A DNA stretch of 64,000 nucleotides, from contig OZ252100.1 in assembly GCA_965248435.1 (NCBI GenBank), positions 2,624,001 through 2,688,000 of the forward strand, read 5' to 3'. The notes below the pieces were generated by a model. That model saw only the letters and a program-made list of their open reading frames with translations, ran no database searches and had not been told where the DNA came from. This document shows positions 1 through 64,000 of the stretch, piece after piece (within the stretch, counting starts at the first letter, position 1; every line of letters starts with the position of its first letter). A program made the translations under genes and the position numbers. The stretch is from Candidatus Latescibacterota bacterium (GTDB lineage: Bacteria > Latescibacterota > UBA2968 > GCA-2709665).

Positions 1-99
1 TGCCGCGGTCGTCGCGGGGATCGAATCCCAGAAGAGGGAGGGACGTATCCGCGTCCGAACGCTTCAGGAGTTCCATCGAAGGGAGGTCTCACCGCCCCG

Positions 100-1935
100 A
101 TGAACCGTTCCTGGAAATTCGCGCCTCTCGCAGCTTCGGTCCTCCTTTCCAGCTGCGTCTATTTCAACACCTTCTACAACGCGCGAAAGCAATTCGATGA
201 CGCCGATCGGAAGCGTCGGGAGGTGGAAGCCCGCCCAGAGAGGAGTCGAAGACCCCAGGAGTACAAGCCCCTCTACCAGAACGCCATCCGAAAAGCCTCC
301 ATCGTGCTCGACAGACATCCCAATAGCAAATGGGTGGACGATTGCCTCCTGCTTATCGGCAAAGCTTTTTACTGGCGTGAGGTTTACGACGAGGCCGCCT
401 TGAAGTTCCAGGAGCTTGCTGAGAACTTTCCGGAAAGTGGCCTGATCGACGAGGCCCGTTACTGGCGCGGTCTGTCACTCCGCGCCGCGAGCCGAATCGA
501 TGCAGCTCGCGAAATATTTTCTGAAATTGGAAATACCGAGGGCGGGGCTTTCGTTCATGAATCCCGGATCGCTCTGGCAGAGCTCGAATCGGACCAGGAA
601 AATTTCCAGGCCGCTCTGGATGCCTACAATCGCCTTCTCTCGGATTATGAGAAAGAGAAGAAGCTGAGGGCCCAGATCTGGAGTGGAATCGGAAACGCCA
701 GTTTCCGTCTCATGCGCTATGATGACGCACTGGAGGCTTATCGAAACGTCTTGGAGTCCGGACCAACGATCGGGATGAACTACCTTACGCGGCTTCAGAT
801 CGGGAAGATGCTCGAGTTGCGGGGCGAATCCGATGAAGCCTTGAAGGCCTACGGGGAAATCCTGAAAGTCAAACGCCTTCGCGTCTACGAGGGGGAAATT
901 CGCCTTAAGCAGGCAAACGTATACGTTTCCGTGGGTGACCTTGCAGCCGCAGAAGAAATCCACAGGAAGATTATAGATGATTTCCCCCGCTCCGAACACA
1001 GTTCCGCGGCGTATTACGAAATGGGATTGATCGAGCTTCAGCAAAGAAAGAATCTTTCGTTGGCGAAGGAGCACTTTCAAAATTCGAGAAAGGAGAAGTC
1101 GAATTCCGAGGCGGCCGGACTCGTCAGGATACGTGAGAAGTTGCTCTCCGATCTGAAACGATACGAAAAGGCGTCGCGAAAGAAGGGCCTCAAAGGGCTT
1201 GAAGCCTCCTTCAACCTGGCTGAGCTCTACGTCTTTAACCTCTCCGAACCCGATTCCGCCGTGGCCATCTACAAACGGGTCCTGGAAAACGCCGACACGA
1301 CGCACTTCGCCCCCAAGGCCCTCTATGCACTGGGACTGGTCTACGCGGACACTCTCGAGGATTCCACTTCTGCGGGACGCTACTTTGACCAGCTGATCGA
1401 ACAGTATCCTGCCAGCCATTTCGCGCTTGCTGCCAGGAAGCAGATTCGCCGGGAGCGCACGAGTGAGGTCGAGGCCAGGGAACGATTTCATCAGGCCGAG
1501 GCGCTGAAAGGGGACGGCGCGGCGATGGAAGAGGTCCTGACCCTCTATGAAAAGATCGCCGCCGACTACTCGAACACCCTCTACGCGGCCAAGGCCATCT
1601 ACGCGCTGGCCTGGTGTTACGAAAACGAGCGCGACATGCCTGAGCTGGCCAGGGAGCAATATCAAAGACTGATCGATCGGTACCCATTGTCCGAGTTTTC
1701 GGAGGTGGCGATCGAAAAGTTGGAAGGCGACTTTCTGAAAGTCGAAGCTCCCCCCGCGGACAGTGCCAGGGCCCCTGACCCCGCTGACAGGAGATCTGAA
1801 TCGACGCGTCGCGATTCCGCGAAGGTCGATTCCATCGCCGCCACTTCGCCCGACCAGGAGGTTCTTCCTGACTCAACGGGCAAACGCACCTCAGCCTCGA
1901 AACGACAGCAGCCATCCCAGAAATCAGCCCGCTGA
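100..1935 (+). CDS. TPR-repeat lipoprotein (BamD/CpoB-like repeats)
   Basis: Lipobox LLSSC after a short signal; many TPR units ending in 'YP.S..A..A.Y'; low-complexity C-terminal tail. Confidence 0.85.
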   Translation: MNRSWKFAPLAASVLLSSCVYFNTFYNARKQFDDADRKRREVEARPERSRRPQEYKPLYQNAIRKASIVLDRHPNSKWVDDCLLLIGKAFYWREVYDEAALKFQELAENFPESGLIDEARYWRGLSLRAASRIDAAREIFSEIGNTEGGAFVHESRIALAELESDQENFQAALDAYNRLLSDYEKEKKLRAQIWSGIGNASFRLMRYDDALEAYRNVLESGPTIGMNYLTRLQIGKMLELRGESDEALKAYGEILKVKRLRVYEGEIRLKQANVYVSVGDLAAAEEIHRKIIDDFPRSEHSSAAYYEMGLIELQQRKNLSLAKEHFQNSRKEKSNSEAAGLVRIREKLLSDLKRYEKASRKKGLKGLEASFNLAELYVFNLSEPDSAVAIYKRVLENADTTHFAPKALYALGLVYADTLEDSTSAGRYFDQLIEQYPASHFALAARKQIRRERTSEVEARERFHQAEALKGDGAAMEEVLTLYEKIAADYSNTLYAAKAIYALAWCYENERDMPELAREQYQRLIDRYPLSEFSEVAIEKLEGDFLKVEAPPADSARAPDPADRRSESTRRDSAKVDSIAATSPDQEVLPDSTGKRTSASKRQQPSQKSAR

Positions 1936-1993
1936 ATCGCAGTTATGGAGTGACATTGAATCCACCGTCTGATCCACACATCACCCCGAACCA

Positions 1994-2782
1994 GTGAACA
2001 TGATTCAAGAGGATGGAGAGGTCGTGTTCAACGAACCGGTCGCGCAAGACATCTACTTGATGCGTCTGCGCGCCCCACGCATCGCCCGGGACTGTCGCCC
2101 CGCGCAATTTGTCCAGATCCGGACGGCCGAGGGCCTCTCTCCTTACCTTCGAAGGCCCTTCAGCGCCCTTCGTGCAGACCGCAAGGACGGATGGATCGAC
2201 ATCCTCTACGACGTCATCGGTCCGGGAACGCTGAGGATGTCAGTGGCGTCCGAGGGCGACGCCCTTGACCTGATCGGTCCTCTGGGTTGCCCATTCGAAC
2301 CCTCGGATGCCGACCGGCTCCTCCTTGTAGCCGGGGGTGTCGGCCTAGTCCCGCTCGCCTTTCTCACCTGGGAGGCTCCTCGAAGGCGACCCGAGACGAT
2401 CTTTCTGCTCGGCGCCGCCACAAAAATACGCATGCCTGACCCAGCCCGTTTGCTCCCACCCGGCATCGAGCTCCACCTGGCCACAGAGGACGGCAGCGCG
2501 GGTCACCGCGGCCTCGTGACCGACCTGATCCCCACTTTTGCCCGGGACGACAAGACCCTTATTTTCACCTGCGGGCCCGACGCGATGATGTCCCGCGTGG
2601 CAACACTCGCGGCTGAGCGCGGCCTGCCCTGTTTCGCTTCGCTCGAAAACCACATGGCTTGTGGTTTCGGGGCCTGCGTCGGCTGTGTCGTCGAATACCG
2701 CGAAGCGGTCAGGGATGACGTGCGATTTCGCAGAGCGTGTCTGGAAGGCCCTGTCGTTGACGCACACAAAATCGTCTGGTAG
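1994..2782 (+). CDS. pyrK: Dihydroorotate dehydrogenase electron transfer subunit
   Basis: LRRPFS FAD motif, AGGVG, CGP, 2Fe-2S motif MACGFGACVGC...CLEGPV; adjacent to pyrD. Confidence 0.95.
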   Translation: MNMIQEDGEVVFNEPVAQDIYLMRLRAPRIARDCRPAQFVQIRTAEGLSPYLRRPFSALRADRKDGWIDILYDVIGPGTLRMSVASEGDALDLIGPLGCPFEPSDADRLLLVAGGVGLVPLAFLTWEAPRRRPETIFLLGAATKIRMPDPARLLPPGIELHLATEDGSAGHRGLVTDLIPTFARDDKTLIFTCGPDAMMSRVATLAAERGLPCFASLENHMACGFGACVGCVVEYREAVRDDVRFRRACLEGPVVDAHKIVW

Positions 2783-2786
2783 CCCG

Positions 2787-3701
2787 GTGATCGATCTGTC
2801 CACAGAGATAGGCGGCGGACTTACGCTCCGGAATCCGGTGATGATCGCCTCCGGTACGTTCGGTCATGCCGCCGAATACGCCGACCTCTTCGACCTCAGC
2901 CGAATCGGGGGCGTCGTCACGAAGACGATTACCTACCATCCGCGTTCGGGCAATCCCCCACCCAGGACGGTGGAGACCCCGGGCGGAATGCTAAACGCTA
3001 TCGGACTGCCAAACCCGGGACTCGAAGGGTTCATCGAAGAAAAACTCCCACCGCTAAAGGCGTTGGACACGGTGCGGGTCGTCAGCATCGCGGGCACATC
3101 GAACACGGAATTTGCCCAAATGGCTCATCGACTGAACGATCTTCCCGGTGTGGATGCGCTCGAGCTCAACATCTCGTCCCCGAACATGAAAGACGGCGGC
3201 ATGCTCTTCGGCTGCCGAGAACAGGCTACCCAGGCCGTGACCGCGGCAGTAAAGGCGGTCTCGCGACTCCCCGTAATCGTCAAACTTACGCCAAATGTCA
3301 CCGATATCGCCGCGGTGGCCGCCGCCGCAGAAGAGGGGGGCGCAGACTGCATCGCACTGATTAATACCCTCCTCGGAATGGCGGTAGACATCGGGTCCAG
3401 GCGGCCGGTGCTTCGAAACGTGACTGGGGGACTCTCCGGACCCGCCATTAAGCCGGTTGCCCTCGCACAGGTCTGGAAGGTCGCCGACCGAGTCTCTCTA
3501 CCTGTTATCGGGATGGGCGGCATTTCGACCGCCGAAGACGCCATCGAGTTTCTGATTGCGGGCGCCTCTGCGATCCAGGTCGGCACGGCCGTGTTCATAA
3601 ATCCCTGGGTGCCTCTGGACATTGTGAGCGGAATTATGGATTATTGTCAAAGTCACAGCATCGATCCATTGAAGAATCTGGTGGGAAGTCTCAAAACCTG
3701 A
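2787..3701 (+). CDS. pyrD: Dihydroorotate dehydrogenase B catalytic subunit
   Basis: NPVMIASGTFG, GNPPPR, NAIGLPNPG, VKLTPN, GGLSGPAIKP; GTG start at 2787 just after the pyrK stop (ORF-track start at 2661 overlaps pyrK). Confidence 0.95.
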   Translation: MIDLSTEIGGGLTLRNPVMIASGTFGHAAEYADLFDLSRIGGVVTKTITYHPRSGNPPPRTVETPGGMLNAIGLPNPGLEGFIEEKLPPLKALDTVRVVSIAGTSNTEFAQMAHRLNDLPGVDALELNISSPNMKDGGMLFGCREQATQAVTAAVKAVSRLPVIVKLTPNVTDIAAVAAAAEEGGADCIALINTLLGMAVDIGSRRPVLRNVTGGLSGPAIKPVALAQVWKVADRVSLPVIGMGGISTAEDAIEFLIAGASAIQVGTAVFINPWVPLDIVSGIMDYCQSHSIDPLKNLVGSLKT

Positions 3702-3719
3702 ACCCTGGACGCTTGACTC

Positions 3720-4199
3720 TTGACCGCGCTTCGATTCACGATCCTGTGGCTTCTTCTGATCCTAACCCTGGCGACACTACCGGCCTGTGTTTCCCGGCCC
3801 CGTTACAGAACCAGCCCACCGAAACCGAGAGACCAAGAAAAAAACTCACCCTCCAAACACAATAACAACGGATCTCTCACTCCTGTCTCAAGAAAGGGCG
3901 CTCACCAGATAGGGCTCTCTTCTTATTATGCACACAAATTCCACGGGCGACCCACCGCAAGCGGAGAGATTTTCGACATGAACGGGCTAACCGCTGCCCA
4001 CAGAGAACTCCCGCTCGGCACGGTCGTTCGAGTCACTCATCTCGGGAATGGCCTAGACATCGTCGTCAAAGTGAACGATCGCGGTCCGTTCATAGATGGC
4101 CGAATCCTCGACCTCTCCCTGGGCGCCGCGCGAAAACTCGAAATGATCCAGGAGGGTGTGGCCCTCGTCAAGATCGAGATCCTGGAGGCAGTTCAATAA
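3720..4199 (+). CDS. rlpA: Septal ring lytic transglycosylase RlpA-family lipoprotein
   Basis: Lipobox LPAC; DPBB motifs SYY..KFHGRPTASGE, TAAHRELPLG, VNDRGPF...RILDLS; no SPOR domain. Confidence 0.9.
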   Translation: MTALRFTILWLLLILTLATLPACVSRPRYRTSPPKPRDQEKNSPSKHNNNGSLTPVSRKGAHQIGLSSYYAHKFHGRPTASGEIFDMNGLTAAHRELPLGTVVRVTHLGNGLDIVVKVNDRGPFIDGRILDLSLGAARKLEMIQEGVALVKIEILEAVQ

Positions 4200-4289
4200 A
4201 AACAGACGGCGGACGGCGAGATGAATCGCTTGATTTTTCTGGGTTTTTGGTTGTCTGCGGTCCGCGGTCTGTAGTTTGAGGAGATACCC

Positions 4290-5978
4290 ATGTCACCAAC
4301 CGAAACGTATAAGGTCTCTGATCTGTGCGAAGCGGCAACAGACGGTGACGTCGAACGCATCAAAACCATGCTCGATGCCCAGCCCGATCTGGTCAACGTG
4401 CATATGGCTGAAGACGACGAACATCGAGCCATTCACTTCGCCGTCATGAATCAGCGAGTGGACGCCGTGCGCACGCTCATGAAAGCCGGCGCTAACCACA
4501 GGTCGGGCATCTACCCACACCGCGATGCCACCGGTGCCCTCACAATGGCCGAAGAGCGGGGATACGACGACATCGTTCGCATCATCCGCGAGGAAGACGA
4601 AATACGCAACCTCGCTGCGTGCAAGAACGTCACCATCAGCCCCCAAAACGACGCCCTCTTCGATGCCATCGCTGAAGGCCACCAAGCTGATGCGCTCGAC
4701 ATTCTCGACGAACACCCCGATCTAATCGACGTGTGTCATCGCGACGGCGGGAGCGCCATCTATACCGCAGCTTCGCACGGTCGCTATCCACTTATACTGG
4801 AACTCCTGAAACGCGGTGCCGACATTTCACATCTCATGCCTGAAGGGGCATCGCCACTCGATGGCGCCGTTCACAAAATAAGGCGGCGCAACAAACCGAT
4901 CAATGAAGGCTGTTTGATTGCCGCAGGCATCCTTTTGCAGGCCGGCTGTGAGTTCTCGCTCGAAAGCGCCGTCGCGTTGGATGATCACGACTTCGTTCGC
5001 AACTACGCACAGACACACCCCGAGCGCTTCCAGTCCGATGAGAGCGAGAGGGACGGCCTCCTTCAAATAGCGGTAGAACACCACCGTGTCGACATGCTAC
5101 GTCTGTTGCTCGACCTTGGCCTCCATCCCGATGACCGGCACCAGAAACACGACTACGAATCCAAACCCCACAGCTGGGGTGAGCCGCTCTGGCTTGCGGC
5201 CGGTGATTCGCTTTATGAAATCGCCGAACTCCTCCTCGATCGCGGCGCCGATCCCAATGCCAGTGTTTACGCCAGTGGCAATCCTCTCGAGAGGGCCTAC
5301 AATAATCAGGACGATAGAATGAAGGGATTGCTTTTCAGATATGGAGGCGCCCTCGACCCCACAACGGCCGGACTCGAAGGCGAGACCGCCGCCGCGGCCG
5401 TCGCCCTGAACAACGATCCGTCACTCGCCGAACAGCTCCTCTGGGCCGCGGGTTGTGGGGGTGATCCCGATATCGCAGGCATGTGCCTGCGTGAACTCGA
5501 TTGGGAGCGGGACGACCCACGCTGGTTCTCTCTGCTCGAGCAGCCCCTGCGCCTCTGGCGTACGAATCCCCATCGCAAATTCCGCGATTTCGACCGATCC
5601 GTCTATCCAGAGATCTTCCGAATGATCCTGGATCACGGCGTGAGTCCCAACCTCGTTGGCCGTTTCGGATACAGGCTCGCACACCGTCTCGCCGCCTGCG
5701 GCGTGGCCTGGGGCGAGCCTGTCATGACCGAAACCGACCGTATCAATTTCGCCGAGATCCTCCTCGACCACGGCGCCGATCTCGACGTTACCGATGACCT
5801 GCTGCAGTCCTCTCCCCTTGGGTGGGCCGCTCGCTGGGGCAGGTACGAACTCGCCCGATGCTATCTCGAACACGGTGCAGATCCGACGCTTGCCGCAGCA
5901 GACTGGGCCACCCCGCTCGTGTGGGCGGAGAAGAGAGAGTATCCAGACATATCAGATCTGATCGGACAATACATCTAG
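4290..5978 (+). CDS. Ankyrin-repeat protein
   Basis: Repeated 'PL..AA..G...(I/V)..LL..GAD.N' units throughout; RBS GAGGAG upstream. Confidence 0.9.
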   Translation: MSPTETYKVSDLCEAATDGDVERIKTMLDAQPDLVNVHMAEDDEHRAIHFAVMNQRVDAVRTLMKAGANHRSGIYPHRDATGALTMAEERGYDDIVRIIREEDEIRNLAACKNVTISPQNDALFDAIAEGHQADALDILDEHPDLIDVCHRDGGSAIYTAASHGRYPLILELLKRGADISHLMPEGASPLDGAVHKIRRRNKPINEGCLIAAGILLQAGCEFSLESAVALDDHDFVRNYAQTHPERFQSDESERDGLLQIAVEHHRVDMLRLLLDLGLHPDDRHQKHDYESKPHSWGEPLWLAAGDSLYEIAELLLDRGADPNASVYASGNPLERAYNNQDDRMKGLLFRYGGALDPTTAGLEGETAAAAVALNNDPSLAEQLLWAAGCGGDPDIAGMCLRELDWERDDPRWFSLLEQPLRLWRTNPHRKFRDFDRSVYPEIFRMILDHGVSPNLVGRFGYRLAHRLAACGVAWGEPVMTETDRINFAEILLDHGADLDVTDDLLQSSPLGWAARWGRYELARCYLEHGADPTLAAADWATPLVWAEKREYPDISDLIGQYI

Positions 5979-6010
5979 CGTCTCAGACGACCCGCCGGTG
6001 AAGTGTACAG

Positions 6011-6048
6011 AAAAGCGGCCGTCTTCATCTTGTGAAGACGGCCGCTTC
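6011..6048. terminator. Hairpin terminator between convergent genes
   Basis: aagcggccgtcttca-tcttg-tgaagacggccgctt perfect stem; A-run on the left gives a U-tract on the minus strand. Confidence 0.8.
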
Positions 6049-6069
6049 AGTTATGATCTGTCTGTTGCT

Positions 6070-6501
6070 TCAGGACTGTCCGTTGTCGGACGGCTCCTCC
6101 CCGGACCTCTTCCCTTCGGCCTTTTCCCAGACCAGCCTCTCGAAGGCCCGCTTCGCGTTCAGTTCCTGCTCTCGCTCTTCGTGCAGCATCCGGGAGACGA
6201 TCCCCGCAAGTCGTTCGGGATCCCGCTTTCCTATCGCCAGGAGGGTCTTCAACTCCTTGATCGTCCGCTTTCGGGGTGAAAGTACCCCCTCAGGCCCTTT
6301 AGCAGCCTGCTTAGGGCCTTTGCCCCTCCTGAGCGGCGCGCGCTTCTTGCCGGCGCGTGTGAGCGTGACACGCTGCGTCTTCCACGGGCGCAGCACCTTA
6401 TCCAGGAACCGCTCCTTACCGCTTTCCTGATTTTTTCCGTTGTCCTGATTCTTGTCGCTGTCCTGATTCTTGCCACTGCCCTCAGGATCTTTCTTCGCCA
6501 T
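6070..6501 (-). CDS. Hypothetical protein with FliF C-terminus-like motif
   Basis: 143 aa, ATG with upstream purine-rich RBS, last gene of a minus-strand run; N-terminal KNQxxx triple repeat; DPERLAGIVSRML motif. Confidence 0.65.
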   Translation of the reverse strand: MAKKDPEGSGKNQDSDKNQDNGKNQESGKERFLDKVLRPWKTQRVTLTRAGKKRAPLRRGKGPKQAAKGPEGVLSPRKRTIKELKTLLAIGKRDPERLAGIVSRMLHEEREQELNAKRAFERLVWEKAEGKRSGEEPSDNGQS

Positions 6502-6609
6502 CTCCAGTTCCCCTGTTTCAGGCCCTGGTGGGAATTTAGTAATTCTGGTCCATCAGGACCAGTAAACCTTAGGTTAAGGCTCGAACGGCCGTTCCCTCGG
6601 AAACAGACA

Positions 6610-7818
6610 CTACTCAACCCCTTCGCCGGCCCCGACGGTTCGGAATTCAATCTGGGTCGGGAACGCGAAGCCCAGCAGGCGTCCCATCACCTCCCATTCG
6701 ACGAGGTCAACGACCGTGATTCCACTCCCACCACTCTGCGTGACGAATGTGCCCACGTAGGCCCGGGAGCCGTCGGGAGAAATGCCGATCGAACTCGATT
6801 GGCCCCCCAGATCCAAACGATTTGAAATCAGATTCCGTCCTACATCCAGGGATAGCAGCGTCCCAGCCGAACTGATGTAGAGGATCTTCCCATCCGGAGA
6901 AAAAGCAAGCCCCCCGTTCCCTGTATCATCGAGTTGAATCGCGCCGATCACTCGATCAGAGACCAGATCCAACACCGAAATGACCGGGCGATCCCCGTTC
7001 AGCACATAGGCTCGCTGGCCGTCTGCGGTGATACGCATATCAACGGGCTGCGAGCCGACGTCGATTCTACCCACCTCTTCCCCGCGTACCAGGTCCAGCA
7101 CGGAGATGTCGAAGCTGAGGGCATTCATCACGTAGAGCTTTCCTCCGTCTGGCGTCAGTCCCAATTGCTGGGGCGCGGTACCGACCCCGATCGTATCTAC
7201 GGGTTCCCGCCTCTCAACATCGATAATCGTCACTTGAGAAGTAAATGCCTCTGCGACATAGGCAAGATTTTCGTCAGGACTCAGTACCACGCGACCTGCG
7301 GATTCCAACGGCACGGAAAATTGGAGCTCCTGCTCAGCATTCAATACGAAAAGCCCGAACGACTCCGAAATATAGATCGACTCCTCGTCCTTTGAAATCG
7401 CCATGCCGGTCGGGCCACGGAAGGCAAGATACTCCTGTAACAGGTTGCTCCTGAAATCTATGACACCCACGAAATCCGCGCCGAGGTCGACCACGTAGAC
7501 CTCGAAACCACGACTCGGGGGCTGATCCTCCTGAATGGTGCCAAAGGCCTCGCTGAAAGAGACGAAGTCGTTTAGATTCACGACACCGTCTCCCGTAAGA
7601 TCAAACTCGGGATTGTACCCCGGATCTCCGCTCTGGGTCTCGAAAACCGTCACGAAAAGCACGAAATCGGCAAACCCGACACGTCCATCTTTGTCAAAAT
7701 CGGCCGCTAGAGGACCTTCAACGATCCAAACGATTCCATCGACCTGGGCTTGAAGACCCTGTGATGCGTACGCCCAAACAAGTACGGCTAAGACCAAACC
7801 CCTCGTCCAACTCATCAA
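6610..7818 (-). CDS. Secreted EF-hand/dockerin-like plus YVTN/YncE beta-propeller protein
   Basis: Signal peptide; paired Ca-binding loops DFDKDGRVGFADF and DLTGDGVVNLNDF; 'I.VG..P......PDG..LYV.N' blades. Confidence 0.85.
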   Translation of the reverse strand: MMSWTRGLVLAVLVWAYASQGLQAQVDGIVWIVEGPLAADFDKDGRVGFADFVLFVTVFETQSGDPGYNPEFDLTGDGVVNLNDFVSFSEAFGTIQEDQPPSRGFEVYVVDLGADFVGVIDFRSNLLQEYLAFRGPTGMAISKDEESIYISESFGLFVLNAEQELQFSVPLESAGRVVLSPDENLAYVAEAFTSQVTIIDVERREPVDTIGVGTAPQQLGLTPDGGKLYVMNALSFDISVLDLVRGEEVGRIDVGSQPVDMRITADGQRAYVLNGDRPVISVLDLVSDRVIGAIQLDDTGNGGLAFSPDGKILYISSAGTLLSLDVGRNLISNRLDLGGQSSSIGISPDGSRAYVGTFVTQSGGSGITVVDLVEWEVMGRLLGFAFPTQIEFRTVGAGEGVE

Positions 7819-8471
7819 GACTGTTCCTTTTTTTCTAAGTCCTTTTCGTCAACTGTTTCCACCCGGTTGCCGCCTGCTTTCTTCGCCGAGTACAACACGC
7901 GATTGAGATGGTGAAAGACATCCTCGGCCGTAGCTCTGTCGTCCGCCCCTTCCTTCGCCCTGATAGAAGCCACCCCCGAGCTTACCGTAATCTGTTTCGT
8001 GCTGTCGCCGCAGGGGAAGAAGTGCGCCTTGACCCGGGCACGCAGCATATTCGCACGCCCCCGGACCGTGTCAAGATCCCCGGGATAGACGACAACTGAG
8101 AAGTGTGTCCCATCGACGTGGGCTACGCGGTCCTCCTCCCCAAGGAGTGATCTCAGCAGTTCGCCCAAGCCCTGAATCACCTGGTCCCCTGCCTCCCGCC
8201 CGTGTGTTTCGTTGATCTCCCCGAGTTCATCTGCGGAAAGAAGGACAATCCCTACCGGATCTCCATCCTTTGCAGAGCGCTTGAGGGTCTGGGGGAGCAT
8301 GGCGCGCATGAAAGAGATCTTGTTCGGCAGGCCTGTCAGCGAATCGGTACCCGCCATCCGGGCCCATCGCTTATTTTCATCTCTCAGACGCTCGACCTCT
8401 GCCTTGAGTTCTTCTTTTTCTGCTTCGAGCGCCCTGACTCGCTGTGGCAGGTCTTTATCACGCGCGGTCAT
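7815..8471 (-). CDS. Degenerate GGDEF-domain protein with N-terminal coiled coil
   Basis: DSLTGLPN, INETHGREAGD, ITVSSGVA, AKKAGGNR; active site reads VDGTHF. Confidence 0.85.
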   Translation of the reverse strand: MTARDKDLPQRVRALEAEKEELKAEVERLRDENKRWARMAGTDSLTGLPNKISFMRAMLPQTLKRSAKDGDPVGIVLLSADELGEINETHGREAGDQVIQGLGELLRSLLGEEDRVAHVDGTHFSVVVYPGDLDTVRGRANMLRARVKAHFFPCGDSTKQITVSSGVASIRAKEGADDRATAEDVFHHLNRVLYSAKKAGGNRVETVDEKDLEKKEQS

Positions 8472-9100
8472 CGCGCGCTCGATGAGACTTCAAACTCGGG
8501 TTCGAGTCCCTGAACTGTTTGCGATCCGGGATCTTCAACTCGACGCAGCAATTCGTAAAGCATAATACCTCCCGCAACGGACACGTTCAGGGAATGTTTG
8601 GAACCCAGCATGGGAATCTCGACAACAGCGTCGCACGCCTCCAGAGTTTCGGGGTGAATGCCTTCTACCTCGTGACCCAGTACCGCGGCCACGGGCAGTT
8701 TGTAATCGAAAGAACGAAAGTCTTCACTCCCGCCGGTCTGCTCCAGGCCGACGACCTGGACGCCTCCCTCTTTGAGCAGTCTGATCGCGGTCAGCGAATC
8801 CTCCACATAGGTCCAGGGGACGGACTCCTCCGCCCCCAGCGCAACTCGCCGAATCTCCTTTCGAGGAGGACACCCCGTGAAACCGGTCAGAGTACAGCCC
8901 GAGGCACGCACCGCGTCCGCCGTTCTGAAGATTGCTCCAACATTGAACAGCGAACGTACATTTTCCAGCACGACGTAGATTGGAAGTCGACCTGGGTCTT
9001 GATTTTTCATCTTGTACGCATTCAATAACACAGCCACCCCGGTCACAACCTGAGGTGGCTCTGGAGAGGTTGGCAATTCTCCGGTCGGTTTGGGCACCAT
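8468..9100 (-). CDS. TrmH/SpoU-family RNA methyltransferase
   Basis: LENVRS.FNVGAIFRTADA, LGHEVEG, IPM.G.KHSLNVSVA SPOUT motifs. Confidence 0.92.
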   Translation of the reverse strand: MVPKPTGELPTSPEPPQVVTGVAVLLNAYKMKNQDPGRLPIYVVLENVRSLFNVGAIFRTADAVRASGCTLTGFTGCPPRKEIRRVALGAEESVPWTYVEDSLTAIRLLKEGGVQVVGLEQTGGSEDFRSFDYKLPVAAVLGHEVEGIHPETLEACDAVVEIPMLGSKHSLNVSVAGGIMLYELLRRVEDPGSQTVQGLEPEFEVSSSAR

Positions 9101-9150
9101 TAGACGATCGGCGATCCGACCCGAAGAGATCCAGTACTAATGAAAGAGAA

Positions 9151-9378
9151 CTAGGCGGAGTCGGCCTCTGTTTCTTCAGGCAGGTCGACGGCCGTATTGT
9201 CCGAACCTGAATGTCCGTTGAACCTGCCGCGCGCACCCTGGAGCGCTGTCTCCAGATGCTCGACGGCGCGTTTGCCAAGTTCGGAAGCCAAGAGGCCACC
9301 CATAATCCCACCCACAACTGCCCCCACCACAAACCCGAACGAGAACGAGTCCTTAGTGCCGCGGCGCCTTCCGATCAT
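9151..9378 (-). CDS. YtxH-like small membrane protein
   Basis: FGFVVGAVVGGIMGGLLA glycine-rich TM segment followed by a helix; AAGGAGG RBS. Confidence 0.7.
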   Translation of the reverse strand: MIGRRRGTKDSFSFGFVVGAVVGGIMGGLLASELGKRAVEHLETALQGARGRFNGHSGSDNTAVDLPEETEADSA

Positions 9379-9405
9379 CAGCCCGGCCTCCTTCGTTCGC
9401 GAAAA

Positions 9406-9732
9406 TCACTCATTTTTTTCCTCGCCATCCTTTAACCATCGCTTCAAAACCTTGGCCGCGATCTCCGCTTGTGAACCCTTCAATTCGAAGCGTTCCTTTT
9501 TTCGGTCGCTCGGCCTGGGATACTCCTCCATCGCGTCATCGAGCGCGATCTGGTCCTCCAGGTCACCGGCTTCGGTTCCTCCTCCACCCAAACCAAAAAA
9601 CCCACCACCACCACTGCCGCCGCCGCCATCAGCCGAACCAGAGCGCCTGGTCCAAATCGTGATACCGGCCAGAATGACGCCCAGGACGATAATGATCGCC
9701 AGGAGCATAGTTAATTGTTCGGAGAAACCCAT
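9406..9732 (-). CDS. Single-TM hypothetical protein with Gly-rich linker
   Basis: N-terminal TM helix, poly-Gly linker, C-terminal AEIAAKVLKRWL helix; first gene of the minus-strand run. Confidence 0.7.
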   Translation of the reverse strand: MGFSEQLTMLLAIIIVLGVILAGITIWTRRSGSADGGGGSGGGGFFGLGGGGTEAGDLEDQIALDDAMEEYPRPSDRKKERFELKGSQAEIAAKVLKRWLKDGEEKNE

Positions 9733-9892
9733 AACACTCGATAATTTCGCCGATATCAGAGCTCAAGTCAAGCGGAAACAGGGAAACGAAATTCGGTCGG
9801 ATCAGTAAAAAAAGGTTGCACTTCCGCGGGTTTGAAATAGATTTTGACCTTCGGATCTATCGTTGATATTGTGGGCCAAGGAGACGAATTAG

Positions 9893-11113
9893 ATGAACCC
9901 ATCTCAAAATGCTGAAGAAATGGACAAGAAATACGTAGAGGATGCGCCCAGCACAGAGTTCGCCTCTCTACTTGAAGAGGTCCCCGAAAAAGAAGGCGTT
10001 CAGGAAGTTTCCGTCGGACAGCGTGTCTCCGGTAAGATACAGGAAATAGGAGATTCCTACGCATTCGTCGACTTCGGGTGGCGAAGCGAAGCCGTCATAA
10101 ACCTTGAGGACCTCCGAGACAAGAAGGGGGATCTCCAGTATGCTCCGGGCGATCCGATTGAGGCCTATGTAGCCTCCATCGAGGATGAAGTGCTGCTTTC
10201 CTTTTCGCTCCGTGCCTCGACCATAGACGAGGTCAGAACGGCCTTTGAAAACGGCCTTCCAGTGGACGGACGTGTAACAGGATTTAACACAGGTGGGTTG
10301 GTCGTAAATCTGGCGGGACGCAGGGCCTTCTGCCCGCTCTCACAGATCGAAGCCGGGGTTTCTGAAAAGCTTGAATCATACGCCGGAAAGACGTTCACCT
10401 TCAAGATTCTGGAATTTAGAAAGGGCGGCCGTGACATCGTCCTCTCAAGGCGGGCCCACCTGGAGCGCGAAGTCGCTAGACTCGCTCAGGAGCTCCGCTC
10501 GAAGCTCGAAAAAGGGAAGGAAATGGTCGGCAAGGTAACACGCGTCGAGCGGTTCGGCGCCTTTGTGGACCTTGGTGGGATAGAGGGACTCATCCACGTT
10601 TCCGAGCTTTCCCACGGTAGAGTGCAACATCCAGGAGACATCGTTTCGGAGGGCACGGAAGTGCAGGTCAAGATCATCGAACTAAAAGACCTGGGAAAGA
10701 AGAACGAACGTATCTCTCTCTCCATAAAGGCCCTGATGCCGGACCCGTGGGAAGAGGCGCTCGAGCGCCTTTCTGAGGGGGACGTAATCAGCGGCCGAAT
10801 CGTCTCGGTCAAAAAGTTCGGGGCCTTCGTCGAGGTATGTCCCGGTGTGGAGGGACTCCTCCACGTCTCCCAGCTGACGGGTGAATCCGGTTCCGGAAAG
10901 AAGGTTTCAGTAGGGCAGGAAGTTCAGGCAAGCATCTTGAAGATTGATCGCGGTCAAAAACGGATCTCCTTGTCCATGAAGGCCGCGCGTGAGGAGAAAG
11001 AAAAGGAGATCAACGCCGGGGAGGTGAAAGAGTTCCACAGCCGCCAGGAGGACGCCGACCAATCGGATGGCGGACCCATGGCCGATGCCTTAAGGCGCGC
11101 AGGACTCGCATAG
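9893..11113 (+). CDS. Ribosomal protein S1-like RNA-binding protein (about four S1 domains)
   Basis: Repeats RAFCPLSQI, FGAFVDLGGIEGLIHVSELS, FGAFVEV.PGVEGLLHVSQ; AAGGAG RBS. Confidence 0.9.
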   Translation: MNPSQNAEEMDKKYVEDAPSTEFASLLEEVPEKEGVQEVSVGQRVSGKIQEIGDSYAFVDFGWRSEAVINLEDLRDKKGDLQYAPGDPIEAYVASIEDEVLLSFSLRASTIDEVRTAFENGLPVDGRVTGFNTGGLVVNLAGRRAFCPLSQIEAGVSEKLESYAGKTFTFKILEFRKGGRDIVLSRRAHLEREVARLAQELRSKLEKGKEMVGKVTRVERFGAFVDLGGIEGLIHVSELSHGRVQHPGDIVSEGTEVQVKIIELKDLGKKNERISLSIKALMPDPWEEALERLSEGDVISGRIVSVKKFGAFVEVCPGVEGLLHVSQLTGESGSGKKVSVGQEVQASILKIDRGQKRISLSMKAAREEKEKEINAGEVKEFHSRQEDADQSDGGPMADALRRAGLA

Positions 11114-11131
11114 GGAAACGATGAGGACACC

Positions 11132-11491
11132 TTGGGATCATCTCGGACTTTCGAAACGGACCTCGATGCCCTCAGACAAGAAGTTAAGGTCTATACGTTC
11201 AGACGCGGCGGCAGAGGGGGTCAGCACAGAAACAAAGTAGAAAGCGCCGTCAGGCTCGTCCACGAGCCATCTGGACTTGCGGCGGTGGCAGCGGAGCACC
11301 GCGTTCAGGGGAGAAATCTTCGGCTCGCCTATAAGCGCCTCCAACGAAAGCTCATCCTCAAAAACCACACAAAAAAACCCCGCATCTCGACGAAACCTTC
11401 CCGAACTGCAAAAACCAGGCGATTGGAACAGAAACGCCGCCAGGCCCAAAAAAAAACCTTGCGGCGTCGCATCCTCTCCACTCAGATTTAG
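11132..11491 (+). CDS. Short release-factor-like peptidyl-tRNA hydrolase (ArfB-like)
   Basis: GGRGGQHRNKVESAVRL GGQ motif, no codon-recognition domain, very basic C-terminal tail. Confidence 0.8.
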   Translation: MGSSRTFETDLDALRQEVKVYTFRRGGRGGQHRNKVESAVRLVHEPSGLAAVAAEHRVQGRNLRLAYKRLQRKLILKNHTKKPRISTKPSRTAKTRRLEQKRRQAQKKTLRRRILSTQI

Positions 11492-11518
11492 ACGGCGGCA
11501 GGTCTCTGTCCTGCCTTT

Positions 11519-11708
11519 CAATCCGCAATCCCCAATCCGCAATTTCTTGCGATTCCCGATACCCGTGTTTTGCTTTCCCCGGGGCGACGCGTGCGTCGCC
11601 CCTACACCGCCGATCTCCTATGATATCCGGTACCCGTTCTTTGCTCTGCGTCCTCCGCGCCTCTGCGGTGAGATTTTTCTTTTCGAACGACGAACAACGA
11701 ACCACGGA
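11519..11708 (+). repeat. Composite intergenic repeat copy 1 (heptamer runs, GTAG-type REP palindrome, GGTACCCG motif)
   Basis: caatccg-type heptamers 11519-11543; palindrome ggggcgacgcgtgcgtcgcccc-tac 11581-11605; core nearly identical to 36657-36770. Confidence 0.85.
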
Positions 11709-11725
11709 GTTTTGAGATACGTGCC

Positions 11726-12649
11726 TCACAAGACCCCGGCCTCCTGCAGGGCGATCCGAATCTCCTCCTCCTCCTCCGGTGAGGGCGGGTTCATCGGTGC
11801 CCTGACCAGTCCGCCAGAACGGCCCTGCATACGCATCGCTGCCTTCACGCGTGCGGGCAGATTCGGTCCCCTCAGCGACATCCAGACCCACAAGAGCCGC
11901 TCGTGTAAATCCTGCGCCTCTGAGTGCCAGCCCTCCTGAACGGCCCCCCACAGATCCAGACAGACCCCCGGAACGGCAGTCAGAATGGCGGTAATGGCAC
12001 CCTTGGCCCCCAGACAGAAGGACGGATAAAGAAGGTCGTCCACGGAAGCCATAACGATCCCTCTGCCCAAAAGCCGAACCTGGAGCTCTGCCAATGCGTG
12101 CAGGTCGCCCGTGCCCTGTTTTACGCCCACCACTTCATCCACGTCCCACACGATCCGAGTCAACACCTCCGGTGAGGCATACGACCAGGGCACCCCATTG
12201 TTGATCAGAACCGGGAGTCCCACCTCGGACCCGATCGTGGAATAGTAGTCGTAGAACCCGGCCTCGTCGGGTGCAAAGAGATAATGGACGGGTGGGACCA
12301 GAAGCGCAGCGATACCCACGTCTCGCAGCATTCGGCCTCGAAGCACGGCCTGCCGGGTAGAATTGACGATGAGCCCGGCAATAACAGGCACACGGCCGTC
12401 GGCCTCCTGCACAGCGATTTCGGCCAGAGACCAGATCTCATCCGCGGTCAGCGTCTGCCCCTCTCCTGTGCTGTCCCCTACCGCGAGGCCGTGTAAGTCC
12501 GTGTCGATCAGATAGTGAACCTCTTCTCGAAAGGCGTCTGTGTCGACGGTCCCTCTCTCGGTAAAGGGTGTAGCCATCGGAGGAATGATCCCACTCAAGG
12601 ACAGGCTTGTGTCCTTCCACCTGGCTTGCTGCCTTCTTGGTTGAGCCAT
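11726..12649 (-). CDS. Dihydrodipicolinate synthase (DapA-like) family protein
   Basis: GIIPPMATPF, GDSTGEG, Schiff-base lysine in VVGVKQ. Confidence 0.88.
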   Translation of the reverse strand: MAQPRRQQARWKDTSLSLSGIIPPMATPFTERGTVDTDAFREEVHYLIDTDLHGLAVGDSTGEGQTLTADEIWSLAEIAVQEADGRVPVIAGLIVNSTRQAVLRGRMLRDVGIAALLVPPVHYLFAPDEAGFYDYYSTIGSEVGLPVLINNGVPWSYASPEVLTRIVWDVDEVVGVKQGTGDLHALAELQVRLLGRGIVMASVDDLLYPSFCLGAKGAITAILTAVPGVCLDLWGAVQEGWHSEAQDLHERLLWVWMSLRGPNLPARVKAAMRMQGRSGGLVRAPMNPPSPEEEEEIRIALQEAGVL

Positions 12650-12713
12650 TCTTTCGACCTCCTGGGACCTAGAGCCTTAGCGAGGACCGGTTCCGATTCC
12701 TGATGCGTTACCT

Positions 12714-13745
12714 TTATGCACCCCTTGACACGTCTGTTTGTTTAAAGTGATCGAACCCCGCTAACTCAAGTTCCCTTCGTCCATCCGCATCCTCCAGGTG
12801 TAGCTGATCCCTTCCTTCCTCTATCCGTCCGATTTGTGAGAGCGGAGGCGTTCCTGTCTTTTCTTCCAGCGAACGAACGCGCTCGACGCCTTCAGGCTTT
12901 ACCGTGAACAGAAGTTCGTAATCCTCCCCGCCTGATAGCGCCTTCGATAGAACGTCGGTTTCCGTTGCCTCACCGAAGGCTTCACACGCTGGAGACAACG
13001 GGATGTCATCCGACAGAATCACCGCCGCAACCTCGCTTTGGCTGCAGATATGTCGCAAGTCAGAGGCGACCCCATCCGAAAGATCGATCATCGCCGTGAC
13101 GACGCCCGATGCTGCGAGCCGCTGTCCGAGTTCCACCCTTGGCTGTGGGCGATGATGGCGTTTGAGCAAAGCGCTGCGGTGCTCCGACGGGATCTCGATA
13201 TCCAACCCCCGAACCAGTTCCAGCCCTGCGGCGGAATCGCCCAGTGTCCCGGATACGTAGATCAGATCCCCCGGTCTGGCCCCGGATCTGTAGCAAATCT
13301 GATCCTCGGGCATTTCTCCGATCAACATCAGGTTCAGCACGAGCGGCCCCGGACTGCGCGTTGTGTCACCTCCTGAAATGTTCACCTTGGACAGGCTGCC
13401 GTAGGCGTGCAGGCCGTCATAAATGCGTTCCACATAGCCGACATCGAAGTCGCCCGGAATCGCGACCGAAACGACAGCATCCCTCGGGGTCCCCCCCATG
13501 GCTGCGATATCCGAAAGGTTGACAGCCAGAAGTTTGTAACCGAGCCCCTCGGGTGCGGAGGCGCCAGTCAGAAAATGCACCTCCTCCACCATCAGGTCGG
13601 TCGTCACCAGCAGGGCCCTGCCCGTTCCCAAAGAGAATACGGCGCAGTCGTCCCCGATCCCACAAAGCACGCCCTCCTCGCGCACGATTCCGTGTTCCGA
13701 AATTCGTTCGATGAACCCGAATTCACCCAGTTCGCTGAATCTCAT
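12714..13745 (-). CDS. thiL: Thiamine-monophosphate kinase
   Basis: GIGDDCAV, VNLSDIAAMGG, GGDT, DLSDG, GGEDYELLFT. Confidence 0.95.
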   Translation of the reverse strand: MRFSELGEFGFIERISEHGIVREEGVLCGIGDDCAVFSLGTGRALLVTTDLMVEEVHFLTGASAPEGLGYKLLAVNLSDIAAMGGTPRDAVVSVAIPGDFDVGYVERIYDGLHAYGSLSKVNISGGDTTRSPGPLVLNLMLIGEMPEDQICYRSGARPGDLIYVSGTLGDSAAGLELVRGLDIEIPSEHRSALLKRHHRPQPRVELGQRLAASGVVTAMIDLSDGVASDLRHICSQSEVAAVILSDDIPLSPACEAFGEATETDVLSKALSGGEDYELLFTVKPEGVERVRSLEEKTGTPPLSQIGRIEEGRDQLHLEDADGRRELELAGFDHFKQTDVSRGA

Positions 13746-14515
13746 CAGCTCTTATCCCGCCCCCTTTGCCAGGCCACTACATCACGATAGCTGACGTCTC
13801 CCCCGAAAATATCCAATGCACTTCCGATCGTCAAATCCACCCGACCGTTTCCGAGGGCGTCCACGCGATCCAGGTCTTCGATCCCATTTGCACCCCCAGC
13901 GTAGGTCACAGAAAGTGGCGACCACGCGCTCAGGTTCTTTACAAGCGCGGTTTCGATCCCCAGCCTCTTGCCTTCCACGTCCACTCCGTGAACCAGGAAC
14001 TCGCTGCAGAAGTTCGCGAGCCACTCCAACGCCGCCCGGCCAACCTCCAGCTTCGTAAACCGCTGCCATCCCTCCGTCACCACCACGTAGATTTCACCTC
14101 GCTTGCGGCAGCTCAGATCAAGCACCAACCGATCACGACCCACCTCGGCTACCATTTTCCCCAGCCTCGCTTCGTCAACCTCTCCGTTCCGGAAGACGTA
14201 AGAGGTGACGACCACGTGACTCGCCCCGGCATCGAGGAACCGGCCGGCATTTACCGGCGTGATCTCTCCACCCACCTGCAGACCGCCCGGAAACGCCCGA
14301 AGCGCAGAGAGGGCCTCAGATTCATTCCCTGGCCCCAGCATAATCACGTGACCGCCCAGGAGGCCATCCTCCTGATACATACGTGCGTAGTCCGCTGCCG
14401 GGCGCTCCGTCTCGAAGTTGCGGTCAGGTCCGCTGTTTTCATCTCGACGCAGGCTGCCCCCCACGATCTGCGCGACGCGTCCATCCAGAAGATCGATACA
14501 AGGCCTGAACCTCAT
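13745..14515 (-). CDS. hisA: ProFAR isomerase, eukaryote/HIS6-type
   Basis: MRFRPCIDL..G.V.QIVGG, GGHVIMLG, LVLDLSCR, EFLVHGVDVEG, DLTIGSALDIFGG; start trimmed to ATG at 14515. Confidence 0.9.
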   Translation of the reverse strand: MRFRPCIDLLDGRVAQIVGGSLRRDENSGPDRNFETERPAADYARMYQEDGLLGGHVIMLGPGNESEALSALRAFPGGLQVGGEITPVNAGRFLDAGASHVVVTSYVFRNGEVDEARLGKMVAEVGRDRLVLDLSCRKRGEIYVVVTEGWQRFTKLEVGRAALEWLANFCSEFLVHGVDVEGKRLGIETALVKNLSAWSPLSVTYAGGANGIEDLDRVDALGNGRVDLTIGSALDIFGGDVSYRDVVAWQRGRDKS

Positions 14516-14631
14516 CGGCTGCTCCAAGGGGTGGGCGTCCCAAAGCAGACGCAATATACAGTACATTCTGTCCGCATTCAAACAACCCGCGTGAGTACTT
14601 TGCCCTCGATCCTTCCGTGAGTGGATCGATG

Positions 14632-14657
14632 AAAAAAAACCAGAGGAAGGCCTCTGG
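14632..14657 (-). terminator. Rho-independent terminator
   Basis: ccagagg-cctt-cctctgg followed by T8 on the minus strand, downstream of the oxidoreductase. Confidence 0.8.
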
Positions 14658-14691
14658 CGACTCGTCACGCATCGCTTCTACGTGTTCGAAC

Positions 14692-16086
14692 TCACTTCGA
14701 TTCAGGGCCGAGGGGCTCAAGGTTTCCGAGCATCGTCGGCACAAGCTCGGCCACCGTCGGGTGAATATGGACCGCCCGCTGAATCACGGTGTAGGGCGCC
14801 CTTGCATACATCACGTCCAAAAGCAGGTGTACCACCTCATCTCCCCCGATGCCTAAAATTACGGCACCGAGGATCTCCTTGGTCTCCGCATCCACGTACA
14901 CCTTCATGAATCCATCCGTTTCGCTCCGCTCCCGGGCTCGTCCCACCCTCTTCATCAGCATTTTTCCGACCAGTACAGGACGGCCCGAGGCCCGCACCTC
15001 CTGCTCCGTCATTCCTACCCTTCCGAGCGGAGGATCGATAAAAAGACCGTAGCACGGAATCCGGTCGCTCACCCTGCGGGAATCCCCATCGAAAAGGTTG
15101 TCCGCGATGATCTCATAGTCATTGTAAGAGGTATGGGTAAACGCGCCTCGCCCGTTACAGTCCCCCATCGCCCAGATTCCTGCTACATTCGTTCTCAGCT
15201 CATCGTCTACCCGAATGAATTCGCGATCGTCCACCTCCACGCCGGCGTTGCCCAAACCCAGGTCGCCCGTGTTGGGACGTCGACCCACAGCGATCAACAG
15301 ATGAGACCCCTTCACCTGAAACTGCCCCGCTTCCCCCTTCATGTGGACCACGATCTCCTCACCCTGTTTCTCAACCCGCTCGATCTCTGCGTTAAACAGG
15401 ATTCCGATCCCCTCCTTCTCGAGAATCTCACGAATCGCCTCCGAGACATCTCCATCCTCTCGTGAAATGATTCGGGGCCCCCGTTCGATCACCGTCACTT
15501 TGCTCCCGAACCGTCTGTATATCTGCCCGAACTCGAGTCCGATGTAACTCCCACCGACAATCATGAGATGATCGGGTAGAAAATCCACTTCCATCATACC
15601 GGAGTTGGTGAGGTAGTCTACCTCTGCAAGGCCCGGAATCTCCGGCACAAAGGCGCGTGCCCCCACATTCACGAAGATCCGGTCTGCCTCCAACACGTCC
15701 TCTCCCACCTGAACTCTGCTGGAATCCACGAAGCGGCCGTGTCCTCGGTATATCCGAACATTCTCCAGACCCTCCATCCAGCTCGTCACGCCTCGGTTCG
15801 AAGATCCGGAAATTTCATCCTTGCGGGCCTTTACCCGCTTCATATCCACCTTCACGGGCCCGTCCAAGATGACCCCGAAGTCCTCGGCCCGCCTCGCCAC
15901 GTGAGCGGCACGGGCGCTCGCGACCAGCGTTTTGGTCGGGATACAGCCCACGTTTACACAGGTACCTCCAAACAGATGCCGCTCGATCACGGCCACCTTC
16001 AGACCCTCTTGATCGAATCGATCGGCCAGTGCCGGGCCGGATTGTCCGGTGCCGATCACAATCGCATCGTATCGAGTCGCCATCAA
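14692..16086 (-). CDS. Pyridine nucleotide-disulfide oxidoreductase (Lpd/MerA-like)
   Basis: GTGQSG FAD motif, GGTCVNVGCIP redox disulfide, HIHPT..E; no MerA C-terminal Cys pair. Confidence 0.9.
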   Translation of the reverse strand: MMATRYDAIVIGTGQSGPALADRFDQEGLKVAVIERHLFGGTCVNVGCIPTKTLVASARAAHVARRAEDFGVILDGPVKVDMKRVKARKDEISGSSNRGVTSWMEGLENVRIYRGHGRFVDSSRVQVGEDVLEADRIFVNVGARAFVPEIPGLAEVDYLTNSGMMEVDFLPDHLMIVGGSYIGLEFGQIYRRFGSKVTVIERGPRIISREDGDVSEAIREILEKEGIGILFNAEIERVEKQGEEIVVHMKGEAGQFQVKGSHLLIAVGRRPNTGDLGLGNAGVEVDDREFIRVDDELRTNVAGIWAMGDCNGRGAFTHTSYNDYEIIADNLFDGDSRRVSDRIPCYGLFIDPPLGRVGMTEQEVRASGRPVLVGKMLMKRVGRARERSETDGFMKVYVDAETKEILGAVILGIGGDEVVHLLLDVMYARAPYTVIQRAVHIHPTVAELVPTMLGNLEPLGPESK

Positions 16087-16326
16087 AACCCTCCGATCGG
16101 ATTGCTGTCTTTACCCTCGTTCGGCTACGTGGTTATGATGGTGAGTCTCTCGTGCCCTGTCAACAGAAACCCTTTGACCGCTCAGCGACATTCGAGAGCG
16201 ATTTCGGTTGACACAGCCAAATCCGGACCGCTATGTTACATCGATTATGTAGCGGATATTACGATCTTATTCTGCGAAAATTCTGAGGATTTGGCCCCGA
16301 TACGAGAGCCGGGAGGACATCGATTC

Positions 16327-17442
16327 GTGCAGGATCCACGCCTCAACAAACTCGCTGACCTCCTCGTCCGTCATTCTACCCAGGTGCAGGCGGGCGAGTC
16401 TGTCTTGATAGAGACCTTCGACATTCCGGAAGACATGGTCATCGCACTCATCCGAGCGGTTCGGCGGGCTGAGGGGATCCCGATGATCTCGAGCAAGACG
16501 AATCGAATCCAGCGGGAGCTGATCCGTGCCGGAGACGTGGAAGGTACGAAGCGAATTGCAGACTACGAGGCCTATCGGATGAAACAGGTGCAGGCCTACA
16601 TCGGGCTTCGTGGCAGCCATAACATCGCGGAAATGTCTGACATCGAAACCAAGGTGATGCACGTCTACGAAGATCTGTGGCTAAAACCGGTGCATTTCGA
16701 TCTTCGTGTGCCCAGGACCAAATGGGTTGTGTTGCGGTGGCCAACGTCTTCTATGGCACAGATGGCCAAGATGAGCACAGAAGCTTTCGAAGACTTCTAC
16801 TTCGACGTCTGCACCCTCGATTATGCGAAGATGGAAGATGCGATCGTGCCGTTGAAGGAGAGGATGGAGGAGACCGACGAAATTCACATCCTCGGAGAGG
16901 GAACAGACCTGAACTTCAGTATCAAAGACATCCCGGCCATTCCGTGCGCCGGGCGAAGAAATATCCCGGACGGGGAGTGCTTTACAGCACCTGTGAGAGC
17001 GTCCGTGAACGGAACCGTCCGTTTCAATACGCCCACACTCTACCACGGGATCGAATTCAACGACATTCATCTCGAGTTCAAGAACGGAAAGGTCGTTGAT
17101 GCCGATTCGAACGATACGGAAAAGTTGAACGAGATCCTCGACACGGATGACGGCGCGAGATACATCGGGGAATTCGCCATTGGTTTCAACCCCCACATCA
17201 ACATCCCGATGCTCGACATCCTCTTCGACGAGAAGATTGCCGGCTCCTTTCATTTTACCCCCGGCAAGGCTTACGAAGAGGCCGATAACGGAAACCGCTC
17301 GAGCATACACTGGGATATGGTGATGATCCAGACCCCACAGTATGGGGGTGGTGAGATCTATTTCGACGGAACGCTGATCAGAAAGGATGGCCTGTTTCTC
17401 CCAAAGGCCCTGGACGGCCTCAATCCTCAAAATCTGGAATGA
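16327..17442 (+). CDS. Aminopeptidase, M29 family (AmpS/AmpT-like)
   Basis: NIPDGECFTAP, GEFAIG.N, LFDEKI.GSFH, S.IHWD; GTG start after GGAGG at 16327. Confidence 0.92.
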   Translation: MQDPRLNKLADLLVRHSTQVQAGESVLIETFDIPEDMVIALIRAVRRAEGIPMISSKTNRIQRELIRAGDVEGTKRIADYEAYRMKQVQAYIGLRGSHNIAEMSDIETKVMHVYEDLWLKPVHFDLRVPRTKWVVLRWPTSSMAQMAKMSTEAFEDFYFDVCTLDYAKMEDAIVPLKERMEETDEIHILGEGTDLNFSIKDIPAIPCAGRRNIPDGECFTAPVRASVNGTVRFNTPTLYHGIEFNDIHLEFKNGKVVDADSNDTEKLNEILDTDDGARYIGEFAIGFNPHINIPMLDILFDEKIAGSFHFTPGKAYEEADNGNRSSIHWDMVMIQTPQYGGGEIYFDGTLIRKDGLFLPKALDGLNPQNLE

Positions 17443-17741
17443 GGTGGGATCCCTCGGCTCTTGGCTGGACCGCTCGGTGGGCGAACGGTGGAAGGCGTTT
17501 GCCTGGAGGAAACAACAGGCAGTTATTGCGCGTGGGGACCCTACTACTTGGAGTCAGCGGAGAGACAACGCCGTGCTACCGCACGGATGAGGTCCACGTC
17601 GGGCTCTGCGCCGCCCTGAATCAGCGTTGGTGTGGTGGAGTGACCTGCAGGGTTTTGAAGGCGGGTAAGATCCAGGTGGGAGATCGGGTCCACTTGCTTG
17701 AGCGTTATGCGTGCGCTTCCGCTTCTGAAAAAACGCAATAA
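17439..17741 (+). pseudogene. MOSC-domain gene remnant
   Basis: C-terminal MOSC-like 'GETTPC...GGVTCRVLKAGKIQVGD' without an intact N-terminal half. Confidence 0.55.
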
Positions 17742-17771
17742 TTCCACGTCGTCTGGCATTCAAGCTTCATC

Positions 17772-18890
17772 TCAACTTCCCTCCACGTAATTCCGAATAC
17801 CTTTCACAATCCTGTCTGCGTCCTTCTGACGGTTCTTGTGGAACCTCAGGGCCCACGCCTCGCCCATATCGTGCACATTGCGAATTTCCACCAGGATTTC
17901 TGCGCGCGCCTTGTTGTTTCTCAGGACGCCCAGGCTTCGGCCCTTTAGCTGCGCCGGGAGGTTCGGCTGATCCAGGGCCTTCTGCATGACCTGAGCAAAC
18001 TGTCGCGATTTCTGGTCCACCTTTCCCTTTCGCTTCAGGTAAATCGCGAGTGGACCTTTGGGTCTTTCCGGGCTGTTGTCCGCGTGGAGCGAGACAAAGA
18101 GACTCTTGCCCCGGCGCGCCTTCTTGAAGAATCGGTTTGCGATCCTCACACGCTGCGCCAGGTTTCGGCCGCCGGGCCTCACCCCCTCCGAATGCTTCCG
18201 GTTGATCCGTTCGTCATTATACACCTCATTCTGTTCGTGAACAAAGGTGATCACGGCCTGGAGATTCTCGCGAATGAGGTGGTTTGGACTGATCACCGTC
18301 AGCATTACATCTGCGCCAAGAAATTTCAACCTCTCATAGACCCGGAGGGCGATGTCGTAGACATACTCGTCCTCCACGACATAAACCGGCACCTTTCCGG
18401 CCCGATTCGAAACAATAGCGCCTGGGTCGATGCCTCCGTGTCCAGGATCGAGCACGATCTTCCAACCCGAAAGGGGAAGCCGCCGACTTCGGTTTCGCAC
18501 CAGCTTTGACCGAACCTCTGCATCGAGCGCCTTCAGGAGGGTGCGGGCATGCCGGTAATCTTTGAGCGGGCTCCAGGTGGATCGCTCCAGGTAGCGCTGG
18601 CTCTGCTGCGCCTGAACGCGAGGCTTTCGCCAATAGTAGGGGCCGTTCGGGGCCGCAATCTCATCCGGGTTATTGCCCAGTTTCAGAACCTGTCCGGGGT
18701 ACACCCGGTCGCCCTTGAGCTTGTTCAGGAGCTTGATCTCCTTGACGCTCATTTGATACAGACGAGCGATCGACCACAGAGAATCCCCCTTGCGCACCTC
18801 ATAAACGAGCGAAAGCCCCGCCGCTTCCCCCACAGCCATCTGAAGGAGCAGGAGTCCGAGACAGAGTCGGAGAATGGAGCGTGCGATCAT
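17772..18890 (-). CDS. LysM-domain N-acetylmuramoyl-L-alanine amidase (Amidase_3)
   Basis: Signal peptide, LysM YEVRKGDSLWSIA, LDPGHGG.DPGA, FVSLHAD, ILVE; start trimmed to MIARS. Confidence 0.9.
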   Translation of the reverse strand: MIARSILRLCLGLLLLQMAVGEAAGLSLVYEVRKGDSLWSIARLYQMSVKEIKLLNKLKGDRVYPGQVLKLGNNPDEIAAPNGPYYWRKPRVQAQQSQRYLERSTWSPLKDYRHARTLLKALDAEVRSKLVRNRSRRLPLSGWKIVLDPGHGGIDPGAIVSNRAGKVPVYVVEDEYVYDIALRVYERLKFLGADVMLTVISPNHLIRENLQAVITFVHEQNEVYNDERINRKHSEGVRPGGRNLAQRVRIANRFFKKARRGKSLFVSLHADNSPERPKGPLAIYLKRKGKVDQKSRQFAQVMQKALDQPNLPAQLKGRSLGVLRNNKARAEILVEIRNVHDMGEAWALRFHKNRQKDADRIVKGIRNYVEGS

Positions 18891-19051
18891 AAAGAAACGG
18901 GAACGAGAGATGGAGAGATCAGGTAGGGGTCTAAATAATAAGCGTTTACACCGCGATTGGCAAGAGATGCCCAGAACTCTGACAAACTGCCTGACAGAGG
19001 AAATACAAAACATTAGTATGTCAGGGGGGGTGTCTCGGACGCCGACTCAGG

Positions 19052-19090
19052 TTGGGAGTTTTCACCTTCTGGATGGGTGTTTTTCACCAA
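19052..19090 (+). promoter_or_regulatory. Tandem enhancer (UAS) sites, PspF-like
   Basis: ttgggagttttcacctt and tgggtgtttttcaccaa, two related sites about 90-130 bp upstream of a sigma54 promoter. Confidence 0.65.
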
Positions 19091-19178
19091 CAGTTTCCTG
19101 GATCCAATCTTGAACATTTTTGCGTAAATTAAAGTATAGTCTATGACTTGTACTAATGTCACCGCTCGAGGAGCGGTC

Positions 19179-19194
19179 CGGCACAGATCTTGCG
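19179..19194 (+). promoter_or_regulatory. Sigma54 (-24/-12) promoter of pspA
   Basis: CGGCAC-AGATC-TTGCG with exact GG-N10-GC spacing, about 60 bp upstream of the pspA start. Confidence 0.85.
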
Positions 19195-19252
19195 ATGGAC
19201 GAAGGCTGTCCACCACATCGCAAGAATGAGATCTCAATCAGAGGAGTGACCC

Positions 19253-19930
19253 ATGTCCAGAGGAGTCTTTACACGCATGGCAGATATCGTCAAGGCCAAC
19301 ATCAACGACCTCTTGGACCGAGCCGAGGACCCGGAAAAGATGATTCGGCAGATCATCCTAGAAATGGAGGAGGCCGTGAACAAGGCCACGGCCTCCGTCG
19401 CAACGGCCGTGGCCAGTGAGAAGCGTCTGGAACGGCATTGTCTGGAGAAAAGAGACCAGGTTGATCTCTGGCAGAGCAAGGCAGAGCTTGCCGTCAAGTC
19501 GGGCGAAGACGACCTGGCCAGACGCGCCCTCGAGCGAAAGGGGGTCGCGGAACGTGCTGCAGCAGACCTTAGTGCAGCACTCGCCGAGAGCCAAACGACT
19601 TCGGAGCAATTGAAGCAGCAGTTGGCACAACTCAAGGCCAAACTCGACGAGGCACGTATGAGACAGGGCACGCTCATCGCGAGGAGCCAGGCCGCCGACG
19701 CCCGCAAGCGGATCGCCAAGGGCATGTCGGGAATCGGAAACGACGCCGTCTCCAATTTCGAGAGGTTTCGCCGGAGGGTGGAGACCGAAGAGGCCGAAGC
19801 CGATGCCCACGAAGAGATATCGGGCTCTCGGCCATCGCTCGAAGACGCGTTCGAGAAGCTCGAGCACAAGGGATCTGTCGAAGCTGAACTCAAGGCCCTG
19901 AAGCAGAAACTGGGACGGACCGATGAATGA
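19253..19930 (+). CDS. pspA: Phage shock protein A / IM30 family
   Basis: FTRMADIVKANINDLLDRAEDPEKMIRQIILEME, G.DDLARRAL, C-terminal VEAELKALK. Confidence 0.95.
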   Translation: MSRGVFTRMADIVKANINDLLDRAEDPEKMIRQIILEMEEAVNKATASVATAVASEKRLERHCLEKRDQVDLWQSKAELAVKSGEDDLARRALERKGVAERAAADLSAALAESQTTSEQLKQQLAQLKAKLDEARMRQGTLIARSQAADARKRIAKGMSGIGNDAVSNFERFRRRVETEEAEADAHEEISGSRPSLEDAFEKLEHKGSVEAELKALKQKLGRTDE

Positions 19931-20084
19931 GGTCCCCAGAATCGTCGGGGAGATCGTCGGCGAACTCCGCCGAATGGAGAACACGATCAAAGGGGTCTGG
20001 CCGTCGGGGCGACCGAAGATGGAAGCAGGATTGACCGGTCTACCCACACGACTTTCAGACCTCGCCGCAGATGGGAGCTGCGCC

Positions 20085-20531
20085 ATGCGATACCTGTTCG
20101 GTTATCTTTTCAAGGGCGTTGGCGCCCTTGAATGCCTCGGCGGACTGATCATGATTGCCATCACCCTGACCCACCTTACCCAGGGGTGGGATCTTCAGGC
20201 GCTCAGCGTCGGCCTGTTCCTAGTCGCGACGGCCCAGCTCTTCTGGTTTGCAGGGCACCTCCTGCACCGGTCTGCCGATCGCCGTCGATATGCAAATGAC
20301 CAGAACCGCCTCCTCCGACTGGCCCGCGACAAAGGGGGAAGCCTGACAGTGCTCGAAGCGGCGACCGACGGTCGGATGACGGTCGACACGGCAGAAGAAA
20401 TCCTCCGTGAGCTCGCTGCACGCGGTCACGCAGAAGTCCGCGTGTCCGATTCCGGGCTCCTGGTTTACCGCATGACTGAAATCGAGCGCATTGAAGAGAA
20501 GGATCAAGCCAGGCCGGTGGATGAACTCTAA
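20085..20531 (+). CDS. Two-TM protein with C-terminal winged-helix-like domain
   Basis: Two hydrophobic helices then GGSLTVLEAA...AEEILRELAARGHAEVRVSDSGLLVY; start uncertain (19923 or 20085). Confidence 0.7.
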   Translation: MRYLFGYLFKGVGALECLGGLIMIAITLTHLTQGWDLQALSVGLFLVATAQLFWFAGHLLHRSADRRRYANDQNRLLRLARDKGGSLTVLEAATDGRMTVDTAEEILRELAARGHAEVRVSDSGLLVYRMTEIERIEEKDQARPVDEL

Positions 20532-20659
20532 TTATACAACCATTATGAGCTCTTCATGATGATCGACGAAACGGAACAGTAGAAGATCGACAGGCAGAGA
20601 AGCGTACTACATTGCAAACCTTATCTTTCTCTCCGACAACATCTCAAAAGGTGGCGACC

Positions 20660-20839
20660 ATGCTTGCGAAAATCCTTGGCATCCTGTTCGTGGTCATCGG
20701 CGGTGTTCTTGCGATCAGCGTCCTCTTCTTCCTCATCGGGTCGATTATCGGACTGTTGTGGCTCATGGTCAAGCTCCTCGTCCCGATCATTCTCCTCTAC
20801 ATCGGCTACAGGCTCCTCACCCGGGATTCGGAGTATTGA
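20660..20839 (+). CDS. Small hydrophobic membrane protein (59 aa)
   Basis: MLAKILGILFVVIGG...IILLYIGYRLL, almost entirely hydrophobic; AAAGGTGG RBS. Confidence 0.75.
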   Translation: MLAKILGILFVVIGGVLAISVLFFLIGSIIGLLWLMVKLLVPIILLYIGYRLLTRDSEY

Positions 20840-20865
20840 CCGCGTATCAAAGGAGAACCGGATCA

Positions 20866-21441
20866 ATGATCGATGACTCCATACGCAGAACACTGAATGG
20901 GGACCGGAAGGCGTTTAAGGCCATCTACAATGCCCATCACGCTCACGTCCAGGCCTTTGTTACACGCCACACCACCGAATTCGACAGAGTGGAGGACCTG
21001 GTTCAGATCACCTTCCTGCGTGCCTTTCGGGCGCTGCATACCTTCCGGGGAGAGGCGGCGTTCTCAACGTGGCTCATACAGATTGCTCTGAACGTCTGTC
21101 GATCGGATCAGCGGGCCCTTCAGAGAGAAAGGGCACGCTTCTCGTGCAGTGGTGACCCTGAGGCAGAATCTCGTGCCGCATTCAATTTGCCTCGGGCACT
21201 TGAGCTTGACCCGGAGCAACTCTTGCAACAAAAGGAGCGCCGCGACCTCGTGATCCGGGAGATCAACAACCTCCCGGAGCGGTATCGAACCGCCGTATGG
21301 CTTCACTACTTCAGGGACCGGTCCTACGAAGAGATCACTCGCGTGCTTCACGTCCCCATCGGGACAGTCAAGACGTGGATCTTTCGCGCGCGGCAGCAGT
21401 TAAAGGGGCGGTTTCAGCGCATCGGGCTGCAGACCGGGTAG
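20866..21441 (+). CDS. ECF sigma factor
   Basis: EDLVQITFLRAF, FSTWLIQIALN, region 4 SYEEI...PIGTVKTWIFRAR; AAGGAG RBS. Confidence 0.92.
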   Translation: MIDDSIRRTLNGDRKAFKAIYNAHHAHVQAFVTRHTTEFDRVEDLVQITFLRAFRALHTFRGEAAFSTWLIQIALNVCRSDQRALQRERARFSCSGDPEAESRAAFNLPRALELDPEQLLQQKERRDLVIREINNLPERYRTAVWLHYFRDRSYEEITRVLHVPIGTVKTWIFRARQQLKGRFQRIGLQTG

Positions 21442-21472
21442 GCCTCTTCCTGATTACGGAAACTAGGGTATC

Positions 21473-23089
21473 ATGGATTCAGAAAAAGCGAAGGACCGCT
21501 CTCTTACTCCGACAGCTCAGATGGGGCTCCGTGATGACTTCCCCGAGTCGCGGAACGCGGAATCCAGAGAACGTTGTCTGGAGGGGGACAAGGCTGTAAA
21601 TGGAGATCGCCTTAAGGCCGGAGAAGCGGCCTATCAGGATGCACTGAGCGCAGATGAAGAATCTATTCACGCCCTTCACAATCTGGGAGTCGTCTACTAT
21701 ATGATGCAGGAATGGGAGCGGGCAATGAGTTGCTTCGAGTGCTTGGTGGAGTTGGACCCGATGGATATCGACTTTCGAATCAAGCTCGGCCTATCTGCAT
21801 TGAAGAACGGCCAGGTCGAGGTAGCTCACGAACAGTTCGAGATTGCTACAGAGGTCGATCCCGATCACCCTGGTGCCAGGTTCCAGCTGGCGCTCCTCCA
21901 CGCCGCGGGGGGCGCCCCGGGATCTGATGGTCGCCAGCTGGCAATCGAGGCCCTGAAGGAGGTACTCCGCACATCAGATGAGGGGCGACCCTGTGCCGAC
22001 CTCCAGCGAGCCTGTTTTCTGCTGGGAAGCTTGCTTGACGACCTGCCTGAAAACAGGGAAGAAGCCATCGTGGTTTACAGGCGCGGGCTGAAGGAAGACC
22101 CCCTCTTCGCTCCAGGTCACAACAATCTGGGCGTCCTCTTGATGGAGGACGGTCAGACGATCCCCGCGCTCGGTGAATTCAAAATCGCGATCCATCTGGA
22201 ACCCGACTACACGCTTCCCTATCGAAACCTCGCACGCCTCCTTTTTGACAGGATGGACGTCGCAGAGATGGAACAGGAATACACCTCCATCATCGATGAG
22301 TTCGGAGTCCGTTCTGCGTCCGTGCTGGCTAAGCTCTCAAGGGAACTCACCGATCTGGGCAGGGTCCAGGTCTACGAAAGCCTTTACACGCGCGGTCACC
22401 AGATAAAGAACCTTATGGGCATCGCGGGGAGTCGGACCCGTCGCTTCATTCGAAACCAGCCCCCCAGCGGCGATGATCTCGATGAACTGAAGGAGATCGC
22501 TGCCGAGCAGGAGCATATTTATGATGATTGGGTTGCCTACCTCAGATCCATGAAGCAGGAGACCATGAATCCCGGTCTCGTGGATGTAGCTCAACTCGCC
22601 GAAAGGGTCACGCGATCCCTTTCCAGCCAGAAGGGGGCGAAGGAAGTGAGCTTCAAATCAAAGCCCAAGATCCCTCAGGTCAAGGCCGATGCCGGGGCCC
22701 TTCATGAGGCCTTTACGAATCTGATCATGAATGCCCTGGAGGCTGCTCCTGAAGGCGGTAAGGTATCCGTCAGAACCGGATACGATGCGAATCAGAATAC
22801 GGTCTTCGTGGAAATCGAAGACGACGGTCCAGGAATTCCTGAAGCCGCGCAGAAGAAAATTTTTGACCCCGGATACTCCACGAAAGAAAAAGGGAGCGGT
22901 TACGGTCTGAGCATCGCTGCACGGATCGTGGCCGGGCATCGCGGGAACCTCCGAGCATCGAGCAACCAGGATTCCGGAACTGTTTTCAGAATGGACCTGC
23001 CGATCGATTTCGAAATCGCCCCTGAAGAGCGCGGCATTGCTTTCCAGGACCCTTCCTTTCGTCTGCAAGCCGAAGAGTTTGTCGACTGA
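21473..23089 (+). CDS. Soluble TPR-repeat sensor histidine kinase
   Basis: TPRs (HNLGVVY, NNLGVLL), H-box GHQIKNLM, N-box NLIMNA, G1 DDGPGI, G2 GSGYGL; no TM segment. Confidence 0.9.
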   Translation: MDSEKAKDRSLTPTAQMGLRDDFPESRNAESRERCLEGDKAVNGDRLKAGEAAYQDALSADEESIHALHNLGVVYYMMQEWERAMSCFECLVELDPMDIDFRIKLGLSALKNGQVEVAHEQFEIATEVDPDHPGARFQLALLHAAGGAPGSDGRQLAIEALKEVLRTSDEGRPCADLQRACFLLGSLLDDLPENREEAIVVYRRGLKEDPLFAPGHNNLGVLLMEDGQTIPALGEFKIAIHLEPDYTLPYRNLARLLFDRMDVAEMEQEYTSIIDEFGVRSASVLAKLSRELTDLGRVQVYESLYTRGHQIKNLMGIAGSRTRRFIRNQPPSGDDLDELKEIAAEQEHIYDDWVAYLRSMKQETMNPGLVDVAQLAERVTRSLSSQKGAKEVSFKSKPKIPQVKADAGALHEAFTNLIMNALEAAPEGGKVSVRTGYDANQNTVFVEIEDDGPGIPEAAQKKIFDPGYSTKEKGSGYGLSIAARIVAGHRGNLRASSNQDSGTVFRMDLPIDFEIAPEERGIAFQDPSFRLQAEEFVD

Positions 23090-23108
23090 GCCTCCAACGC
23101 TGTAATCC

Positions 23109-24515
23109 ATGAAAACCAATATCCTCATTGCGGACGACCAGCCTGAGGTACTGAACGCGCTCTCACGAAGCCTTCAGTCCGAAGAGCGAAGTGTACACGC
23201 CTTCCGCAGTGGTAGAGAAGCTGTCGCCTTCCTCCGCAGGCACGCCTCAGAAGTGGACCTGGCCATTCTCGACCTGGATTTCGGACCCGACGAGCCTGAC
23301 GGTCTGGAGATCCTCAGACAGACGCGAGAGCTGGCACCCGACCTCCCAGTGATCATCCTGACCGGAAAAGGGACGATCGACACCGCAGTCTCCGCGCTCA
23401 GACTCGGGGCCACCGATTTTATCGAGAAAGATTTCTATCTGGATGAGAAGCTGGAACTTGGACTCGAGAAACTCGATCGGATGCTCTCGGTCCTCAGAGA
23501 AAATGCCGAACTTCGCGAGCAGGTGGACAGTCTGGATCGTGAAAATCGATTCTACAGGGACGAGTTCGGCAGTCGTTACCAGACGGTCAGCGCCAGCCCG
23601 GCCATGCAGAACGTGCTGCAGCAGGCCGAACGAATCGCCTCCATCCCCCGGCCCGTCCTGGTTCTGGGGGAACGTGGTACGGGAAAAGAGCTTGTGGCCG
23701 GCGCAATCCATTTCGGTGGCGTTCGCAAAACCCGCCCGTTCGTAAAGGTCAACTGTGCAGCATTGTCCTCCACCCTGCTGGAAAGTGAACTCTTCGGACA
23801 CGAAAAAGGCGCCTTTACTGGCGCCGATGAGGCCCGTCCCGGCCGGTTCGAGGCTGCGGACGGGGGGACCCTCTTTCTGGACGAAATTGCGAACACCTCT
23901 CCGGAGTTTCAACAGAACGTCCTCAGGGCCATCGAGTACAACGAAGTCCAGAGGGTGGGCAGCCCGAAGCCCATCCCCGTCGATGTACGGATTATCACTG
24001 CAACCAACGCGGACCTGGAGCAGGAAATCGCGAGTGGAAAGTTCCGGGAAGACCTCTACGACCGGCTCCGGTTCGAAGTCATCCGCATTCCCCCCATCAG
24101 AGAACGGCGTGAAGATATCAGGCCGCTCGCCGAATTTTTTGTTGCCGAAATCAGCAAAGAAGTCGCGGGTCCCATCGCGCACGCCATCTCGAAGGCTGCG
24201 TTTGACCGACTACTCGCCTACTCCTGGCCAGGGAACGTTCGTGAGCTCAAGTTCGCCGTCGAACGCGCAGCCTGCGTTGCCGCGTCCGATACCATCCAGC
24301 CTGGAGACCTCCCTCCCGAAGTCGCCGGCGAAACGCCTGACGCATCCGAACAGGGCTTTGAAAAGCAGGTCGAAACCTTCGAACTCGGGCTGCTCAGACA
24401 AGCCTTGCGAAGTGCAGGGTGGAACCAGAGGCAGGCAGCGTCACATCTCGGACTCAGCTATGATCAGTTTCGCCATCTCTATCGGAAGTACCACCTCGAC
24501 CGCGAAAAACCGTAG
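23109..24515 (+). CDS. Sigma54-dependent response regulator, REC plus PspF-like AAA+ plus HTH
   Basis: REC (ADD, ILD, T, K), GERGTGKE, GAFTGA, IEY, ATNADL, DLYDRLRFEV, HTH NQRQAASHLGLSYDQFR. Confidence 0.92.
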   Translation: MKTNILIADDQPEVLNALSRSLQSEERSVHAFRSGREAVAFLRRHASEVDLAILDLDFGPDEPDGLEILRQTRELAPDLPVIILTGKGTIDTAVSALRLGATDFIEKDFYLDEKLELGLEKLDRMLSVLRENAELREQVDSLDRENRFYRDEFGSRYQTVSASPAMQNVLQQAERIASIPRPVLVLGERGTGKELVAGAIHFGGVRKTRPFVKVNCAALSSTLLESELFGHEKGAFTGADEARPGRFEAADGGTLFLDEIANTSPEFQQNVLRAIEYNEVQRVGSPKPIPVDVRIITATNADLEQEIASGKFREDLYDRLRFEVIRIPPIRERREDIRPLAEFFVAEISKEVAGPIAHAISKAAFDRLLAYSWPGNVRELKFAVERAACVAASDTIQPGDLPPEVAGETPDASEQGFEKQVETFELGLLRQALRSAGWNQRQAASHLGLSYDQFRHLYRKYHLDREKP

Positions 24516-24557
24516 TCCCCTTTAGAATCCCGAGAAGGTCACAGCGAAAGGTTGAAT

Positions 24558-25500
24558 GTGAACGCCATGGTGCTCCAGGAGGTAAATGAGCCCCTCCAGC
24601 CGTGCGACCTCCCAAGCCCTGGCGATGGACAAATCCTGATCAAGATTGGCGCGTGCGGCGTATGCAGGACCGACCTGCACGTCCGCGATGGCGATCTCAA
24701 ACAGCCAAAGCCCCCCTCGTTCTGGGTCACGAAATCGTGGGTACGGTCGTAGAGGTTGGAAAAGAGGTGGAGGATATGTCGGCGGGGCAGCGCGTCGGTG
24801 TGCCCTGGCTGGGCTGGACCTGCGGATCCTGTGGCTACTGTTCGTCAGGCCGTGAGAACCTCTGCGAGAAGGCAAGGTTTACCGGCTATCAGATCGACGG
24901 CGGCTATGCGGAATATGCAGTCGCCGACCATCGCTACTGCTTCCCGATTGCCGGAGCGCAATCGGACTCGGAGACCGCCCCCCTGCTTTGTGCCGGGCTG
25001 ATTGGCTATCGCGCCCTGCGAATGGCTGGAGATGCCCGAAGGCTCGGTCTCTACGGCTTTGGCGCCGCGGCCCATATCGTCGCGCAGGTCGCCGTCTACG
25101 AAGAAATTTGCGAGAGAACTGGGCGCGTCGTGGGCGGGCGACTCCAACGAGAGCCCTCCTGAGAGCCTGGATGCGGCCATCATATTCGCGCCCGTGGGCG
25201 CCCTCGTCCCGGTCGCCCTAGAGGCGGTCGACAAAGCGGGCATCGTCGTCTGTGCCGGCATCCACATGTCGGAGATCCCGGCATTCCCTTACGACCTGCT
25301 CTGGGAAGAGCGGTCCATCAAATCGGTCGCCAACCTGACGCGTGCCGACGGGACCGAATTCCTTGACCTGGCCCCTCGAATTCCTATCAAGACCCGGGTC
25401 CACACCTACCCGCTGGACCACACGAACATCGCCCTCGAGGCACTTCGGGACGGAAGTTTCGAGGGCGCGGCCGTCCTCCTTCCGACGCATTCAAATCAGC
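24558..25500 (+). pseudogene. Zn-dependent alcohol dehydrogenase (AdhP-like), disrupted
   Basis: CGVCRTDLH, GHE/C..C..C....C and APVGALVP blocks lie in three different frames; shifts at the C6 run 24711-24716 and near 25100. Confidence 0.85.
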
Positions 25501-25509
25501 TTCCCCCAT

Positions 25510-25929
25510 CTACCTCTGCAGAAATTCGATCAGGACGCCGTCCGGACCCTGCGCAACGGCCAGACCCGGCGAGTCTGGCGGAGGTGCAGGCTCGGAAAGG
25601 AACGTGACCCCTTTTTCCTTGAGCTCGCCGACCGTCTCCCTTATATCTTTCAGGTAGAAACTCAGCCAGCGAACACCCGACCTGAGATCTTCTTGAGGCG
25701 GAGGCGGCGGGGATTCGATCTCCATCAGCTTGATCACCGTCTCGCCCGCCCGAACCCTCACTTGATGAAATCCCCGGGGGGCGAGTCCGAACTTCGTCGC
25801 CACCTCGTCTGAGATGTTCGTCTCGTGGACGATCTCCAGGCCCAGGCATTCGTGATAGAAATGAAGCGACGCTTCGAAATCGCTGCACATAATCGCTACA
25901 TCGACGACGGGCTGAGCGAACTCCATCAT
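25510..25929 (-). CDS. VOC/glyoxalase-family protein
   Basis: VAI..SDFEASLHFY...LGL, C-terminal GPDGVLIEF; AAAGGAG RBS. Confidence 0.85.
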   Translation of the reverse strand: MMEFAQPVVDVAIMCSDFEASLHFYHECLGLEIVHETNISDEVATKFGLAPRGFHQVRVRAGETVIKLMEIESPPPPPQEDLRSGVRWLSFYLKDIRETVGELKEKGVTFLSEPAPPPDSPGLAVAQGPDGVLIEFLQR

Positions 25930-26009
25930 CCTGCTCCTTTCGTTACAGATGACGACGATTGCGTCATCGGAATCACCGACTAATTCAAAGCCCTGCAAGG
26001 AGTCGACCT

Positions 26010-26291
26010 ATGGGAAACGTGCCGACTATCCAGAAAATCAAGCTCACGAGATACCAATTCCCCTTCATGGATGTTGGTAGGGACCCCAGCTTCATGTCGC
26101 CTTTCTACGAACCTGGAAATCAAGGCTTCCGATCGGTTCTCGGTATACGCATATACACAGACATCGGGGTTACGGGCGAGTATATGAGCATCGCCTCCGG
26201 GACTTTCGAGCAGATTCAAATGTTCGGTTCCTATCTCATCGGCAAGCGAATGAGCGCTTGTTGCTTTCCGATTTCCCACGACGTGAATTAG
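26010..26291 (+). pseudogene. Truncated enolase-superfamily (mandelate racemase-like) N-terminal fragment
   Basis: AAGGAG RBS; 'IRIYTDIGVTGEY...YLIGK' capping-domain pattern, then the ORF ends with no TIM barrel. Confidence 0.55.
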
Positions 26292-26346
26292 GCCGAATCC
26301 CAGAGAGAAGAAAAACGGATAATAACCTGATTGGGGCTTAAAGACA

Positions 26347-27465
26347 ATGAAAGGGCGCGTCGTCTTCTTGAAAAAGTATTTTGGCCCGTTCGAGATTCGG
26401 GAGTATGACGTGCCGGACCCGGAGCCCGGGGCAATTCTCATTCGAATCCTGTCAGGCGGGGTCTGCGGTTCCGACCTGCACGTCTGGCGGGGCGAGCAGG
26501 AACCGCGACTCAGTCTCGACGCTGAGGGTCGCTGTATGGGCCACGAGATGGTCGGACGGGTCGAGAAGCTGGGCGAGGGCATTTCGACCGATTCCCTCGG
26601 CGCCCCCCTGGAAGAGGGAGACCGCGTCACCTATTGCTACTTTTTTCCCTGCAACCGCTGCCCGACCTGCCTCGAAGGGCTGCGACCCGCATGCCCGAAC
26701 CGGTTTCATGCGTCCCGTTCCCCGGAGGTGTGGCCCCATTTTAAGGGTGCCTATGCCGATTACTACTATCTGAAGCCCAACCACTTCGTCTTCAAGGTCC
26801 CCGACACGCTCAGCGACCAGATCCTGACCCCGCTAAACTGTGCCCTCTCCCAGGTCATCTACGGGCTTCAAAGGGTCGGGCTGCGCGTCGGAGACAGCGT
26901 GGTCATCCAGGGGGCCGGCGGACTCGGTCTGAATGCCACCTCCGTCGCCAGAGAGATGGGTGCGGACCGGATAATCGTCGTCGATCAACATCCCGGCCGC
27001 CTCCAGCTGGCCGTGGAATTCGGTGCGACGCACACGATCAGCCTCCAGGACCACAAAACCGTGAAAGAACGTGTCGACCTCGTCAAAGACCTCACGCGAT
27101 CCCGCGGGGCCGACATCGTCTGCGACTTCGTTGGCTATCCCCAGGTGATCCCAGAGGGTCTGGAGATGCTGAAGAGCGGCGGAATCTACCTGGAAATCGG
27201 AAACATCTCACCCGGCGATTTGAACCTCGACGCTTCAACCTTCGCCATGGGGTTCAAGCAGATCCAGGGCATCGTCCACTATGACCCGTCGGTCATCCCC
27301 AAGGCGATCTCCTTCCTGGAAAAAAACGTCGACAAATATCCGCTGGACAAGATCATCTCCCACACTTACAAGCTCGAGGACGTCGATGAAGCCTTCGAGC
27401 AGGCGGAATGGCAAAGGCGCGAGGGCGACCCGACGAAGGTGACCCGGGCCTGCATCGTTCCTTGA
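26347..27465 (+). CDS. Zinc-binding dehydrogenase (MDR family)
   Basis: GVCGSDLH, GHE, C..C..C structural Zn, QGAGGLG. Confidence 0.9.
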   Translation: MKGRVVFLKKYFGPFEIREYDVPDPEPGAILIRILSGGVCGSDLHVWRGEQEPRLSLDAEGRCMGHEMVGRVEKLGEGISTDSLGAPLEEGDRVTYCYFFPCNRCPTCLEGLRPACPNRFHASRSPEVWPHFKGAYADYYYLKPNHFVFKVPDTLSDQILTPLNCALSQVIYGLQRVGLRVGDSVVIQGAGGLGLNATSVAREMGADRIIVVDQHPGRLQLAVEFGATHTISLQDHKTVKERVDLVKDLTRSRGADIVCDFVGYPQVIPEGLEMLKSGGIYLEIGNISPGDLNLDASTFAMGFKQIQGIVHYDPSVIPKAISFLEKNVDKYPLDKIISHTYKLEDVDEAFEQAEWQRREGDPTKVTRACIVP

Positions 27466-27483
27466 TTGCGTGTTGCGGAACGC

Positions 27484-28278
27484 TTACGCGGACCCTCCTG
27501 ATCGGCCCAGCTCACGGATATCCACCCTCGTAACGCTGATGTGACCGCGTTCAACCACCTCCGCATCCGTGTCTCCCTGCCCGCACTCCAGAAAAAAATC
27601 GACCTCGTGGGTGAAGCGATTGCCTTCTCCCTTGAAGCAGGAACCGTAGAGTTTTGGAGCGAGTGATGTGAGAATGACCCTGCAATCGGCTGCGGGTTGA
27701 TCGGGCAAGTTCACGTTCCACATCACGGGTCGATTCCAGAACCCCTCCACATCGTATAGATATCCGAATACCTGCTCCAGATGGCTGTGGATCTGATCTC
27801 GCAATCTCGCCAGCTCCCCTTCCGGAATCCTCCGATGCTTCGCCCAATCCCTGAACAAGGTCTTACTCAGCTTCTGCGACAGTGCGACAGCGGGTAGGCC
27901 AGCAATGTTCGCTTCGAGACACGCCCCAACGGTTCCTGATGCTAGAAACGCCCCGAGTCCCGCGTTCAGTCCCAGGTTGATCCCCGATACGACCAGGTCG
28001 GGCTTGTCATCGAACAGATGATAGATACCCAGGTTGGCGCAGTCAGAAGGGGTTCCATCCAGGCTATACGCATTGCCGTCGTCGAGCGAAATCGGATCAA
28101 GATGAAGGGTCCCGTAGCGCGTGATCGATTTCGAGGACCAGCTCCGTTCCTCCTTCGGGACCACGATCGTCAGGTCACCTCTCTCTTTCAGGACCTCGAC
28201 CACAAATGGCAGCAGTGGCGAATCGCCGCTATCGTCGTTCGTCAGAAGGAATTTCCGTTTGGGCTTGTTAGACGACAT
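27484..28278 (-). CDS. surE: 5'/3'-nucleotidase SurE family
   Basis: LLTNDD, GTPSDC, DLVVSGINLG.N.G, SGTVGA. Confidence 0.88.
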   Translation of the reverse strand: MSSNKPKRKFLLTNDDSGDSPLLPFVVEVLKERGDLTIVVPKEERSWSSKSITRYGTLHLDPISLDDGNAYSLDGTPSDCANLGIYHLFDDKPDLVVSGINLGLNAGLGAFLASGTVGACLEANIAGLPAVALSQKLSKTLFRDWAKHRRIPEGELARLRDQIHSHLEQVFGYLYDVEGFWNRPVMWNVNLPDQPAADCRVILTSLAPKLYGSCFKGEGNRFTHEVDFFLECGQGDTDAEVVERGHISVTRVDIRELGRSGGSA

Positions 28279-28322
28279 TGGATCTCCTATAAGAGGCCGG
28301 ATGGGGGCACCGACAGGGCGTC

Positions 28323-29141
28323 TCAGGGCTGCGCATCATTCAAAGCACGATAGCAGAATTTCGCGGCCTCCCACGGGTCGTAGCCCGGTGCGTTCGAGAC
28401 CATCCCGCTCACCTCGGCGGTAACGGGAACGCGCACACCCGCGTCATGAAGGAGCTGGAGATAGGCCTTCAGATTCAGTTCGCCATTGCCCGGTAGGAGG
28501 AACTTCACTTTTTCGTCTTCCATGACTCCATCTTTGATGTGGATGTGTGCGGAATAGGGCAGGCACAGCTTTGCACTCTGTTCCAGATCCATCCCCTGAA
28601 CCCAGAAGTGGCTGTAGTCAAAATTCAGCTTGAGGTGAGCGTGATTTGTATATTCCATGAGCCACGCGGCCTTTTCCGGGCTATCTAACGGATTTCCTAC
28701 GTGTGGCTCAATCGTCAGAATCGTATCCATCCCGGCCGCCAGATCAGCGAGCTCCATCAGACAGTCCGCAATCTGCTCCTTATCGGTGGCCCAGTCCGGG
28801 CCCTTTCCGCCCAACGTGGTCGTGACGACAACAGGCTCATCTCCGAAATTCAGATCCCGGGCAAGGGTGCAGTACTTCGAAAACCGCTCCAGCATCGCAG
28901 GCCGTTTTTCCCCGGAGGCGCAGGTGTCAACCGGGCCGAAAAGGACAGGGGGCGGAAAGCCCTGGTCCGCGACCAGAGCTGCGAGCCTTTCGCGAGTATC
29001 GGCACTCAGTTTGTCGGGGGCCGTAGGCCATTCATCTGCAACCATGATTTCGACGGCATCGTAGCCGATCTCCCGAATTCGGGGCAGGGCCTCGAAAACA
29101 TCCGCAGATTTCATCGCGTATGTGCTGTATCCGAGTTCCAC
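28323..29141 (-). CDS. Sugar phosphate isomerase/epimerase (AP endonuclease 2 barrel)
   Basis: IEPH, NFDYSH, HIHIKD, PG.G. Confidence 0.85.
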   Translation of the reverse strand: MELGYSTYAMKSADVFEALPRIREIGYDAVEIMVADEWPTAPDKLSADTRERLAALVADQGFPPPVLFGPVDTCASGEKRPAMLERFSKYCTLARDLNFGDEPVVVTTTLGGKGPDWATDKEQIADCLMELADLAAGMDTILTIEPHVGNPLDSPEKAAWLMEYTNHAHLKLNFDYSHFWVQGMDLEQSAKLCLPYSAHIHIKDGVMEDEKVKFLLPGNGELNLKAYLQLLHDAGVRVPVTAEVSGMVSNAPGYDPWEAAKFCYRALNDAQP

Positions 29142-29239
29142 GCAATCCCTTCCTGAGAATTAGCCACTGACAGGAATCAAGCGTATTTCGGGTCTACAAG
29201 GAGACAAAACGAGAAGCCCTTGTCAAGGATCGCAGTCGA

Positions 29240-30031
29240 ATGCCTTCAACTTTCCACGTCACAGTAGGAGACGACGTATGTCTCGTTTGCGCGCTTACAG
29301 GCAGGGGCAAGCCGGTGGTGCTGCTGCACGGGTGGTTGTGCAACCGGTCGTTCTGGCGGGAACAGATCCCCCTCCTGGAACCCGACCATCGGGTCCTGGC
29401 ACTGGATTTCAGGGGGCACGGTGATTCAAGCGTGCCGGAGCACGGCTATACGCTCAGACGCCTTGCCGACGATCTCCACGCCGTGATCCAGCATCTGGAC
29501 TTCGGACCCGCGGTGGTCATCGGTCACTCGATGGGCGGCATGGTCGCCCAGCAACTCGCCGTCACCCACCCCGGGGATGTAGCCGGTCTCGTTCTCGTGG
29601 CGACAACAGCGGCAGACCCTGAACACGCCCTGATCTCCAACCGGATCGCTGAGGAAAGCGCCGACCAGGGCTATCAAGCCACCTTTGAATGTTATTTTCC
29701 GGGATGGTTCCCTTCCGGGTCTGATCCCGACCTGGTCGACTGGATCAAATCACAGATGCTGAAAGTCCCGGAAGAAGTGGCTCTGCGACTCGTGTTGAAC
29801 TACCGCGACCTGGATTTTCGGAATGATCTGCCCACGCTCAGCCAGCCCGTCCTCGTCATCGGAGCTACACAGGATGCCTCCACTCCGCTGCTCAGATCCG
29901 AAGAGATCACGCACCTTGTCCCAGGGTCCCGTCTGGTGGTAATAGAGGGATCGGGTCATTTCGTTCAACTGGAGCAATCCGTCGCCGTCAATCGGGCAAT
30001 TCAGGCGTTTCTTTCGGAGCACAATCTATGA
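29240..30031 (+). CDS. Alpha/beta hydrolase
   Basis: LLHGW, DFRGHG.S, GHSMGG nucleophile elbow, GHF. Confidence 0.9.
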   Translation: MPSTFHVTVGDDVCLVCALTGRGKPVVLLHGWLCNRSFWREQIPLLEPDHRVLALDFRGHGDSSVPEHGYTLRRLADDLHAVIQHLDFGPAVVIGHSMGGMVAQQLAVTHPGDVAGLVLVATTAADPEHALISNRIAEESADQGYQATFECYFPGWFPSGSDPDLVDWIKSQMLKVPEEVALRLVLNYRDLDFRNDLPTLSQPVLVIGATQDASTPLLRSEEITHLVPGSRLVVIEGSGHFVQLEQSVAVNRAIQAFLSEHNL

Positions 30032-30053
30032 ACCGTTCTCGCAACAGGAGATC

Positions 30054-31295
30054 ATGATGGACAAAATCAGACTGGGCTTGGTCGGCTGCGGTGGGATGGG
30101 AAACCGTCATATGCTCGGCTTGAGGCATCTGGTTCAGAGCCCGTTCAACAACGTCGAGCTCTGTGCCCTCTGCGACATCAAGCGTGAGAATGCCGAAATG
30201 GCCGCTTCCGAGGTCAAGAAGCTTCTCGACCTGGAAGTAGACATCTTCACCGACCTCGAGGCCATGGTCCACAGTGTCTCTGACCTTCACGCGGTGGACA
30301 TCGTCACCGATCCCTCGACGCACCACGACGTCGTCTGCAACGCGCTCGACCTTGGCCTAAACGTGATGGTCGAAAAGCCGATGGCGATTACGGTGAGGGG
30401 CTGCAGAAAGATGATGGACGCCGCCGAACGGACCGGACGAATCCTCTCGATCGCTGAGAACTATCAGCGTGACCCCTCCGCCAGACTCGTCAATCACCTC
30501 CTTCGGAACGGCGCTATCGGGAAACCATATGCTGCCATGTTTCACCACGCCAGGCCTGGGAACACGATTCTGATCACACCCTGGAGGCATCGCAAGGTCA
30601 ACGGCGGACCGCTGTTGGATGTAGGTGTCCACTACGCCCACATGGTGCGCTATCAACTCGGTGAGATCGAAGAAGTCTACGGCGACGCAAGACTGCTCGA
30701 GCCTATTAGAAAAAAGCCCGAATCGCTCCATTCGCCACATGCCTTCTACCAAAAGCGGTTCGAATCCATGGCGTCAGAAGTGCCCGCGGATGCGGAAGAC
30801 ATGTCCCTGGCCATCTTCAGGATGCGGAGTGGGGTCGCCGTGAATTGGATCATGGGCATTGGCGGGAAGACCTCCATAACCCTTCAACGCATCTGCGGCG
30901 ACAAGGGAACCATAGAGGGGTTTGGAGGCAGGGGAGACCGCGTCTCCATGAACCTGGCGGGCGAAGAGATGAGCCAGGAGGAACTGCTGGAATCCGCCGA
31001 CGGATTCGCCCTGAGTCCGCTCGAGGAACACCTCTTCCCGACTGGAATCACCGCAGACGATTCAGACGTCGACGGGAAGATCATCGCCATCGAGTATCAC
31101 GAACTGGCCGAGGCCGTCTTGAACGGAAGGGAGGTCGAGGTGGGCGGCGAGGATGCGTTAAAGGATGTCGCGGCCCTCTACGCGATTCTGGAATCCTCCC
31201 TGGCCGGAAGGGCGGTCAAAATGGAGGAAGTCGAAAGCTGCGAGGTCTACGGCTATCAAGCGGAAATCGACGACGTGCTTGGGATCACGTCATAG
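30054..31295 (+). CDS. Gfo/Idh/MocA oxidoreductase
   Basis: GLVGCGGMG, VEKPMA, D.GVH. Confidence 0.9.
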   Translation: MMDKIRLGLVGCGGMGNRHMLGLRHLVQSPFNNVELCALCDIKRENAEMAASEVKKLLDLEVDIFTDLEAMVHSVSDLHAVDIVTDPSTHHDVVCNALDLGLNVMVEKPMAITVRGCRKMMDAAERTGRILSIAENYQRDPSARLVNHLLRNGAIGKPYAAMFHHARPGNTILITPWRHRKVNGGPLLDVGVHYAHMVRYQLGEIEEVYGDARLLEPIRKKPESLHSPHAFYQKRFESMASEVPADAEDMSLAIFRMRSGVAVNWIMGIGGKTSITLQRICGDKGTIEGFGGRGDRVSMNLAGEEMSQEELLESADGFALSPLEEHLFPTGITADDSDVDGKIIAIEYHELAEAVLNGREVEVGGEDALKDVAALYAILESSLAGRAVKMEEVESCEVYGYQAEIDDVLGITS

Positions 31296-31305
31296 ATCAT
31301 CCTGA

Positions 31306-31998
31306 ATGATGAGCTCGAATCCGGTAGAAACGAAGTTCGTCGCGACTCAGGAAAAGGGGGAAGTCTCCGCGTTACTCCTCAAGCCGGAAGACGCGATCGC
31401 ACTGCTCGTGCTCGGGCACGGCGCGGGCACCACGATGCGCAGCCCTCTCCTCGAGAATCTCAGCCAGGCACTATCGGACTCAAGGATCGCAACGTTCCGC
31501 TACCAATTTCCCTACACAGAAGAGGGGCGCCGGCGGATCAACTCGAGGCCCGTGCTCCTGGAAACAATACGCTCCGCCATATCGACCGCGAGCAATGCCG
31601 CTCCAGACCTGCCGCTCTTCGCCGGCGGACACTCCATGAGCGGGCGAATGACCTCGCTCGCAGCTTCAGGAAGCCCCCTGCCGGCCGTCAGAGGCATCGT
31701 CTTCTTCGGCTTCCCGCTCCATCCCTCCGGAAAACCGGCAACAGACCGCGCCGAACACCTGTCCCGTGTGACGATCCCGATGCTGTTCCTTGCGGGGACG
31801 CGTGACCGCCTCTCTGAGCCGGAACTGCTCCAGCCCGTCTGCAAGGAGCTTGGAGAGAAGGCGACGCTTCACATGCTGGACACGGCCGACCATTCGTTCA
31901 AGGTCCTCAAACGGTCGGGAAGGTCAGAAGCAGAGGTGTTGGAGGAACTGGCGGGGGTTGTTGCGGACTGGGTCGGGAGGGCGTGTGCGGATAAGTGA
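31306..31998 (+). CDS. Alpha/beta hydrolase (KANL3/Tex30-like)
   Basis: GHGAG, GGHSMSGR, GFPLHP, GTRD, ADHSF. Confidence 0.88.
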   Translation: MMSSNPVETKFVATQEKGEVSALLLKPEDAIALLVLGHGAGTTMRSPLLENLSQALSDSRIATFRYQFPYTEEGRRRINSRPVLLETIRSAISTASNAAPDLPLFAGGHSMSGRMTSLAASGSPLPAVRGIVFFGFPLHPSGKPATDRAEHLSRVTIPMLFLAGTRDRLSEPELLQPVCKELGEKATLHMLDTADHSFKVLKRSGRSEAEVLEELAGVVADWVGRACADK

Positions 31999-32017
31999 TT
32001 GGCTGATGAAATAGCGA

Positions 32018-32170
32018 GGGCGAACACAAGGTTCGCCCGAAGACGATTTGCGATTCACGAACAAAGATTTTGAGGTACCCGGTACCCGTGTTTTGATTTC
32101 CCGGGGCGACCCAGCGTCGCCCCCAAACCGTAAGATCCCTGTAACCTATCTACCTATCCCGGTACCCGGC
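32018..32170 (+). repeat. Composite intergenic repeat copy 2
   Basis: gggcgaac..gttcgccc hairpin, ggtacccggtacccgtgttttgatttccc, ggggcgac..gtcgcccc palindrome, cccggtacccgg. Confidence 0.75.
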
Positions 32171-32194
32171 TTTGGCGAGATAGAGAGAGACGAT

Positions 32195-33427
32195 CTAATA
32201 TACGTATGCTGATCCTGACCAGGACCCGTTGTCATCATCTCCGTGGGCACCGACGATAAAATGCCCATCGCCAATCGACACGGCCTGTCCAAAATAGTCC
32301 ATCCTCGCCGCATCAGCGGCGACCAGCTTTGCTTGGAGTGTCCATTTCCGCTCCGTCCGCCGAAAAAGATAAGCAGACCCTGTCTTCGTTCCCTTGTGAC
32401 CGTTCCCTCGAGCACCGACGATGGCTCGTCCCCCGCTGATCGAGACAGAGATCCCGAAGAAGTGGTCTGACCGTCCATCCTGGGGTAGCAGCTTGCTGCG
32501 CTGAATCCAGCCGCGCTTCGTTCGCTCAAAGACATAGGCCGACCCCGACCGCTTCCCGTTCTCACTATCTCCGTGAGCTCCAACGATAGCGGTACCACCG
32601 CTGATGGCTACGGATTGTCCGAACACGTCGTGTGCGGTCCCATCTTTGGCCAGGAGCTTCTGCTCCAGCTCCCACCCTCCTCCAGTATACCTGAAGATAT
32701 ACGCAGACCCTGACTGCTGTCTGTTGTCATCGTCTCCGTGAGACCCGACGATCGCCCTGTCTCCGCTGATCGAGACTGAATTCCCAAAGAAGTCCTGCTC
32801 TTCCCTTTCATTTGGGCTCAGCACTGCCTCGACCTGCCATCCGTATTCGTCTCGTTGGAAGACAAAAGCCAATCCCGAATGAACCCCGTTGAATTCAGCC
32901 TCCTTGGCTCCAACGATGGCCCTTTCTCCTTCGATGTCGACAGAACAACCGAAATAATCGTAACTGCCTCCCTCCCTGGAAACGAGTTTTTCGTCCAGAA
33001 TCCAACCCTTCTTGCTACGGTAATAAACGTAGGCGAAACCCGATTGCCTCTCCCTGCTAATCGCCCCTCGAGCGCCCACGATTGCCCAATCTCCGCTCAT
33101 CGAAACAGCGTGAGCGAACCGATCGGATTCTTTGCCGTCGATGGCGCCTAACTTCGTCTCCAGGTCCCATCCGGAGCTTGCGCGCTTGAAAATATAAGCT
33201 GATCCAGACTCGGTTCCATTGTCGTCATCTCCGTGCGCTCCGACAATAGCCCTCTCCCCGCTGATGGAAACCGCAAGACCGAAGTGGTCGCTCGAAGATC
33301 CGTCTGATGCCTTCAGCTTGTTCGTCGCAGGGAGCTGAATCTTCTTGAAAGACGGCCCGCAGCCCTCCTGCAGGAAAATACAGAAAAGGGTAATCACCCA
33401 GGTCAGGCATGCGCGCGCACTAGACAT
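32195..33427 (-). CDS. FG-GAP repeat beta-propeller protein
   Basis: Seven repeats 'D.FG.SVSISG.RAIVGA.GD....SGSAY.F'; N-terminal signal with possible lipobox Cys. Confidence 0.92.
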   Translation of the reverse strand: MSSARACLTWVITLFCIFLQEGCGPSFKKIQLPATNKLKASDGSSSDHFGLAVSISGERAIVGAHGDDDNGTESGSAYIFKRASSGWDLETKLGAIDGKESDRFAHAVSMSGDWAIVGARGAISRERQSGFAYVYYRSKKGWILDEKLVSREGGSYDYFGCSVDIEGERAIVGAKEAEFNGVHSGLAFVFQRDEYGWQVEAVLSPNEREEQDFFGNSVSISGDRAIVGSHGDDDNRQQSGSAYIFRYTGGGWELEQKLLAKDGTAHDVFGQSVAISGGTAIVGAHGDSENGKRSGSAYVFERTKRGWIQRSKLLPQDGRSDHFFGISVSISGGRAIVGARGNGHKGTKTGSAYLFRRTERKWTLQAKLVAADAARMDYFGQAVSIGDGHFIVGAHGDDDNGSWSGSAYVY

Positions 33428-33483
33428 TGATATGGATCCATTTCTGGCTATGCGTCAGCCGACTCTGCGACGAACGACGGCTT

Positions 33484-34947
33484 CTATGGTCCCTGAAACT
33501 GGAACGCGTAGAGCTTCGCGTCTCGCATGACGAATCGCAGTCGAACCGTGTGACCTGCCAGCCCGCCGATTTCCGATCTCCCTTGCCAGGTCACCGTTTT
33601 ATGAATTGCATTGCCCCGAAGGCCGTCCGCGTCCGATAGGGCATATCCTGGTAACGGCTTGCCGTTGGCGTCCTGGATCTCGACCTTCAGCCATCCCCCC
33701 GCGCTCCCGTCAAAATTCACCTCCAGATGATCTCCCGAGAACTCGAGGATTGGCGTGCTGAATGCCCCACCCCCGTGCTCCGCATCCAAAGAGATGAAAC
33801 CATCTCGGCGCATCGTTGAAAGAAAGAGGCCGTTCCTCCCCAGCTCGCCTCCCTTGGAACCGTGCGTGTAGGATGTGCCAACGTAGTAGAGCCAGAGTTC
33901 GTTTCCCATCGGGATCAACCAGGGGTTCGCGAAAATCATTCCGGCCTCGGCGCCTCCGTCGAAGCCTAGTCTCAAGAACGGCTTCCGCTCCCCCCTCCGC
34001 TCCCATTGAATTCCGTCCCGGCTGGTCAGCAGTTGAATGTCCATTGTTGCGGGATAGTCTTCTTCTCCCCAGTGGTAGAAGGCCGAGGGCATCATGACGT
34101 AAACATCTTCAGCATCGACATACTTCATCGCGCAGCTCGTATAATAGTCGATGTTGGGCCTGGGATCGTCTCGTTGATAGGGAACCGGAATGTTCAGATC
34201 CTCGGCATCGGCCTCTAGCACGATCTGTGTCTTGGACCAGGTCCGGAAATCGGGAGAGGCGATGCGGCCCATGGACCGGTATTTTCCCTTCCCCTCGGCC
34301 ACGGCCGCTTCCTCGAGCCGCTGTGTCTCCCGAACTCTTGTATATCCTACATATTCCCCTATCCGGTCATCCCAGAAAAGCATGTTCTGAGTATCGCACA
34401 GCTGGTCCTTGGGATTGGGTTGATCCTCGCACTCCTCCCAATGGAGTCCGTCGGGCGAACGCATGGCCCAGAGGCCCGGAAGCACGCCCGCCTCGATCTG
34501 TTTGTCCGTCGGCTGAAATTTGCTCCAGAGCTTGTAGCGTTCCTTCTCGGGTGCACGATCGTCACGGTAGACCGTCGCCCCCTGCATGCTCTGTCTCTCC
34601 TGAAGCGGTGCGACCAGATTGTTCTCCTTGGACCCTTCGTAGGAGATGAGCCCGAGTGTGGGTTTTGTCCAGTGAAGCCCGTCCTCGGATTCCGCATAGC
34701 CCAGCCGAATCGCACCCTCTTGTGGAAGCCCTGTCTTCAGCATCGCGCCATACCAGAGCCGAAACCCTCTGTCCCCTTCCTTCATCACGGTATTGTAGCT
34801 GCAAATGCCAAGCTTCTCCCAGGGCCGGTCGCCTACGAGCACGGGATCTGGGTGTTGGTGTGGCGGGTTCATGCAGAATCTGAGTCCCTCTGAGGTCTCG
34901 ACGAAACGTTCATCTATGAAAAGCTGTTTGCGCGTTCCGATGTTCAT
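33484..34947 (-). CDS. Putative five-bladed beta-propeller glycoside hydrolase-like protein
   Basis: QLFID, Asp-box-like YAESEDGLHW, SPDGLHW, SRDGIQW; RDGF; beta-sandwich C-terminus; GGAGG RBS. Confidence 0.65.
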   Translation of the reverse strand: MNIGTRKQLFIDERFVETSEGLRFCMNPPHQHPDPVLVGDRPWEKLGICSYNTVMKEGDRGFRLWYGAMLKTGLPQEGAIRLGYAESEDGLHWTKPTLGLISYEGSKENNLVAPLQERQSMQGATVYRDDRAPEKERYKLWSKFQPTDKQIEAGVLPGLWAMRSPDGLHWEECEDQPNPKDQLCDTQNMLFWDDRIGEYVGYTRVRETQRLEEAAVAEGKGKYRSMGRIASPDFRTWSKTQIVLEADAEDLNIPVPYQRDDPRPNIDYYTSCAMKYVDAEDVYVMMPSAFYHWGEEDYPATMDIQLLTSRDGIQWERRGERKPFLRLGFDGGAEAGMIFANPWLIPMGNELWLYYVGTSYTHGSKGGELGRNGLFLSTMRRDGFISLDAEHGGGAFSTPILEFSGDHLEVNFDGSAGGWLKVEIQDANGKPLPGYALSDADGLRGNAIHKTVTWQGRSEIGGLAGHTVRLRFVMRDAKLYAFQFQGP

Positions 34948-35211
34948 GCAGCTACCTCCAGTCAAAGCGTCAGGGTCGTCTATTCATCTCAAGATACGTG
35001 CTCGAAGGATACCGGCAAAATGAAAATCGAAAGGCTCCAGTTCAATCCGACCACGCTGAATCGCCTGAGGAATGAATCTGCGAGACGTCGATCAACTTTT
35101 TCGGGCGAACGGTTTTCGACATTCGCTATATGCTGCGTGCACTTGACAAGCCGAGAGTCAATTCTGATATTCCAAGCCGCTGAAACACCTATCGAAGGAT
35201 GACCAGACCTT

Positions 35212-36384
35212 ATGAACCACAAAGCGGATAAGATCTTCCTGATTCACTATCACGAGATCGGGCTAAAAGGCAGAAACAGGGCACGATTCGAAGAGCAGTT
35301 GTGCCGAAATATCGAACAGGCCCTGAAGAACATCCCTCACGGCAAGCCGCGTCGTATCTCTGGCCGGCTCCTCCTCCCGATATTGCCAGATTCACCAAGA
35401 GGGGCGATTGTTGACAGTCTTCGCTGCGTCTTCGGCATCGCAAACTTCTCCGAGGCGACGGAGACCAGTTCAACAATAGAGGACATGAGAGAGACGGCGT
35501 GGGCGATCGTGCAAAAGGCCCGTTTCGACTCCTTCAAAGTCGCCACAAAACGTTCTGACAAGACCTTCCCGATGACCTCCGAGGATGTCAATCGAGATGT
35601 AGGGGCCTACATCCAGGAGCGATCCCAGGCCGACGTCAAAATGGCGCAGCCTGATCTTACCTGCTTCATCGAGCTTTCGCGGCAGGGTACGTTCATCTAT
35701 ACGGAGAAGATCCCGGGTCCCGGCGGTCTGCCCGTGGGGGTCAGCGAACGCGCCGTCTCCCTGCTCTCTTCCGGCATCGACTCACCGGTTGCCTCCTACC
35801 GAGTGATGAAGCGAGGGGTGCAGCTCGTCTTCGTCCACTTCCACAGTCAGCCATACACGGACCGCAATTCTCAGCGAAATACTGAAGAACTCGTCCGTAT
35901 CTTGACGAAGCATCAGTTCTGTTCCAGCCTGCATTTGATCGCGTTCGTCGAGATTCAGCGCCACATCATGACCCACGCGCCGCCTGCGTACAGGGTTATC
36001 CTCTACCGTCGCGCCATGCTGCGAATCTCAGAATCCATCGCATTCAAGGAAGGAGCCAACGCCCTCGTCACAGGTGAAAACGTTGGTCAGGTCGCCTCAC
36101 AGACACTTTCAAACATTCGAGCGATCGAAGAAGCCTCACAGCTCCCTGTGCTAAGACCATTGGCCGGACACAACAAGGAAGAGATCATCGCTGAAGCCAG
36201 GCAGATCGGTACCTTCGAGACGTCGATCGAACCCTACGAAGACTGCTGTTCTCTATTTGTGCCGAAGCATCCCGAAACCAAGGCGGACCTCGAAAAGGTG
36301 AAAGAGATCGAAGCCCGGCTCGACCTTGAACCCCTTATCACAAAGGCGCTGGAAGACGCAGAATCCAAGCAGTTCACCGGTTGA
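35212..36384 (+). CDS. thiI: tRNA 4-thiouridine synthase (THUMP plus PP-loop, no rhodanese domain)
   Basis: YHEIGLKGRNR, GGLPVG, LLSSGIDSPVA, GQVASQTL.N, EDCC. Confidence 0.95.
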   Translation: MNHKADKIFLIHYHEIGLKGRNRARFEEQLCRNIEQALKNIPHGKPRRISGRLLLPILPDSPRGAIVDSLRCVFGIANFSEATETSSTIEDMRETAWAIVQKARFDSFKVATKRSDKTFPMTSEDVNRDVGAYIQERSQADVKMAQPDLTCFIELSRQGTFIYTEKIPGPGGLPVGVSERAVSLLSSGIDSPVASYRVMKRGVQLVFVHFHSQPYTDRNSQRNTEELVRILTKHQFCSSLHLIAFVEIQRHIMTHAPPAYRVILYRRAMLRISESIAFKEGANALVTGENVGQVASQTLSNIRAIEEASQLPVLRPLAGHNKEEIIAEARQIGTFETSIEPYEDCCSLFVPKHPETKADLEKVKEIEARLDLEPLITKALEDAESKQFTG

Positions 36385-36639
36385 CCTCCTCCACCCACGC
36401 ATGTTAGATCATCCCGGCGACAATCCATCTGCTTCTTCACGAAGAAGACGGCTGCGCGCCGTCCCCGAATACAATGCTTTTCATTCCGCCATTGATTTTT
36501 GCGTTTTTAGATCTCAGAACTTGCAACTTGCTGCGGCCTATTCTGTCAGCTAAGTATGGCCGGAGAAAGGTGATCTGCACCCTTTTCCGAGATTTGGTGG
36601 CGTACCAGATTCTCTCTTCGCCTCCGCTGTGATTCCTGG

Positions 36640-36921
36640 TTTTGATTTTCCCGATCCCCGGTACCCGTGTTTTGATTCCCCCGGGGCGACGTGTGCGTCG
36701 CCCCTACACCGCCGATCTCTTATGATATCCGGTACCCGGTTTTTCTCTTGGCCCTCTGCGTCTCTGCGGTGGTTTCTTCCATCCATCCCCGATCCACGGA
36801 TTTCACGCGCTCGTCATTCCGCAATCGTAAATCCGTAATTTCCACCCCACCCGTGTTTTGTTCTCCCGGTACCCGTTCTTTGCTTTCCCGGTACCCGTGT
36901 TTCTCTCTGCGTCTCCGCGGT
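36640..36921 (+). repeat. Composite intergenic repeat copy 3 (longest)
   Basis: Core 36657-36770 matches 11555-11670; REP palindrome 36683-36707; tandem ~22-nt cccggtacccgt units 36846-36904. Confidence 0.85.
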
Positions 36922-36944
36922 CGAATTTTCTTCTTGTGTCGAGA

Positions 36945-37865
36945 TCAATTCTCAAACCCGCGCTTCATCCACGCCTCCTTCCCGCCGTATCTCTCAAAAA
37001 TGGCCTCCATCAGGTAGCGCACAGCAGGACTGAAGTAACGTTTGGATCGCCAGGCAACGCCCACCTCCCGATTGAAATTCATGCCCTCCACATCAACCAC
37101 CTTCAGCGCGCCGGTCTTTACCGACTCCTCGACCGTCAGGAATGGGAGGAATGAGATCCCGACACCCGCCTCAACCAGTTTACGCATAGCCTCCGGACTG
37201 CCCATCTCCATCATCACGCCAGGCGATACGCCTGCTTCCGCGAATCCTTCATCCAGGATCTTCCTGGACACTGAATCTGCTTGAAAGAGGATGAGAGGAT
37301 GCTCCATCACTTCTGTCAATGATACCGATCCGCTATCGACAAGGGGATGAGTGGGTCCCACAACCAGTGGCATCGAATCCCGATAAATCTGCAAGGTCTG
37401 CAGAGCCGAGTGACTCACGGGCAAGGTCACCAGGGCGAATTCCGATCGGCCCATGAGAACGTCGTCCACCAGGGATTTCGAGGGAGCAACGTGCACGGAA
37501 AGCTCCACGCCAGGGTACTCCCTCGTGTAGCCTCTCAGGATCTCGGGAAGAAGATAGGTCACCGCCGCATCCGTCGCCCCAAACTGAAACCGCTCGCCGG
37601 GGAGAACTTCCCCACGCTTCAGTCGATCTTCGGCCTCGGCCACGAGGTCCTGGATCTGCATCGCATAATTGACCATTTCCCTTCCTTCCATGGTCAGGGC
37701 GACCTGCCGGCTCCCACGATTGAACAGCTTGACCCCCAGCGCCCGTTCTAACTCCATAACCCCGCTGCTGACAGTGGGCTGGGTCACCCCCTCCTGACCG
37801 GCCGCGCGACTGAAGCTGCCGGTACTCGCCACCGTTAGAAAGTATCTGAGATGATTCAAGTTCAT
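36945..37865 (-). CDS. LysR-family transcriptional regulator
   Basis: LRYF..VA..GSFSRAA...VTQPTVS..LE..LGVKLFNR HTH and substrate-binding domain. Confidence 0.95.
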   Translation of the reverse strand: MNLNHLRYFLTVASTGSFSRAAGQEGVTQPTVSSGVMELERALGVKLFNRGSRQVALTMEGREMVNYAMQIQDLVAEAEDRLKRGEVLPGERFQFGATDAAVTYLLPEILRGYTREYPGVELSVHVAPSKSLVDDVLMGRSEFALVTLPVSHSALQTLQIYRDSMPLVVGPTHPLVDSGSVSLTEVMEHPLILFQADSVSRKILDEGFAEAGVSPGVMMEMGSPEAMRKLVEAGVGISFLPFLTVEESVKTGALKVVDVEGMNFNREVGVAWRSKRYFSPAVRYLMEAIFERYGGKEAWMKRGFEN

Positions 37866-37922
37866 CGGCTTCTCCTTCATTCAACGCCAGGAGTGCGGTT
37901 TCATCTTGCGCCAAAGAACAGT

Positions 37923-37959
37923 ATAGATAAAATCTATAAATAACATAGTAATAATTTAT
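37923..37959. promoter_or_regulatory. LysR operator, ATAG-N7-CTAT-N7-ATAG-N7-TTAT
   Basis: Read directly in the AT-rich divergent spacer; includes palindrome TATAGAT-AAA-ATCTATA. Confidence 0.75.
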
Positions 37960-38037
37960 TTGATTTATGAACAAAAAGTGATATTTTCTTACCTGAATAG
38001 GGCATCGTCCTTTTAACGTCTCGTTTAGGAGCCATCC

Positions 38038-39117
<1,080 letters not shown>

Positions 39118-39140
39118 ATCGCATACGGGCTACGAAGCTG

Positions 39141-39177
39141 AAGCGCAGAACTCCGGCGGGAGGTCTGCGCTTTTTTT
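39141..39177 (+). terminator. Rho-independent terminator of ino1
   Basis: gcgcaga.ctcc-ggcg-ggag.tctgcgc followed by T7. Confidence 0.88.
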
Positions 39178-39262
39178 GTCCACCGTGTGACGTGAGTCAC
39201 CACGTCGCCTGCTAAATTTCTTATATTTGTATTACCTTCAAATACTTAATTGAGGAATCTAC

Positions 39263-39397
39263 TTGGGCTCCTTAGCCAAAACCATCACTGGAATCCTGAC
39301 GCTGGGCATGACCCTGCTCCTCGCGATATTCCTCTGGTCCTCCAGCCGCGCCCATTCAGAATGGCCCAGACAGGGCGAATTTGAGCAGCAGGCCTGA
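39263..39397 (+). CDS. Putative 44-aa single-TM small protein (below the ORF-track cutoff)
   Basis: GAGGA RBS, TTG start, MGSLAKTITGILTLGMTLLLAIFLWSSSRAHSEWPRQGEFEQQA, terminator immediately after the stop. Confidence 0.55.
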   Translation: MGSLAKTITGILTLGMTLLLAIFLWSSSRAHSEWPRQGEFEQQA

Positions 39398-39400
39398 AAT

Positions 39401-39434
39401 AAGGGCGGTCCGATATCGATCGGGCCGCCCTTTT
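39401..39434 (+). terminator. Rho-independent terminator
   Basis: aagggcggtccgat-atcg-atcgggccgccctt stem-loop with T-tract. Confidence 0.8.
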
Positions 39435-39539
39435 ACGTTGTTCCCCTCCGTTCTTCTATCCTCATCATTCGATTCTATCTGCATCCTCTGCTTCTCTGCT
39501 CTACGACTTGCTTCGATCCGCTACGACGATCCATCGCTT

Positions 39540-40562
39540 TTAGATGCCCAATTCCTTCGAATAAGCAAAGACCGCCGGCGTCCCTCCTGTGTGCAGGAAG
39601 ATGACGGTTTCCTCTCGACCGATGGTTCCCTTCCTTGAAAGATCGATCAGCCCGGCCAGGGCCTTGGCCGAGTAGATCGGATCCAGCAGAACCCCTTCCA
39701 TCGTGGCCATCAGCCGAAGGGCCTCATTCCCTTCATCGGATGGGCAGCCATAACCATCCGGCCCGATGTAGCCATCCAGGTTGACAATCTCATCAGATGA
39801 AAACGAAACGTCCGCACCGAGTTCTTCGGCAGTTCGGCTGAGCACGCCGAGAAACGCTTCCTTCAGGTCATACGACCAGACCATCGGCGTCACCCCGACG
39901 ATCCCGATTCCGAGCCCCATCATCTTGTTCCCGAACATCAGCCCGGGTTGTGTCGTGCTTCCCGAACAGACCACCAGCCGATCCACTTTTTCTCCCATCT
40001 CCGCAAGCTGATCAGCGATCTCCGCCAGACAGAGGGCGAAGCCCATCGCCCCGAAAGGCCTCGTCTCAGGCCGCATAACGATAAAGGGAGTTCGCCCATC
40101 GGCCCTGAGCCGATCGTGCAGATCCTGCTTTGCATCTGTCAGAAGCTCCTGAGACTCGACCTCCACCATCTCCACGGACGCACCCAGTAGATCGATCAAC
40201 AGTCGGTTTCCCTGGATCTGTTCACCCATATGGTCGTTGACCAACACCAGGGCGCAGTCCAGCCCAAGCTTCGCCGCGGCGGCAGCGAGCTGCCTGCAGT
40301 GATTGGACTGTGAGCCCGCCCCGCCAATCACCACATCCGCTCCGCGGGCCACCGCCTGGCCGACCGTAAACTCCAGGATGCGGGTCTTGTTTCCACCGAA
40401 GGCGAGCCCTGTAGAATCATCCCGCTTGATGAATATGCGTGGACCGCCAACGGCCTCACTCAGTCGGGGGCAGAATTCTAATGGTGTCGGGAACTGGCCC
40501 AGGGAGACCCTGGGAATCGGCGAGATCAGGTCTCGAAGTTCTCTGCTGCTTAGCTCAGGCAT
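39540..40562 (-). CDS. D-cysteine desulfhydrase / ACC deaminase family PLP enzyme
   Basis: PTPL, IKRDD.TG.AFGGNK.R, QSNH, LDPIYSAK, FLHTGG. Confidence 0.9.
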   Translation of the reverse strand: MPELSSRELRDLISPIPRVSLGQFPTPLEFCPRLSEAVGGPRIFIKRDDSTGLAFGGNKTRILEFTVGQAVARGADVVIGGAGSQSNHCRQLAAAAAKLGLDCALVLVNDHMGEQIQGNRLLIDLLGASVEMVEVESQELLTDAKQDLHDRLRADGRTPFIVMRPETRPFGAMGFALCLAEIADQLAEMGEKVDRLVVCSGSTTQPGLMFGNKMMGLGIGIVGVTPMVWSYDLKEAFLGVLSRTAEELGADVSFSSDEIVNLDGYIGPDGYGCPSDEGNEALRLMATMEGVLLDPIYSAKALAGLIDLSRKGTIGREETVIFLHTGGTPAVFAYSKELGI

Positions 40563-40864
40563 AAGGCCCCTCTTCTCCCTATTGCGAATCTGAATAGAAA
40601 CAAAAAAAGTCCAACGCAGGCAAAGGAAAAATTACCAAAGATGTGGGCTCTCAGGTTAACCTGTCAGAGTGGTCCTTCTAGCAAGTCTTGCGTCGCTCGT
40701 GGCCTACTTTCGTGTTGATTCGTGATGCTTCGTGCCCTTTCGTGATCCAGCGTTTCGCACAACAGACCGCGATCCACGGCCTTTACTCTTGCGCCTAATT
40801 CAATGTTTCCGTATTGATAGCATCACGAAATTTGCTAAAGAACTCCGAAACGGTTGGGCGACCT

Positions 40865-41650
40865 ATGCTAGAAATAGATCTGTCCGTCCCGGATGGTTTT
40901 TGGCCCGAAGACATTACCGGGGTCGTTTCTCTCACCTTCGATGACGGTCTCCAGACACAGCTGGACAATGCCATCCCCTGTCTGGACGACAACGGGCTGA
41001 AGGGCACGTTCTACCTGAACCCCGGCCTGGACATTTCCTGGGACCAGCAGATTCCAGACTGGCAAGAGGCGAGTCACAACGGCCACGAGATCGGCAATCA
41101 CACCTCGCAGCATCCATGCGCCTGCAATTTCGGGTTTCGCCCAGACGGCTACTGTCTGGAAAACCTGGCCCTTTCCGACATCGAAAAGACGATCGACGAA
41201 GCTGAGGAGGCCCTGAACGGGCTCTTTCCGGAGCAGGCCGGCGTTCGAAGCTTCTGCTATCCCTGCTACGAGTCATACATTGGCGCAGGGGCAAACCGGC
41301 AGTCATACGTCCCTCTGGTCGCCAGACGCTTCAAGGTCGCCAGGGGCCACGGATTTCGACCCAACAGACCCCAGATGACCCAACTCACCTACGTCCAGTC
41401 CTGGGCAGTCGGCGACACGAGCGGTGAGGAAATGATCTCCTACGTACGCGAGATCGCAGAAGGGGGACTCTGGGGCGTCATCTGCGTGCACGGCGTAGGC
41501 GGGGAACACCGTCCGATCGAGACGCACGCCCTCCAGGAACTTGCCCGGTTCCTAGGCCAGAATCGGCAGCGCATCTGGACCGACACGATGATCAACATCG
41601 CGGAATACATCCTCGAGCGCCGCAGGGCAATGGCCTCAGAATCCGGATAG
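40865..41650 (+). CDS. Polysaccharide deacetylase (CE4)
   Basis: SLTFDDG, HEIGNHT..H, FCYP. Confidence 0.88.
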   Translation: MLEIDLSVPDGFWPEDITGVVSLTFDDGLQTQLDNAIPCLDDNGLKGTFYLNPGLDISWDQQIPDWQEASHNGHEIGNHTSQHPCACNFGFRPDGYCLENLALSDIEKTIDEAEEALNGLFPEQAGVRSFCYPCYESYIGAGANRQSYVPLVARRFKVARGHGFRPNRPQMTQLTYVQSWAVGDTSGEEMISYVREIAEGGLWGVICVHGVGGEHRPIETHALQELARFLGQNRQRIWTDTMINIAEYILERRRAMASESG

Positions 41651-41697
41651 AGTGGCGTGCTCATCAAGAATAACCTGTGTGAGGAGGGAGCAGGAAT

Positions 41698-42540
41698 ATG
41701 GTCCCCATCGTAGACATCCCCGAGTTAAATGGTGAAAAGCCTGCCGAAACGCAGCTTGCAGAGTGGGAGGCTCAACTCTGGGACAGGGGCTACCTGGTGA
41801 TTCCGAAGGCGCTGCCCCAACCTGCCGTCTCCCATTATCTGGACCGCATCAAATCGTTCCCGCCGCCCTACCGGGCACCCACCACCGCATCGAACGCACC
41901 GAGGCCGGGAAACATACCTACCGGAGCTGCCAGGGTAAGGCTCAGGCTTTTCGAGCACGGGATGGATTTCGTTCACCTCCTTGAGAATGAGCCTGTCTTT
42001 TCGCTCATGGAGCGGATCCTGGGAAGCAAAATGCATATCATATCTCTGCAAGCACATTGCATGTCCCGCGGAAATGAGATCACGACGATTCATCCTGATG
42101 AGCTCTATCTGGAACGTCCCGAAAATGTGTCAGATGATGTGGAGTATCCCCCGATCATCAACACCATCAACTGTCACTATTACCTCGTTGATGTTCCTGA
42201 GGAACTGGGACCCACCTGCGTTGTGCCAGGAAGCCACCGCGCCTGTCGAGACATTCGGCCCGAAGATGGGGATCCCCCTCGCTGGCGGGGAGAGGGCCCG
42301 GTACTACTGACTGTCGAAGCCGGTGACTGTGTCATCTACAGCAATCAGGCCTGGCACGCCGGAAGTGAAAACCGAACCGACCAGACGCGGTATGCTGTCG
42401 TTCCAGCTTACTCTCGACGCTTCGTTGCCCAGCGCTTCTGGCCGTTCCTCAACTACAACCTTTCGCGCGACATCCTGGACCAGTGCACCCCCCGACAACG
42501 CGAGCTCCTGGGCGAACATCAGCGCGGAGCATACGGATAG
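41698..42540 (+). CDS. Phytanoyl-CoA dioxygenase (PhyH) family
   Basis: HPD, GPT.VVPGSH, AGD......WHAG..N. Confidence 0.88.
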   Translation: MVPIVDIPELNGEKPAETQLAEWEAQLWDRGYLVIPKALPQPAVSHYLDRIKSFPPPYRAPTTASNAPRPGNIPTGAARVRLRLFEHGMDFVHLLENEPVFSLMERILGSKMHIISLQAHCMSRGNEITTIHPDELYLERPENVSDDVEYPPIINTINCHYYLVDVPEELGPTCVVPGSHRACRDIRPEDGDPPRWRGEGPVLLTVEAGDCVIYSNQAWHAGSENRTDQTRYAVVPAYSRRFVAQRFWPFLNYNLSRDILDQCTPRQRELLGEHQRGAYG

Positions 42541-42544
42541 ACCT

Positions 42545-43039
42545 TTGCCAGATCCTCCTCTCATCGGGGTCATCTCAGACACGCACGGCCTTCTGCGCCC
42601 CGAAGCGATCAACGCCCTCGGGGATGCCGATCTGATCGTCCACGCAGGAGATGTCGGAAATCCGGGCATCCTTGATGCGCTGCGGGCAATCGCCCCGGTC
42701 TTTGCCATCCGCGGAAACGTCGACGGCGGGGAGTGGGCGCGGGACCTCCCCAAAACAGAAGTCGTCGAAGTCGGCACTGTCAAACTCTACGTCATCCACG
42801 ATGTGAACGAGCTCGACCTCTCTCCAGAAGCGGCAGGGTTCGATGCCGTGATCAGCGGACATTCGCACAGCCCATCGGTGGTGAAACGCGATGGGGTCCT
42901 CTTTCTGAATCCCGGCAGTGCCGGGCCCAGACGATTCAAGCTTCCCGTAACCATTGCACGGATGCAGGTTCGCGGGGAATCTCTGGAGGCACAACTCGTG
43001 GAACTGGACCTTGAGGCAACGCCTTCCCGGTCCTACTGA
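42545..43039 (+). CDS. YfcE-like metallophosphoesterase
   Basis: ISDTHG, HAGD, RGNVD, GHSH.P, NPGS; start codon uncertain. Confidence 0.88.
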   Translation: MPDPPLIGVISDTHGLLRPEAINALGDADLIVHAGDVGNPGILDALRAIAPVFAIRGNVDGGEWARDLPKTEVVEVGTVKLYVIHDVNELDLSPEAAGFDAVISGHSHSPSVVKRDGVLFLNPGSAGPRRFKLPVTIARMQVRGESLEAQLVELDLEATPSRSY

Positions 43040-43086
43040 TCGCGGTCGCACGCTTCTGACGATACGGTGAGACATGAAACAATTCT

Positions 43087-43111
43087 GGCCCGGAGACGAA
43101 ATCTCCGGGCC
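43087..43111. terminator. Hairpin terminator
   Basis: ggcccggaga-cgaaa-tctccgggcc between convergent genes. Confidence 0.7.
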
Positions 43112-43242
43112 TTCTGTTATGCTAAATCCGTAATCTCGTACCTCGTGGAAAGTATCTCGCAGGTCACGAATTCAGCGAAATCAAGGGACTGGCAAGATGA
43201 CAAGGCCCCGAGATACGAGATACCAGATACGAGACACGGCTT

Positions 43243-44925
43243 CTAGGGCAACCCGCTCTTCGGGCCGTCCCGCACAGGCACCATCTTGAGCACGTAATTT
43301 TTCGGTTCAGGTGTGGTGTGAACGATGGCGAAGCGCTCTGGATAAGCCTCGATCACTGGAATCAGGTATTTGACCTTATCCGGAAAGAACGGAAGGTTGT
43401 CCACAACCACATAATCGAACGACGACTTCAACCCTTCCAGAGCTTCCTCTTTGTTCTTTGTTCGTGGAAAAACAGCGCTCTCTCGTCTGGACCAGAACCA
43501 CATCAGCGACGGCTTTCGCGCCGCAATACGGCTCTCCTGCGGCGTGTGGTTCCGGACCCAGAGCGCTGCCTGGTAGTAACTTTCCCAGTATCCGCCGTAG
43601 CCCCTCTGGGACCGCTTGAAGGATATGATCCCCACGTCCACGCTGTATGCGCCCAGAAAAATCCCGACAGCCAACACTGGGAATCCCACCCTCAGGACAA
43701 AGGCCTCCCGAAGTAGACCGAGAACTGCCTCGAAACCTCGAAACATGTAGAGCATCAAGAATGGCAGAACTGGGATCAAGTAGCGGTCTGGCGATCCAGG
43801 AAGTGTGAACAGGACGAAAAAGTATCCGAGGACATACCAATCGTGCACTTCCAGAGATTTCAGCACGGAGAGGGGTTTCCAGTCCGCCAGCTGCCTGCCC
43901 AGGAAGAACCCGACCACAATCACGATCAGAATCAGCCAGGCCTCGCCGGGAAAGTCGAACGGAAAAAAGACGGTGCCTAGGTTCCTCATGTATTCCTGGG
44001 GATTTTTCTGGAAGATGAAGTAGAAGAAATTATGCCAGAAATCCCCGATCTCATGATCGGGCATGTGCTCACCCCGTTCGATCTGAATCAGCATGCCGGA
44101 GAAATGACCGACCTCCCCGAAGTTGGACCGGAGAAACAGCATCCACGGTGCGACCCATGCGGCGACCCCTGCTAAAAGGAGCGCTGATTTGATGACCTCT
44201 CTTCGGAGAAGCATCGTGATTACCGCGGCGATCGCGATGAAAAGGCCCGGTGACTTGATGTGATAGGCCCAACCCAGGGCGCAGGAGGCGCCAATGAGCC
44301 AGGGCCAGGACACCCCCGGGCGATCTACGTACCGAAGCGTAACATACATGGCGAGGACGGAAAACGCGCCGTAGGGCAGGTCTGCGATCAGCTGATTGGA
44401 ATAGGTGACCGAAACCGGAAGGAGGGCGGACAGGACGACAATCGTCAAGGCGCGATTCTTGGAAACAAATCTACTGAGCACGAGGAAGCCGAACAGAGGG
44501 AAAAGAACGCCTGTCGAAGCCATAACCACCTTCATGGCCGTAACTGAACCGTCAAATAGAGCGATTGGCGGAACCAACAGGCACTTGAATCCGATTCCGT
44601 ACTGGCTGTCTAGAAGGGGCAGCCCATTCAGGAGCCGTGTGGCGTCCCGGATGTTGACGATGTTGTCCCCGATAATGCTTACCCACGGGTTGCACGTCAT
44701 CAGATATATCGCCCCAACCGCAACGGAACTCGCGTAGACCCAGGCAGGATAGTCGGCCTGCCGAATCATCCCTGCGTTCGACAGAACAATCCCGCTCAAC
44801 GGCACCCCGAAGAGGATGAGGGTAAGTAGAAGATTGATTGGGCTGAGCGCCTCACCCTGTTCAATAAGAATCAGCAGAACGAGACTGCCCGCGAACACCA
44901 AAACATATTTTTTCCAGTCAATCAT
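43243..44925 (-). CDS. GT-C fold (ArnT/PMT-like) integral membrane glycosyltransferase
   Basis: About 12 TM helices, acidic residue in first loop, 'DLPY', 'RYLIPVLPF', soluble C-terminal domain; follows a GT2. Confidence 0.7.
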   Translation of the reverse strand: MIDWKKYVLVFAGSLVLLILIEQGEALSPINLLLTLILFGVPLSGIVLSNAGMIRQADYPAWVYASSVAVGAIYLMTCNPWVSIIGDNIVNIRDATRLLNGLPLLDSQYGIGFKCLLVPPIALFDGSVTAMKVVMASTGVLFPLFGFLVLSRFVSKNRALTIVVLSALLPVSVTYSNQLIADLPYGAFSVLAMYVTLRYVDRPGVSWPWLIGASCALGWAYHIKSPGLFIAIAAVITMLLRREVIKSALLLAGVAAWVAPWMLFLRSNFGEVGHFSGMLIQIERGEHMPDHEIGDFWHNFFYFIFQKNPQEYMRNLGTVFFPFDFPGEAWLILIVIVVGFFLGRQLADWKPLSVLKSLEVHDWYVLGYFFVLFTLPGSPDRYLIPVLPFLMLYMFRGFEAVLGLLREAFVLRVGFPVLAVGIFLGAYSVDVGIISFKRSQRGYGGYWESYYQAALWVRNHTPQESRIAARKPSLMWFWSRRESAVFPRTKNKEEALEGLKSSFDYVVVDNLPFFPDKVKYLIPVIEAYPERFAIVHTTPEPKNYVLKMVPVRDGPKSGLP

Positions 44926-44929
44926 CTTG

Positions 44930-45625
44930 TCACAAACGGAACCTTAATAGGGTATACATGTCGATGAAAAAATCAGTCCATCTCACCTTTTTCCCTGCCG
45001 CAACATCCCTCCCCTTGTAGTCGATGGGGACCTCGATGATGCGAAACCCTTTCTTCAAAAGCTTCGCGGTCAGCTCGTGCTCCAGATCGAATCCGTCTCG
45101 AACCAGAGGAATGTCACGGATCAACTCGGTCTTGTAGAGCTTGAATCCGGTGCAAAGATCGGTAATGTCGGACCGGTAAAGCACGTTCGTCGCCCAGGAG
45201 AGAAACCGATTGGCGAGATAGTTTCCAAACCGCATACCTTCGATATTTCCCAGGAATCGAGATCCGAAAAGCACCTGGATGGATCGGTCTCGCTGAATCG
45301 GGTCCAGGAGCACCGGATAGTCCTTCGGATCATACTCCAGATCGGCGTCCTGGATCAGGAAATATTCTCCTTTGGCGTGTTCGATGGCCGTGCGAACCGC
45401 AGCGCCCTTTCCGCGATTCTCTGGGTGAAGGACAATGTTAATCTCCGGGTCGGTCAGGCCTTTCAGGAATTCGCGAGTGCCATCGGTGGAGCCGTCGTCC
45501 ACGATGACGATCTCTTTTGAGATTTCCCGGTCCACGAAAACTGCGCTCACCTTTTCGAGCACCGTGGCAATCGTGTTGGATTCGTTAAACGCGGGTATCA
45601 CGATCGAAAGCAGAGGCTGTCCCAT
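44930..45625 (-). CDS. GT2 polyprenol-phosphate glycosyltransferase (DPM1-like)
   Basis: SIVIPAFNE, VDDGSTDGT, NRGKG.A, QDADLEY.P, GSRF. Confidence 0.93.
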   Translation of the reverse strand: MGQPLLSIVIPAFNESNTIATVLEKVSAVFVDREISKEIVIVDDGSTDGTREFLKGLTDPEINIVLHPENRGKGAAVRTAIEHAKGEYFLIQDADLEYDPKDYPVLLDPIQRDRSIQVLFGSRFLGNIEGMRFGNYLANRFLSWATNVLYRSDITDLCTGFKLYKTELIRDIPLVRDGFDLEHELTAKLLKKGFRIIEVPIDYKGRDVAAGKKVRWTDFFIDMYTLLRFRL

Positions 45626-46737
45626 TATTCCTTTACCTCACGTACCACATCCATCTCAGCCATCTTCTTCCTGGCATATTCCAGGACATCCCCAAGCTCG
45701 GGCTGCTGTTCCAGCCATTCCCTGTAGTCTCTCACACTTTTTTCCGGGCCGTGTCTGGGTTCCCATCCAAGCGCCTTTAGCTTGGCGATATCTGAAATAA
45801 TATGGCGTGTATCGCCCAATCGAAACGATCCTGTCAGGTCGGATGAATGGACGCTTCCAAACTCATCGGCAACGATCTTCGAGAACTCCAACACCGTGTA
45901 GGCGCGTCCAAGACCGACGTTGAACGATTCGTAATCGGCCTCCTCTTTCTCCATCACAAGCAGATTCGCGCGCACGACGTCCTCGATATTCACATAATCC
46001 CTCAGCTGCCGCCCATCTTCATAGATGGAGGGTGATTTGTTCGCGTGATGCGCCAGACAGAAGAGGCGACACACCCCTGAATAGGCATTGTAGGGCGACT
46101 GTCTGGGACCCTGTACGATTGAATAGCGCATGGCAACGGTCGGGATGCTGTAGCGCTTGCCAAGATTGAGGGCGACCATCTCCTGGGTGAATTTGGACAT
46201 CGCATACTGATTCTGTGGGTTCGTCTTGCTTTCGTCCGTCGGGATGCTCGTCCCATGACCACCGCACTCCGTACAGACGATCTCCCATTCCCCTCGTTCC
46301 AGCTGGTCCAACGGCCGTATATCCGGATAGAAATCTCCGTCTCGGTCACAGCTATACCTGCCCTCCCCATAGACTGCCTGGGAAGATGCGACAACCACCT
46401 TTCTGACAGGGAGATTGTTCCCCACCAGGATCTCGTACAAGAGAGCCGTTCCGACCGTATTGATATGAAAGAACGTGCTGAAATCTGGAAGGTAGTCCTG
46501 GTAGGCTGCGAAATGAAAGACGGCATCCACCCCTTCCAGCGCGGCCTCGAAGTCTCCCCTGCTCGTCACGTCCCCTTCTACAAACTCCGCTCCTTCAGGC
46601 CTATAAAAGGGCTGTTTGCTCCGGTGTACGGGTGGTCTCAGGCTGTCCAGAACCCGTACGCGATGGCCGCGCTCGATAAGCGCATCGGCCGTGTGTGAAC
46701 CGATGAAACCGGATCCGCCCGTAATCAGAATCTTCAT
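45625..46737 (-). CDS. NAD-dependent epimerase/dehydratase
   Basis: TGGSGFIGSH, ASSQAVYG, YAMSK, RDYV. Confidence 0.92.
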   Translation of the reverse strand: MKILITGGSGFIGSHTADALIERGHRVRVLDSLRPPVHRSKQPFYRPEGAEFVEGDVTSRGDFEAALEGVDAVFHFAAYQDYLPDFSTFFHINTVGTALLYEILVGNNLPVRKVVVASSQAVYGEGRYSCDRDGDFYPDIRPLDQLERGEWEIVCTECGGHGTSIPTDESKTNPQNQYAMSKFTQEMVALNLGKRYSIPTVAMRYSIVQGPRQSPYNAYSGVCRLFCLAHHANKSPSIYEDGRQLRDYVNIEDVVRANLLVMEKEEADYESFNVGLGRAYTVLEFSKIVADEFGSVHSSDLTGSFRLGDTRHIISDIAKLKALGWEPRHGPEKSVRDYREWLEQQPELGDVLEYARKKMAEMDVVREVKE

Positions 46738-46751
46738 CTCTCTATCTCAAC

Positions 46752-46774
46752 AAAAAAAACCCTGCGAAAGGGTT
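46752..46774 (-). terminator. Terminator-like hairpin inside the glycosylation cluster
   Basis: Minus strand aaccct-ttcgc-agggtt followed by T-run, about 15 nt before the epimerase start. Confidence 0.55.
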
Positions 46775-46808
46775 GTTCGAGAATGAGGACGTTTCGCTGG
46801 AAGGCAAC

Positions 46809-47804
46809 TCAGCCCTTTGGCCATCCTTCGCGCCTCACGTTGAAAATCACCTTGCTTCCATCACGCTCCAGACTGAAAGGCATCTCCCGATATCCGCGTA
46901 GCGCCTCCCGAACGGTCTCCTGAGAATCGGGAGGACAATACAGCAGCAGAAACCCCCCGCCCCCAGCCCCAGAGATCTTCCCACCGGAAGCACCAGCCTC
47001 TCGCGCGTCCTTGTAGATCTTATCGATTTCGCTGTCACTGATCTTGGAGGCCAGCGACTTCTTGAGTGCCCACGCCCGATCAAGGAGGGTACCGATCTCG
47101 TCGATCGAACCGCTTTCGAGATAGGCCTGAGCCTCCGAAACCTGTCCCTTCATCTCTCGCAGAGCGGCCATCCTGTCACCGATCGACGCCTTCTGTTCCT
47201 TCAGGATTTCTTCGGAACGGCGCACTCGATCTGTATAGAACAGCATCAAGTTGCCGGCCAGACGCATCCTCTGGCTATCACTCATTCTCACAACCTCAAT
47301 ACCAACGTCTCCGTCTTTATGAAAGTGCAGAACCCTGATATTCCCGTGCGCTGCGATGTACTGATCCTGTTTACCGATCGGCTTCTTCAGGATATCAACT
47401 TCGATTTCTGTTGCCTCTTCAGCAAGCTGCTCTGCCGGCCTGAAATCTCCCTGGTATCCGTAGAGCGCATTGAGCAGCCCCACCGTCAAACTGCTCGAGG
47501 ATCCAAGGCCTGATCCTTCGGAGGGGATGTCCGCAAGCATCGTAATCTCTACGCCGCTTAGCACGCCCACTTTCCGCATGGCCTCTCTGACGAGTTCGTG
47601 CTTCAAGTCATCGATTTGGTCCACGATCTCGTTAAGAGAGTACTTGACGTAGATCTTATCATCGAATCGTTCTTTTGCGATCACATAAACGTACTTGTCA
47701 ATCGCAGTACTGAGGACGCAGCCGTCTTCTTGCGAATAAAAGTCGGCGAAGTCCGTACCTCCACCGACAAAGCTGATCCGAAGGGGTGTCTGGGTGATGA
47801 TCAC
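46809..47804 (-). CDS. hddA: GHMP kinase, D-glycero-alpha-D-manno-heptose-7-phosphate kinase-like
   Basis: [39 protein letters not shown]. Confidence 0.85.
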
Positions 47805-49054
47805 GAATCCGAGTCCTCGTTCGGCCCAGTTCGCGGCCCCGACCTTCTGTCTCGCAGTTCGATTCCTCGAGCGATTACGTCCCCTACGGCTTCTATCCCG
47901 TCGAACGGCTTTTGAAGGTAAAGGTCGAAATTCTCCAATCTTGAATCAGACTCATCGAGTCGCCAACCTGTAATCAGGATCGTAATCAAGTCGGGCTCTA
48001 TCCGTTTCATTTCGGTGGCGACACTGTCTCCCGGAACGCCTGGCATGCCCAGGTCGATCAGGGCCACATCATAAAGTCCAGGTCCGAAACGTTCAATTGC
48101 ATCGCGTGAATCCGTGATTGTCTCGACCTTGTGTCCGCTCGATATGATCTTGGTCAACACGCGGCAGACATTCTCGTCATCCTCCACAATCAGAATGCTC
48201 CCGCTTCGTGCCGACTCCTTTCGAAGGGCTTCTCCACCTTCACGTTCCGAGTCCTTCCAAACGGGAAACCTGAGCCTGAAGGTCGAACCGCCCCCAGGAC
48301 TCGTTTCGAGCGCAACGCGGCCGCCCCATCGCGCCACGGTCTCCTTGACCATAAACAGTCCGAGACCCGTTCCCCGGCCCTCTCGAGTCGAAAAAAATGC
48401 ATCAAACGCCCGGCTCTTCACTTCATCATCCATCCCGACGCCGGTATCTTGAATCGTCAACTGTATGTCCTGCCCAACACACCAGGTCTCGATCGTGATC
48501 TCACCGCGCTCCGGTATGGCTTCGACAGCGTTGAACAAAAGGTTGAGCAGGATCTCGTGCAGCCCGGATTGAGTCCCTTTGATCTTTGGTGTGTCCTCCA
48601 GCTTGAGAACCACCTGAATGGAAATGCCCTTCGCTTCCGCCTCATCTTTCCATCTAGGCTTCGCAGCTTCAACGGCCTCCTTCACAACCTCCACGACCGA
48701 TACCGGCTCTGTAATCTCACTACCATTTCCCCGAACGACGTGCTGCAGGTATTTCACAAGGTCCCTCGCCCGCGCTGCAGAGGCGAAAATAATCTCAAGG
48801 TCCTTCAAGATTTCTTCATCGTCCGTTCTCATCTTGAGAAGCTGCGCCGGTGCCATGATTCCTGTAAGTACGTTGTTCAAATTGTGGCTCACGCCGGCCG
48901 CCAATTCGGCCGTAGTCCTGAGGCGTTGGATATGGACCAATTCCTGCTCCATCTTCCTTTGTTTGGCCTCCAACGCCTCGAGTTCAAGAAGCTGGCGCCG
49001 CAGGCCTTCCAATTCGCGTATGAGTTCGGTCTTGCTCTTTCTGTCGTCGTTCAT
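47801..49054 (-). CDS. Cytoplasmic hybrid histidine kinase/response regulator
   Basis: [10 protein letters not shown] coiled coil, HNLNN H-box, NLLFNA, DTGVGM, GTGLGL, C-terminal REC with DLGMP. Confidence 0.92.
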
Positions 49055-49223
49055 CAGGTCCTTCGGCCTCGAAAACAGGTTTTCATAGGCTCCGACACGC
49101 ACATTCGATCTAATATTGGACTCCCTTTGCCGCAAGTCAAGGGCAATCTAACTCCTGGATAATTCCTCACTTATAGAAAATGAAAGGGAGGTGATCAGCC
49201 GTCGTATCTTGGCAGATGTCTGC

Positions 49224-49913
49224 TTAGGGGGTTTGACGACCGGCCCCCACGCGTCGACTCCTTCGATCTACGCTCCGGAGCGCCCAGAACATCACGAACA
49301 GCGAAGCGGCTGACCACAGAAACGCGATGGGATACGCAAGAGAGGGCAGTCCCCAGTATCCCGCAAGGATTCCGGCATCAGTACCTCCGGGATCGGTCCA
49401 GAGATCGGTCCGGAAGTCGTAGAGACTGTAAAGGCAGAGCATCACACCAAGCCACGTGGCAACCGCGAAGGCAAACCTTCGAAAGCGGATCGCGATCAAC
49501 AGGAGCGCGGCTCCGCAAAGCACCCCGAATGCGAAATCGAACGTCTGAGTAGGCGTGTAGAGAACAGACATGTGGAATGTAAAGACGCCGACGCCACCCA
49601 GGAGCACCCGCTGCCACAAAGGCCAGCTCCCCATGTAGATCAAGAAGGCGCCCAGAAATGCAGATCCAACGTAGCCCGCGCTGCTGATCACGGTGGTGAG
49701 GCCGCCTCGTGTAAGCGTATGGCCCGACTCGTTCCAGTGGGTCCGCATCTCAGTCACTTCCCCGCCAGTTAAGATGGCCGAGCCTGCGTGCCCCATCTCG
49801 TGCACCAGCACCATGAAGACCTTAAAAGGTTTGATGATCGGAGTATCCCACGCCCCCAGGGCGATGCCCGCGCTAAGGAGGTGTGGCCAGAACTGCTTGA
49901 ATGTCTGACGCAT
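49224..49913 (-). CDS. M50B-like membrane metallopeptidase
   Basis: HEMGH, SAGY.G, TDA motif, multiple TM helices. Confidence 0.85.
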   Translation of the reverse strand: MRQTFKQFWPHLLSAGIALGAWDTPIIKPFKVFMVLVHEMGHAGSAILTGGEVTEMRTHWNESGHTLTRGGLTTVISSAGYVGSAFLGAFLIYMGSWPLWQRVLLGGVGVFTFHMSVLYTPTQTFDFAFGVLCGAALLLIAIRFRRFAFAVATWLGVMLCLYSLYDFRTDLWTDPGGTDAGILAGYWGLPSLAYPIAFLWSAASLFVMFWALRSVDRRSRRVGAGRQTP

Positions 49914-49945
49914 GTTTGTCTACCAACGAAAACTGCCGGATTCGT

Positions 49946-50359
49946 TCACAACATCGCTTCGACAGCCCGGACCGCAGCTTGAGCGTGGGGCTTCAGTCTG
50001 GAAGGAATCTGCTCTGGAAGGATCTCCGGCCCGAGGATGCCCACCCCAACCGGCTTGCCTATTTCAAGCTGCAACCGGATAATCGCAGAAAAAACCGCCT
50101 CGCCCATCACGAGCCCGTGCTTTGTCTCACCCCTCTCGATGAGCCCGAGCACAACGACGCCGTCGATATCATCGGACATCAGCATTCGTTTGATGGCCAG
50201 TGGCTTCTCCATTGAACCCGGGACCCAGACTTCACGAACGATGTTCAACCCGCACTCACGGGCAACCTCTCGCGCCTCTTCCAGCATTTCCATCATCTCT
50301 TGTTTGTGGTAGGAACCCAGAACGACACCGATATTATGTCTTGTTTCCCTCTGAGCCAC
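49946..50359 (-). CDS. ribH: 6,7-dimethyl-8-ribityllumazine synthase
   Basis: VPGSME.P, DGVVVLG.I.RGETKH, KPVG.GILGP; GTG start after AAGGAG. Confidence 0.9.
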   Translation of the reverse strand: MAQRETRHNIGVVLGSYHKQEMMEMLEEAREVARECGLNIVREVWVPGSMEKPLAIKRMLMSDDIDGVVVLGLIERGETKHGLVMGEAVFSAIIRLQLEIGKPVGVGILGPEILPEQIPSRLKPHAQAAVRAVEAML

Positions 50360-50369
50360 ATTCTCTCCT

Positions 50370-51740
50370 TCAGGATTTCGATTCCTCAGTTGGATTCGTG
50401 CCAAGCTCCTTCAGCAGGTTCGCAGTCGTTCGGACGCCGTTTATAAAATTCTCGATCGCCAGGTTCTCATTCGGGGAATGGTTATTATGGTCACGCTGCC
50501 CATAGGGGACCAGGAAGATAGGGACCCCGGGAATCTGCTTGAACGATGCCATGGGAAGGCTTCCTCCGATCGATGGCACAAGGTACGGTTCTGTTCCAAA
50601 GGCGGAGGACACGGCCCGAATCACACAGGTTGCGTGTGGATCATCCAGGGAGGTTCGCCAGGGTGTCATCTTTCCCAGGGGCGTTACTTCCAGGTCGTCG
50701 AATCCACTTTCGTTAAGGAAGTCCGTAAGTTTCCCGTAAATTTCGTCGGGCGTCTGCTGCTCTACAAGCCGCATATCGATCTTCAGGCCCGCGTCCGCTG
50801 GAATGATCGTCTTCATTCCTGGGCCGAGGTGGCCGCCTCGGAAACCATTTACATTCAAGGTCGGATAAAGACCCCGCCTCTGATGGAAGGGCATCTCCGT
50901 ATCGCCCACCGATCGGGCGAGGCCTACATCTTCCATCAGCCCCGCTTCGCCGTCTGGCAGCGCGTTCAGCGCCTTGAGGTCCAGATCTGTCGGTTCAAGC
51001 ACCTCATCGTAGAAGCCGGGGATCTTCACCTTGCTCTTCTCGTCCTTGAGTCTGGAGACGAGTCGGCAGAGTCGCTCGACCGGGCTGTCGACGACGCCGC
51101 CATAATTCCCGGAATGCAGGTCCCGGTTCGGTCCCTGGCCCTTTATCTCCACGTAAAGCATACCACGTGAACCGAACACGACCTCGGGCCGATCTCCGTA
51201 GGAGTGACCCCCATCAGCACAGTAGACGAGATCGCAGGCCAGCATATCGCGATGATCGCGGACAAACCCATCCATGCCCTTGCTGCCGTTCTCTTCCTCT
51301 CCCTCGAAGAGGACCTTGACGCGAAGCGGAAGGCTTCCCGACGCCTGCAGCGTCGACTCCACCGCCTTCAATTGGGCGAAAAACTGGCCTTTGTTATCTG
51401 CAACCCCCCGCGCGTAGATCCTCCCGTTGCGGATCGTGGGTTCGAACGGCGGAGACGTCCAAGCATCCAAAGGTTCCGGGGGCTGTACATCGTAGTGTCC
51501 GTAGATCAAGACGGTCTGGGCCGCGTCCGACGGCCCCGCCTCTCCGTAAATCATCGGATTGCCATACCCTTCGATCGCGCGGACCTCGATGCCACACGCC
51601 GCTGTCAGCTGACACACGAGCTTCGCGCACTCCGGGATACCTTCCCCTGTCGAGCTGATGCTCGGCTGACGCACGAGGTCCATCAGCTCCGACAGGAACC
51701 GCTCCTGATTCGCCTCGATGTAGGCAAACACGTCGTTCAT
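50370..51740 (-). CDS. M20 family dipeptidase / ArgE-DapE-like metallohydrolase
   Basis: YGHYDVQP, ARG.ADNKG, EGEEE.GS, DLHSG, HSPNE. Confidence 0.92.
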   Translation of the reverse strand: MNDVFAYIEANQERFLSELMDLVRQPSISSTGEGIPECAKLVCQLTAACGIEVRAIEGYGNPMIYGEAGPSDAAQTVLIYGHYDVQPPEPLDAWTSPPFEPTIRNGRIYARGVADNKGQFFAQLKAVESTLQASGSLPLRVKVLFEGEEENGSKGMDGFVRDHRDMLACDLVYCADGGHSYGDRPEVVFGSRGMLYVEIKGQGPNRDLHSGNYGGVVDSPVERLCRLVSRLKDEKSKVKIPGFYDEVLEPTDLDLKALNALPDGEAGLMEDVGLARSVGDTEMPFHQRRGLYPTLNVNGFRGGHLGPGMKTIIPADAGLKIDMRLVEQQTPDEIYGKLTDFLNESGFDDLEVTPLGKMTPWRTSLDDPHATCVIRAVSSAFGTEPYLVPSIGGSLPMASFKQIPGVPIFLVPYGQRDHNNHSPNENLAIENFINGVRTTANLLKELGTNPTEESKS

Positions 51741-51765
51741 ATTGACTCACTCACGAATGTATGGT

Positions 51766-53403
51766 TCAATACTTCCTTCCCTTCTCGATGGTTTCATCCC
51801 AACGGCGCGAACGCAGGTAGTCAACTGCGGCCTCTACGGCGGTTTCAGTTCCGATCCGTTGAAGGGCGTCCACCGCGTAGGCGGCCACCTGGCCGCAGGG
51901 GTCATCCAGGGCCTCGATAAGGACATCCTCTGCCGGGCCTGCGTCCCGACCCAGTCGTGCGAAAGCCATGGCCGCATTGATCCGCACCTGGTCGTTTGCT
52001 GCCCACCCCCTGCCCTCTACGTCGTCCCACGCAGACCGGCACGCCGTCAACAGTCTGCTGAGCCCGGGGACAGATGCCGAGACGTTTTTCCGTATGCTCC
52101 CAAGCGAATCCGCTGCCGTGCGGACCACACATTGTGACGGGTCATCCAGACACCGGGAAAGGTCGGGAACGGCCTCGGCGGCCCCGGAATCCATTTCCCC
52201 AAGGGCGAACGCCGCGTTGATCCTAACCCATTCGCTCGTGTCCTTCAAAAGGTCGATCAGCGCGGGAACGGCCGGCGCGCCGATCGCTGCAAGCGCGTTC
52301 GCCGCGTCATCCATCGCGACGACCCCATCCTTCCACGGACACGGCACCGGATGCGCATCCTCACGCCGGCCCGATTCCTTCAGGACACTCGCCAGCGATT
52401 CGATCGTCGGCAGGCCGATTGCGCCGAGCGTATAGATCGCCGCGATTCGTGCCGCCTGGTGATCCCTGTTCAGAATATCGATCAGGGCCGGGACGGCTTC
52501 GGCGGCTCGTTCCCCCTTAATGGCCAATACACGCATCGCTCGGAGACGCGTCTGCAGATCTCGATCGGCCGACAACTCCGCGATCAGGGGCATCAATTCC
52601 GCGTCGTCGGCTATCGGGCCGTTGGGATGGAGACTTTCATAACGGTCCCGCTTCCCGCACATCCAGTCCCAGATATGGGACCACGCGACCTCAAGATCGT
52701 ATGGCGCCTGTAGATCCTTTGGTCTCCGCCATTGCGACTCCAGGCAGTCCCAGGACGGCGCCACCGGCTCTTCGGCCCGCACATAAACGAACTTGATCAT
52801 GTGGCGTGGCTGGTCGAGCAGGTTGATGCCTGCCGCGTGGCCGACATCAAAATGTGTGATCGAGACCGTGCCTGCCTTGCCCGCTATGGGGATGGGCCGC
52901 GCGCGGTCCTCATCTGTCATTGCCTTGTTGTAGTGCGTACCCGGAATCACGTGGGTCGGACCCAGTTCCACGGGCGTATCCTGCGGATAGTACATGATCC
53001 TGGCATACCGGGGATAGTGCTGGCGGGGGCGGGCGAGAGGGGTGTAGGAATCCTGATGACAGTTTTCGGCCAGCGATCTTTGTGGCGGTCCGTCTTCTGC
53101 CCCGGGGCCGATGTAATGACAGTGCCGATGCGGATGCTCGATGACGTTTTCACCCAGCACGCTGATCAGCGCTCCTTGAACTTCAGGACTGTTGAGAATG
53201 CGGTACATCTCTGGCACGCGCGGCAGGATGTTGTTACCCGGATTGAACTCCTCCTCTAAAACGAACTGGAGCTTTTGGCGAATCGATTCGTGCAGGTCGT
53301 CCGGCACTTCGGGGTTGAGAACGACATAACCGTTCACGATGAATTTGCGGATCTGTTCGTCGTCAAAAAGCAGGGGTGACCCGGTTTGTCTCTCGCGAGG
53401 CAT
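51766..53403 (-). CDS. PhyH-family dioxygenase fused to HEAT repeats
   Basis: HQD, YYPQD...GPT.VIPGTH in the N-half; repeated 'AVPALI..L.D....VR..AA.ALG' in the C-half. Confidence 0.85.
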   Translation of the reverse strand: MPRERQTGSPLLFDDEQIRKFIVNGYVVLNPEVPDDLHESIRQKLQFVLEEEFNPGNNILPRVPEMYRILNSPEVQGALISVLGENVIEHPHRHCHYIGPGAEDGPPQRSLAENCHQDSYTPLARPRQHYPRYARIMYYPQDTPVELGPTHVIPGTHYNKAMTDEDRARPIPIAGKAGTVSITHFDVGHAAGINLLDQPRHMIKFVYVRAEEPVAPSWDCLESQWRRPKDLQAPYDLEVAWSHIWDWMCGKRDRYESLHPNGPIADDAELMPLIAELSADRDLQTRLRAMRVLAIKGERAAEAVPALIDILNRDHQAARIAAIYTLGAIGLPTIESLASVLKESGRREDAHPVPCPWKDGVVAMDDAANALAAIGAPAVPALIDLLKDTSEWVRINAAFALGEMDSGAAEAVPDLSRCLDDPSQCVVRTAADSLGSIRKNVSASVPGLSRLLTACRSAWDDVEGRGWAANDQVRINAAMAFARLGRDAGPAEDVLIEALDDPCGQVAAYAVDALQRIGTETAVEAAVDYLRSRRWDETIEKGRKY

Positions 53404-53460
53404 AAGGATATTCCTCTACGACCGCAGCCCGCGGTCGGCACATAGCCTGAAGTCAAACAT

Positions 53461-54588
53461 CTAGAGGAACCTCTCTACGAGAAAAGGCTGTAGATCGTCT
53501 TCTGGTTGTCGACCCAGCATCATCTCTGCCACAATCTTTCCGCTGTAGGGTCCGAGCTGCAGTCCGCTGGGACCGTGTCCCGTCGCCAGGAAGAGGTGCT
53601 CCACACCTGGTACCGGTCCCAGCACCGGCAGTCCGTCTTTGCTGAGCGGCCGAAGCCCGACCCTGACCTCCCGAACCTCGGACGCCTTCAACCCGGGGGC
53701 CACGCGGATCGCTTCGCCGAGTACCTCCTTCACTCCATCCTCAGTCGTAAACACACCGAAACCTGAACCAGTCTCTCGTGTAGCACCCACGACCACTCGA
53801 CTGTCAGGCCAGGGAACCATATAGTGGTCGCGAAGCGCGCTGACGATCGGCCAGTTGCTCGTGTCCGTCCCCTTCAGATCCAGGTGGGCGATTTGGCCCC
53901 GCTGAGGCTCCACCGGGATCTGGATCCCGAGCTGTTCCCCGAACGCGTTCGACCACGCGCCGCCCGCGATTCCCACCGCCCTGCCCTCGATGGGCTCCCC
54001 ATCGACAACAACGCCTGACACGGAGGAGCCATCCAGAATCAACTTCTCTACACTTCCCGCCATTTGGTTTAAGCCGGCGTTCTCTGCAGAACGAGTCAGG
54101 CTATGGGTAAGCATTCGTCCGTCGACGCGAGCCGCCTTGAGGTAGTAGATGGCTCCGAGTACGTCACCCAGCGGCGGGAACAGCACTTTCGCTTCACCCG
54201 AAGAGATCTGGAAAAGGTCTGTCTGACTCCCCCCTGAATTCTGGCGTCCAAAGATCAACCGCTTCGCTTCCTGGAATACGGCCAATTCTTCCTGCGAAAC
54301 CGCCACGCGCAACAAGCCGCAAACCGCAAAGCCCGTCTCCGTTTGGGACTCAGCCTTCAGATTAGTAACGAGCGTCGGGTAGTAGGCGCCGGCCTTGGCT
54401 GCAAAACGATACCACGGGTCAGGGTCCCGCGTATTCGTGTCAGGCGAGATGATCCCCGCTCCCGCGTCGGTGGCTCTTCCGGGATCGCATCTGTCGATAA
54501 GGAGTGTCTTCGCCCCTTCAGAGACAAGATGGTAGGCAACGGAGCTTCCAACAACGCCGCCCCCGATCACGATCGCGTCAAACCCCAT
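53461..54588 (-). CDS. FAD-dependent oxidoreductase (D-amino acid oxidase / glycine oxidase family)
   Basis: IGGGVVG, AGGAWS, P.RGQ, VGLRP...DGLP..G, GHG..G...GP. Confidence 0.9.
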   Translation of the reverse strand: MGFDAIVIGGGVVGSSVAYHLVSEGAKTLLIDRCDPGRATDAGAGIISPDTNTRDPDPWYRFAAKAGAYYPTLVTNLKAESQTETGFAVCGLLRVAVSQEELAVFQEAKRLIFGRQNSGGSQTDLFQISSGEAKVLFPPLGDVLGAIYYLKAARVDGRMLTHSLTRSAENAGLNQMAGSVEKLILDGSSVSGVVVDGEPIEGRAVGIAGGAWSNAFGEQLGIQIPVEPQRGQIAHLDLKGTDTSNWPIVSALRDHYMVPWPDSRVVVGATRETGSGFGVFTTEDGVKEVLGEAIRVAPGLKASEVREVRVGLRPLSKDGLPVLGPVPGVEHLFLATGHGPSGLQLGPYSGKIVAEMMLGRQPEDDLQPFLVERFL

Positions 54589-54702
54589 GAACGCCCTTCC
54601 CTTGTGGGCTCTCAGGGAATTGGCTTTCCAGCCATTCCCTTCCTAGATTATGGCCTGAAATCTATTCTTCTTATTACTGGCTGATGCGAAGGAGGTCCGC
54701 CT

Positions 54703-55734
54703 GTGCTCGTTATTCGACCGGTGACTTTGGACGACCTGGATCAGGTCTTTCAGCTGGCATCTTCCGCAGACCTGGGGCTCACCACGCTTCCCCCTGATCT
54801 GGACCTCCTGGAAAAACGCATCTCCCGCTCACAAGATAGCTTCAAAAGGCCTCTCGGAGAACCTGAAGGAGAGATCTACCTCCTGGTGCTCGAAGATCTG
54901 AAAGCCGGCCGCATCGCCGGAACGAGCGGCATGGTCTCCAGAGTAGGTGGATTCGAGCCGTTCTACGCGTATCAGATCGAAACGGTGATTCAGGAATCTA
55001 AATCGCTTGAAGTTCGGAAGGAAATCCAGGTGCTGCACCTCGTCCAGGAGCACGACGGACCGTGCGAAATAGGAACCCTGTTCCTGTCTCCCGACTACCG
55101 TAAGTCTGGCAATGGATCCCTGCTTTCCAAAAGTCGCTTCCTCTTCATGGCGGAACATCCTCACGCTTTCGCCTCTCCGGTGATCTCAGAACTGCGCGGC
55201 GTAAGCGATCAAGCCGGTCGCGCTCCCTTTTGGGAGGCTGTGGGAAGACACTTCTTCGACATCGATTTTCCCAAGGCCGACTATCTGAGCATGCGCAACA
55301 AACAGTTCATCGCAGAGCTCATGCCCAGCCATCCCATCTACATCCCAACGCTGCCCGAGGAGGCGCGGACAGTGATCGGCCGGGTTCACCCAAGGACCGA
55401 GCCGGCCGTCAAGATCCTGGAAGCCGAAGGATTCACCTTCTCCAACAGAGTGGATATCTTCGATGCAGGTCCGATTTTCAGCTGTCCCCTCGAGCGAATC
55501 AAGACCGCGCGACAGAGCACCAAGGCCCAGATCTCCGACATCGGCGATCAAACCATTTCATCTGAGCCCTTTCTCATCGCCAATACTCGGTGGAGTGAGT
55601 TCCGCGCCTGTGCAGGCAGCTTGAAGTTGAATCCTGACAACTCCGTCCAGATATCCAGAGATGTCGCCTCGGCCCTCGGCGTAAAGGCTGGGGATCCACT
55701 GCGGTTTCGTTCTGCGGCGCGAGTGAAGACCTGA
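54703..55734 (+). CDS. astA: Arginine N-succinyltransferase
   Basis: GLTTLP, EIGTLFL..DYR, LLSKSRFLF, ELRG, PFW, FIAELMP.HPIY, VDIFDAGP. Confidence 0.95.
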   Translation: MLVIRPVTLDDLDQVFQLASSADLGLTTLPPDLDLLEKRISRSQDSFKRPLGEPEGEIYLLVLEDLKAGRIAGTSGMVSRVGGFEPFYAYQIETVIQESKSLEVRKEIQVLHLVQEHDGPCEIGTLFLSPDYRKSGNGSLLSKSRFLFMAEHPHAFASPVISELRGVSDQAGRAPFWEAVGRHFFDIDFPKADYLSMRNKQFIAELMPSHPIYIPTLPEEARTVIGRVHPRTEPAVKILEAEGFTFSNRVDIFDAGPIFSCPLERIKTARQSTKAQISDIGDQTISSEPFLIANTRWSEFRACAGSLKLNPDNSVQISRDVASALGVKAGDPLRFRSAARVKT

Positions 55735-57116
55735 TGCAATCCCAGCCCGGAATGTCACAAAAGGCCCACGAACTCAACATCGACGGCCTTGTGGGTCCAA
55801 CCCACAGCTACGGGGGACTTTCGTGGGGCAACATCGCCTCTGGCAAAAGCCGTCTCACCATCTCCAACCCGAGAGCCGCCGCCCTTCAGGGGCTGCGGAA
55901 GATGAAGTTCCTATTCGACCTTGGCCTCAAACAGGCCGTCTTTCCACCACAGGAACGGCCCGATATCGTGACCCTCAGGCGCCTCGGCTTCAGCGGCCCA
56001 GATCCGGAAGTGCTTCGTCAAGCCAGGGACCACGACCCGCATCTCCTCGAGGCCTGCAGCAGCGCATCCAGCATGTGGATGGCCAATGCCGCCACCGTCT
56101 CCCCGAGCACCGACACAGCCGACCATCGCGTCCACTTCACGCCGGCGAATCTGGTCACCCAGTTCCACCGGTCCATTGAACCTGACATGACGGCCACGTT
56201 ATTGAAGGCCATATTCAGCGACAAGACCCGGTTCGCCCATCACTCGCCGCTGCCCAGGGGCTCACACTTTCGCGACGAAGGCGCCGCCAATCACATTCGA
56301 CTATGCCGCACGCACGCAGAACCTGGCGTCGAGCTTTTCGTATACGGAACACAATCTTTCTCACCGTCCAGTCGTGAAACGAAAACCTTTCCAGCGCGTC
56401 AGTCCCTCGAGGCCTCCCACGCAGTCGCACGCCTGCACCACCTCGACCTGGAGATGACGCGCTTCGCGCTTCAAAATCCAGACCTCATCGATGCCGGCGT
56501 GTTCCACAACGACGTCATCTCCGTCGGTAACGAAAACGTCCTCCTCTACCACAGCCTGGCCTTTTCCGACGGACCATCCGTCGCCCGGGATCTCCAACAA
56601 ACATTTTCACGCCGGTGCCAGGGTGAACTCAGTTTGATCGAAATCCCTGAGAACCGCCTGTCAATTTCCGATGCCATAGGGTCCTACGTCTTCAACAGTC
56701 AGCTGCTCTCCCTGCCGGATGGATCGATGGCGCTCGTTTCGCCGATCGAATGTCAGGAAAGTTCTCGAGTAAGATCTCTTATTGAGGAGCTGATCCAGCA
56801 AGACAATCCAGTCCAGGCTCTACACTACATTGACGTTCGGCAGAGTATGAAAAATGGCGGGGGTCCCGCCTGCCTGAGGCTTCGAGTCGTAGTCTCGGAA
56901 GATGAGCTGACATCCATGCATCAAGCGGTTCTCTTCTCGGACCAGCTTTACGCAGAACTGTCTGACTGGGTGACCAACTTCTATCGTGATCGACTGGAGC
57001 TGAGCGACCTCGTGGACCCCGATCTCCTTCAGGAAAGCCGAACTGCCCTGGATTCACTCACCCAAATCTTGCAACTCGGCTCTGTCTACCCGTTCCAGCT
57101 CGCGGGAGCGAGTTAG
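55734..57116 (+). CDS. astB: N-succinylarginine dihydrolase
   Basis: DGLVGPTH.YGGLS.GN.AS, SASSMW.ANAAT, DEGAANH, GVFHNDVI, QSMKNGGGPACLRL. Confidence 0.96.
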   Translation: MQSQPGMSQKAHELNIDGLVGPTHSYGGLSWGNIASGKSRLTISNPRAAALQGLRKMKFLFDLGLKQAVFPPQERPDIVTLRRLGFSGPDPEVLRQARDHDPHLLEACSSASSMWMANAATVSPSTDTADHRVHFTPANLVTQFHRSIEPDMTATLLKAIFSDKTRFAHHSPLPRGSHFRDEGAANHIRLCRTHAEPGVELFVYGTQSFSPSSRETKTFPARQSLEASHAVARLHHLDLEMTRFALQNPDLIDAGVFHNDVISVGNENVLLYHSLAFSDGPSVARDLQQTFSRRCQGELSLIEIPENRLSISDAIGSYVFNSQLLSLPDGSMALVSPIECQESSRVRSLIEELIQQDNPVQALHYIDVRQSMKNGGGPACLRLRVVVSEDELTSMHQAVLFSDQLYAELSDWVTNFYRDRLELSDLVDPDLLQESRTALDSLTQILQLGSVYPFQLAGAS

Positions 57117-57126
57117 CTCGCCTCAT

Positions 57127-57158
57127 CAATCCGCAATCCCAATTCTACAATCCGAAAT
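57127..57158 (+). repeat. Short heptamer-type run (caatccg variants)
   Basis: caatccg-caatccc-aattcta-caatccg-aaat; same unit as 11519-11543. Confidence 0.6.
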
Positions 57159-57163
57159 CTTTC

Positions 57164-57940
57164 CTATTCTCCCATCGCATCGATCTGATCCATCTCCTCC
57201 TGTCCCAACTCCCAATTCATCACGTCCAGATTCTCCGCAAGGTGGTTCTTTGAGCTCGACTTGGGAATCACCACCATGCCTTTCTGGATCAGCCACTTCA
57301 GGGTGACCTGGGCGACAGATCGACCGAGGCGCGATCCGATCTTCGCCAGCGTCGGATCCTTCAGGATGCGCCGCTTGGCCAGGGGGGAATAGGCTGTCAC
57401 GACGACATCCTTCTCCATGCACCAGGCCAGCACATCTCTTTGCTCGGATCCCGGAGAGTAGCTGATCTGGTTCACGCTGATCGGCATGTCAGAGATCGCA
57501 ACAGCCTCTTCCATCTGATCCACGGAGAAATTACTCACCCCGATACTCCTCGCGAGACCCGCTGCCACCGTTTCCTGAAATGCCCGAAGTGTCTCCTTTA
57601 CCGGAACGGAATAGTTCGGCCAGTGAATCAGCATCAGGTCCACGTATTCCGTTTGAAGGTCCCGGACATTTTCTTCACACTGTTTCAGTGCGTCATCGTA
57701 GCGCAGGTGACTCATCCAAACTTTCGACGTGATGAACAGCGCTGATCGATCCACGTCGATGCCCCGCAGCGCCTCGCCGATGGACCGCTGATTCTCGTAA
57801 TACCATGCCGTGTCGATATGCGTATAGCCGAGCGCAAGCGCCTCTTTCACGGCTCGCTGACAGGTCCTCCCGCGAAGGTCCCATGTACCGAGACCGACCA
57901 CCGGGATTTCGTAGCCTGAGCGTAGCTTTACGTTTTCCAT
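57164..57940 (-). CDS. Aldo/keto reductase
   Basis: GLGTW, IDTA..Y, FITSKVW, LIHWP, IGVSNF, AYSPL, IPKS. Confidence 0.95.
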   Translation of the reverse strand: MENVKLRSGYEIPVVGLGTWDLRGRTCQRAVKEALALGYTHIDTAWYYENQRSIGEALRGIDVDRSALFITSKVWMSHLRYDDALKQCEENVRDLQTEYVDLMLIHWPNYSVPVKETLRAFQETVAAGLARSIGVSNFSVDQMEEAVAISDMPISVNQISYSPGSEQRDVLAWCMEKDVVVTAYSPLAKRRILKDPTLAKIGSRLGRSVAQVTLKWLIQKGMVVIPKSSSKNHLAENLDVMNWELGQEEMDQIDAMGE

Positions 57941-58044
57941 ACCCTTATCCGGATTTTGACCGGAAGGACAAACGGCACTGCCCTTCAAGAAGCTTGTTAA
58001 CCCTCTCTAGAAAACATAGTGAACCTGCTCCGGATCAGACAGAT

Positions 58045-59274
58045 CTATTTGGGATCTTCTTCGCCCGCACCCTCCCTGAGACCCAGACCCAGCAACCCTG
58101 CAATCGCAGCGACGACACCATTCGAGAGAAAGATGCCGGAGTAGCCCCATCGATTCCCCACAACACCCGAAATGGCAGGTCCAAAAACGTTCCCCACGGA
58201 GTAGGATTGGAAGAATCCCATAGCGGTCGCCTTGTCTTCATCACGTAAATCCTTGATCGCCAGGCTCATGAGTACGGTGTAGGAAATCCCCCTGCCGAAT
58301 CCGGCAACGATCTGGGACAAGCACAGCAGAGGCACTGTTCTGACATAAGGTACGATGGCTGTACCCAGAGCCACGATGCCGTTGCTGATACTCACGGAGA
58401 CCCTGCTGCTTGACTTTGCGGCGATGACCGACCCGGCAAGGAGGGAGGCAACTGAGGTGGACAGGGTACCCACCATCGTCAAGATTCCAAGCTGCGCCTT
58501 GCTCGCCCCGATGCTGACTCCGTAGTTCGTCACGAACCCGAATCCAGTCGAAAACAGAACATACTGTCCCAGCGCGGCAATCAAGGTTGCCAGTACAAGT
58601 CCTGGACAGCGAATCACCCGTTTTAACTGTTTCAGGGTCGTTTGTCCGGAGGATTTTCGAATCCGCTTTTCGTGAACCAGACCCAGACCAAGAAGGCCAA
58701 GAAGGGTCATCAGGATCGACGCCTTGAACGGGGCAAGCCACCCGTATAGCTCGGCCAGATATCCTCCGGTAATCGTAGCGATCATAATCGCGAGCCCATT
58801 CAGGAACAGGATGTAGCCGATCGACCGCGCGGTCTGAACAGAAGGGAAGTAGCTCGCGAACAGAACAGTGAAGGCAACCCAGGAGCTTGAGGCCATCCCC
58901 GACAGGAATCGGGCTCCGGCCATCAACCAGGGATGGGTAATCAAAATGAAGCCGAGAGAGGCGAACAAAGAGGCAATCAAACCGAATGCAAGAAAGGGTC
59001 TTCGTAGACCGAGCCGGTCGGATATCATGCCAAGCGGAAGACGAAACAGGAGCTGCGCAAGACCGTAGGCGCTGATCACAATCCCTACTGTGCTCAGCGT
59101 CCCGCCGAGGTGTTCGACATAGGGCGCAAGGATCGGAAGATAGAGATAAAGAGAAATCCAGAAGAGGGAGGCGACCGCATATAAGACAGGTACGGCTCGT
59201 CGCGGAAGTTCGGGCCGGATCCCGCCGAGTTCATCCCTTCCTTCCGATCGCTCCTGGTTTTCTGACAGATCCAT
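58045..59274 (-). CDS. MFS transporter
   Basis: About 12 TM helices, G..SDR.G.RR motif A. Confidence 0.9.
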   Translation of the reverse strand: MDLSENQERSEGRDELGGIRPELPRRAVPVLYAVASLFWISLYLYLPILAPYVEHLGGTLSTVGIVISAYGLAQLLFRLPLGMISDRLGLRRPFLAFGLIASLFASLGFILITHPWLMAGARFLSGMASSSWVAFTVLFASYFPSVQTARSIGYILFLNGLAIMIATITGGYLAELYGWLAPFKASILMTLLGLLGLGLVHEKRIRKSSGQTTLKQLKRVIRCPGLVLATLIAALGQYVLFSTGFGFVTNYGVSIGASKAQLGILTMVGTLSTSVASLLAGSVIAAKSSSRVSVSISNGIVALGTAIVPYVRTVPLLCLSQIVAGFGRGISYTVLMSLAIKDLRDEDKATAMGFFQSYSVGNVFGPAISGVVGNRWGYSGIFLSNGVVAAIAGLLGLGLREGAGEEDPK

Positions 59275-59290
59275 TACCTTCTCGTCCGTT

Positions 59291-60478
59291 TCATCTTTTT
59301 GACTCATCCCTCCGGGGAAGACAGAGGGCGACCAATGCGTTAAGCCCGGCCACGGCCCCTACCGAGAAGAAGAGTCCCGAGTAGCCAGTGTAGCTCCCGA
59401 TCCAACCGGATGCGATCGGACCCGAGAACATGCCGACCGCATACACGGCCTGGAAGAACCCCATCGCCGTTGCGCGATCCGAGTTTGGCAGACCTCTTAT
59501 CGCAAGGCTCATCAGTACTGGATAGGCAGCACCGCGCCCGAATCCAGACACAATCTGACTGATATAGAGAGGGCCAATGTGCTCGAGAAACGGGATCACC
59601 ACGGTCGCGCCTCCGATCCCAACCTGTCCCAATACGACAGTGATTCTTGGACCCAATCGCGGATAGATCCAGGAAATCGTCAGATATGAAACCACGGAGC
59701 CGGAAAGCGTCCCGAGCATCGTCAAAATGCCCAGTTCTGTTTTACTCGCCCCGATACTCTGTGCATACGTCGGTAAAAATCCGAATATCGTGGAGAAAAT
59801 AACATAATGTGTCAAGACCGCCACAGCGCTCGCGAGAACCAGGTCGCGATGGCCGAGGACACTTCGAAGTCGGTGAAATGAGGAGATACGCACCGCCGGA
59901 CTCGAAACCCGCTCCTTCACGAATCCCAGCGCCAGAAGCCCCACGAGGGCCACGAAAGCCGAAGCCCAGAACGGCGCCGTCCAGCCCCAGAGGTCGGCGA
60001 GGCGACCCCCGATAAACGAGGAAGCCATGACGGAAAGACCCTGGCAGATCGTAAGATAGCCCATGGCCCGAACGGTCTCTCGCGGTGGGTAATAGCTGGC
60101 GAAAAAGACAGAAAAGGCGACCCATGCCGATGCAGAGCAGCCGTGCATCAACCGCGCAACCAACATGAACCACGGGCCCGGGGCCACGACAAAACCGAGG
60201 CTGGCAAGCATGCAGGCAATGAATCCGAAGGCGAGAAAAGGCTTTCGTCTCCCGCTTCGATCCGAGACGATACCAACGGGGATGCGGAGCAGAATTTGTG
60301 CAAAACCATACGCGCTGAGGACGACGCCCGTGATGCTCAGTGTCCCACCGCTGTATTCCACATAAGGAGCGAGGATAGGTACAAATACGTACAAAGAGAC
60401 CCAGTAGAGGGAAGTGATGGCAACAAACACGGCCACGCCGCGTCGCGGCACTTCTGGCTTGTCAGACGCTTCTATCAC
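59291..60478 (-). CDS. MFS transporter (paralog of the neighbour)
   Basis: About 12 TM helices, GIVSDRSGRRK; shares ILAPYVE, SAYG.AQ, WVAF, SIGASK, ATAMGFFQ blocks with 58045-59274. Confidence 0.9.
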   Translation of the reverse strand: MIEASDKPEVPRRGVAVFVAITSLYWVSLYVFVPILAPYVEYSGGTLSITGVVLSAYGFAQILLRIPVGIVSDRSGRRKPFLAFGFIACMLASLGFVVAPGPWFMLVARLMHGCSASAWVAFSVFFASYYPPRETVRAMGYLTICQGLSVMASSFIGGRLADLWGWTAPFWASAFVALVGLLALGFVKERVSSPAVRISSFHRLRSVLGHRDLVLASAVAVLTHYVIFSTIFGFLPTYAQSIGASKTELGILTMLGTLSGSVVSYLTISWIYPRLGPRITVVLGQVGIGGATVVIPFLEHIGPLYISQIVSGFGRGAAYPVLMSLAIRGLPNSDRATAMGFFQAVYAVGMFSGPIASGWIGSYTGYSGLFFSVGAVAGLNALVALCLPRRDESKR

Positions 60479-60836
60479 GCGAGCCCATCCTCCGGGTAAC
60501 TTGCAGGGACAACACTGTCGAACAACAATAGGGTCCGGGATCTGGATCCCCGACCCTATTCCAAACGGTCACGCTGCGCCGAGGTGTTCGAATTGCTATG
60601 CGGATGGATCGTGAACTCCGTCCTCGATCCAGGCCTTCCGAGCGCCGAAAGGCAATTCATTTGGGATTTCGAATGAGGCAATTATCCATCCCACGGCTAA
60701 TTTACGGTCAAATCATGCCGGACTCAAGGCACAAAGCCAGACGCTCGGACCTTTTCCTTCCCTCCACGCAGCCCGAATTCTTAAATTTAGTCGTCACAAA
60801 TCTGCCCAGAATACACTCAGAAAGCAGGAGGACCCC

Positions 60837-61703
60837 GTGAAAAAGATAAAGGCACGCATCTTCGAAATCCTTACCGATCCCCCGGAAGGGGATCGTGTTG
60901 GAAATGTGATCTTTAACTCCATCCTCATCCTCATCGCCGTAAATGTCCTCGTATGTATCGTCGAAACGGTGGAATCTCTCGGGAAGGAATTTCCCGAATT
61001 CTTTTACTGGTTCGAAGTGATTTCAGTCGCCATCTTTACCGCGGAGTATGTTTTGCGCCTCTGGGCCTGCACGGCTTCGGGGCTCTACAGCGGGCCTGTG
61101 AGGGGTCGCGTGCGGCTGATCTTCAAGCCCATTTACCTGATCGATATCTTTGCGATCCTGCCCCTCTACCTGCAGGTGATCGTTCCGGGGCTCGACCTCC
61201 GCTTTGTGCGTGCCCTACGCCTTTTCCGGCTCTTCCGGCTCTTCCGCTTCGACAAGCTGACAGAATCTTTTCAGATGTTCAGCGTAGTACTCAGAAAGCG
61301 CTTCAATGAGCTCGTTATCAGTCTTGTGGTCGTATTCTTATCGGTGGTTATCGCCTCCTACGTAATGTATATGCTCGAGCACGGGGCACAGCCCGAGAAA
61401 TTTTCCAGTGTCCCCGCGGCAATGTGGTGGGGTATCGTTACCATGACGACGATCGGTTACGGCGACCTCTACCCGATTACACCTTCCGGGAAACTGGTTG
61501 GCGGAATCGTCGCCTTCTTCGGACTTTGTGTGCTGGCCCTGCCCATCGCCACCATCGGCGCCGGCTTCATGGATGAGATTCAGAGAAAAAGGTCAACGGA
61601 GTGGGGTAGACGAACTGGGGAGATGTCATCAGGACTTGAGTGTCCGCACTGCGGCAAGAGAATCCAGATGCGCGTTACTTCTGAGATAGGAGGGAACGGA
61701 TGA
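60837..61703 (+). CDS. Voltage-gated potassium channel-like ion transporter
   Basis: S4 RFVRALRLFRLFRLFR, pore TMTTIGYGD, C-terminal CPHCG. Confidence 0.93.
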   Translation: MKKIKARIFEILTDPPEGDRVGNVIFNSILILIAVNVLVCIVETVESLGKEFPEFFYWFEVISVAIFTAEYVLRLWACTASGLYSGPVRGRVRLIFKPIYLIDIFAILPLYLQVIVPGLDLRFVRALRLFRLFRLFRFDKLTESFQMFSVVLRKRFNELVISLVVVFLSVVIASYVMYMLEHGAQPEKFSSVPAAMWWGIVTMTTIGYGDLYPITPSGKLVGGIVAFFGLCVLALPIATIGAGFMDEIQRKRSTEWGRRTGEMSSGLECPHCGKRIQMRVTSEIGGNG

Positions 61704-62554
61704 CCGATCAGGTCAGTTACAGTACGGCCGGCTTTGGCGACAGAAACGTGGAGGCCGCCCTGGATGCCATCGCAGCGTCCGGGTATGACTACGCAGAAAT
61801 CGTTGGCCAGGAGCCGCACGTTGCGGAGCCCCTCATCGGGGGGGCCTTGCTAGAGTTTCGCGCCCGCCTGGAGCAGCGAGGGCTGGCCGGCGGGACCGTT
61901 CACGCCCCCCTGACGCGCAATGTACTGGGCGCTCCCGAAGAGGGATGGCGGCGTGAGAAAGTGGAAGTCCTGGGCGCTTATCTGCGATTCACCGCGGACC
62001 TGGGCTCCACTGCCATGGTCATCCACCCGGTCCCCAACCCCCGGTTTGTGCCAGAACCCGAACGGACCGAACTGCCGCATATCATGAACGAAGCCGCGCG
62101 CCGATCTCTCGACGATCTGGTTCCGCTTGCCACTGAAGTCGGCGTTCGTATCCTCCTGGAGAACCTGCCGTATAGGTGTGCTTATCCGCTGCTCGACATG
62201 ACGGAGCTGCGTTCACTCGTGGAACCCTACCCCCCGGAGGCGCTGGGACTCGTCATCGACACGGGTCACGCCTGGACACTCGGCAACGATCCGGCCGAAG
62301 AAATCCGGGCGGCGGGCTCACGTTTATGGGGCACGCACCTGCAGGATGTAGACTACGAGAACCCCCAGGACGATCACTGGATGCCCACACACGGCGGGCT
62401 GGATTGGGGAGCCGTTCGCGCCGCCCTGGAGGACGTGGGCTACGCCGGGCTGTGGACCTTCGAAGTCTCCGCGGGGCGTGCGGAAGAGACCCCGGAAGAA
62501 CTGGCTCGGCTAACTCGCCAAGTCGCAGTGGACTGGCAAACCGACGCATCTTGA
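61700..62554 (+). CDS. Sugar phosphate isomerase/epimerase
   Basis: HAP, VIHP, LENL, DTGH, HLQD, DDH..P..G..DW. Confidence 0.87.
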   Translation: MTDQVSYSTAGFGDRNVEAALDAIAASGYDYAEIVGQEPHVAEPLIGGALLEFRARLEQRGLAGGTVHAPLTRNVLGAPEEGWRREKVEVLGAYLRFTADLGSTAMVIHPVPNPRFVPEPERTELPHIMNEAARRSLDDLVPLATEVGVRILLENLPYRCAYPLLDMTELRSLVEPYPPEALGLVIDTGHAWTLGNDPAEEIRAAGSRLWGTHLQDVDYENPQDDHWMPTHGGLDWGAVRAALEDVGYAGLWTFEVSAGRAEETPEELARLTRQVAVDWQTDAS

Positions 62555-62563
62555 CTCGCCCAG

Positions 62564-63196
62564 CTACTCATCCCACACGGCCAGCAGCGCCTGGGAAGAC
62601 ACCACGTCGAGACCAATGGCGCGGAATTGCTTTAAGGCGGCTTCGTGCCCTTCGGGCCGCGGCGAGCGAACGCAATCTTCAACCACCACCGCGTAGTAGT
62701 CCTTGTTCGTCGCGTCCCAGACCGTGGCCTCCACGCACCAGTCCGTAGAGCATCCCACCAGAATGACACTTTCCCGCTGCAAGCTGCGCAGGAAGAGTTG
62801 AAAATCCGTCCCTTCGAAGGCACTGCCCCGATGTTTCGGGATGATAAAATCCCCGGATTCAGGTTCCAGACCGGGGTGTACCTGCATGAGCTCTTTGTCG
62901 GGGGCGAACCGGGATGCGAGCTGCTCCGGCGCGTTCCCCAGGTTCATCAACACCCGAATGTAGGCAGGCGAAATGTCCTGCAAGCCGGGACCGCGCTGGT
63001 TGTAGAAGAAAAACACAGGCAGGCCTGCGGCGCGGGCCGCCCGGGTCAGCGCCTTGACTTTGGCGAAAATGATCCCGTCGGAACCCTGCTCCCACATCGG
63101 GGAATTCTCGATGTCGATCACTGCCAGGACAGCACGCTCAGGCGACAAGACCTCGGCAATAGTCTGACAAACACGTTTGCCTTCGATTGTAAACAT
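62564..63196 (-). CDS. Isochorismatase-family cysteine hydrolase
   Basis: VID, K.R.SAF.GT, G..TDWCV..T..DA....Y. Confidence 0.9.
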   Translation of the reverse strand: MFTIEGKRVCQTIAEVLSPERAVLAVIDIENSPMWEQGSDGIIFAKVKALTRAARAAGLPVFFFYNQRGPGLQDISPAYIRVLMNLGNAPEQLASRFAPDKELMQVHPGLEPESGDFIIPKHRGSAFEGTDFQLFLRSLQRESVILVGCSTDWCVEATVWDATNKDYYAVVVEDCVRSPRPEGHEAALKQFRAIGLDVVSSQALLAVWDE

Positions 63197-63254
63197 AGGG
63201 TTTTCTCCTTGCAGTCAGCACTGGTGTGTCGATCAAACCTGGGTAAACTCGCCA

Positions 63255-63437
63255 GACCATTACGCCATCCACTTCTGCCTTGGGGCCCTGCTTGCCCGAC
63301 TCGAAGGTCGGATCGCCTTGAATAGCCTCTTTGGACGGTTCAGACACATGCGTCCGACGGTCGATCCCCTCGAATGGCAGGAAAACGATGTCTTTCGCAT
63401 TTTGAAAAAGCTGCCCATCGCGTTCGGAGCCGCATAG
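63255..63437 (+). pseudogene. Cytochrome P450 C-terminal remnant
   Basis: Heme-ligand motif IHFCLGALLARLEGRIAL and terminal FR.LKKLPI.F, with no upstream P450 body. Confidence 0.75.
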
Positions 63438-63485
63438 TCGGGTTCGTTGGTTTGAGGCGATCTACCGATTCGTTCTTTTACGATG

Positions 63486-63519
63486 CCCGGTACCCGTGTT
63501 TTGATTTCCCGGTACCCGG
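63486..63519 (+). repeat. Composite repeat, minimal copy
   Basis: cccggtacccgtgttttgatttcccggtacccgg, same unit as at 32078 and 36657. Confidence 0.75.
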
Positions 63520-63532
63520 ACTTCATAAGGCG

Positions 63533-63563
63533 AAGGGCCACACATTCCCGTGTGGCCCTTTTT
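63533..63563 (+). terminator. Rho-independent terminator
   Basis: aagggccacac-attccc-gtgtggccctt plus T-run. Confidence 0.8.
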
Positions 63564-63601
63564 GGTGCCCGCTGCTCAAATACTTTTCGTTTACTCCGAC
63601 C

Positions 63602-64000
63602 CTACTTCTCCTCTACCCGCACCGTGATTCTTACGGCGTAGATATTGAAGTGTGCATCCAGCCACCATTCTTCTCCCGTTCCGGCCTGGACCACTTCATT
63701 CGCGACCTTGATCCCCTTGCCTGGCATGCTGATATGCGGGTCGAGCTGTCCGTAGCCCATCACGGTGATCTTGCTGCAGTCAGGGAGTTCGAAATGCGCG
63801 CAAACGAGTCCAGAATGCCTGTTCCCCGTGTCGAACGCGTCGCTGGCACCCCACCCCATCAGGTGCTCACCCCAGAGGTCGTTCACTTTGAAGCGAACAC
63901 CGGGACGCGCCAGGTTCCACTCCAGAGGCTCGCCGTAAAGCAGTATCGTCGCGGGAGGAATGCAGGGGCTCCCGATCACATCCACACCGATGATCGGCTC
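63602..64000 (-). CDS. Hypothetical protein, 5' end outside the window
   Basis: Frame is open to the window edge; no recognisable motif. Confidence 0.5.
   Translation of the reverse strand, partial: EPIIGVDVIGSPCIPPATILLYGEPLEWNLARPGVRFKVNDLWGEHLMGWGASDAFDTGNRHSGLVCAHFELPDCSKITVMGYGQLDPHISMPGKGIKVANEVVQAGTGEEWWLDAHFNIYAVRITVRVEEK

Follow-up and report, generated by a model that had tools for sequence, protein, structure and literature searches.

The gene cluster described here is likely a phage-shock (Psp) membrane-stress operon of one class of Candidatus Latescibacterota, in which an activator of the PspF clade would be controlled by phosphorylation. Such an operon would represent a conserved route for switching on membrane repair, one that combines a receiver-bearing PspF-type activator with a soluble TPR sensor kinase. 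Our literature search found no description of this pspA-activating arrangement in print.

Gene content and layout of the cluster

The cluster lies in a 64-kb window (the whole stretch of DNA analyzed) of a 5.67-Mb genome that is 97.5% complete. ORF, domain and motif scans recovered every element that the original prediction had listed between positions 19052 and 24515. Paired dyads, a sigma-54 promoter, pspA, p202 and the genes for a 59-aa protein, an ECF sigma factor, a TPR kinase and REC-PspF follow one another in this 5' to 3' order and are co-directional:

17772..19013, minus strand: LysM + Amidase_3 cell-wall amidase (Pfam), divergent neighbor
19052..19068, plus strand: putative upstream activator site 1, 17-bp imperfect dyad TTGGGAGTTTTCACCTT, member of a conserved pair
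19074..19090, plus strand: putative upstream activator site 2, 17-bp dyad TGGGTGTTTTTCACCAA, 22 bp from site 1
19180..19193, plus strand: predicted sigma-54 promoter (-24 GG, -12 GC), GGCACagatcTTGC, 60 nt 5' of the pspA ATG
19188..19225, plus strand: 10-bp perfect inverted repeat overlapping the -12 element
19253..19930, plus strand: pspA, PspA/IM30 (ESCRT-III-like) effector, 225 aa (PF04012)
19923..20531, plus strand: p202, predicted N-terminal helix, 2-TM hairpin and C-terminal winged helix (AF2 model)
20660..20839, plus strand: 59-aa protein (MLAKILGI...GYRL), predicted 2-TM hairpin (hydrophobicity)
20866..21441, plus strand: ECF sigma factor, 191 aa (Sigma70_r2 and r4_2; TIGR02937)
21473..23089, plus strand: soluble TPR histidine kinase, 538 aa (HATPase_c and TPR families)
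23109..24515, plus strand: REC-PspF, 468 aa, with receiver, Sigma54_activat AAA+ domain (GAFTGA) and HTH_8 (Pfam)

The intergenic gaps from pspA through the regulator gene are -8, 128, 26, 31 and 19 nt, and no terminator-like site was seen on the plus strand within the cluster. We infer that pspA and the genes behind it form one transcription unit, read from the sigma-54 promoter.

PspA itself matches PF04012 (163.5 bits) and shares 37% identity with its E. coli counterpart along the entire length. It scores 184.9 bits on TIGR02977, under the equivalog cut-off of 242.95, and 93.5 bits on the LiaH model, for which the cut-off is 380. The start of p202 overlaps the end of pspA by 8 nt, an overlap also seen in relatives. 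The p202 protein has hydrophobic segments at residues 62-86 and 91-114 and no match in Pfam or NCBIfam; it belongs to a wider family without a name. In its AF2 model (pLDDT 84.5) an N-terminal helix leads into a TM hairpin, and the C-terminal part folds as a winged helix; Foldseek returned winged-helix matches only, all weak (E 4e-3 and above). We consider p202 a candidate for a membrane protein that partners either PspA or the kinase. The 59-aa protein is hydrophobic across residues 1-55.

Conservation across the phylum

We compared the window with loci of its own order and of a sister order, both within Candidatus Latescibacterota. The core of pspA, p202, the TPR kinase and REC-PspF genes is colinear in all 24 fetched relatives from the two orders, although p202 is represented only by a fragment in one of them (L020). 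Counted by order, the colinearity from pspA to the kinase-regulator pair holds in 16/16 loci of the window's order and 8/8 of the sister order. The linkage of kinase and regulator to pspA, as originally proposed, is thus borne out by synteny, the kinase and regulator genes adjoining each other in every relative fetched. The kinase has an orthologue in 98 of 168 genomes of the phylum. In a survey of 80 PspA loci, 31 displayed the pspA-kinase-regulator layout and in four more p202 is present before a contig edge ends the locus; all 35 are of the Latescibacterota type. Another 16 loci have a classical divergent, REC-less pspF, and the remaining 29 yielded no match to the query proteins. One genome of the same genus (G001) has retained pspA and lost the genes for kinase, regulator and ECF sigma factor, so that pspA can persist without them.

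The LysM/Amidase_3 gene is divergent from pspA in 13 of 16 loci of the window's order (in the other three the fetched stretch ends earlier) and has no match in the eight sister-order loci. Its membership of the system is uncertain.

The claim that pspB and pspC are absent stands for the window's own genome, where neither PspB (PF06667) nor PspC (PF04024) has a Pfam match anywhere. For pspB it does not extend to the relatives, which encode one to several PspB-like proteins of ~70 aa at the corresponding spot. The small PspB-like protein is a core member in these relatives; its homology to PspB is uncertain (hhalign probability 12.6%).

The activator belongs to the PspF clade

The regulator is 44% identical to E. 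coli PspF across 311 aa, HTH included. Of 20 bEBP AAA+ domains taken from the genome, its own matches E. coli PspF most closely (52% identity, 246 bits; the next scores 225 bits), and it alone among 18 scanned domains has PspF as the top NCBIfam model (320.1 bits; NifA, 319.8). The whole protein reaches 357 bits on the NCBI PspF model, below the equivalog cut-off of 443.55. A maximum-likelihood tree built from 51 AAA+ domains unites the 15 Latescibacterota regulators with 16 classical PspFs (pspA-adjacent, REC-less, E. coli among them) in one clade with 100/100 support, recovered in 100% of 200 bootstrap trees; the outgroups of this tree are solely the genome's own paralogues and one deltaproteobacterial REC-bEBP. 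The activator is therefore a real PspF relative, and the clustering with generic NtrC proteins that would have spoken against the original prediction was not observed with these outgroups. The same tree places the 19 other tested bEBPs of the genome outside the clade, with no classical PspF among them. Taken together with the Pfam results for PF06667 and PF04024, this means that no canonical pspF or pspBC was found elsewhere in the genome.

The acceptor motif of the receiver, LD(L/I/F)D(F/Y)G with Asp55 as the predicted acceptor, is present in 25/25 orthologues, as is GAFTGA or GAYTGA. The membership in the PspF clade raises the question of whether PspA still restrains the activator directly, as in E. 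coli, with the receiver and kinase serving as a second input or for tuning. Such dual control would fit the strong conservation of the N-terminal half of PspA relative to E. coli PspA. The available text of PMC6003685 places the contact between PspA and PspF at the W56 loop and proposes that PspF has a further site for PspA. However, the position of E. coli PspF Trp56 is occupied by K, R, S or A, never by Trp, in all 25 orthologues, and we regard direct restraint by PspA as rather unlikely.

The sigma-54 promoter and upstream sites

The genome encodes rpoN, and GGCACagatcTTGC is the sole match to the promoter pattern in the window. By itself, this single match is weak evidence because chance matches are frequent: 0.42 are expected, and 31 of 100 shuffles contained at least one. 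The strong evidence for the predicted promoter comes from its conservation across loci. The strict sigma-54 motif lies 63-110 nt 5' of pspA in 16/16 loci (the window and 15 relatives), is present in 8/8 sister-order loci and occurs in 35/35 Latescibacterota-type loci of the survey, which partly repeat genomes of the other two counts. The strict regular expression gauges conservation rather than function, since it matched in 0/16 classical pspF loci and misses real sigma-54 psp promoters such as that of E. coli, which reads GGCAC-N5-TTGT.

The dyads share the family consensus TTGGTG-N5-CACCAA, and a pair of them is found 80-150 bp 5' of the -24 element in 15/16 loci of the window's order. In the sister order the half-sites are TGGCG/CGCCA instead, with the paired layout retained in 6/8 loci (regular-expression search). 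A scan of the 5.67-Mb genome returned a single dyad pair, that 5' of pspA, although this uniqueness is partly circular, the window's own sites having been included in the training set of the dyad model. The regulon is probably dedicated, consisting of a single operon. As regards the proposed promoter and enhancer sites, then, the promoter is kept in all readable loci and the sites in most. The 10-bp inverted repeat, a length that 0/200 shuffles reached, is not kept in 23 relatives.

Lying behind their own target promoter, the kinase and regulator genes need a separate source of basal expression. The only candidate seen is a weak sigma-70-like match at 19111-19140.

The ECF sigma factor is an accessory module

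The ECF sigma factor is identified by TIGR02937 (88.4 bits against a cut-off of 42.9) and by Pfam Sigma70_r2 and r4_2. Its gene is present in 16/16 loci of the window's order, and the 59-aa protein gene lies directly 5' of it in 17/17 loci of that order, the copy in L026 looking frameshifted. The ECF gene is absent from 8/8 sister-order loci, and in five sister-order genomes no orthologue was detected, the best matches being 30-35% identical. The original prediction had counted the ECF sigma factor among the parts of the architecture; given these absences it is no core part but an accessory module of one order only.

Between the ECF sigma factor and the kinase, relatives encode a membrane protein of ~200 aa together with a flotillin (Band_7), while tblastn found no flotillin match in the window's genome. 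The window's cluster is a reduced version of the relatives' layout, from which the PspB-like and flotillin genes have been lost.

The constant presence of the ECF gene in the window's order and the flotillin at that spot in relatives recall sigma-W of B. subtilis, and might suggest that the ECF sigma factor is the main driver of pspA, the sigma-54 system being secondary or controlling something else. We consider this very unlikely, as all eight sister-order loci without the ECF gene keep the sigma-54 promoter, and inspection by eye revealed no conserved ECF-type promoter 5' of pspA or of the 59-aa gene.

The kinase-regulator pair

The kinase is complete, comprising TPR helices (residues 29-260, ~6.5 TPR repeats), a DHp region with His309 and a CA domain (368-510), and its gene lies 19 nt 5' of that for REC-PspF. 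Pfam assigns HATPase_c (83.4 bits) and TPR families. In 30/30 homologues His309 is invariant, as are the N, G1 and G2 boxes with N416/N420, D450xGxG and G474xGxG. An AF2 model (pLDDT 80.9) shows a DHp hairpin and a CA domain, with the cytoplasmic domain of ZraS as the top Foldseek match (E 5.6e-11), and the NCBIfam models NtrB, CreC and AtoS align over DHp and CA. No TM segment was found (maximum KD19 0.69). Since the kinase is cytoplasmic, a protein probably passes the signal on to its TPR domain; p202, the relatives' small PspB-like proteins or PspA itself would be candidate donors.

Could this be a generic NtrBC-type pair that stands beside pspA by chance and regulates other genes? The best full-length match of the regulator among solved structures is Aquifex NtrC1, and on the whole protein the NCBIfam scores for NtrC and AtoC come close to that for PspF. 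Nevertheless, the colinearity with pspA in 24/24 relatives of two orders, the position of the regulator inside the PspF clade and the location of the genome's sole dyad pair 5' of pspA make a chance association hard to credit. Equally improbable is a role for the TPR-HATPase protein as a serine kinase or anti-sigma-type partner switch that acts on the ECF sigma factor or a STAS protein: Pfam finds no HisKA domain and gives HATPase_c_2 29.7 bits (cut-off 27.4), some sources label homologues 'anti-sigma regulatory factor (Ser/Thr protein kinase)' and in one relative (L017) the cluster includes a STAS gene, but the invariant His309 in an H box on the predicted DHp hairpin, the span of the NtrB, CreC and AtoS models, the ZraS fold match and the sister-order loci, which retain the kinase-regulator pair with neither ECF sigma factor nor STAS gene, all argue for a histidine kinase.

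Proposed mechanism

In the phosphorylation-controlled operon that we favor, the kinase would phosphorylate Asp55 of the receiver, which would release or assemble the AAA+ ring. The activator, encoded at the end of the cluster, would act from the two tandem dyads ~100-125 bp upstream of the sigma-54 promoter and open the promoter complex. PspA would then be produced along with its putative membrane partner p202. In the window's order the ECF sigma factor would be co-produced and could widen the response. We infer from sequence that phosphate is transferred and the promoter activated, as well as what kind of signal is received and what the ECF sigma factor does.

Comparison with known systems

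The proposed system shares with PspF-PspABC of E. coli and Yersinia the PspA effector, a sigma-54 promoter preceded by activator sites and a PspF-clade activator with a Fis-type HTH and probably a dedicated single-operon regulon. Unlike its counterpart there, the Latescibacterota activator has a receiver, lacks Trp56, is encoded downstream and co-directionally rather than divergently, and has a cognate soluble TPR kinase. Instead of PspB and PspC, which have no Pfam match in the genome, the likely partners are p202 and, in relatives, the PspB-like proteins.

LiaR of B. subtilis, a REC-HTH protein, acts at a sigma-70-type promoter, whereas the window encodes a sigma-54 AAA+ activator. LiaS is a membrane kinase, unlike the soluble TPR kinase, and the window has no Lia-type partner. 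LiaIH-LiaFSR and the present cluster agree in placing a PspA homologue under two-component control and in having a gene for a small membrane protein next to that for the PspA homologue, as described for Lia in the available parts of PMC9239133 and PMC11237479. The available text of PMC8581546 describes B. subtilis pspA-ydjGHI as sigma-W controlled and including the SPFH protein YdjI. The relatives' cluster similarly joins pspA with genes for an ECF sigma factor, a membrane protein of ~200 aa and a flotillin of the Band_7 family. However, the ECF sigma factor is encoded inside the Latescibacterota operon rather than acting from elsewhere, and the window's genome has no flotillin and a predicted sigma-54 promoter before pspA.

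With NtrB/NtrC-class pairs (ZraSR, AtoSC) the window shares a REC-AAA+-HTH_8 regulator beside an NtrB/ZraS-like DHp-CA kinase. It differs from them in the PspF-clade AAA+ domain, in the target, pspA, and in a kinase that senses through a cytoplasmic TPR domain and lacks membrane and PAS inputs. HrpL of Pseudomonas syringae is an ECF sigma factor. HrpRS, which activate the hrpL promoter according to the available text of PMC3105312, have no receiver and target type III secretion, with no PspA involved; the likeness of the HrpR/HrpS-hrpL cascade to the window's cluster lies in the sigma-54 activation of an ECF sigma factor gene.

Organization of the gene cluster

Between positions 17772 and 24515 the window codes for seven genes, identified as open reading frames and by their Pfam and NCBIfam domains.

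Genes of the psp cluster (coordinates are those of the window)
17772-19013, minus strand, divergent from the rest: LysM/Amidase_3 gene (open reading frame and domain search)
19253-19930, plus strand: pspA (PF04012, 163.5 bits)
19923-20531, plus strand: gene for a 202-aa protein without family match (p202), overlapping the end of pspA by 8 nt
20660-20839, plus strand: gene for a 59-aa hydrophobic protein (hydrophobic over residues 1-55)
20866-21441, plus strand: ECF sigma factor gene (Sigma-70 regions 2 and 4)
21473-23089, plus strand: gene for a 538-aa kinase with TPR and HATPase_c domains
23109-24515, plus strand: gene for a 468-aa regulator with Response_reg, Sigma54_activat, AAA_lid_14 and HTH_8 domains

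The plus-strand intergenic gaps from pspA to the regulator gene are -8, 128, 26, 31 and 19 nt, and no terminator-like site was found on this strand inside the cluster. Every element that the original prediction had listed for the 19052-24515 locus (open reading frames, domains, promoter motif and dyads) is present. PspA is 37% identical to E. coli PspA over the full length and scores 184.9 bits on the NCBIfam equivalog model, under the cut-off of 242.95. Rfam (at the gathering threshold) and tRNA scans of the window returned no matches.

The genome (5.67 Mb, 97.5% complete) contains rpoN and 24 matches to PF00158, 21 of them of at least 120 bits. The cluster had been described as devoid of pspB and pspC, and indeed neither PspB (PF06667) nor PspC (PF04024) has a match anywhere in the 97.5%-complete genome. 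A second pspA paralogue lies outside the window, 260 kb off (contig positions 2905559-2909239), in the setting CesT_Tir_1 (159 bits), PspA, DUF4178 and spermine synthase, with a small TPR protein gene upstream on the opposite strand. Contexts of this type are covered, as CesT/Tir and band-7 operons, in the available text of PMC11237479.

The regulator is a receiver-bearing relative of PspF

The regulator begins with a receiver (Response_reg, residues 5-113, 77 bits), which is present in all 24 fetched orthologues, and ends with an HTH_8 domain (Pfam). Its acceptor motif is intact in 25 of 25 regulator sequences; from the position in this motif we take Asp55 to be the predicted acceptor. The same 25 sequences all carry GAFTGA or GAYTGA. 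For the whole protein the best NCBIfam model is PspF (TIGR02974) with 357.3 bits, which does not reach the equivalog cut-off of 443.55, followed by NtrC with 347.3 bits. Alignment with E. coli K-12 PspF gives 44% identity over 311 residues and extends through the C-terminal HTH to the PspF end.

To place the regulator among the enhancer-binding proteins (bEBPs) of its own genome, we compared 20 AAA+ domains, omitting a partial match at C1:5533949 and three weak PF00158 matches. Of these, the cluster regulator matched E. coli PspF best (52% identity, 246 bits; next, 46% and 225 bits). It was also the only one with PspF as the top NCBIfam model among the 18 domains scanned, two slices with in-frame stops having been omitted.

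Phylogenetic analysis gave the same placement. A careful maximum-likelihood tree (IQ-TREE, LG+C20 PMSF, 51 rows) included the window regulator with 14 Latescibacterota orthologues, E. coli PspF with 15 REC-less bEBPs whose genes lie next to pspA in divergent orientation, 19 paralogues from the window's genome and one deltaproteobacterial REC-bEBP. The records behind the 15 classical bEBPs were labelled Proteobacteria, Desulfobacterota, Binatia and Gemmatimonadota; a near-duplicate locus of Vibrio was omitted. A single clade (stem 0.61, support 100/100, recovered in 100% of 200 bootstrap trees) unites the 15 Latescibacterota regulators with the 16 PspFs. All 19 paralogues fall outside it in this tree (a quick tree was also run); judged against these paralogues, the regulator is a PspF relative and not a generic NtrC. 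Within the clade the two groups are sisters, the support being 99/96 for the Latescibacterota group in the maximum-likelihood tree and, in the quick tree, 99 for that of the PspFs; this topology is compatible with gain as well as with loss of the receiver.

The Latescibacterota regulators also differ from E. coli PspF at one functionally characterized position. The W56 loop of PspF is the place of PspA binding according to the available text of PMC6003685 and PMC3791423. Trp56 aligns with Lys207 of the window regulator, and the position is occupied by K, R, S or A in 25/25 orthologues.

The kinase is predicted to be complete and soluble

Pfam detects HATPase_c (83.4 bits) and TPR families in the kinase and gives no match to HisKA, and the NCBIfam models for NtrB, CreC, AtoS and ZraS align over residues ~297-512. 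In an alignment of 30 kinase homologues His309 (within GHxIKNLMG), N416/N420, D450xGxG454 and G474xGxG478 are invariant. The AF2 model (pLDDT 80.9) consists of 13 helices (29-260), a long helix (263-298), a DHp hairpin (302-328 and 336-360) and an alpha/beta CA domain (368-510). Top Foldseek matches are the ZraS cytoplasmic domain (E 5.6e-11), HK853, CckA and TPR superhelices. No TM segment was detected in the kinase (maximum hydropathy 0.69) or in the regulator. Taken together, motifs and model indicate a complete, soluble histidine kinase.

The kinase family is small, with members labelled Latescibacterota, 'Gemmatimonadota' or 'bacterium'. An orthologue (E < 1e-150) is encoded in 39 of the 41 genomes of the window's order, the exceptions being G001 and G032. 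At E <= 1e-40 the kinase occurs in 98 of 168 genomes of the phylum: 20/21 and 28/31 in f1 and f2, the families of the window's order, 49/76 in f4, of the sister order, and 0/39 in the 11 other families. A related-locus search from the kinase protein alone returned no loci.

Sigma-54 promoter and candidate activator sites

Upstream of pspA we found GGCACagatcTTGC (19180-19193), the sole match to GGCAC-N5-TTGC in the window and a predicted sigma-54 promoter. The chance expectation for this motif in the window is 0.42, so the single match alone is weak evidence. Conservation adds to it: the strict motif GG[CT]A[CT]-N5-TTGC is found 70-108 nt upstream of the pspA ATG in all 16 f1/f2 loci (the window and 15 relatives) and 63-110 nt upstream of pspA in 8/8 loci of f4.

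Two dyads, 21-22 bp apart, lie ~90-136 bp upstream of the -24 element and share the consensus TTGGTG-N5-CACCAA; they are candidate activator sites (19052-19068 and 19074-19090 in the window). A GG-N9-CC pair is present in 15 of the 16 f1/f2 loci and has one mismatch in the sixteenth. In f4 the half-sites are TGGCG/CGCCA, and the pair is found by regular expression in six of eight loci; such a shift would be the change expected if the sites and the DNA-binding domain co-evolve. For a genome-wide search we replaced the regular expression GGY-N7-RCC, which had missed window site 1, with a weight matrix built from 30 sites. It finds 262 single sites in the window's genome and one pair spaced by 20-23 bp, at C1:2643052, which is window position 19052; the uniqueness of the pair is partly circular, because the sites used to train the matrix included those of the window.

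The spacer between sites and promoter is AT-richer than its surroundings in 16/16 loci. A canonical IHF site in it (WATCARN4TTR) was rejected, with a match in just 1/16. A 10-bp perfect inverted repeat, TCTTGCGATG / CATCGCAAGA (19188-19225), overlaps the -12 element and was reached by none of 200 shuffles; it is not kept in 23 relatives and was dropped as a conserved structure. On the plus strand the region separating activator sites and sigma-54 promoter contains a sigma-70-like match (19111-19140, TGAACA-18-TATAGT, 9/12), which, judged by its consensus match, could be a source of basal operon expression. Inspection by eye showed, in many f1/f2 relatives (L016-L030), a TTTGTC-N7-GACAAG-type palindrome that lies about 60-90 bp further upstream than the activator sites and adjoins the beginning of the divergent LysM amidase gene; in the window this place is taken by another dyad, CTCTGACAAACTGCCTGACAGAG.

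Conserved core and lineage-specific genes

Gene content was compared by tblastn in 16 f1/f2 loci and eight f4 loci. The order pspA, p202, ECF sigma, kinase and regulator is colinear in 16/16 f1/f2 loci, although p202 is reduced to a fragment in L020 and the retrieved sequence of L031 stops within pspA. The divergent amidase is present in 13 of the 16, and in the other three the fetched stretch ends before its position. In f4 all eight loci have the layout pspA, p202 (matched in its C-terminal half), one to three PspB-like genes, kinase and regulator. The synteny expected for pspA followed by the kinase-regulator pair is thus kept in both orders, and the conserved core is pspA, p202, PspB-like, TPR kinase and REC activator.

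The f1/f2 relatives have additional genes. These include one or more ~70-aa proteins and small membrane proteins, among them a TM2-domain protein, and, in one relative, a STAS protein. A membrane protein of ~200 aa and a Band_7 flotillin of ~500 aa (93 bits) are encoded between ECF sigma and kinase. The whole of the window's genome gave no tblastn match to any of these extra genes, and the window cluster is therefore a reduced version. The genes had been listed correctly at the outset; what had been missed is that they are the reduced form of a larger conserved cluster.

The ECF sigma factor itself is well supported by domain searches (PF04542, 51.3 bits; PF08281, 59.2 bits; TIGR02937, 88.4 bits against a cut-off of 42.9), and its gene is directly preceded by that of the conserved 59-aa protein with two TM segments in 17/17 loci. 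No anti-sigma domain was found by Pfam among the neighbours of the ECF gene, and by eye no conserved ECF-type promoter was seen upstream of the small-protein gene. In L031 the interval from the small membrane gene to the ECF gene contains a run of the heptamer GTTGTCA. Neither an ECF sigma nor a flotillin was found in the eight f4 loci, and five f4 genomes have no ECF orthologue, their ECF paralogues being just 30-35% identical. Small protein, ECF sigma, membrane protein and flotillin thus make up a module confined to one order, and the role initially proposed for the ECF sigma was overstated.

The p202 protein and the PspB-like proteins

Homologues of p202 form 143 clusters, all hypothetical, labelled Latescibacterota, 'Gemmatimonadota' or 'bacterium'. 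Hydropathy indicates two segments (62-86 and 91-114), and the AF2 model (pLDDT 84.5) has a helix (4-25), a TM hairpin (42-83 and 91-136) and a winged helix (137-195). Foldseek gave only weak winged-helix matches at E >= 4e-3 (MarR, TFE-alpha, ArsR, ESCRT-II), of which ESCRT-II 3cuq_A (rmsd 1.5 over 59 columns) is a lead only; an Atlas search led to the cluster of p202 itself and to others without a name. Among 1.84 billion representatives, a profile search identified 1248 proteins with the p202 module at E <= 1e-3. Many of them are ~150 aa long and consist of the TM hairpin and winged helix only, as in the Bacillota species Evansella caseinilytica, and some carry the module as a fusion with TMEM43 or RDD domains. 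Pfam has no model for it.

The PspB-like proteins of the relatives (~70 aa) have one TM segment and a coiled coil. They are at most possible homologues of PspB: BLAST gave no alignment with the E. coli protein, and hhalign a probability of 12.6%.

Relation to known systems and a possible mechanism

PspF is the textbook enhancer-binding protein without a sensory domain, controlled only in trans by PspA. The window locus resembles the E. coli PspF-PspABC system in its PspA effector, in the predicted sigma-54 motif and upstream dyads before pspA, and in an activator of the PspF lineage. Unlike E. coli PspF, described as a class Ic bEBP without signal domain in the available text of PMC3162934, the window regulator has a receiver and lacks Trp56, and its genome lacks a match to PspB or PspC. 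With the NtrBC class the locus shares a receiver with acceptor Asp, a GAFTGA AAA+ domain and HTH_8, as well as a kinase with H-box/DHp and complete CA domain encoded 19 nt away. It differs from the Lia system (LiaIH-LiaGFSR) in several respects: the window PspA scores 93.5 bits on the LiaH model (cut-off 380); the kinase is without TM segments and the regulator is REC-AAA+-HTH_8, whereas Lia has the membrane kinase LiaS and the NarL-type LiaR; and p202 and the 59-aa protein match no Pfam family above cut-off, whereas Lia has the membrane proteins LiaI and LiaF.

Among published variants, the consulted text of the survey PMC11237479 includes PspF with ACT/PAS domains and LiaRS-type two-component systems, that of PMC9239133 states that beyond the Enterobacteriaceae a link between PspF and Psp is difficult to establish, and that of PMC4641369 reports a single-component PspF-like EBP in Desulfovibrio (DVU2989). 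In the available portions of these three, PMC3162934 and PMC8581546, neither a receiver-fused PspF nor a TPR kinase beside pspA is described. We found no literature description of a receiver-fused PspF, but the surveys' supplementary tables or web app may list such neighbourhoods.

The tree, the motifs and the colinearity argue for the main point of the original prediction, namely that in this Psp locus a two-component system provides the input to an activator of the PspF clade. From the sequences we infer that phosphorylation drives the activation of pspA.

A much farther-reaching reading strikes us as quite improbable: that trans-inhibition of PspF by PspA has been replaced by a phosphorelay reading the state of p202, that p202 is ESCRT-II-like, and that classical PspF, given the sister relationship of the REC-bearing and REC-less clades, is a receiver-less descendant of a two-component regulator. 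Under membrane stress, ESCRT-III-like PspA would be recruited to p202, or to the PspB-like proteins of the relatives, with the winged helix of p202 acting as an ESCRT-II-like docking module for the bacterial ESCRT-III. Recruitment would change what the TPR domain of the kinase can bind, and the kinase would then be switched on. In the f1/f2 order the candidate TPR ligands would be two C-terminal tails, the nearly invariant PVDEL of p202 and the AEEF of the kinase itself, the latter disordered in the monomer model (pLDDT about 31). Both tails are confined to f1/f2, which weakens the binding of a C-terminal tail by TPR as a class-wide mechanism.

A sister PspF lineage with a receiver and a dedicated soluble TPR kinase, and without the PspA-docking tryptophan, would provide a natural comparison for how a sigma-54 activator can shift from trans-inhibition to phosphorylation or the reverse. 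Protein partners may be the route through which such a cytoplasmic kinase senses membrane stress. With this locus, Psp regulation reaches into an uncultured phylum of the FCB group, and PspA becomes connected with a widespread, unnamed family of winged-helix proteins tethered to the membrane.

Variant loci

A scan with the PspA alignment yielded 80 loci, some Latescibacterota records among them carrying older 'Gemmatimonadetes' labels. Kinase and REC activator follow pspA in 31 of the 80, and four more loci with p202 end at a contig edge. All 35 are Latescibacterota-type, and the strict promoter motif is present in every one (the genomes had partly been counted already). Another 16 loci have a classical divergent REC-less pspF, and eight of these also match E. 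coli PspB. The strict motif occurs in 0/16 classical loci and a looser one in 4/16, E. coli's own being GGCAC-N5-TTGT; the strict expression is therefore tighter than real psp promoters.

The other 29 loci, mostly Bacteroidota-, Ignavibacteria-, Kapaibacteria- and Chlorobiota-labelled, have no match to our queries and no sigma-54 motif, and their PspAs are 54-60% identical. The loci with these labels (L087-L126) hold the closest PspAs outside the phylum and no bEBP nearby. In five of the six listed, a same-strand protein of ~155-178 aa (342 aa in L097) with a shared N-terminal pattern is encoded behind pspA; in L087 a minus-strand ORF occupies this place instead.

A natural deletion is found in G001, a 4.1-Mb genome of the same genus (L065, G001:C1:1008500-1024500). 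Here pspA (81% identical) still stands between the same flanking genes; ECF sigma, TPR kinase and regulator are gone, as is most of p202. The promoter, with the sequence GGCAC-N5-CTGC, and the activator sites are both in decay. The downstream alcohol-dehydrogenase-like gene of G001 matches in three pieces.
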